24,000 nt of DNA from Cohaesibacter sp. (GTDB lineage Bacteria; Pseudomonadota; Alphaproteobacteria; Rhizobiales; MH13), in assembly GCA_043513735.1 (NCBI GenBank), contig CP121339.1, positions 1,415,000 to 1,438,999 on the forward strand, in the 5' to 3' direction. Position 1 is the first letter of the stretch, and every line of letters starts with the position of its first letter. A program made the position numbers and the translations under genes. Below are positions 1 through 24,000 of this stretch, piece by piece. Under the pieces are notes generated by a model. It did no database searches and was not told where the DNA came from. It was given only the letters and a program-made list of their open reading frames with translations.

Positions 1-1
1 C

Positions 2-1027
2 GGCGTCGATACCGATGCCGGCGCGGCGCTGGTGGACCGGATCAAACCGGCTGTTCGCTCGACGCGGCGCCCGGGCGCCGACGCTGATCTGGGCGGTTTC
101 GGCGGATTGTTTGATCTTGCTGCTTGCGGCTATCGCGATCCCGTTCTGGTGGCCGCCAATGACGGCGTCGGCACCAAGGTGAAGATCGCCATCGAGACTG
201 GCATCCATCACACCGTTGGCATCGATCTGGTGGCGATGTGCGTGAACGATCTGGTTGTTCAGGGCGCTGAGCCGCTGTTTTTTCTTGATTATTTCGCCTC
301 GGGTACTCTGGATGTTGATGTGGCGGCGAACGTGGTTGAGGGCATCGCAGAAGGCTGTAAGCTCGCTGGATGCGCCTTGATCGGCGGCGAAACCGCTGAG
401 ATGCCCTCCCTCTATACGGGCAAGGACTATGATCTGGCTGGCTTTAGCGTCGGGGCGGTGGAGCGCGATGAAATTCTGCCGCGCAAGACCATGGCAGTGG
501 GCGATGTTGTGTTCGGCCTCGCCTCGTCTGGATTCCATTCCAATGGCTATTCGCTGATCCGCAAGATCGTTGCGGATGCCGGTCTGCCGTATGACGCCTC
601 GGCGCCCTTCGATCCTGCGCGTACCCTGGGCGAGGTTCTGCTGACGCCCACCCGAATTTATGTGAAAAGCGTGCTGGCAGCCCAAAAGGCGACAGGTGCC
701 ATCAAAGGTTTGGCGCACATCACCGGTGGCGGGCTGCTAGAAAACATCCCACGCGTTTTGCCTGACGATCTGGCGGTGTCCCTGGATCTTTCCGGGGTAA
801 CCGTCCCACCGGAAATGGCCTGGGCCGCCGACACGGCCAAGCTTTCGGCGCACGACATGCTCGCCACGTTTAACTGCGGCGTCGGCATGGTGGTGATTGT
901 TGCCACCGAGGAAGCTTCCGCCGTTTCAGCGAAACTCTCTGAGATGGGCGAAAGCGTTCTAACCCTCGGCGCGGTAACGTCGCGAACCGGTGAGCCCGTG
1001 ATCATCGAGAAGTCGCTGCCTCTATGA
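2..1027 (+). CDS. purM: Phosphoribosylformylglycinamidine cyclo-ligase (AIR synthetase), 5' end cut by the window edge
   Basis: The frame is open from base 2 ([16 protein letters not shown]...), so the GTG at 32 in the ORF track is internal. PurM hallmarks [14 protein letters not shown] and LAHITGGGL are present. The stop TGA at 1025-1027 overlaps the purN ATG (ATGA), as in a purMN operon. Confidence 0.95.
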
Positions 1028-1653
1028 AACAGCGCGTCGCAATACTGATTTCCGGGCGCGGCTCCAACATGCAGGCTTTGGTGCAGGCGGCGAACCAGCC
1101 TGACTATCCCGCCGAAGTCGTTCTGGTGGTTGCCAATCGACCTGACGCTGCCGGCCTGGCTTGGGCCGCAGATCAGGGGATCGCAACGGCTGTGGTCGAC
1201 CACAAAGCCTTTAAGAAAGACCGTGAAGCGTTCGAGCGGGCGATTCACGCCGAACTTAAAAAGGCCCACGCGGATGTCGTTTGTCTGGCTGGGTTCATGC
1301 GGCTGCTGACGCCCTGGTTTATTGGCCAATGGCACAACCTTTTGATCAACATCCACCCCTCGCTCCTACCCTGTTTTAAGGGGCTCAATACCCATCAACG
1401 CGCGCTCGATGCAGGGGTGAAACTGCATGGTTGCACAGTGCATTTCGTACGGCCAGACATGGATGCCGGGCCCATCATCGCCCAGAAAGCCGTACCGGTT
1501 CTGGATGATGATGACCCCGACACTTTGGCGGAACGCGTCCTGGCGGCGGAACACGCGCTCTACCCACACGCGCTTGCTGAGGTAGTCCGGGGATTAGAAG
1601 GCAACCTGACCATCAAAGCCGAGCGCGTGATTGGTATCCGTCCTATCGAATAG
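1024..1653 (+). CDS. purN: Phosphoribosylglycinamide formyltransferase
   Basis: 209 aa. It has the N-terminal ILISGRGSN motif, the formyltransferase signature NIHPSLLP, and GCTVHFV...DAGPIIAQ. It is translationally coupled to purM. Confidence 0.95.
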
Positions 1654-2695
1654 GAGGATGGGCACGTGGTGGCCGGCGTAATCCAGCCCCTTCCCCACCA
1701 GGACGACTGCGTGGCTGCTGGGCGGAACCAGAGCGCGCGTTCTGTTTGGAGAAGCTGTCATCGGGCGTCCCAGCAAAGCAGCGCGGCACAAACGGAAACT
1801 CGTCGGTGATCACATAGTAATAGGTGCCGTCGGGATATTCCGGCGTGACCCCAACGCGGCCATTGCAGGCATCCAGCGTGCCCGAGCCCGGCACATATTC
1901 CCAATCGGCCGTGAAGGTGCCGTCATAGGCACCGCCCGGGCCGGATGAGCGTGTACCGGGGCGTAGTTGATAGCTGGAATCCATCACCTCTAGGCCAGAT
2001 GAAGGATCATCAGAGTCGGCGTAGCTGAGCGGCCCATAAACCGGGAAACCGTCAGCGGCATAGCCAATCAGCGTCGGTGCGCCAGCGCTTGCCAGCCGGT
2101 CGTAAAGGGCGTCCGGGATGCCATGATAGTGGTAGGCGCCGTTGGGCTGCACATGGGCGTTGCTTGAGTCTAAACCCAGCGAGCGGGTCTGCGGCCCAAA
2201 CGCTTCATAGTTCCAACCTGAGGAGCGATCATTGTTCCAAAATTCAGCCGTTGCTGGGTCAAAAATCACGCCATTAAGCGCTACGCCAAAGACGTAACGG
2301 TCGGCGCTGGTTGGCGAGCTGCTGGTGCTTGGATTGGTAGGCATATCAAAGCGGTAGCTCTGGGTGGAAATGCTGTTTGGATTGTTGGCGTTGGGGAACT
2401 GGCCAGGCGCGTGGTCTGGCAAGCCGTCGGCAACAATAGTGCGCACAGCGCCATTGGATGAGATCGAGATGTTGGCTGCGGCTTCGACTGAACCAAGTAA
2501 CAACTCTTCCAGAAGCTCGTCCAACCAGCTCGTGTCCTCTTCCACCAGCGCTTGGCCGGTGGCGGCAACCTCTTCATCATGGCTGCCATGGGCAAAAACA
2601 TCGCTTGGCAAAGCGGTGGTCGCGAGAAGCACGGCGACCATGGATGCCATACCAAGGCGCTTGAGCAGGTCGGTTTTGGGGTGAGTATCGGTCAT
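1643..2695 (-). CDS. Secreted YHYH-domain protein of unknown function
   Basis: 350 aa. The N-terminus is signal-peptide-like (LGMASMVAVLLATTALPSDVFA/HG) and is followed by a His/acidic stretch (HGSHDEE). The family-defining motif GAYHYHGIP is present. The 3' end overlaps the convergent purN by 11 nt. Confidence 0.75.
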   Translation of the reverse strand: MTDTHPKTDLLKRLGMASMVAVLLATTALPSDVFAHGSHDEEVAATGQALVEEDTSWLDELLEELLLGSVEAAANISISSNGAVRTIVADGLPDHAPGQFPNANNPNSISTQSYRFDMPTNPSTSSSPTSADRYVFGVALNGVIFDPATAEFWNNDRSSGWNYEAFGPQTRSLGLDSSNAHVQPNGAYHYHGIPDALYDRLASAGAPTLIGYAADGFPVYGPLSYADSDDPSSGLEVMDSSYQLRPGTRSSGPGGAYDGTFTADWEYVPGSGTLDACNGRVGVTPEYPDGTYYYVITDEFPFVPRCFAGTPDDSFSKQNARSGSAQQPRSRPGGEGAGLRRPPRAHPPIR

Positions 2696-2957
2696 GGCGT
2701 TCGCCCTTTTTCATCGGTTCGCTCACGAGTTTGTGAGCACACCGTGAAGGTGAGCGAGACGCAGACCTTGCACCAGTTAAGGCTACGTCATGTTCCCAGT
2801 TTGTCCGTTACAAGTGCGTCATGACATTTTGGACAGGTTTGGGTGTGGAGCTGCTTGGGTCGGAGCAAAGAGGGCTGTTAGCAGCTGAAAACTCCCAACC
2901 TGGCCAATGCCGACGTAGGAGCAAAACGACCAACGATGGCTATTGCTGTTTGGACAG

Positions 2958-3482
2958 CTAATGCCCGGTTACATAAGCGTAAGAACTCTGCACGAGCTGA
3001 AAAACCACGTCGAGTTCGGCATCAGTTACGGGCGTATAAATCATGACAAATCCTCCCCATCCTTCTCGCTGACCAGACCAAGGGTGCGACACTGCCCAAC
3101 CTGCTTCAACCGCGGCATCTGCGGTGTCTGGATGCAACGAAGCGTGGAGACTGCCATCAGGGTGCAGATGTGCAAACTCGCGCCCTCCGACAACGGCTTC
3201 TGGATGTGCCAGAGGCAGATCTTCGTCCAAGTGGAAACCGACCGCTCCAGGTAGCGAGATGCGCGTTGGACCAAGGGCGACACCGGGCAATTCCGCAACG
3301 AGGCGCAGCAACTCATCAGAAAGTTCCGGAACCGCATCAACGCCAATTTGGACATGTGGGACGCCGTTCGTGGTGCGTGGAATTGGTGTTTCGCGATCAG
3401 GCAGGCGCATCTCTTGAGCTAAGACCGAGGGCGCAATCGCAACCATCGCAACCAGTGCAAGTGGAAACAGTTGATGGATCAT
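2958..3482 (-). CDS. Secreted luciferase-family / DUF5519-like protein
   Basis: 174 aa. It has a signal peptide (MIHQLFPLALVAMVAIAPSVLA/QE). The blocks VPHVQ, ELPGV, REFAHLHPDGSLHASL, GWAVSHPW and VMIYTP...ELDVVFQLVQSSY match my recollection of the bacterial luciferase-domain (DUF5519) family. This was not checked by search. Confidence 0.6.
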   Translation of the reverse strand: MIHQLFPLALVAMVAIAPSVLAQEMRLPDRETPIPRTTNGVPHVQIGVDAVPELSDELLRLVAELPGVALGPTRISLPGAVGFHLDEDLPLAHPEAVVGGREFAHLHPDGSLHASLHPDTADAAVEAGWAVSHPWSGQREGWGGFVMIYTPVTDAELDVVFQLVQSSYAYVTGH

Positions 3483-3520
3483 GACCTTATGCGCTCCTGT
3501 TTAAGTGTCTATGGGTGGTT

Positions 3521-3529
3521 TGTGGATAA
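3521..3529 (-). promoter_or_regulatory. Perfect DnaA-box 9-mer (TTATCCACA on the minus strand)
   Basis: The + strand reads TGTGGATAA at 3521-3529, 39-47 nt upstream of the start codon at 3482 and directly after the GC hairpin at 3534-3556. Only the sequence match is seen; function is unproven. Confidence 0.3.
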
Positions 3530-3533
3530 GGCT

Positions 3534-3556
3534 GGAGAGGCGCGACGCGCCCCTCC
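3534..3556 (-). terminator. GC-rich hairpin downstream of the NTF2-like gene (possible terminator or attenuator, no U-tract)
   Basis: GGAGAGGCGCGACGCGCCCCTCC is a 23-nt near-perfect palindrome (9 bp plus 1 mismatch, 3-nt loop) starting 37 nt after the stop at 3593. No T-run follows it on either strand. Confidence 0.35.
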
Positions 3557-3592
3557 TGTGCTCGTTGCAATGCAAGATACTTGCCGCAGCGA

Positions 3593-4153
3593 TTACTCAG
3601 CTGGGGGCAAAACGCTGTGACCAACAGTCGACAGGTCTTCTTCTGTGATCCTCCAGCCTTCATCGGTATCAACCAATGTTCCTGTCCAATGAATGAAGTG
3701 CGTTTCAGGGCCTTGGTGTTCGCTGAAGTGCGTGGCCGTGATCATCCCGGATACGGTGGCATTTTGCGGCCCATCAAACGTCACGCGCAGAGTGTCCAGT
3801 TGGTGATGTGTTGACGTAAAACCGGCCATTTGAAAGCCCATTTGCGCGAGGGCTCCGCGCATGGCTGCACCGCGCAAATCCGGCTGACTGGCAAGAAATG
3901 CACAGTCTTCTCCAGGGCAAACAATCGAGGCGCTGACGAAGTTTAGGCGTGAGATGAGGTCTTCGCCCCAACACGCGCTCCAGATCGCCATGCCCTCTTC
4001 AACCTCGCCAACGCTGATCATGTCGATCCCGTGCGGGAAACACGCCACATGGTTCACGACCTCTGCATAGGTATCGGCGTAGCCTTCAAAGGGCGCGTCG
4101 GCCAAGGCGGGCTGGGCTGCAAAAAAGGCAAGCAGTGCCAAAAGCTTTCTCAT
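3593..4153 (-). CDS. Secreted NTF2/SnoaL-like fold protein
   Basis: 186 aa. It has a clear signal peptide (MRKLLALLAFFAAQPALA/DA). Size and sequence pattern fit the nuclear-transport-factor-2/SnoaL-like superfamily. Five Cys residues fit a periplasmic disulfide-bonded protein. It is divergent from the TetR gene. Confidence 0.55.
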   Translation of the reverse strand: MRKLLALLAFFAAQPALADAPFEGYADTYAEVVNHVACFPHGIDMISVGEVEEGMAIWSACWGEDLISRLNFVSASIVCPGEDCAFLASQPDLRGAAMRGALAQMGFQMAGFTSTHHQLDTLRVTFDGPQNATVSGMITATHFSEHQGPETHFIHWTGTLVDTDEGWRITEEDLSTVGHSVLPPAE

Positions 4154-4225
4154 TTGATAGTCCTTCTTCGGTAGAAATTGGATGAGCGAAATTGAGTCCT
4201 AGCTCGCCACCAAAATCACTAATAG

Positions 4226-4258
4226 TACAAATTGTATCGTAACGCAACAAACTGTATC
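4226..4258. promoter_or_regulatory. Candidate TetR operator pair in the divergent promoter region
   Basis: TACAA-A-TTGTA is a palindrome at 4226-4236. The 12-mer ACAAATTGTATC (4227-4238) recurs as ACAAACTGTATC (4247-4258), matching 11 of 12 bases and offset by 20 bp. Both lie between the divergent NTF2-like gene (start 4153) and the tetR ATG (4268). Confidence 0.45.
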
Positions 4259-4267
4259 ATAGATGCT

Positions 4268-4855
4268 ATGAGAAGCAACGAAGACCCTCGATTGACCGCG
4301 ACGCGTGTGGCCGCATTGGATGCCGCTCTAAGCATTCTGAAAGAAGATGGGGTCCTGGCTGTGTCGCACGCGGCAATAAGTGCCCGAACCGGCATTTCGC
4401 GCAGCACGCTCTATCGGCATTGGCCCAAGCTTGATGCGCTGCAGAACGCGGCGTTTGCCCACGCTGCGACTGGGCCAACCAGTGTGCCTCGCACAGATGG
4501 CCCGCTGAAGGCCGACCTAACTTGGATGATCGGACGGCTCATGATGGCGTTAAACGAAACACCGTGGGGCAAGATTGCTCCACAGGTGATTGCTGCGGCC
4601 GCTACGGATGACCAAACCCGTACTTTAATAAGCAAGTGGATTGAGGATCGGAGCGCAAACGTTGAAGCAGTTTTCGCTGCCGCCAAAGTCCGTGGCGAAC
4701 TCAAAAAGGACGCGCCGATCCAGCAATTGGTAGAGATGGCGATCGCGATCCCTTATTTCAGAAAGCTGATTGCCGGATTGCAGCTCGATCAAAACTGGCT
4801 GGATGCACATGTTGATATGATTTGCATCCTCGCAACGGAACAGTCAGACGATTGA
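4268..4855 (+). CDS. TetR/AcrR family transcriptional regulator
   Basis: It has an N-terminal HTH (AVSHAAISARTGISRSTLYRHWPKLDAL) and a helical C-terminal ligand domain. I prefer the ATG at 4268 (MRSNEDPRL) over the in-frame TTG at 4232 in the ORF track, because 4232 lies inside the operator-like repeats. Confidence 0.85.
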   Translation: MRSNEDPRLTATRVAALDAALSILKEDGVLAVSHAAISARTGISRSTLYRHWPKLDALQNAAFAHAATGPTSVPRTDGPLKADLTWMIGRLMMALNETPWGKIAPQVIAAAATDDQTRTLISKWIEDRSANVEAVFAAAKVRGELKKDAPIQQLVEMAIAIPYFRKLIAGLQLDQNWLDAHVDMICILATEQSDD

Positions 4856-4996
4856 GCGCCAATGAAAATTGTTTGCCCAGCCATATCGAGCCATGGAAGT
4901 CCTTACGGAACTCCATCTAGTGCATTTGCCATGAAGCTCTGAACCAACAGGCGCCTTCATCCGCACTGCATCCATTCAACAAACTCTCAAGCCAAC

Positions 4997-5032
4997 AAAA
5001 AAGGCGGCCACCGGATAGGTAAAACCGCCCTT
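4997..5032 (-). terminator. Probable intrinsic terminator of ndk
   Basis: The minus strand reads AAAGGGCGG-(17 nt)-CCGCC followed by TTTTTTG. The GGCGG/CCGCC stem lies at 5025-5029/5003-5007 and the T6 run at 4997-5002. It starts about 25 nt after the ndk stop. Confidence 0.6.
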
Positions 5033-5055
5033 TAAACTGTTCGTATCGCTGGGTT

Positions 5056-5478
5056 TTAGCCGACGATTTCCAGCTCAGAGAACCAGTAGGCAATCTCTTC
5101 AGCGGCAGTTTCAGCAGCGTCCGAACCGTGAACCGAATTCTCACCGATCGACTCGGCGAACTCTTTGCGGATGGTGCCTTCTTCGGCTTCTGCTGGATTG
5201 GTGGCGCCCATTACTTCGCGGTTGCGGGCAATGGCGTTTTCGCCTTCCAAAACCTGTACGACGGTCGGTGCGGACGACATGAAATCGACCAGCTCGTCAA
5301 AGAAGGGGCGCTCGCGGTGCACAGCATAAAAGCCTTCGGCGTCCTTACGGCTCATCCACACGCGCTTGCTGGCAACGACGTGCAAGCCGGCGGCTTCAAG
5401 TTTGGCGGTGATCTGACCGGTCAGATTGCGGCGCGTCGCATCCGGCTTGATCATGGAAAATGTGCGTTCGATGGCCAT
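5056..5478 (-). CDS. ndk: Nucleoside diphosphate kinase
   Basis: 140 aa. [14 protein letters not shown], the active-site NSVHGSD motif and the typical length are all present. Confidence 0.97.
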
Positions 5479-5521
5479 TGCGGCGATCCTATCGTTGAAT
5501 GGGGAAACAGAATGGGAGGCG

Positions 5522-5552
5522 GGCGCGTCAGCGAATGTGCTGCGCGCCCGGT
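5522..5552 (-). terminator. Possible terminator hairpin after the GST-like gene
   Basis: CGGGCGCG (5522-5529) and CGCGCCCG (5545-5552) form an 8-bp GC stem with a 15-nt loop, 33 nt downstream of the stop at 5585. The following minus-strand sequence is only weakly T-rich (CCTCCCATTCTGTTTCC). Confidence 0.35.
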
Positions 5553-5584
5553 GAGGCGCGATATAGACCGGGGTCGCCGCCGCT

Positions 5585-6271
5585 TCAAGCTGCGAGTTTC
5601 AGCGCCCCTGATTGATTGCAGGTGTCGAGCACCCGATCGAACCAGTCTTGCAGCACATCATCGCTGTTCATCGTGTCGTAGGATGACGTTGCTTTAGCCC
5701 AGCAGAACGACGCTGCCAGAGCGATGTCGGCATAGAGCAGACGCTCGCCGCCGAGGAACGGCGATTCCGCCAAGCGACGGCGATAGGGCTTCATGAAGGT
5801 TGCAAACTTCTGCCGCTCTTTGTCCCGGCCGCGCTGCACGTCCTCCAAGGACATGCCGAAGCGTTGTTCGCGGCTTTGGCGAAAATAGGCAGCGTCTTCA
5901 GGTGCCAACTGATTGTGAATGTCGAGAATGATCATGCGGCTGATCGTTGGATAGAGCCCGGTGACGATTAGATTATCGATCAGCGCGGCATTTTCCTTGC
6001 CGCCATCGCCGCCAAAAACGGACGGGGTGTCTGGATAGGCGCCCTCCAGATAGGCACAAATGGCAAAGCTTTCGGTGACTGTGGTCTCATCATCCATCAG
6101 GACAGGCACGGTCTTGTGGATGCCGTCCAGCACTTTGGGAATTTGTGTGAAAGGGGTTGGCCGGTTTTCAAAGTCCAGACCTTTGAAACCAAGTGTCAGT
6201 CGTGCTCGCCAGGAGTAGGCTGAAAACAGCCGGTCCGGCTCGGCGCCACAAAGCTCATAAAGTATCCGCAT
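5585..6271 (-). CDS. Glutathione S-transferase family protein
   Basis: It has a thioredoxin-like N-domain pattern (ILYEL...S.YSWRARL...KTVPVLMDD...[11 protein letters not shown]) and a helical C-domain. I prefer the ATG at 6271 (MRILYEL), which is preceded by GAGGGA, over the ATG at 6283, which lacks an SD. Confidence 0.7.
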
Positions 6272-6346
6272 CGCATCCCTCATTTGTGCGCGTGTGTGGT
6301 CGATATGCCGCTAGACCAGCGCACGGCGCAATGCTAGCCCGGCGCT

Positions 6347-8254
6347 ATGCTAGAAATTTCCAATCTCACCTACCGGCTGGGCGACCGGCTTTTGTTCGAT
6401 GACGCGTCCGCAACCATTCAGCGCGGCTCGAAGGTCGGCTTTGTCGGGCGCAACGGGTCGGGCAAGACAACGCTGTTTAAGCTGATCCGCGGTGAAATCG
6501 CGCCGGAAAGCGGTGAAATTCGCCTGCCATCGCGCATGCGCCTTGGGGGCGTTGATCAGGAAGTGCCCGCCGGACCTCAAGCGTTGCTTGAAATTGTTCT
6601 GGCTGCCGACACCGAGCGCGCCTCACTGTTGGCTGAGGCTGAAACCGCGACCGATCCGACCCGGATCAGCGATATTCAATTGCGGCTTGCCGACATCGAC
6701 GCGCATTCGGCCGAAGCACGTGCCGCCCGTATCTTGCAGGGTCTCGGCTTCGATCACGAAGCGCAGCAGCGTCCGGCCTCGGATTTTTCCGGCGGTTGGC
6801 GCATGCGCGTCGCCCTGGCGGCGGTGCTTTTTTCGGCGCCTGACCTCTTGTTGCTTGATGAGCCGACCAACTATCTCGATCTGGAGGGCGCACTGTGGCT
6901 GGAAAGCTATCTGGCGCGCTATCCGCACACGTTAATGGTGATCTCGCATGACCGCGATCTGCTCAACAGCGCGGTCAGCCAAACCTTACACCTCGATCAG
7001 CGGCGGTTGCAGCATTATGGCGGCCCGTTCGACACCTTCGACAAGCAGCGCCGTATTCAGCTGGCCGTTGAAGAAAAAGCGCAAGCCAAACAGGCGGCAC
7101 GGCGCGCCCATATGCAATCGTTTGTGGATCGTTTTCGCGCCAAGGCCACCAAGGCGAAACAGGCACAATCACGGCTAAAAATGCTGGAAAAGATGGAACC
7201 GATGGCCTTGCGTATAGAAGAGCGGGTAGCGCCGTTTCATTTCAAAGGACCGGAAAAACCTAAATCGCCACCGCTGATCAATGGGCGCGATCTGGCGGTT
7301 GGTTATGAACCGAACAAGGCCATTCTCTCGCGGATGACATTCCGCATCGATCCCGATGATCGCATTGCGTTGCTTGGCCAAAACGGCAACGGCAAATCGA
7401 CCTTTGCCAAGATGATTGCCGGACGGCTGACCCGTCAGGCGGGAGACTTGACGTTTCCCGGCAAGATGAAGGTCGCATTCTTCACGCAGCACCAACTGGA
7501 TGATCTGAACCCCAAGGAATCGCCGGTTGATGCGGTACGCAAGCGTATGCCGGAGGCCGGTGAGGCCAAAACTCGTGGCCGCGCGGCCCAAATGGGGTTC
7601 GACCGGCTGCGTATGGACACGCCCGCCGGACAGCTTTCCGGCGGCGAGCGGGCAAGGCTGCTGCTCGGGCTCATCACCTTTGATGGCTCGGATATTTTGA
7701 TCCTCGATGAGCCGACCAACCACCTCGACATGGAAAGCCGGGAGGCGTTGGTTGAGGCGCTGTCGGACTATGATGGCGCGGTGATTATCATCAGCCATGA
7801 TCGCCATCTCATCGAAGCAACCGCCGACCGGCTTTGGGTGGTGGGCGACGGAACGGTCAAGCCCTATGAGGATGATCTGTCAGCCTATCGAACAGCGATC
7901 CTGCGCGGCGTCGATGGTGGCAAACAGAAGTCCAGCAAGGCGGCCAAGGCGAAGAAAGGCGAGTCAAAGGCGGAAGCTGCAGCGCCCAAACCAGCCGCCA
8001 AGCCTGCACGGCCTGGCAACGTGTCACTTTTGAAAAAGCAGGTGGCCGACGCGGAATCGCGACTGACGACCATTCGCGCAGAACTGGCGAAGATCGACAA
8101 AGATCTGGCCAACCCCAAGCTTTATGCGATGAACCCGCAAAAAGGCGCCAAGCTCGCCGCCCGGCGCGCCAAAGGCGCGCAAGCGCTCGATAGCTGGGAA
8201 GCTCGATGGCTTGACCTCAATGCTGCGCTCGAAGAGGCCGGCGAGCGAGTATAG
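6347..8254 (+). CDS. ABC-F family ATPase (tandem ABC domains, no transmembrane domain; Uup/YheS-like translation-factor type)
   Basis: 635 aa. There are two Walker A motifs (GRNGSGKTT, GQNGNGKST), two ABC signatures (FSGGWRMRVALA, LSGGERARLLL) and two Walker B motifs (LLLLDEPTN, ILILDEPTN). A basic inter-domain linker (KATKAKQAQSRLKMLEKM) is present. A Lys/Ala-rich spacer precedes a C-terminal coiled-coil tail. Confidence 0.9.
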   Translation: MLEISNLTYRLGDRLLFDDASATIQRGSKVGFVGRNGSGKTTLFKLIRGEIAPESGEIRLPSRMRLGGVDQEVPAGPQALLEIVLAADTERASLLAEAETATDPTRISDIQLRLADIDAHSAEARAARILQGLGFDHEAQQRPASDFSGGWRMRVALAAVLFSAPDLLLLDEPTNYLDLEGALWLESYLARYPHTLMVISHDRDLLNSAVSQTLHLDQRRLQHYGGPFDTFDKQRRIQLAVEEKAQAKQAARRAHMQSFVDRFRAKATKAKQAQSRLKMLEKMEPMALRIEERVAPFHFKGPEKPKSPPLINGRDLAVGYEPNKAILSRMTFRIDPDDRIALLGQNGNGKSTFAKMIAGRLTRQAGDLTFPGKMKVAFFTQHQLDDLNPKESPVDAVRKRMPEAGEAKTRGRAAQMGFDRLRMDTPAGQLSGGERARLLLGLITFDGSDILILDEPTNHLDMESREALVEALSDYDGAVIIISHDRHLIEATADRLWVVGDGTVKPYEDDLSAYRTAILRGVDGGKQKSSKAAKAKKGESKAEAAAPKPAAKPARPGNVSLLKKQVADAESRLTTIRAELAKIDKDLANPKLYAMNPQKGAKLAARRAKGAQALDSWEARWLDLNAALEEAGERV

Positions 8255-8268
8255 CAAATCATTTGACC

Positions 8269-8378
8269 TTCGTTCCGTTCCGACAGAACGACCGCTGGTC
8301 TTCCATGGCTCTGTTCCTACGGAACGACCGCCCAATAGATTCCCCGGACTTTCGCTCCGTTCCTACGGAACGACCGCT
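8269..8378. repeat. Three-copy intergenic repeat with a GTTCC-N3-GGAAC hairpin core followed by CGACCGC
   Basis: The cores are GTTCCGACAGAACGACCGC (8277-8295), GTTCCTACGGAACGACCGC (8313-8331) and GTTCCTACGGAACGACCGC (8359-8377). Copies 1 and 3 extend to about 28 nt (TTCGyTCCGTTCCkACrGAACGACCGCT). The array lies between the convergent stops at 8254 and 8391. Confidence 0.8.
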
Positions 8379-8390
8379 CGGCCCGTTTGA

Positions 8391-8927
8391 TCACCGAAAA
8401 CCGATGAACTCCACATAGTCGTCGAGAACCGATTCCCACCAAACCAAGTCATCGCGGAACGTTTCCAGCGATATGCCGTGGCGGGTGTTGATCGCGAACT
8501 GGATGACCGCATCGCCATCATCGCGGATATAAGCCTTGCCGAACCGACGGCTGGAGTTCCATTCGTTCATCTGGTCGATGGTCAAGCCGTCCATCTCAAA
8601 CGATGCGGTGAAGGACAGGTCCGCACAATCAGGCTCGCAGTTGTAAACATCCACCGCGAAGTTGATGTCGTTGACGGTAGCCGCAATGTAACGATCGCCA
8701 TTGTTATCGCTTTCAAACCGCGCCGTGCCGATTTCAGCAACGATGGGGCAGAGTTCGTCGAGGACGGCGAATACCATGCCTGATGGACCAGACCCTGTGC
8801 AAGCGGCGGCAGGTGGAGGCCGTTTTTGGGCCATTGCCGTGGACTGCAACCCGGTGGCCAGTGCGAAGGCGACTGCCGTCGCGGCGATCACCGCCAATAG
8901 ATGAAGTTTGCGCGTTTGCGTTGCCAT
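8391..8927 (-). CDS. YbjN-domain protein with N-terminal signal peptide
   Basis: I prefer the ATG at 8927 (MATQTRKLHLLAVIAATAVAFALATG...), which is preceded by AGGGAGAG. The C-terminal two-thirds resembles the YbjN family (INFAVDVYNCEP.CADLSFTASF...MNEWNSSRRFGKAYIRDDGD...FIGF), from memory. The 35 extra codons in the ORF track lack an RBS. Confidence 0.65.
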   Translation of the reverse strand: MATQTRKLHLLAVIAATAVAFALATGLQSTAMAQKRPPPAAACTGSGPSGMVFAVLDELCPIVAEIGTARFESDNNGDRYIAATVNDINFAVDVYNCEPDCADLSFTASFEMDGLTIDQMNEWNSSRRFGKAYIRDDGDAVIQFAINTRHGISLETFRDDLVWWESVLDDYVEFIGFR

Positions 8928-9041
8928 GGCCACTCTCCCTCTGCCAAGCCAGCCGACGTTCTTTGACGCCGTTGTGCAAAATCTGCATGGCAATTGGCGC
9001 AACGTCAAACCTCCGCGGTCCATTGTCCTCAATACAGCCGG

Positions 9042-9503
9042 TTATTGGTCTGCCCGTTGCCAGGTGCCTGTCTCCGATTGGCGCCAATAGGAAAGCGTGT
9101 GACCGCCATCGCGGAGCGTCTTCCAAACACCGCGCGCCGCCTGAACTGTGTCAGATTTTGTACCGTCAAACATCAATATGGCGCGCTCATAAACGCTCAA
9201 TTCATGATCTTCGCTTGGCAACGCGCCTTCGACAAAAAACCGAACGGCGGCGCCATTGGGATTGTCGGAAGTCGCCGACAACCAGATCGGTTGGCGCTCA
9301 CGATCGGCCGCCCCCTCGCCCGCGTGCGGCAAAAAGCTAGCCTCACTGAACGTCCACAAATGGTCGTCCAGTTCATGGATGCGCGAGGGCTCACCGACTT
9401 CAATAACGACCCGCCAGTCGCGCTCCAAGCATTTCGCCAAAAGCTGCGGCAAGGCGGTCTCCAGGCTGATCGTCTGCAAATGGTAAAACGCAACCTCAGC
9501 CAT
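9042..9503 (-). CDS. holC: DNA polymerase III chi subunit
   Basis: About 153 aa. The N-terminus is chi-like (AEVAFYHL...LPQLLAKCLERDWRVVI...LDDHLWTF...FLPH). It sits immediately downstream of pepA, the conserved pepA-holC pair. I prefer the ATG at 9503 over the TTG at 9506. Confidence 0.85.
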   Translation of the reverse strand: MAEVAFYHLQTISLETALPQLLAKCLERDWRVVIEVGEPSRIHELDDHLWTFSEASFLPHAGEGAADRERQPIWLSATSDNPNGAAVRFFVEGALPSEDHELSVYERAILMFDGTKSDTVQAARGVWKTLRDGGHTLSYWRQSETGTWQRADQ

Positions 9504-9512
9504 CAATCACCA

Positions 9513-11027
9513 TCAGGATTCTTCGTGGACGGCGCGGATGTAGTCGTTCAAAAGGCGCACACCAAACCCTGACCCAAACGACTGGTTGATCGCCGATTTA
9601 GGCGCCGACATTGCGGTGCCCGCGACATCCAGATGCGCCCATGGCGTATCGCCAACAAAGCGGGCGAGGAACTGCGCAGCCGTGATGGAACCGGCAAACC
9701 GCCCACCGGTGTTCTTCATGTCGGCGAACCGCGAGTTGATCATCTTGTCGTAGGCCGGCCCAATCGGCAGACGCCAGACTTTCTCGCCGGTGCGCTGGCC
9801 AGCTTCGTGAAGATCGGTCGCCAGGTCATCATCGTTGGAGAAAAGGCCAGCGTGCTCCTGGCCGAGCGCGACAAGGATCGCTCCGGTGAGCGTGGCCAAG
9901 TTGATCATCACCTTCGGCTCGTAGGTCGTGCGCGTATAATGCAGCGCGTCAGCCAAGACCAAGCGCCCTTCCGCATCGGTGTTGATGATCTCGATGGTTT
10001 TGCCGGCCATGGAGGTCACAATATCGCCCGGGCGCTGGGCTTTGCCGTCCGGCATGTTTTCGACCAGCCCGATGACGCCGACGGCGTTCACCCTGGCCTT
10101 GCGGGCCGCCAAGGTGTGCATGAGGCCGACCACGCAGGCGGCGCCGCCCATATCGCCCTTCATGTCTTCCATGCCAGCTGATGGCTTGATCGAGATCCCC
10201 CCGGTATCGAAGACAACACCCTTGCCGACAATGGCGACCGGCTTGTCATTGGAGCCGCCCTTCCATTCCATGATGGCGAGACGCGCAGGCTTTTCTGAGC
10301 CTTGAGCGACACCTAACAGTGCGCCCATGCCTAGATCTTCCATGGCATCATCATCAAGCACGGTCACCTCAACGCCAAGTTCATCAAGGGCCTGGGCGAC
10401 ACCTGCAAATTCTTCTGGTCCAAGAACGTTTGGCGGTTCGTTGACCAGGTCGCGCGCAAGAATGGTGCCTGAGGCAATTGCATCGGCGTGTTGGAACGCG
10501 GCTTCCAGCGCCGATGTGTCAGCGCTTAGCACAGTGACGGCCAGCGATTGCGGTGGCGTCTCTTCTTCGCCGTTCTCGTCGTCTTTTTCCGGACGGCTCT
10601 TGTATCGATCGAAGCGATACGCCCCGAGTTTCAACCCAGCCAAGATGGATGCCGCTTCATCCGCCGCCATATCGTCAAAGACGATTGTCGCAGCGCTGGC
10701 CTTGGACAGTGCGGATGCGATTTTTCCACCGAGCATCAGATGGGGTTCGGGGTCTTTGGCCTTTTCCGGATTGGCGCCAATCAGGATCACCTGATCAACA
10801 GGGGCCTTTGGCACCGCGTAGAGCCTAACCGTTTCGCCCCAACCGGCCTTGAAATCTGCCGCCTTGGCGCCGGCGGAAAGCGCTCCATCGCCAGATGAAT
10901 CGAGTTGCGAAGCAGAGCCCGCAAACGAATCTGCGCTTGGTGCAAAAACAACCAGCGGACCCTTGGGAATGTCGGGAAACTTTGATTTGGCGTCGTGAGC
11001 GGCAAAGGTGAAGGAAAGCTCAGGCAT
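9513..11027 (-). CDS. pepA: Leucyl aminopeptidase (M17 family)
   Basis: The M17 signature [14 protein letters not shown] and the metal-ligand blocks [16 protein letters not shown] and [10 protein letters not shown] are present. I prefer the ATG at 11027 (MPELSFTF), which is preceded by GAGGA. The 30-codon upstream extension in the ORF track is not needed. Confidence 0.93.
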
Positions 11028-11356
11028 TGAATCCTCGTTATGCGTAAGGGTGTGCTGCGCCCGGCCGGGCGCACAATCGTTGGGTTCTGAGGTGGCGCAT
11101 GGCGCGCGTTTTGGCAAGCGTCACCGGGGCATTTGCATCGTGCGCGCTCGGACGACCACATGGTGGCTGGGCATCACCGACGATCTTGTTTACAAAGGCT
11201 TAACCCATTTTCTTGGTCGAACTTTAGCCATTGTGGGTGGCAATGAAGGTTGGGGATTGATGCAACTGTCAGGCAACCAGCTCGGGCAGTTGGGCGCATG
11301 GTTAAGCAGCAGGTGTAAAACCTGTTGCTGGCTTAGGCGCAGGGAGTATTCGACGT

Positions 11357-12532
11357 TTGACGTTCAATCGTGTCAGCCTGTTTGACCGCTATCTGTTTCG
11401 TCAGGTGGTGCTGACCTTTGTCGGCATGCTTATCGCCATGACGGCGGTAATCGTGTGCGTGGTCGCGCTGCAGGAACTGGACGTCGTTACCAATCAGGGC
11501 GCGGCGCTGGCGACGTTTGCCGTCCTCACGATTTTGAACATGCCGCAGATGCTCAGCGTCGTGGCGCCGATCGCATTTTTTCTGGCTCTCTTGATGACGC
11601 TTAATCGTCTGAGTGCAGAGAGCGAGATCGTCGTTGTCAACGCATCCGGCGGAAGCCCGATGAGCCTACTTCGCCCCGTCATGGCGAGTGCGTTGGTTGT
11701 CAGCCTGCTGGTTGCGGTTCTTGGTCACTTGGTCGCGCCACCCGCCCAGAAGGCTTGGCGGTTTTTGATCAGCGACGTTCGTGCCGACCTTCTTGCCACT
11801 GTCGTTCGCGAAGGTGCTTTTTCCTCGCTCCAGGAAGGTTTGACGTTTCACATGCGGGCGCGCGAACCGGGCGGCATCCTGGCTGATATCATGATCGCCG
11901 ATACGCGCGACTACCCGCACGAAACGATCTACTTCGCTCAAAGAGGCACCGTTGTGCGTGGCGAACAGGGTGCATTTCTGTCAGTCGATGACGGTGTCAT
12001 CCAGCGCCGAACAGTTTCAGCCTCGGGCCGGGTCAACACGGCTTTCCTCTATTTTGATAGCTATTCGATCGATCTGAGCTTCACAGATCGCGCCACCGCC
12101 CCTGGCTTTCTCAAGCCTTCAGAGCGATCCACGTTTTATTTGCTGAATCCTGACGAGGATGATGCGTTTTTCGTCAGCCAACGCGGTCGGTTCTTGGCCG
12201 AACTACACAACCGAATGGCTTTGCCGTTTTATCCCTTCGCCTTCGCAATGATCATAGCCCTGGCACTTGGAACACCACACTCCGGAAGGGCTGGACGGGC
12301 AAAACGGGTTCTATCTGCGATTGGTGGAGGCGCTGTCGTCCTTGGCGCGCAATTTGGTGCGTCAAGCATCATTCCATTGGCACACTTCACCTGGCCAATC
12401 CTCTATGTGATCCCGCTCCTTATGGTGTCACTGGGGTGGCTTGCGATTTCGAAGCGGATTGATTTTGCGTCGCTTCTGTACCGAACTCCATTGATCAGGA
12501 AGGCTAAGGCACTTCCTCAGGCGGCGGAGTAG
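11357..12532 (+). CDS. lptF: LPS export ABC transporter permease LptF
   Basis: 391 aa of the YjgP/YjgQ permease type. It has the N-terminal LFDRYLFRQV motif, multiple TM helices and a large central periplasmic domain. It is divergent from pepA and followed by lptG. The TTG start is 10 nt after AGGGAG. Confidence 0.88.
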   Translation: MTFNRVSLFDRYLFRQVVLTFVGMLIAMTAVIVCVVALQELDVVTNQGAALATFAVLTILNMPQMLSVVAPIAFFLALLMTLNRLSAESEIVVVNASGGSPMSLLRPVMASALVVSLLVAVLGHLVAPPAQKAWRFLISDVRADLLATVVREGAFSSLQEGLTFHMRAREPGGILADIMIADTRDYPHETIYFAQRGTVVRGEQGAFLSVDDGVIQRRTVSASGRVNTAFLYFDSYSIDLSFTDRATAPGFLKPSERSTFYLLNPDEDDAFFVSQRGRFLAELHNRMALPFYPFAFAMIIALALGTPHSGRAGRAKRVLSAIGGGAVVLGAQFGASSIIPLAHFTWPILYVIPLLMVSLGWLAISKRIDFASLLYRTPLIRKAKALPQAAE

Positions 12533-12534
12533 TC

Positions 12535-13623
12535 ATGCGACTGTCAGCCTCTCTCAATCGCTATCTCGCCTTGGCTTTCTCCAAGCATGTTGGGTTTGTG
12601 TTTCTTGGCGCCTTTGCGTTGATGCTTATGGTCGACGTCATGGAGCTGACGCGGCGGGGCGCCGACTTAGAGATCCCAATCCAAGCGATTTTCGCGATAT
12701 CTGCCATGCGGCTACCCTCTCTAGCTGAGCAGTTGGTGCCGTTTGCCGTGCTGATCGGTGCGTTGATGACGCTGGTCGCCCTCTCGCGTCGGTCAGAACT
12801 TATCATTGCTCGAGCCTCTGGACTTTCAGCCTGGCAGTTTTTGATACCATTGATTGTGGTAGCTGCGCTCGTCGGGATTGCCGCCTCGTGGCTCTACAAT
12901 CCGTTTTCAGCCAGCCTTAAGGTGCGTTCAGACGCCATTCTAGCGGAGCGGTTTGCCGGCAGCACAACCAATGTCGATCCCGAACGGGAGATTTGGTTCC
13001 GCCAGTCCACCGGCGAGATCATGACTCTGGTGCGAGCCGCGTCAGCGACCGACGCCGGCCAGACGCTAAATCAGGTTAGCGCCATGCTGTTTGACGAAAA
13101 CGGTGACTTCAACCAGCGGGTCGATGCGGATCGCGCCGTGTTGCGCAACGGCGCGTGGAACATGACGGATGTGACGATGACTGACACGCAAGGAGAATCG
13201 CGTGTCGTCGAGGTTTTTTCGCTCGCCACACCACTGACGGCCGATGATGTATTAGGACGGTTCACACCGCCCAGTTCTGTGCCAATTTGGGACCTGCCCG
13301 ACCTTGCAAATAAGGCACAGCAGGCGGGCATTGCGTCCGATCGCTACAGATTCCAATTTCAGGCCTTGCTCGCACGGCCCATGCTGCTTATGGCCATGGT
13401 GTTGGTGGCCGCGACCGTGTCTTTGCGGTTCTCTCGGCATGGGGGAACGACAAAGCTGGTAGTGGCCGGTTTGAGTGCTGGATTTATCGTGTTTGTGGTC
13501 AACGAAATCGCGGGCGACTTGGGCGGAGCTGGATTGGTCAATCCGGTCCTGGCAGCATGGGTGCCACCGATCGCCGCCGGCCTTTTTGGTATAACGGCCT
13601 TGCTGCACCTGGAGGACGGGTGA
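12535..13623 (+). CDS. lptG: LPS export ABC transporter permease LptG
   Basis: 362 aa and a paralog of the preceding permease (LNRYLALAF..., TM helices plus a periplasmic beta-jellyroll region). It begins 2 nt after the lptF stop. Confidence 0.88.
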   Translation: MRLSASLNRYLALAFSKHVGFVFLGAFALMLMVDVMELTRRGADLEIPIQAIFAISAMRLPSLAEQLVPFAVLIGALMTLVALSRRSELIIARASGLSAWQFLIPLIVVAALVGIAASWLYNPFSASLKVRSDAILAERFAGSTTNVDPEREIWFRQSTGEIMTLVRAASATDAGQTLNQVSAMLFDENGDFNQRVDADRAVLRNGAWNMTDVTMTDTQGESRVVEVFSLATPLTADDVLGRFTPPSSVPIWDLPDLANKAQQAGIASDRYRFQFQALLARPMLLMAMVLVAATVSLRFSRHGGTTKLVVAGLSAGFIVFVVNEIAGDLGGAGLVNPVLAAWVPPIAAGLFGITALLHLEDG

Positions 13624-15995
13624 GCTTGGCTGGGTTTCGCTTTTCTTCTCGTATCTTTCGCATAAGCATGATGCTAGCGGTTGCCGGGTCCCTAGTGCTC
13701 ACTGGGGTGGGCACCGGACTTGGCGTGAGTGGTGTTGCGCTCGCGCAGATCACACCAGGCTTCGACCAAGCCGATCCTGATGCGCAGATGTTCCTGGAAG
13801 CGGACGAACTCCTCTACAATGAAGGCGTAAATACCGTCACCGCCCTGGGCAATGTGACGATCTTTTACGATGGCTACACGGTTGACGCCGACGAGGTCGT
13901 GTACGATCGCGCACAGGGTCGTGTGCTGGCGCGCGGAAACGTGATCTTGGTCGAACCAAGCGGCAACATCATCCGTGCAACGTCTGCTGATCTCAGTGAC
14001 ACGCTGGCCGAGGGCTTTGTCGATGCGCTCAGCGTGGAGACGCCCGAACGTGGCTTTTTCACTGCCCGTAACGCCACCCGCCGTGAGGGTTCTGAAACCG
14101 AGTTCGACCAAGGAACCTACACAGCCTGTGAGGCCTGCCCAGAAAATCCCGACCGGCCCCGCGCTTGGATGTTCCATGCCGACACGATCACGTACGATGA
14201 AGAAGACCAGATGGTCTATTATCGTAATGTGCGGTTGGACTTTTTCGGGATACCGATCGTTTGGCTACCCTTCTTTGCCCACACCGACCCAACGGTCGAG
14301 CGCAAGAGCGGATTCCTTCGCCCTGACTACGTGCTTGACGGCGATTTGGGTTTCGCCATTTCGACACCCTACTATTTTGCGCTTGATCCCAGCTATGATC
14401 TGACGGTGACCCCAACGTTCTTCTCGGGTCAGGCGTTTCATCTTGAAGCGGAATGGCGTCAGCGACTCGAAAATGGGGCCTACAGCGTCCGCGTCTCTGG
14501 CGCCGGTCAGTTTGACGATGACGTGTTCAACAATCAGCCTGGCGATCAGGATTGGCGCGGCGGCATTGCGAGCAACGGAGCTTTTTCGCTGAATGAGCGC
14601 TGGGATTTCGGCTGGAATCTCTACCTGCAGTCAGACCGTCGCTACTTTCGTGATTATTCGATTGAAACAGAAGGCGCGAGCCAGGTCATTTCCGACGTTT
14701 ATCTGACTGGGCTTCACGACCGCAGTTATTTCGACGCACGCGTAGAACGCATCCAGGTTGCGACAATTTCAGAAGGCGATCAGAACCAACCCTGGACCTT
14801 GCCGGTGGTCGATTATGATCGCCGCTTCACCCCAGATCATGTTGGTGGCGAGTTGCAGGTTCTGGCCAACTTAACAACGACGGTTCGTGAAGATGCGTTC
14901 GTTGACCCTGTAACGCGACCGACCGGTGCAACCAATGTGTACGAGGGCCTTGATGGCCAAATGAGCCGCGCGACGCTGGATGTATCGTGGCGGCGCGAGT
15001 TCATCGGGCCGCTCGGCCAGGTCTTCACACCGCAGGTCGGGTTCCGTGGTGACGTTATTGGCTACAATCTTGGTAGCGAGGCCAACGTCGTGTTCGCTGA
15101 CGGTGAAAACTCCTTCGCGCGCGGTATGGCATCCGCGGGTCTGGAATGGCGCTGGCCGTTCCTGATCACTACCCCAGGCAGCAGCCATGTTGTGGAGCCA
15201 GTCGCCCAACTCATCGTGCGCCCGGACGCTGGCCATCTTGGCGAGGTGCCGATCGAGGATTCGCAAAGCCTCGTCTTTGACGCGTCTAACCTGTTCGATT
15301 GGGACAAATATTCCGGCTATGATCAGATGGAAGGCGGAACCCGCGCCAATGTTGGCGTGCGGTACACTGGAACGTTCGACAATGGCTTGTCCCTGAGTGC
15401 GATCATCGGGCAATCCTTTCACCTGGCGGGCGAAAATCCATACGCCTGGTCGCAAACTGGCACCAACATTCTCACGCCCAACGGTGAGGACAGCGGACTT
15501 GAAACTGATCAGTCCGATTATGTTGCGATGCTGACCGCTCGTCTGCAGAATCGGCTTTCTCTGACCGCATCAGGGCGTTTTGACGAGGACGATTTTGACT
15601 TGGAGCGTGGTGAGCTTTTGGCGTCAGCCTCGCATGGTCGCGTCGCCGGCGCAGCTACCTACGCTTATTTGGCGGCGCAGCCCAATCGCGGCATCACCGA
15701 CGATCAGCACCAGATTGCCGGCTCAGCTTCGCTGCAAGTCAATAGCAGTTGGCGCGTTGCTGGCAGCGTCCAGTACGATTTGGAGCGAAGCCATATCCTC
15801 GGATACGGCGCAGGGATTCAATATGTCTGCGACTGTTTGGGCATTGGGTTGAACTATACCTACACGTCACCGGATGGGAATGACGGCGTTTCGGACAGTC
15901 GGGTTATGCTGAACGTTTCGCTGCGCACCATTGGCGCTTTTGAAACACAGGTGCTGAACAACGACCAGTTCAACAGCGTGTTTGGAGCGCAATAG
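13620..15995 (+). CDS. lptD: LPS-assembly outer-membrane protein LptD
   Basis: It has an OstA-like N-domain (LEADELLYNEGVNTVTALGNVTIFYDGYTVDADEVVYD...ARGNV) and a long beta-barrel C-domain rich in Y/F/G/N/D. The start is ambiguous. The GTG at 13620 overlaps the lptG stop (GTGA) and gives a basic n-region plus the hydrophobic MMLAVAGSLVLTGVGTGLGVSGVALA/Q. The ATG at 13668 is the alternative. The 13557 start in the ORF track overlaps lptG by 67 nt and is unlikely. Confidence 0.9.
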   Translation: MSLAGFRFSSRIFRISMMLAVAGSLVLTGVGTGLGVSGVALAQITPGFDQADPDAQMFLEADELLYNEGVNTVTALGNVTIFYDGYTVDADEVVYDRAQGRVLARGNVILVEPSGNIIRATSADLSDTLAEGFVDALSVETPERGFFTARNATRREGSETEFDQGTYTACEACPENPDRPRAWMFHADTITYDEEDQMVYYRNVRLDFFGIPIVWLPFFAHTDPTVERKSGFLRPDYVLDGDLGFAISTPYYFALDPSYDLTVTPTFFSGQAFHLEAEWRQRLENGAYSVRVSGAGQFDDDVFNNQPGDQDWRGGIASNGAFSLNERWDFGWNLYLQSDRRYFRDYSIETEGASQVISDVYLTGLHDRSYFDARVERIQVATISEGDQNQPWTLPVVDYDRRFTPDHVGGELQVLANLTTTVREDAFVDPVTRPTGATNVYEGLDGQMSRATLDVSWRREFIGPLGQVFTPQVGFRGDVIGYNLGSEANVVFADGENSFARGMASAGLEWRWPFLITTPGSSHVVEPVAQLIVRPDAGHLGEVPIEDSQSLVFDASNLFDWDKYSGYDQMEGGTRANVGVRYTGTFDNGLSLSAIIGQSFHLAGENPYAWSQTGTNILTPNGEDSGLETDQSDYVAMLTARLQNRLSLTASGRFDEDDFDLERGELLASASHGRVAGAATYAYLAAQPNRGITDDQHQIAGSASLQVNSSWRVAGSVQYDLERSHILGYGAGIQYVCDCLGIGLNYTYTSPDGNDGVSDSRVMLNVSLRTIGAFETQVLNNDQFNSVFGAQ

Positions 15996-16118
15996 AACGT
16001 CAGGGGCTGATTTTCGGCACAATTGGGATGCACGCGCAGGTCGATTGAAATCGTCTCTCTCCCTGAACAGTGAGAAGTCGGCGATTTCTGATAGAATCTG
16101 CGTAAAAAGGACGTTGGA

Positions 16119-17111
16119 ATGATGGGTGCTAGATCCGTACGGAAATCAATGGATTCGCTTAAACGGCGTCGCAGGGGATTTCATACGCTTCTGGTTGGTT
16201 GCGTTATTGGTCTTGCAGCTCCGACCATCATGGACGTCGCGAGTGCCCCGTCTTTTGCGCAGTCGGTTTACACGGCCATCCTGGTTAACGACGTGCCGAT
16301 CAGCAATTACGACATCAATGCTAGAGCTGCGTTGCTCCGGCTCCAGGGTGGTTCGAGTTCACAGGCTGAGGAAGAATTAATCGATGAAGCTTTGCAGCGC
16401 GCCGAGGCGCGTCGCCTTGGCATTTCCGTCACGCAAGCCGAACTCGACCAAGCCCTACAGACCATCGCTTCACGATCAGGTTTGTCGGTTTCGCAGCTTG
16501 GGCAGGCGCTTGGCCAACGTGGTGTAGACTTGGCGACACTCCGCGACAGCATTGAGGCACAAATCCTTTGGGACCAGGTCATTCGCGCACGATTTCAGGC
16601 GACCGTGCGCGTCGATGAGCAGGATGTGCTTGCGGCTCTTGACGACCGCTCTGGCGATGACAGCGGATCTGAGTTGACGACCACCGAATACACGTTGCGC
16701 GAGGTGGTTTTCGTCGTCCCAGAAGGTGCCGGCTCGAATACGCGCGAACAACGTCGCCGTGAGGCTGCGGCCTTTCGTTCTCGCTTTGAATCATGTGCTG
16801 CCGGCATATCGTCCGCGCGTCAGCTCAACGGCGTGGTCATTCAAAACGAAACGCGGCGTTTTTCCGCTGATTTGTCACCTGAACTTGATGGGCTTTTGCA
16901 GGAAACACCCGTTGGTCGTCTTACGCCGCCAGAAGATGCAACCGAAGGCGTGGTGATGTTCGCTGTCTGCAACAAGCGAGACGTGCGCTCCGATGCTGAG
17001 GCACGCCGGGATGTGGAAAGCGAACTGCGCAACGAGGAAGGGCTGCTGCTCTCGCGTGGCTATCTTCGTGACTTACGCGCTTCAGCGACCATCTTGCGCC
17101 CCAATAACTGA
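16119..17111 (+). CDS. surA: SurA-like periplasmic chaperone (SurA N-terminal domain protein)
   Basis: 330 aa with a signal peptide (LLVGCVIGLAAPTIMDVASAPSFA/QS). The N-domain pattern is SurA-like (ILVNDVPISNYDIN.R...). Its position in the conserved lptD-surA-pdxA-rsmA order supports the call. AAGGA lies 7 nt upstream of the ATG. The C-terminal half looks at most like a degenerate parvulin domain. Confidence 0.7.
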   Translation: MMGARSVRKSMDSLKRRRRGFHTLLVGCVIGLAAPTIMDVASAPSFAQSVYTAILVNDVPISNYDINARAALLRLQGGSSSQAEEELIDEALQRAEARRLGISVTQAELDQALQTIASRSGLSVSQLGQALGQRGVDLATLRDSIEAQILWDQVIRARFQATVRVDEQDVLAALDDRSGDDSGSELTTTEYTLREVVFVVPEGAGSNTREQRRREAAAFRSRFESCAAGISSARQLNGVVIQNETRRFSADLSPELDGLLQETPVGRLTPPEDATEGVVMFAVCNKRDVRSDAEARRDVESELRNEEGLLLSRGYLRDLRASATILRPNN

Positions 17112-17123
17112 TCGCGCCTGCTG

Positions 17124-18161
17124 ATGCCTGATGCACTCCTAGGCGGTCGCCCGCTAGCCGTCTCCATGGGCGAACCGGCTGGCGTGGGTCCAGATATCAT
17201 TCTTCGGGCGCTTACATCCCTTCAGGCCGATCCTGAGGCACCGCGTATTGTGGTTTTTGGTGATCCAGCCCTGTTGGAAAGCCGTGCCAAACGCCTGGAG
17301 CTCGACCTCTCAGTCTGCGCGTTGGACAACGTTGATGATCTTCAGGGGTATCGACGCAACACGCTCGTCGTTGTCGATGTTGGCAGGGTTGAAGACAGAC
17401 CGGGCATGCTGGACGAGAGCACTGGAAAGGCTACCGTATCCGCGCTTCGCACAGCGCTTGACGCCGTTCGCGATGGACGCTGCTCCGGGTTGGTGACCGC
17501 GCCCATCCACAAGGCCAATCTCTACGCTACCGGCTTTGCGTTTCCTGGCCACACAGAGTTTCTGGAAGCCTATGCACGCGAGAACTGGCCCGAAGCCCAT
17601 CCTCTGGCCGTCATGATGCTTACCGGACCGGAGCTGCGCACAGTTCCTGTTACCGTGCATATCCCATTAAGCGAGGTCGCCAGTTCCTTAACAACGCAAC
17701 GCATCGTTGATGTCGGAGAGGTTGTGGCGCGCGACCTCAAACAACGTTTTGGCGTCGACAACCCGCGCTTGGCGATCGCTGGGCTTAACCCCCATGCTGG
17801 TGAAGAAGGGTCTTTGGGCAAGGAAGACGATGCAATTATCGCGCCGGCCGTCACGCAGCTCGGCCAACAGGGTATCCAGGCGCTCGGACCATTGCCGGCA
17901 GACACAATGTTCCATGCTGAAGCGCGACAAGCCTTCGACGCGGCGCTTTGCATGTATCACGATCAAGCTCTGATCCCGGTCAAAGCTCTCGACTTCCACA
18001 ACACCGTCAATGTCACCCTCGGTTTGCCGTTCGTGCGGACGTCGCCGGACCATGGCACGGCGCTTTCACTGGCCGGCACTGGCAAAGCTTCACCGGCCAG
18101 CATGATCGCGGCCATCAGACTGGCGGCACAGATGGCTGAACGCGCCCGAGAAACCGTGTGA
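17124..18161 (+). CDS. pdxA: 4-hydroxythreonine-4-phosphate dehydrogenase
   Basis: 345 aa. PdxA blocks GEPAGVGPDI, APIHK, FPGHTEFL, GLNPHAGE, YHDQALIP and TSPDHGTA are present. Confidence 0.93.
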   Translation: MPDALLGGRPLAVSMGEPAGVGPDIILRALTSLQADPEAPRIVVFGDPALLESRAKRLELDLSVCALDNVDDLQGYRRNTLVVVDVGRVEDRPGMLDESTGKATVSALRTALDAVRDGRCSGLVTAPIHKANLYATGFAFPGHTEFLEAYARENWPEAHPLAVMMLTGPELRTVPVTVHIPLSEVASSLTTQRIVDVGEVVARDLKQRFGVDNPRLAIAGLNPHAGEEGSLGKEDDAIIAPAVTQLGQQGIQALGPLPADTMFHAEARQAFDAALCMYHDQALIPVKALDFHNTVNVTLGLPFVRTSPDHGTALSLAGTGKASPASMIAAIRLAAQMAERARETV

Positions 18162-19027
18162 ACCTGGAAAACCTTCCTAGCGTCCGTGCGGAAGTCGAGA
18201 GCCTGGGACCCGGTGGCTCGCGCCTCGGCGCGAAGAAATCCCTGGGGCAAAACTTCCTTTTCGATCTCAATCTTACGCGCAAGATCGCGCGATCCGGCTT
18301 GCCGCTCGACAGGGGCACGGTCGTGGAGGTGGGTCCGGGGCCAGGCGGCCTAACCCGCGCGCTGCTGCTGGAAGGGGCCGACCGCGTCCTCGCCATTGAG
18401 CGCGATGAACGCTTCCAGCCGATCCTGGACCGTCTAACCGATGCCAGCGATGGCCGCTTGCAGGTCGTCTATGGCGACGCAAAGAAGGTCGATCTCACAA
18501 GCCACATTGATCCGACCGATGGCCCGGCGCAGATCATCGCCAACCTACCCTACAATGTCGGCACACCGCTGCTGGTCGGTTGGTTGTTGATTGAACCATG
18601 GCCGCCCTGGTTTGACGGGCTGACCTTGATGTTTCAGCGTGAGGTTGCCGAACGCATTGTGGCGCAGGCCAACGACAAGCATTATGGCCGTTTATCCGTG
18701 CTCGCCAATTGGCGGTGTCAGACGCATCTGATGTTCGACGTGCCACCTTCGGCCTTCGTGCCGCCACCCAAGGTGACGTCCAGCGTGGTGCATCTTCGTC
18801 CGCGCGCCCAGCCCCTGCCCTGCCTTGGTTCTGATTTGGAGCGGGTGGCGGCGGCAGCGTTCGGACAACGACGCAAAATGGTGCGGCAATCGCTGAAAAG
18901 CCTCGGGCTCAGTCAGGAAGGTTTGGCGCAGCTGATAGCATCGGTCGGCCTTGAAGGCACCGAACGCGCTGAAACGCTGACGATTGAGACGTTTGCCGCT
19001 TTAGCGCGAACCTATCGTGGGCTATAG
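18158..19027 (+). CDS. rsmA: 16S rRNA (adenine1518/1519-N6)-dimethyltransferase
   Basis: 289 aa. It has the SLGQNFL motif, the SAM-binding VVEVGPGPGGLT and the catalytic ANLPYN. The GTG start overlaps the pdxA stop (GTGA). Confidence 0.93.
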   Translation: MNLENLPSVRAEVESLGPGGSRLGAKKSLGQNFLFDLNLTRKIARSGLPLDRGTVVEVGPGPGGLTRALLLEGADRVLAIERDERFQPILDRLTDASDGRLQVVYGDAKKVDLTSHIDPTDGPAQIIANLPYNVGTPLLVGWLLIEPWPPWFDGLTLMFQREVAERIVAQANDKHYGRLSVLANWRCQTHLMFDVPPSAFVPPPKVTSSVVHLRPRAQPLPCLGSDLERVAAAAFGQRRKMVRQSLKSLGLSQEGLAQLIASVGLEGTERAETLTIETFAALARTYRGL

Positions 19028-19046
19028 CGTTTCGCATTAAACCTGA

Positions 19047-19093
19047 ATCACATAACGCTGCCTGAAATCGAAGATTTCAACGCGTTATGTGAT
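19047..19093. terminator. Long nested hairpin between convergent rsmA and gmk (possible bidirectional terminator; no U-tract)
   Basis: ATCACATAACGC (19047-19058) pairs with GCGTTATGTGAT (19082-19093), a 12-bp stem. It encloses TGAAATC-GAA-GATTTCA (19063-19079), a 7-bp stem. An outer 9-bp inverted repeat, AGCGTTTCG (19026-19034) and CGAAACGCT (19116-19124), abuts both stop codons. Confidence 0.4.
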
Positions 19094-19124
19094 GCTCAGT
19101 GTCTCAAGTTAAACACGAAACGCT

Positions 19125-19757
19125 CTAGTCGGCTGAAATCAGGCCCTCGACGAAGTCGTCCAGACCCGGCTGGCGAGCCCGCTGCACCGTTTCAGCTACA
19201 TAGATCGCACGCAGCTGCTCATAGGCTTCGCCAAGATCGGTGTTGGTGATGACGTAATCGTAGTCGCGCCAATGAGTCATTTCATCGCGTGCATTTTCCA
19301 GCCGTTTTTCGATGACATCGGGCTTGTCTTCCGCGCGGCGCGTGATGCGCGCCCGCAGTTCCTCAAAGCTCGGAGGCAGGACGAAGACCGTGACCGTATC
19401 GTCCGGCATCGCCGCGCGCACCTGCTCGGTTCCCTGCCAATCAATGTCAAAGAGCATGATGTGCCCTTGGCTCAACGCCCGCTCCACCGGCTCGCGCGGT
19501 GTGCCGTAGAAATTGCCATGCACTTCGGCCCATTCCAGCAGCGCGCCTTGGTCGCGGCGCTGAAGAAACGACACTTCATCGATGAAATGGTAATGCGTGC
19601 CGTCAATCTCCGAAGGACGCCTCTGACGCGTCGTCACTGACACCGAGAGCTTTGGCGTCGGCAAGCCTTCGTCCTGCAGAAGCTGCCGCGCCAGCGTCGA
19701 TTTACCGGCGCCCGACGGGGAAGAAAGAACCAGAATGTATCCGCGGTTGCTGCTCAT
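19125..19757 (-). CDS. gmk: Guanylate kinase
   Basis: 210 aa. It has the P-loop SSPSGAGKSTL and the blocks TTRQRRPSEIDGTHYHF and EWAEVHGNFYGT. Confidence 0.95.
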   Translation of the reverse strand: MSSNRGYILVLSSPSGAGKSTLARQLLQDEGLPTPKLSVSVTTRQRRPSEIDGTHYHFIDEVSFLQRRDQGALLEWAEVHGNFYGTPREPVERALSQGHIMLFDIDWQGTEQVRAAMPDDTVTVFVLPPSFEELRARITRRAEDKPDVIEKRLENARDEMTHWRDYDYVITNTDLGEAYEQLRAIYVAETVQRARQPGLDDFVEGLISAD

Positions 19758-19811
19758 GCCTGCCTCTTACGGTCAGCCGTTTCAATGTTTGCCAGCAGCT
19801 TCGCGCGCCGA

Positions 19812-20696
19812 TCACTCGACGTTCTGAACCTGCTCCTTGACCTGATCAATCAGCGCTTTCAAGGCCAACCCATGTTGGGTGACGGTGATCGATGAGGCCT
19901 TGGAACAGATTGTATTGGCTTCCCGGTTAAATTCCTGTGCAAGGAAGTCAAGCTTGCGACCGACCGGCGCCTTGACGGCAAGCAACGACCGCGCCGCGTC
20001 GATATGAGCGCGCAACCGGGCAAGCTCTTCCTCGATGTCGGCTTTGGTGGCCAGCAGCGCAAACTCTTGGTGAAGGCGTTGCGGATCGAGCTGGCTCGTT
20101 TCGGACAGCAGGCGGTCGACCTGAGATTGCAAGCGCACCATCAAATGGTCACCGCGCGCATCGGGATGGTCGGCGAGCGCTTTGACTTCCTGTTCGATCT
20201 CAGCAACCAACTGCTCCAACACGGAGAGCATCGCCGCGCCTTCGGCTTGCCGGGCCGTGTTCAAGCCGGCGGCGCAATCGGCCGCAGCGGCCAGAATGGC
20301 CTCGTCTCTCGCCTCTTCGTCATCGTGCGATGCGGCAGGGTCAACCATTTCCACGACACCAGGAAGCGCCAGCAAATCAGAAAGTTTTGGTGGCGGATCA
20401 CCCCAGGCAGACGCGCGCTCAGCCAATGCTGAGCGCAGTCCATCCAGGGTCTCAGCGTTGATACGCGGCCGTCGATCGCCCTCGCGCTGTAGATTGACGG
20501 TAATATTCGCGTTGCCGCGACGAATGACTTTCTGGAACAGCGCACGGATGGGCTTGTCGAGATGATCAAAGCCGCTCGGTAATCTGAGCTTGATGTCGCT
20601 GGAGCGGCCATTCACGCAGCGTGCTTCGATTAGGATCGACAGTGCACCATGGCTCGCCTCAGAGCGCGCGAAACCGGTCATGGAAGTTAGGGACAT
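19812..20696 (-). CDS. yicC: YicC/YloC family stress-induced protein
   Basis: 294 aa. It has the N-terminal SMTGFAR motif and the C-terminal KLDFLAQEFNREANTICSKA block typical of YicC. It sits in the conserved gmk-yicC neighbourhood. Confidence 0.88.
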   Translation of the reverse strand: MSLTSMTGFARSEASHGALSILIEARCVNGRSSDIKLRLPSGFDHLDKPIRALFQKVIRRGNANITVNLQREGDRRPRINAETLDGLRSALAERASAWGDPPPKLSDLLALPGVVEMVDPAASHDDEEARDEAILAAAADCAAGLNTARQAEGAAMLSVLEQLVAEIEQEVKALADHPDARGDHLMVRLQSQVDRLLSETSQLDPQRLHQEFALLATKADIEEELARLRAHIDAARSLLAVKAPVGRKLDFLAQEFNREANTICSKASSITVTQHGLALKALIDQVKEQVQNVE

Positions 20697-20704
20697 GGTT
20701 GGCG

Positions 20705-21979
20705 CTACTGCTCGGCTGCCGGCGTTTCGACAGCATCGCTTGCCGCATCACGCTGTGCCTCTTCAGCTGCGGCGGCAGCTGCCTCAGCTTCGGCGGCTTC
20801 ACGGGCAGCTTCGCGCTCACGCTCGATTTCCCGCCACCGGGCAACGTTCCGGTTGTGCTCTTCATAGGTCTCGGCAAAGGCATGTCCGCCTGTGCCATCG
20901 GCAACAAAGAACAAATCATCGGTCCGCGACGGATTGGCAACGGCCTCCAGCGAGGCGCGACCAGGATTGGCGATGGGGCCAGGCGGCAGAGCGGGGATTG
21001 TGTAGGTGTTGTAGGGGTTGCTGTCGTCGCGCAATTGGCTGCGGTAGATCGGGCGCGCCTCCATCCAGGCCTCACCACCGAAAATCCCATAGAGGATCGT
21101 CGGGTCGGATTGGATGCGCATGCCCTGTTCCAGACGATTGATGAACACGCCAGCAACGCGGGTGCGCTCATCGGCGCGCGCGGTTTCCTTTTCAACGATC
21201 GATGCCAGCGTCACCAGTTCTTCCGGCGATTCGATTGGCAGATCGCTGACGCGCCTTTCCCAAATGTCTTCGATTGCAGCTTCTTGGGCTGCCACCATGC
21301 GGTCGATCACGCTTTGACGCGTGGCATCGCGGTTGAACGCATAGGTGTTGGGGAGCAGCGCACCTTCGGCTGGGATCTCGGTGATTTCACCGGTCAGGAA
21401 ATCGGTGGCATTCAGGCGATTGACCATCTGAAGGCTCGTCCACCCTTCCGGAAATGTGACGGAATAAACCACAGTCCGGCCCTCGACCATCATGTCGAGA
21501 ATGGCGGCCATGGAGGCGTGGGCGTCGATAGCGTAGTCGCCGGCCTGAAGACGCGAGCGTGCCTGGCGGGCAAGCACACCGGCGGTAAAGATGTGCTCGT
21601 TGGAAATCACGCCGCGCGCTTCCAGCATGCTGGCGATTTCGCGGGTCGCCATGCCGCGCTCAATGGTAATGTTGCGGTCGGCGGTGAGAGGCCCGTCGGC
21701 GTTGAAACGCACATTGGCGAAGTAGGCGAGCGCTCCCAGCACAACAACACCGAGCAAGGCCAGCGAAAACAGGCCGTTCAGCATCACCACGAACGGTGAG
21801 CGGGCACGCCTGGCGTGCTTGGCACTTGGTGGCGCCACTTCCTCAGGCTTGATCGCCTGCGCTGCACTGCGCGGGGTTTCGCCGAGCCGCGTTGCGTCAG
21901 AGGCGTTGTTGTTGGGCGTATCGTTCATGGCATCGCTCTTTGACTGGCTGTCATTTCCATCGTCATCGTTTGCCGCCAC
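20705..21979 (-). CDS. mltG: Endolytic murein transglycosylase MltG (YceG-like) with extended termini
   Basis: A single TM helix (FVVMLNGLFSLALLGVVVLGALAYF) is followed by YceG-domain blocks (ASIVEKE, VFINRL...MRIQSDPT, NPYNTYTIPALPPGPIANPG, FFVADGTGGHAFAETYEEHNRNV). The GTG start at 21979 is uncertain, and the ATG at 21928 (MNDTPNN) is an alternative. Confidence 0.88.
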   Translation of the reverse strand: MAANDDDGNDSQSKSDAMNDTPNNNASDATRLGETPRSAAQAIKPEEVAPPSAKHARRARSPFVVMLNGLFSLALLGVVVLGALAYFANVRFNADGPLTADRNITIERGMATREIASMLEARGVISNEHIFTAGVLARQARSRLQAGDYAIDAHASMAAILDMMVEGRTVVYSVTFPEGWTSLQMVNRLNATDFLTGEITEIPAEGALLPNTYAFNRDATRQSVIDRMVAAQEAAIEDIWERRVSDLPIESPEELVTLASIVEKETARADERTRVAGVFINRLEQGMRIQSDPTILYGIFGGEAWMEARPIYRSQLRDDSNPYNTYTIPALPPGPIANPGRASLEAVANPSRTDDLFFVADGTGGHAFAETYEEHNRNVARWREIEREREAAREAAEAEAAAAAAEEAQRDAASDAVETPAAEQ

Positions 21980-22112
21980 ACTTCGTCCAGCACGCGCTTA
22001 AAAACCTCGCCGGGCAGCCGTCAAAAGCGACATAATGTGGCGATTCCAAGGGAACCGGTCGGATGGCCACCTGGCGGGTGAAGGCATCAACACCGATTGA
22101 TCCGCCCACTGG

Positions 22113-22143
22113 TTGTCCACAGTTTATCCACAGCCAATCCACA
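22113..22143 (+). promoter_or_regulatory. Phased array of three DnaA-box-like 9-mers
   Basis: TTGTCCACA (22113-22121), TTATCCACA (22124-22132, a perfect consensus) and CAATCCACA (22135-22143) share one orientation. Their starts are exactly 11 bp apart. A weaker unit, CCGCCCACT, begins at 22102. The array lies in the fabF-mltG spacer. Confidence 0.45.
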
Positions 22144-22177
22144 GGCAGCCAAGTCGCTGGCCACCTTGGTTTCCGGT

Positions 22178-23382
22178 TTAATCCACCGCCCGAAGCACCA
22201 GCGAGGCGTTCGTGCCGCCGAAGCCGAAAGAATTGGAAAGCGCGGTACGGATCGGCTTCTTTTTGGCCGTATGCGGCACCAGATCAATCGGTGTTTCGAC
22301 CGAGGGATTATCAAGATTGAGTGTCGGCGGTGCGACACCGTGTTTGATCGCCAGTGTGGTGAAGATCGCCTCCACGGCGCCGGCTGCACCGAGCAAATGG
22401 CCGATGGCGGATTTGGTTGACGACATGGTGAGGCCGGAAGCAGCATCACCCATCAACCGTTCCACCGCGCCAAGTTCGATCTCATCGCCAAGCGGTGTGG
22501 ACGTGCCATGGGCGTTCACATAATCGAGCTCAGAAGGGCTGATATCCGCCCGTTTCAAAGCCGCCGTCATGCAACGGAATGCGCCATCGCCGTCCATCGA
22601 GGGAGCGGTAATATGGTAGGCATCGCCGGAAAGTCCGTAGCCGATCACCTCAGCGTAAATCGTCGCGCCGCGTGCCTTGGCGTGTTCGAGCTCTTCCAGC
22701 ACGACAACGCCTGCACCCTCGCCCATGACGAAGCCATCACGGTCCTTGTCATAGGGGCGTGAGCCTTTCTCCGGCGTGTCGTTGAAAGCGGTTGAAAGCG
22801 CCTTGCAAGCCGCGAAGCCGGCAAGCGCAATGCGGCCAAGCGGCGATTCGGTGCCGCCGGCCACCATCACGTCGGCATCATCAAGCCTTTCAGGCCATGC
22901 TTGATCGACACATAGCCCGATGCAAGATTGATCAACCGACCGGGAATAAAGAACGGGCTGAGGCGGCGCGGCCCCTTCTCATGCATCGTCATGGTGCCAG
23001 CGGCGATACCGTTCAGACCACCAATACCCGATCCGATGAGCACACCCGTGCGGGTCTGATCTTCATAGCTTTCAGGATGCCAATTGGCGTCGGCCAGTGC
23101 TTCGTCCGAGGCCGCCATCGCATAGACGATGAAATCATCGACCTTGCGCTGCTCTTTGGGCACCATAACGCTGTCGGGATTGAACGTACCGTTCGATCCG
23201 TCACCGCGTGGAATCTGGCAGGCGATCTGGCATGCCAGATCATCCACCTCAAACCCTTCGGGCCGTCCGGCGCCGGATTGGCCGTCGATGAGACGGCCCC
23301 AGGTGGTCTTGGCGTCCGCGCCCAAAGGCGTGACCATGCCAAGCCCGGTGATCACAACACGCCGAAGCTTGGTCATTGTCAT
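22178..23382 (-). pseudogene. fabF: Beta-ketoacyl-ACP synthase II (KAS II) disrupted by an internal deletion and frameshift that removes the catalytic Cys segment
   Basis: The N-terminal ORF (22867-23382) is RRVVITGLGMVTPLG...[23 protein letters not shown] followed by LMMPT*. The C-terminal ORF (22178-22870) continues in another frame as (L)[14 protein letters not shown]...[11 protein letters not shown]...GHLLGAAG...[14 protein letters not shown]. The roughly 24-residue block that in KAS II sits between these two (PNHSVVTAC-S/T-TGAHAIGDAARLIA type, carrying the nucleophilic Cys) is absent. The gene lies in the canonical fabG-acpP-fabF order. Confidence 0.8.
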
Positions 23383-23423
23383 GCGCGCAATCCTGCATCC
23401 ATCGTCAAAGGGTCCTGCGTCAG

Positions 23424-23442
23424 GCGCCGAAGCGGCCGGCGC
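23424..23442 (-). other. GC hairpin in the acpP-fabF spacer (possible attenuator or processing site)
   Basis: GCGCCG (23424-23429) and CGGCGC (23437-23442) form a 6-bp all-GC stem with a 7-nt loop, 13 nt after the acpP stop. No U-tract follows. Confidence 0.3.
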
Positions 23443-23454
23443 GGCAAGGCGTGC

Positions 23455-23691
23455 TTACTTCGAAGCGCCTTCCAGGAACTTCACGGCATCGCCAACGGTG
23501 AGGATAGTTTCGGCCATGTCGTCGGGGATTTCGACGTTGAATTCTTCTTCAAACGCCATCACCAACTCGACGGTGTCGAGGCTGTCTGCGCCAAGATCAT
23601 CGATGAACGATGCTTTTTCTTCAACCTTGTCGGCTTCGACGCCAAGGTGCTCGACAACAATTTTCTTCACGCGGTCAGCGACATCGCTCAT
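23455..23691 (-). CDS. acpP: Acyl carrier protein
   Basis: 78 aa. [18 protein letters not shown]...[20 protein letters not shown] contains the phosphopantetheine-attachment Ser in the DSL motif. Confidence 0.97.
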
Positions 23692-23914
23692 GGGTACATC
23701 CTTTCATGATGTGGACTTTGACGCACCAGGCAGGGACGCCCAAGGCACGTAGGTTTTGGTGTTTTGCTCGCGACGCTATGCGTTTCGCGGCAGAACGCTT
23801 GGCGGCCCCTTATCAACCTTGTTGCGGTTCAGCAAGTCAGGGCGTGGGTATGCCGGGGTGTGAGGAGAGATAATTGTGGGTTGGGATGGATTGCCTTTCA
23901 GCCCGCCAGCCGCA

Positions 23915-24000
23915 TTAGATCATAGCCATGCCACCGTTCACATGGAGGGTCTGTCCGGTGATGTAACCTGCCTCATTGCTAGCCAGATAAACGACCGCGC
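23915..24000 (-). CDS. fabG: 3-oxoacyl-ACP reductase, C-terminal fragment (5' part lies beyond the window)
   Basis: This is not in the ORF track because it is too short. The minus strand translates as ...AVVYLASNEAGYITGQTLHVNGGMAMI* with stop TAA (complement of 23915-23917), the canonical FabG C-terminus, upstream of acpP. Confidence 0.85.
   Translation of the reverse strand, partial: AVVYLASNEAGYITGQTLHVNGGMAMI

Follow-up and report, generated by a model that had tools for sequence, protein, structure and literature searches.

The condensing enzymes KAS I and KAS II have a Cys-His-His triad (PMC7645780; PMC4793157). FabF of E. coli is described as dispensable, with FabB able to cover for it, and FabB of Shewanella as elongating even C16:1 (PMC4793157). 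Overproduction of FabF is described as killing E. coli or strongly inhibiting it (PMC3896788; PMC4793157). Intact members of the FabF family (TIGR03150; PF00109 and PF02801), for instance P0134, the Ahrensia marina protein WP_375570012 (P0132) and the proteins of the structures 3KZU and 3E60, have in common with the locus described here the arrangement fabD-fabG-acpP-fabF-mltG. Compared with this family the locus lacks 24 residues which carry the active-site cysteine and is frameshifted, so that it cannot encode an active member. Null mutants of fabF in E. coli resemble it in the loss of KAS II in a proteobacterium; these are, however, laboratory alleles in a host with a known FabB, whereas in the present case a back-up KAS is hypothetical. 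Ketosynthase homologues which are non-catalytic by nature, such as KS-beta, the chain-length factor in type II polyketide synthases, likewise have a KS fold without the active-site cysteine. They are full-length and conserved with the residue substituted, whereas here a segment is deleted and the frame is broken, a state which occurs in no orthologue.

In the 24,000-nucleotide stretch of DNA which was analysed, called the window in the following, a fabF homologue lies on the minus strand at positions 22178-23382, downstream of acpP within the fab cluster as at the orthologous position, and can be read as two ORFs of 171 and 230 amino acids (Table 1). The fabF equivalog TIGR03150 of NCBIfam has 407 positions and a curated cutoff of 493.75 bits. 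The N-terminal ORF matches its positions 1-154 with 173.4 bits and the C-terminal ORF its positions 182-407 with 369.8 bits, each fragment remaining below the cutoff and positions 155-181 being left uncovered. The start and the stop of fabF are identical in the window and in intact orthologues, and the C-terminal remnant closes with ...LVLRAVD followed by the stop codon. Both catalytic histidine motifs of KAS II (HGTxTP and GHxxGAAG) are contained in this remnant as NAHGTSTP and GHLLGAAG; the motif of the nucleophilic cysteine, A-C-S/T-x-G, is missing from the window fabF.

Table 1. Coordinates of the disrupted fabF gene and of the genes next to it, in positions of the window
Feature	Position	Strand	Remarks
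acpP	23455..23691	-	intact, directly upstream of fabF; NF002151, 146 bits
N-terminal fabF fragment ORF	22867..23382	-	166 native residues, 5 frameshifted residues (LMMPT) and TGA
Deletion junction	22885..22887	-	AAAGG/CTTGAT; positional ambiguity of 1 nt (G)
C-terminal fabF remnant	22178..22885	-	235 codons and stop, shifted frame
C-terminal fabF ORF, mechanical call	22178..22870	-	230 aa, GTG start
Overlap of the two fabF ORFs	22867..22870		GTGA
mltG (yceG)	20705..21979	-	intact, 198 nt downstream of fabF; TIGR00247; 424 aa as in loci L084 and L086

Alignment of the DNA with six intact orthologous loci yielded one gap of exactly 73 nt in the window fabF, which corresponds to the last base of codon Gly166 and the 24 codons that follow. 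The peptide absent from the window protein comprises the 24 residues PNHAVVTACSTGAHAIGDAARLVA including the active-site motif A-C-S-T-G. In solved KAS II structures the strand-Cys-helix element deleted here lies in the core of the thiolase fold. The junction is GG/CTT between 22886 and 22885 or, equivalently, G/GCTT, with a microhomology of 1 nt, and the BLAST segments of the window against the orthologues abut at 22886. Neither in the window nor in L084, an intact relative, is the junction flanked by a direct repeat, and no repeat brackets the deleted segment in either of them. A repeat-mediated deletion was therefore rejected. A hairpin-mediated deletion was rejected as well, as the deleted segment is not enclosed by the long-range stem (GGTCCC/GGGACC) predicted in the intact relative.

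The collected homologues carry the 24-residue segment without exception (134 of 134), all but one of them with the pattern AC[SAT][ST]G (133 of 134), and because of this the gap in fabF is, judged by the alignment, not a chance feature. With the fusion of both parts as query, all matches of a protein search were full-length KAS II, with lengths of 419-437 amino acids and P0001 (425 amino acids) as the best match, and the homologues and loci are all continuous through the segment. A preliminary description of the locus had recognised the two ORFs with their GTGA overlap and the retained histidine regions, and these were recovered with the same coordinates. It had further concluded from the frame change that 3n+1 nt, roughly 73, had been lost together with the catalytic cysteine segment, and had proposed an alignment with close relatives; this alignment defined the loss as exactly 73 nt, 24 residues and a microhomology of one G. 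The junction, which had been placed near 22884/22885, was located roughly correctly and is at 22885/22886, 1-2 nt away. That intact orthologues might naturally be devoid of the cysteine segment, as had also been considered, is excluded by the homologues.

Two further features of the gene were observed. Codon 155 (22918-22920, minus strand), situated upstream of the junction at a distance of about 30 nt, is changed from GGT to TCG, replacing glycine by serine. All three bases differ from the close relatives, and such a change of a whole codon beside the deletion is unusual; since most members of the wider family have serine in this column (96 of 134), it is probably without harm. At 22781-22800 of the plus strand the C-terminal part of fabF contains a perfect 10-nt tandem repeat (GTTGAAAGCG twice) in the codons for STAFND, which is imperfect in the relatives with the length unchanged and is a potential slippage site.

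The closest intact fabF genes show 8-16% nucleotide difference from the window (84-92% nucleotide identity of the loci). Over 401 positions seven amino acids differ in P0134 and seven in P0125, which are encoded by loci L084-L088, 13 in P0132 and 16 in P0001, which is encoded by loci L001-L003; P0134, from a metagenome contig, is the closest intact orthologue. Loci of sufficient length contain fabD-fabG-acpP-fabF-mltG-yicC-gmk, followed by rsmA-pdxA-surA-lptD-lptG-lptF on the opposite strand. The order acpP-fabF-mltG-yicC-gmk is common to the window, L001-L003, L084 and L086-L087, and on the shorter contigs L085 and L088 acpP-fabF-mltG is all that is visible. In every relative examined fabF is intact, with the exception of L089 (L089:2005-3438, a Logan contig of SRR31053318). 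There the gene is intact at the site of the 73 nt and lacks one nucleotide in a run of C near codon 306, which leads to a read-through ORF of 477 amino acids (P0389). This 1-nt indel is probably an assembly error, and it shows that public assemblies of this clade can contain apparent frameshifts in fabF.

The 171-amino-acid fragment of the window is identical to P0269, for which one NCBI contig of 3,911,877 bp is on record, presumably that of the genome from which the window comes; the 3.91 Mb of this contig suggest a finished-grade assembly. The cluster of P0269 has one further member, P0389 of L089, which belongs to a different species with 86% nucleotide identity in fabF. Searches for further copies gave the following results. 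The best match of the fused FabF among the matches listed in the genome contigs (at least 600) was 75% identical. The products of yicC, gmk and pdxA, P0269 and the two fabF halves, also when read from alternative starts, had no exact entry in the gene-position index, which covers this genome only in part. The collections yielded no conspecific assembly, and the best MltG match in them had 94% amino acid identity. A 45-mer spanning the junction was absent from the metagenome collection, and so was a 29-mer which the window and L001-L003 share without a change. No near-identical DNA was present in PLSDB, some entries of which are mislabelled chromosomes.

The remainder of the window is in good order. 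Uninterrupted genes are purM, purN, a YHYH-domain gene, a luciferase-domain gene, a SnoaL-like gene, a TetR gene, ndk, a GST gene, an ABC-F ATPase gene, a YbjN-like gene, holC, pepA, lptF, lptG, lptD, surA, pdxA, rsmA, gmk, yicC, mltG, and acpP. The lengths of mltG, yicC, gmk, pdxA, lptG, and lptF equal those of the closest relatives, and domain or family matches of purM, purN, ndk, GST, ABC-F, pepA, holC, and acpP are consistent with intact genes. The earlier statement that the other genes of the window are intact thus holds for about 22 genes, the lengths of which, where a comparison was possible, equal those of the relatives or nearly so. Because frameshifts are absent from all other genes of the 24 kb, the base-level quality of the window looks high and unlike that of an error-rich long-read consensus. 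Between purMN and ndk, at 1643-4855, a small accessory gene group was noticed, which consists of a YHYH-domain gene (350 aa), a luciferase-domain gene (174 aa), a SnoaL-like gene (186 aa), and a divergent TetR gene (207 aa) and has a slight dip in GC to 0.53-0.56. The longest ORF of lptD (812 aa) shares 67 nt, at 13557-13623, with the end of lptG; since lptD of the relatives is called at 797-806 aa, the true start is probably further downstream. Scans of the window yielded no Rfam families and no tRNAs. The promoter and terminator scan gave no promoter-like site and four terminator-like sites, each on the opposite strand and in a number within chance expectation. With the E. coli proteins as tblastn queries neither the window nor any of the 89 loci fetched gave a fabA or a fabB, and a second KAS, be it fabB or a second fabF, was likewise absent from the window and these 89 loci.

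The age of the lesion was estimated from single-site changes over the 401 retained codons, which were polarised with the L001 group as outgroup. The window lineage of fabF has accumulated 50 synonymous and 4 nonsynonymous changes and the lineage of its intact sister L084 49 synonymous and 7 nonsynonymous ones (Fisher p = 0.53). In the comparison of the window with L084, fabF has a pairwise omega of 0.019, the lowest among six local genes measured; the respective values are 0.027 for acpP, 0.030 for gmk, 0.044 for mltG, 0.079 for yicC, and 0.124 for pdxA. Three amino acid changes are specific for the window (D29G, N71S, and G155S). All of them are in variable columns with residues common in the family, and no FabF residue is unique to the window among 135 sequences. 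Neither half of fabF has a second stop or indel. For a branch neutral throughout, 50 synonymous changes would predict about 149 nonsynonymous ones, and the four observed limit a neutral phase to at most about 6% of the window branch (95% Poisson upper bound). The 401 remaining codons are thus without decay, and the deletion is very recent, fabF having been under the strongest local constraint until the evolutionary present.

These data bear on the question whether the gene is a long-standing pseudogene, tolerated since another KAS took over. Nothing but the disruption itself speaks for such a history. An old pseudogene is ruled out, since the deletion spans at most some 6% of the branch; the excess of nonsynonymous changes is missing, the three window-specific replacements occur where the family varies and introduce residues frequent in it, and omega is not raised in a gene with a single lesion. 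A genuine pseudogene, one of the options of the preliminary description, can hence be upheld as a very recent event and is excluded as an old one, which we consider extremely improbable. A persistence of the two halves as non-catalytic polypeptides with a role of their own, for example as a scaffold or partner of FabD or ACP, with translation coupled through GTGA, would be in line with the stop/start overlap and with the retention of both histidine motifs and the entire C-terminal domain. The retention is, however, accounted for by the recency of the deletion, and the GTGA overlap is a by-product of ORF delimitation. A split was found in none of the 134 homologues and in no fetched locus, and the sole other disrupted copy, that of L089, bears a different lesion. 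In the nearest solved sequence relatives (PDB 3KZU and 3E60) the chain runs through this region without a break. No Shine-Dalgarno-like sequence was seen by eye 5-10 nt upstream of the GTG or ATG, the only candidate being AAAGG about 16-20 nt upstream. The suggestion of retained halves, which had been put forward as the least likely one, thus remained unsupported by orthologues and translation signals alike, and it is very improbable. Taken together, these two readings have a very low probability.

It is more difficult to decide between a deletion in the DNA of the organism and an artefact, in which the 73 nt were lost in assembly, polishing, strain-mixture consensus or a library clone and the fabF of the organism is intact with 425 amino acids. 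The latter had also been listed in the preliminary description and is a serious contender, to which we assign somewhat less than an even chance. It would readily explain a gene which is pristine apart from the gap, with substitution counts like those of the sister, no unique residues and no second lesion, in a universally retained core gene which is intact in the relatives bar L089. The 1-nt indel of L089 in a Logan contig gives a precedent for apparent frameshifts in fabF, and the deletion was seen in no second data set. One speculative variant is a library clone selected in E. coli, where heterologous active FabF would be harmful; because overproduction of FabF is toxic to E. coli, a deletion removing the cysteine is what selection among clones would favour. 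On the other hand, a clean loss of 73 nt with a microhomology of 1 nt is not a typical signature of read errors, no repeat is present which might mislead an assembler, and about 22 other genes of the window are free of indels. A null allele of fabF which arose by one very recent 73-bp deletion and is real in the sequenced DNA, be it at strain level, acquired in culture or as a variant of the population, has about an even chance and is slightly more likely than the artefact. The usual sequencing error is an indel of 1-2 nt in a homopolymer, which the loss of 73 nt does not resemble. A shortcut in the assembly graph is not known to arise without sequence common to both flanks, which here amounts to 1 nt only, and a consensus gap of 73 nt in a finished-grade assembly of 3.9 Mb would need the support of most reads. 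Against a real deletion stands the fact that fabF is intact in every relative examined except L089 and is under the strongest constraint among the six local genes measured, so that its loss should be costly. Relaxed selection in fabF is not detectable at all, a picture which an artefact would produce identically, and the search of the metagenome collection with the 45-mer revealed no second data set with the junction.

If the deletion is real, illegitimate end-joining or an error of replication would fit the junction better than repeat-mediated slippage, because a microhomology of 1 nt is present and a flanking repeat is absent. No single product of the locus as sequenced can perform the acyl-enzyme step of KAS II, because the cysteine segment is gone and the frame is broken with a stop five codons on. 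The cell would then rely on another long-chain condensing enzyme, for example a FabB or a second FabF encoded at another place in the genome. By analogy with E. coli fabF null mutants, which survive in this way (PMC4793157; PMC3896788), a viable organism would be expected in which another KAS elongates and the balance of C16:1 and C18:1 is altered. It is a doubtful proposition that the sole housekeeping KAS II of a marine, free-living alphaproteobacterium similar to Ahrensia has only now been lost, with FabB or another enzyme elongating everything including C16:1 to C18:1. In alphaproteobacteria of this group C18:1 is typically the main fatty acid, and the cost of fabF loss could therefore exceed that in E. 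coli.

The lesion as such is accurately described and ordinary, a single very recent 73-bp loss of function in a well-known gene. Either way no new mechanism is involved, and the chief practical value of the finding is a flag to re-check the assembly; in the case of an artefact there is an error in a public genome, with fabF mis-annotated there as a pseudogene. If the deletion is true, a marine alphaproteobacterium has, in nature or in culture, lost the function of the most constrained among six local genes measured, and a shifted fatty acid profile would be predicted for it, together with a FabB-type enzyme of broader chain-length range in this clade. The locus would then be a natural counterpart of the laboratory fabF null alleles.
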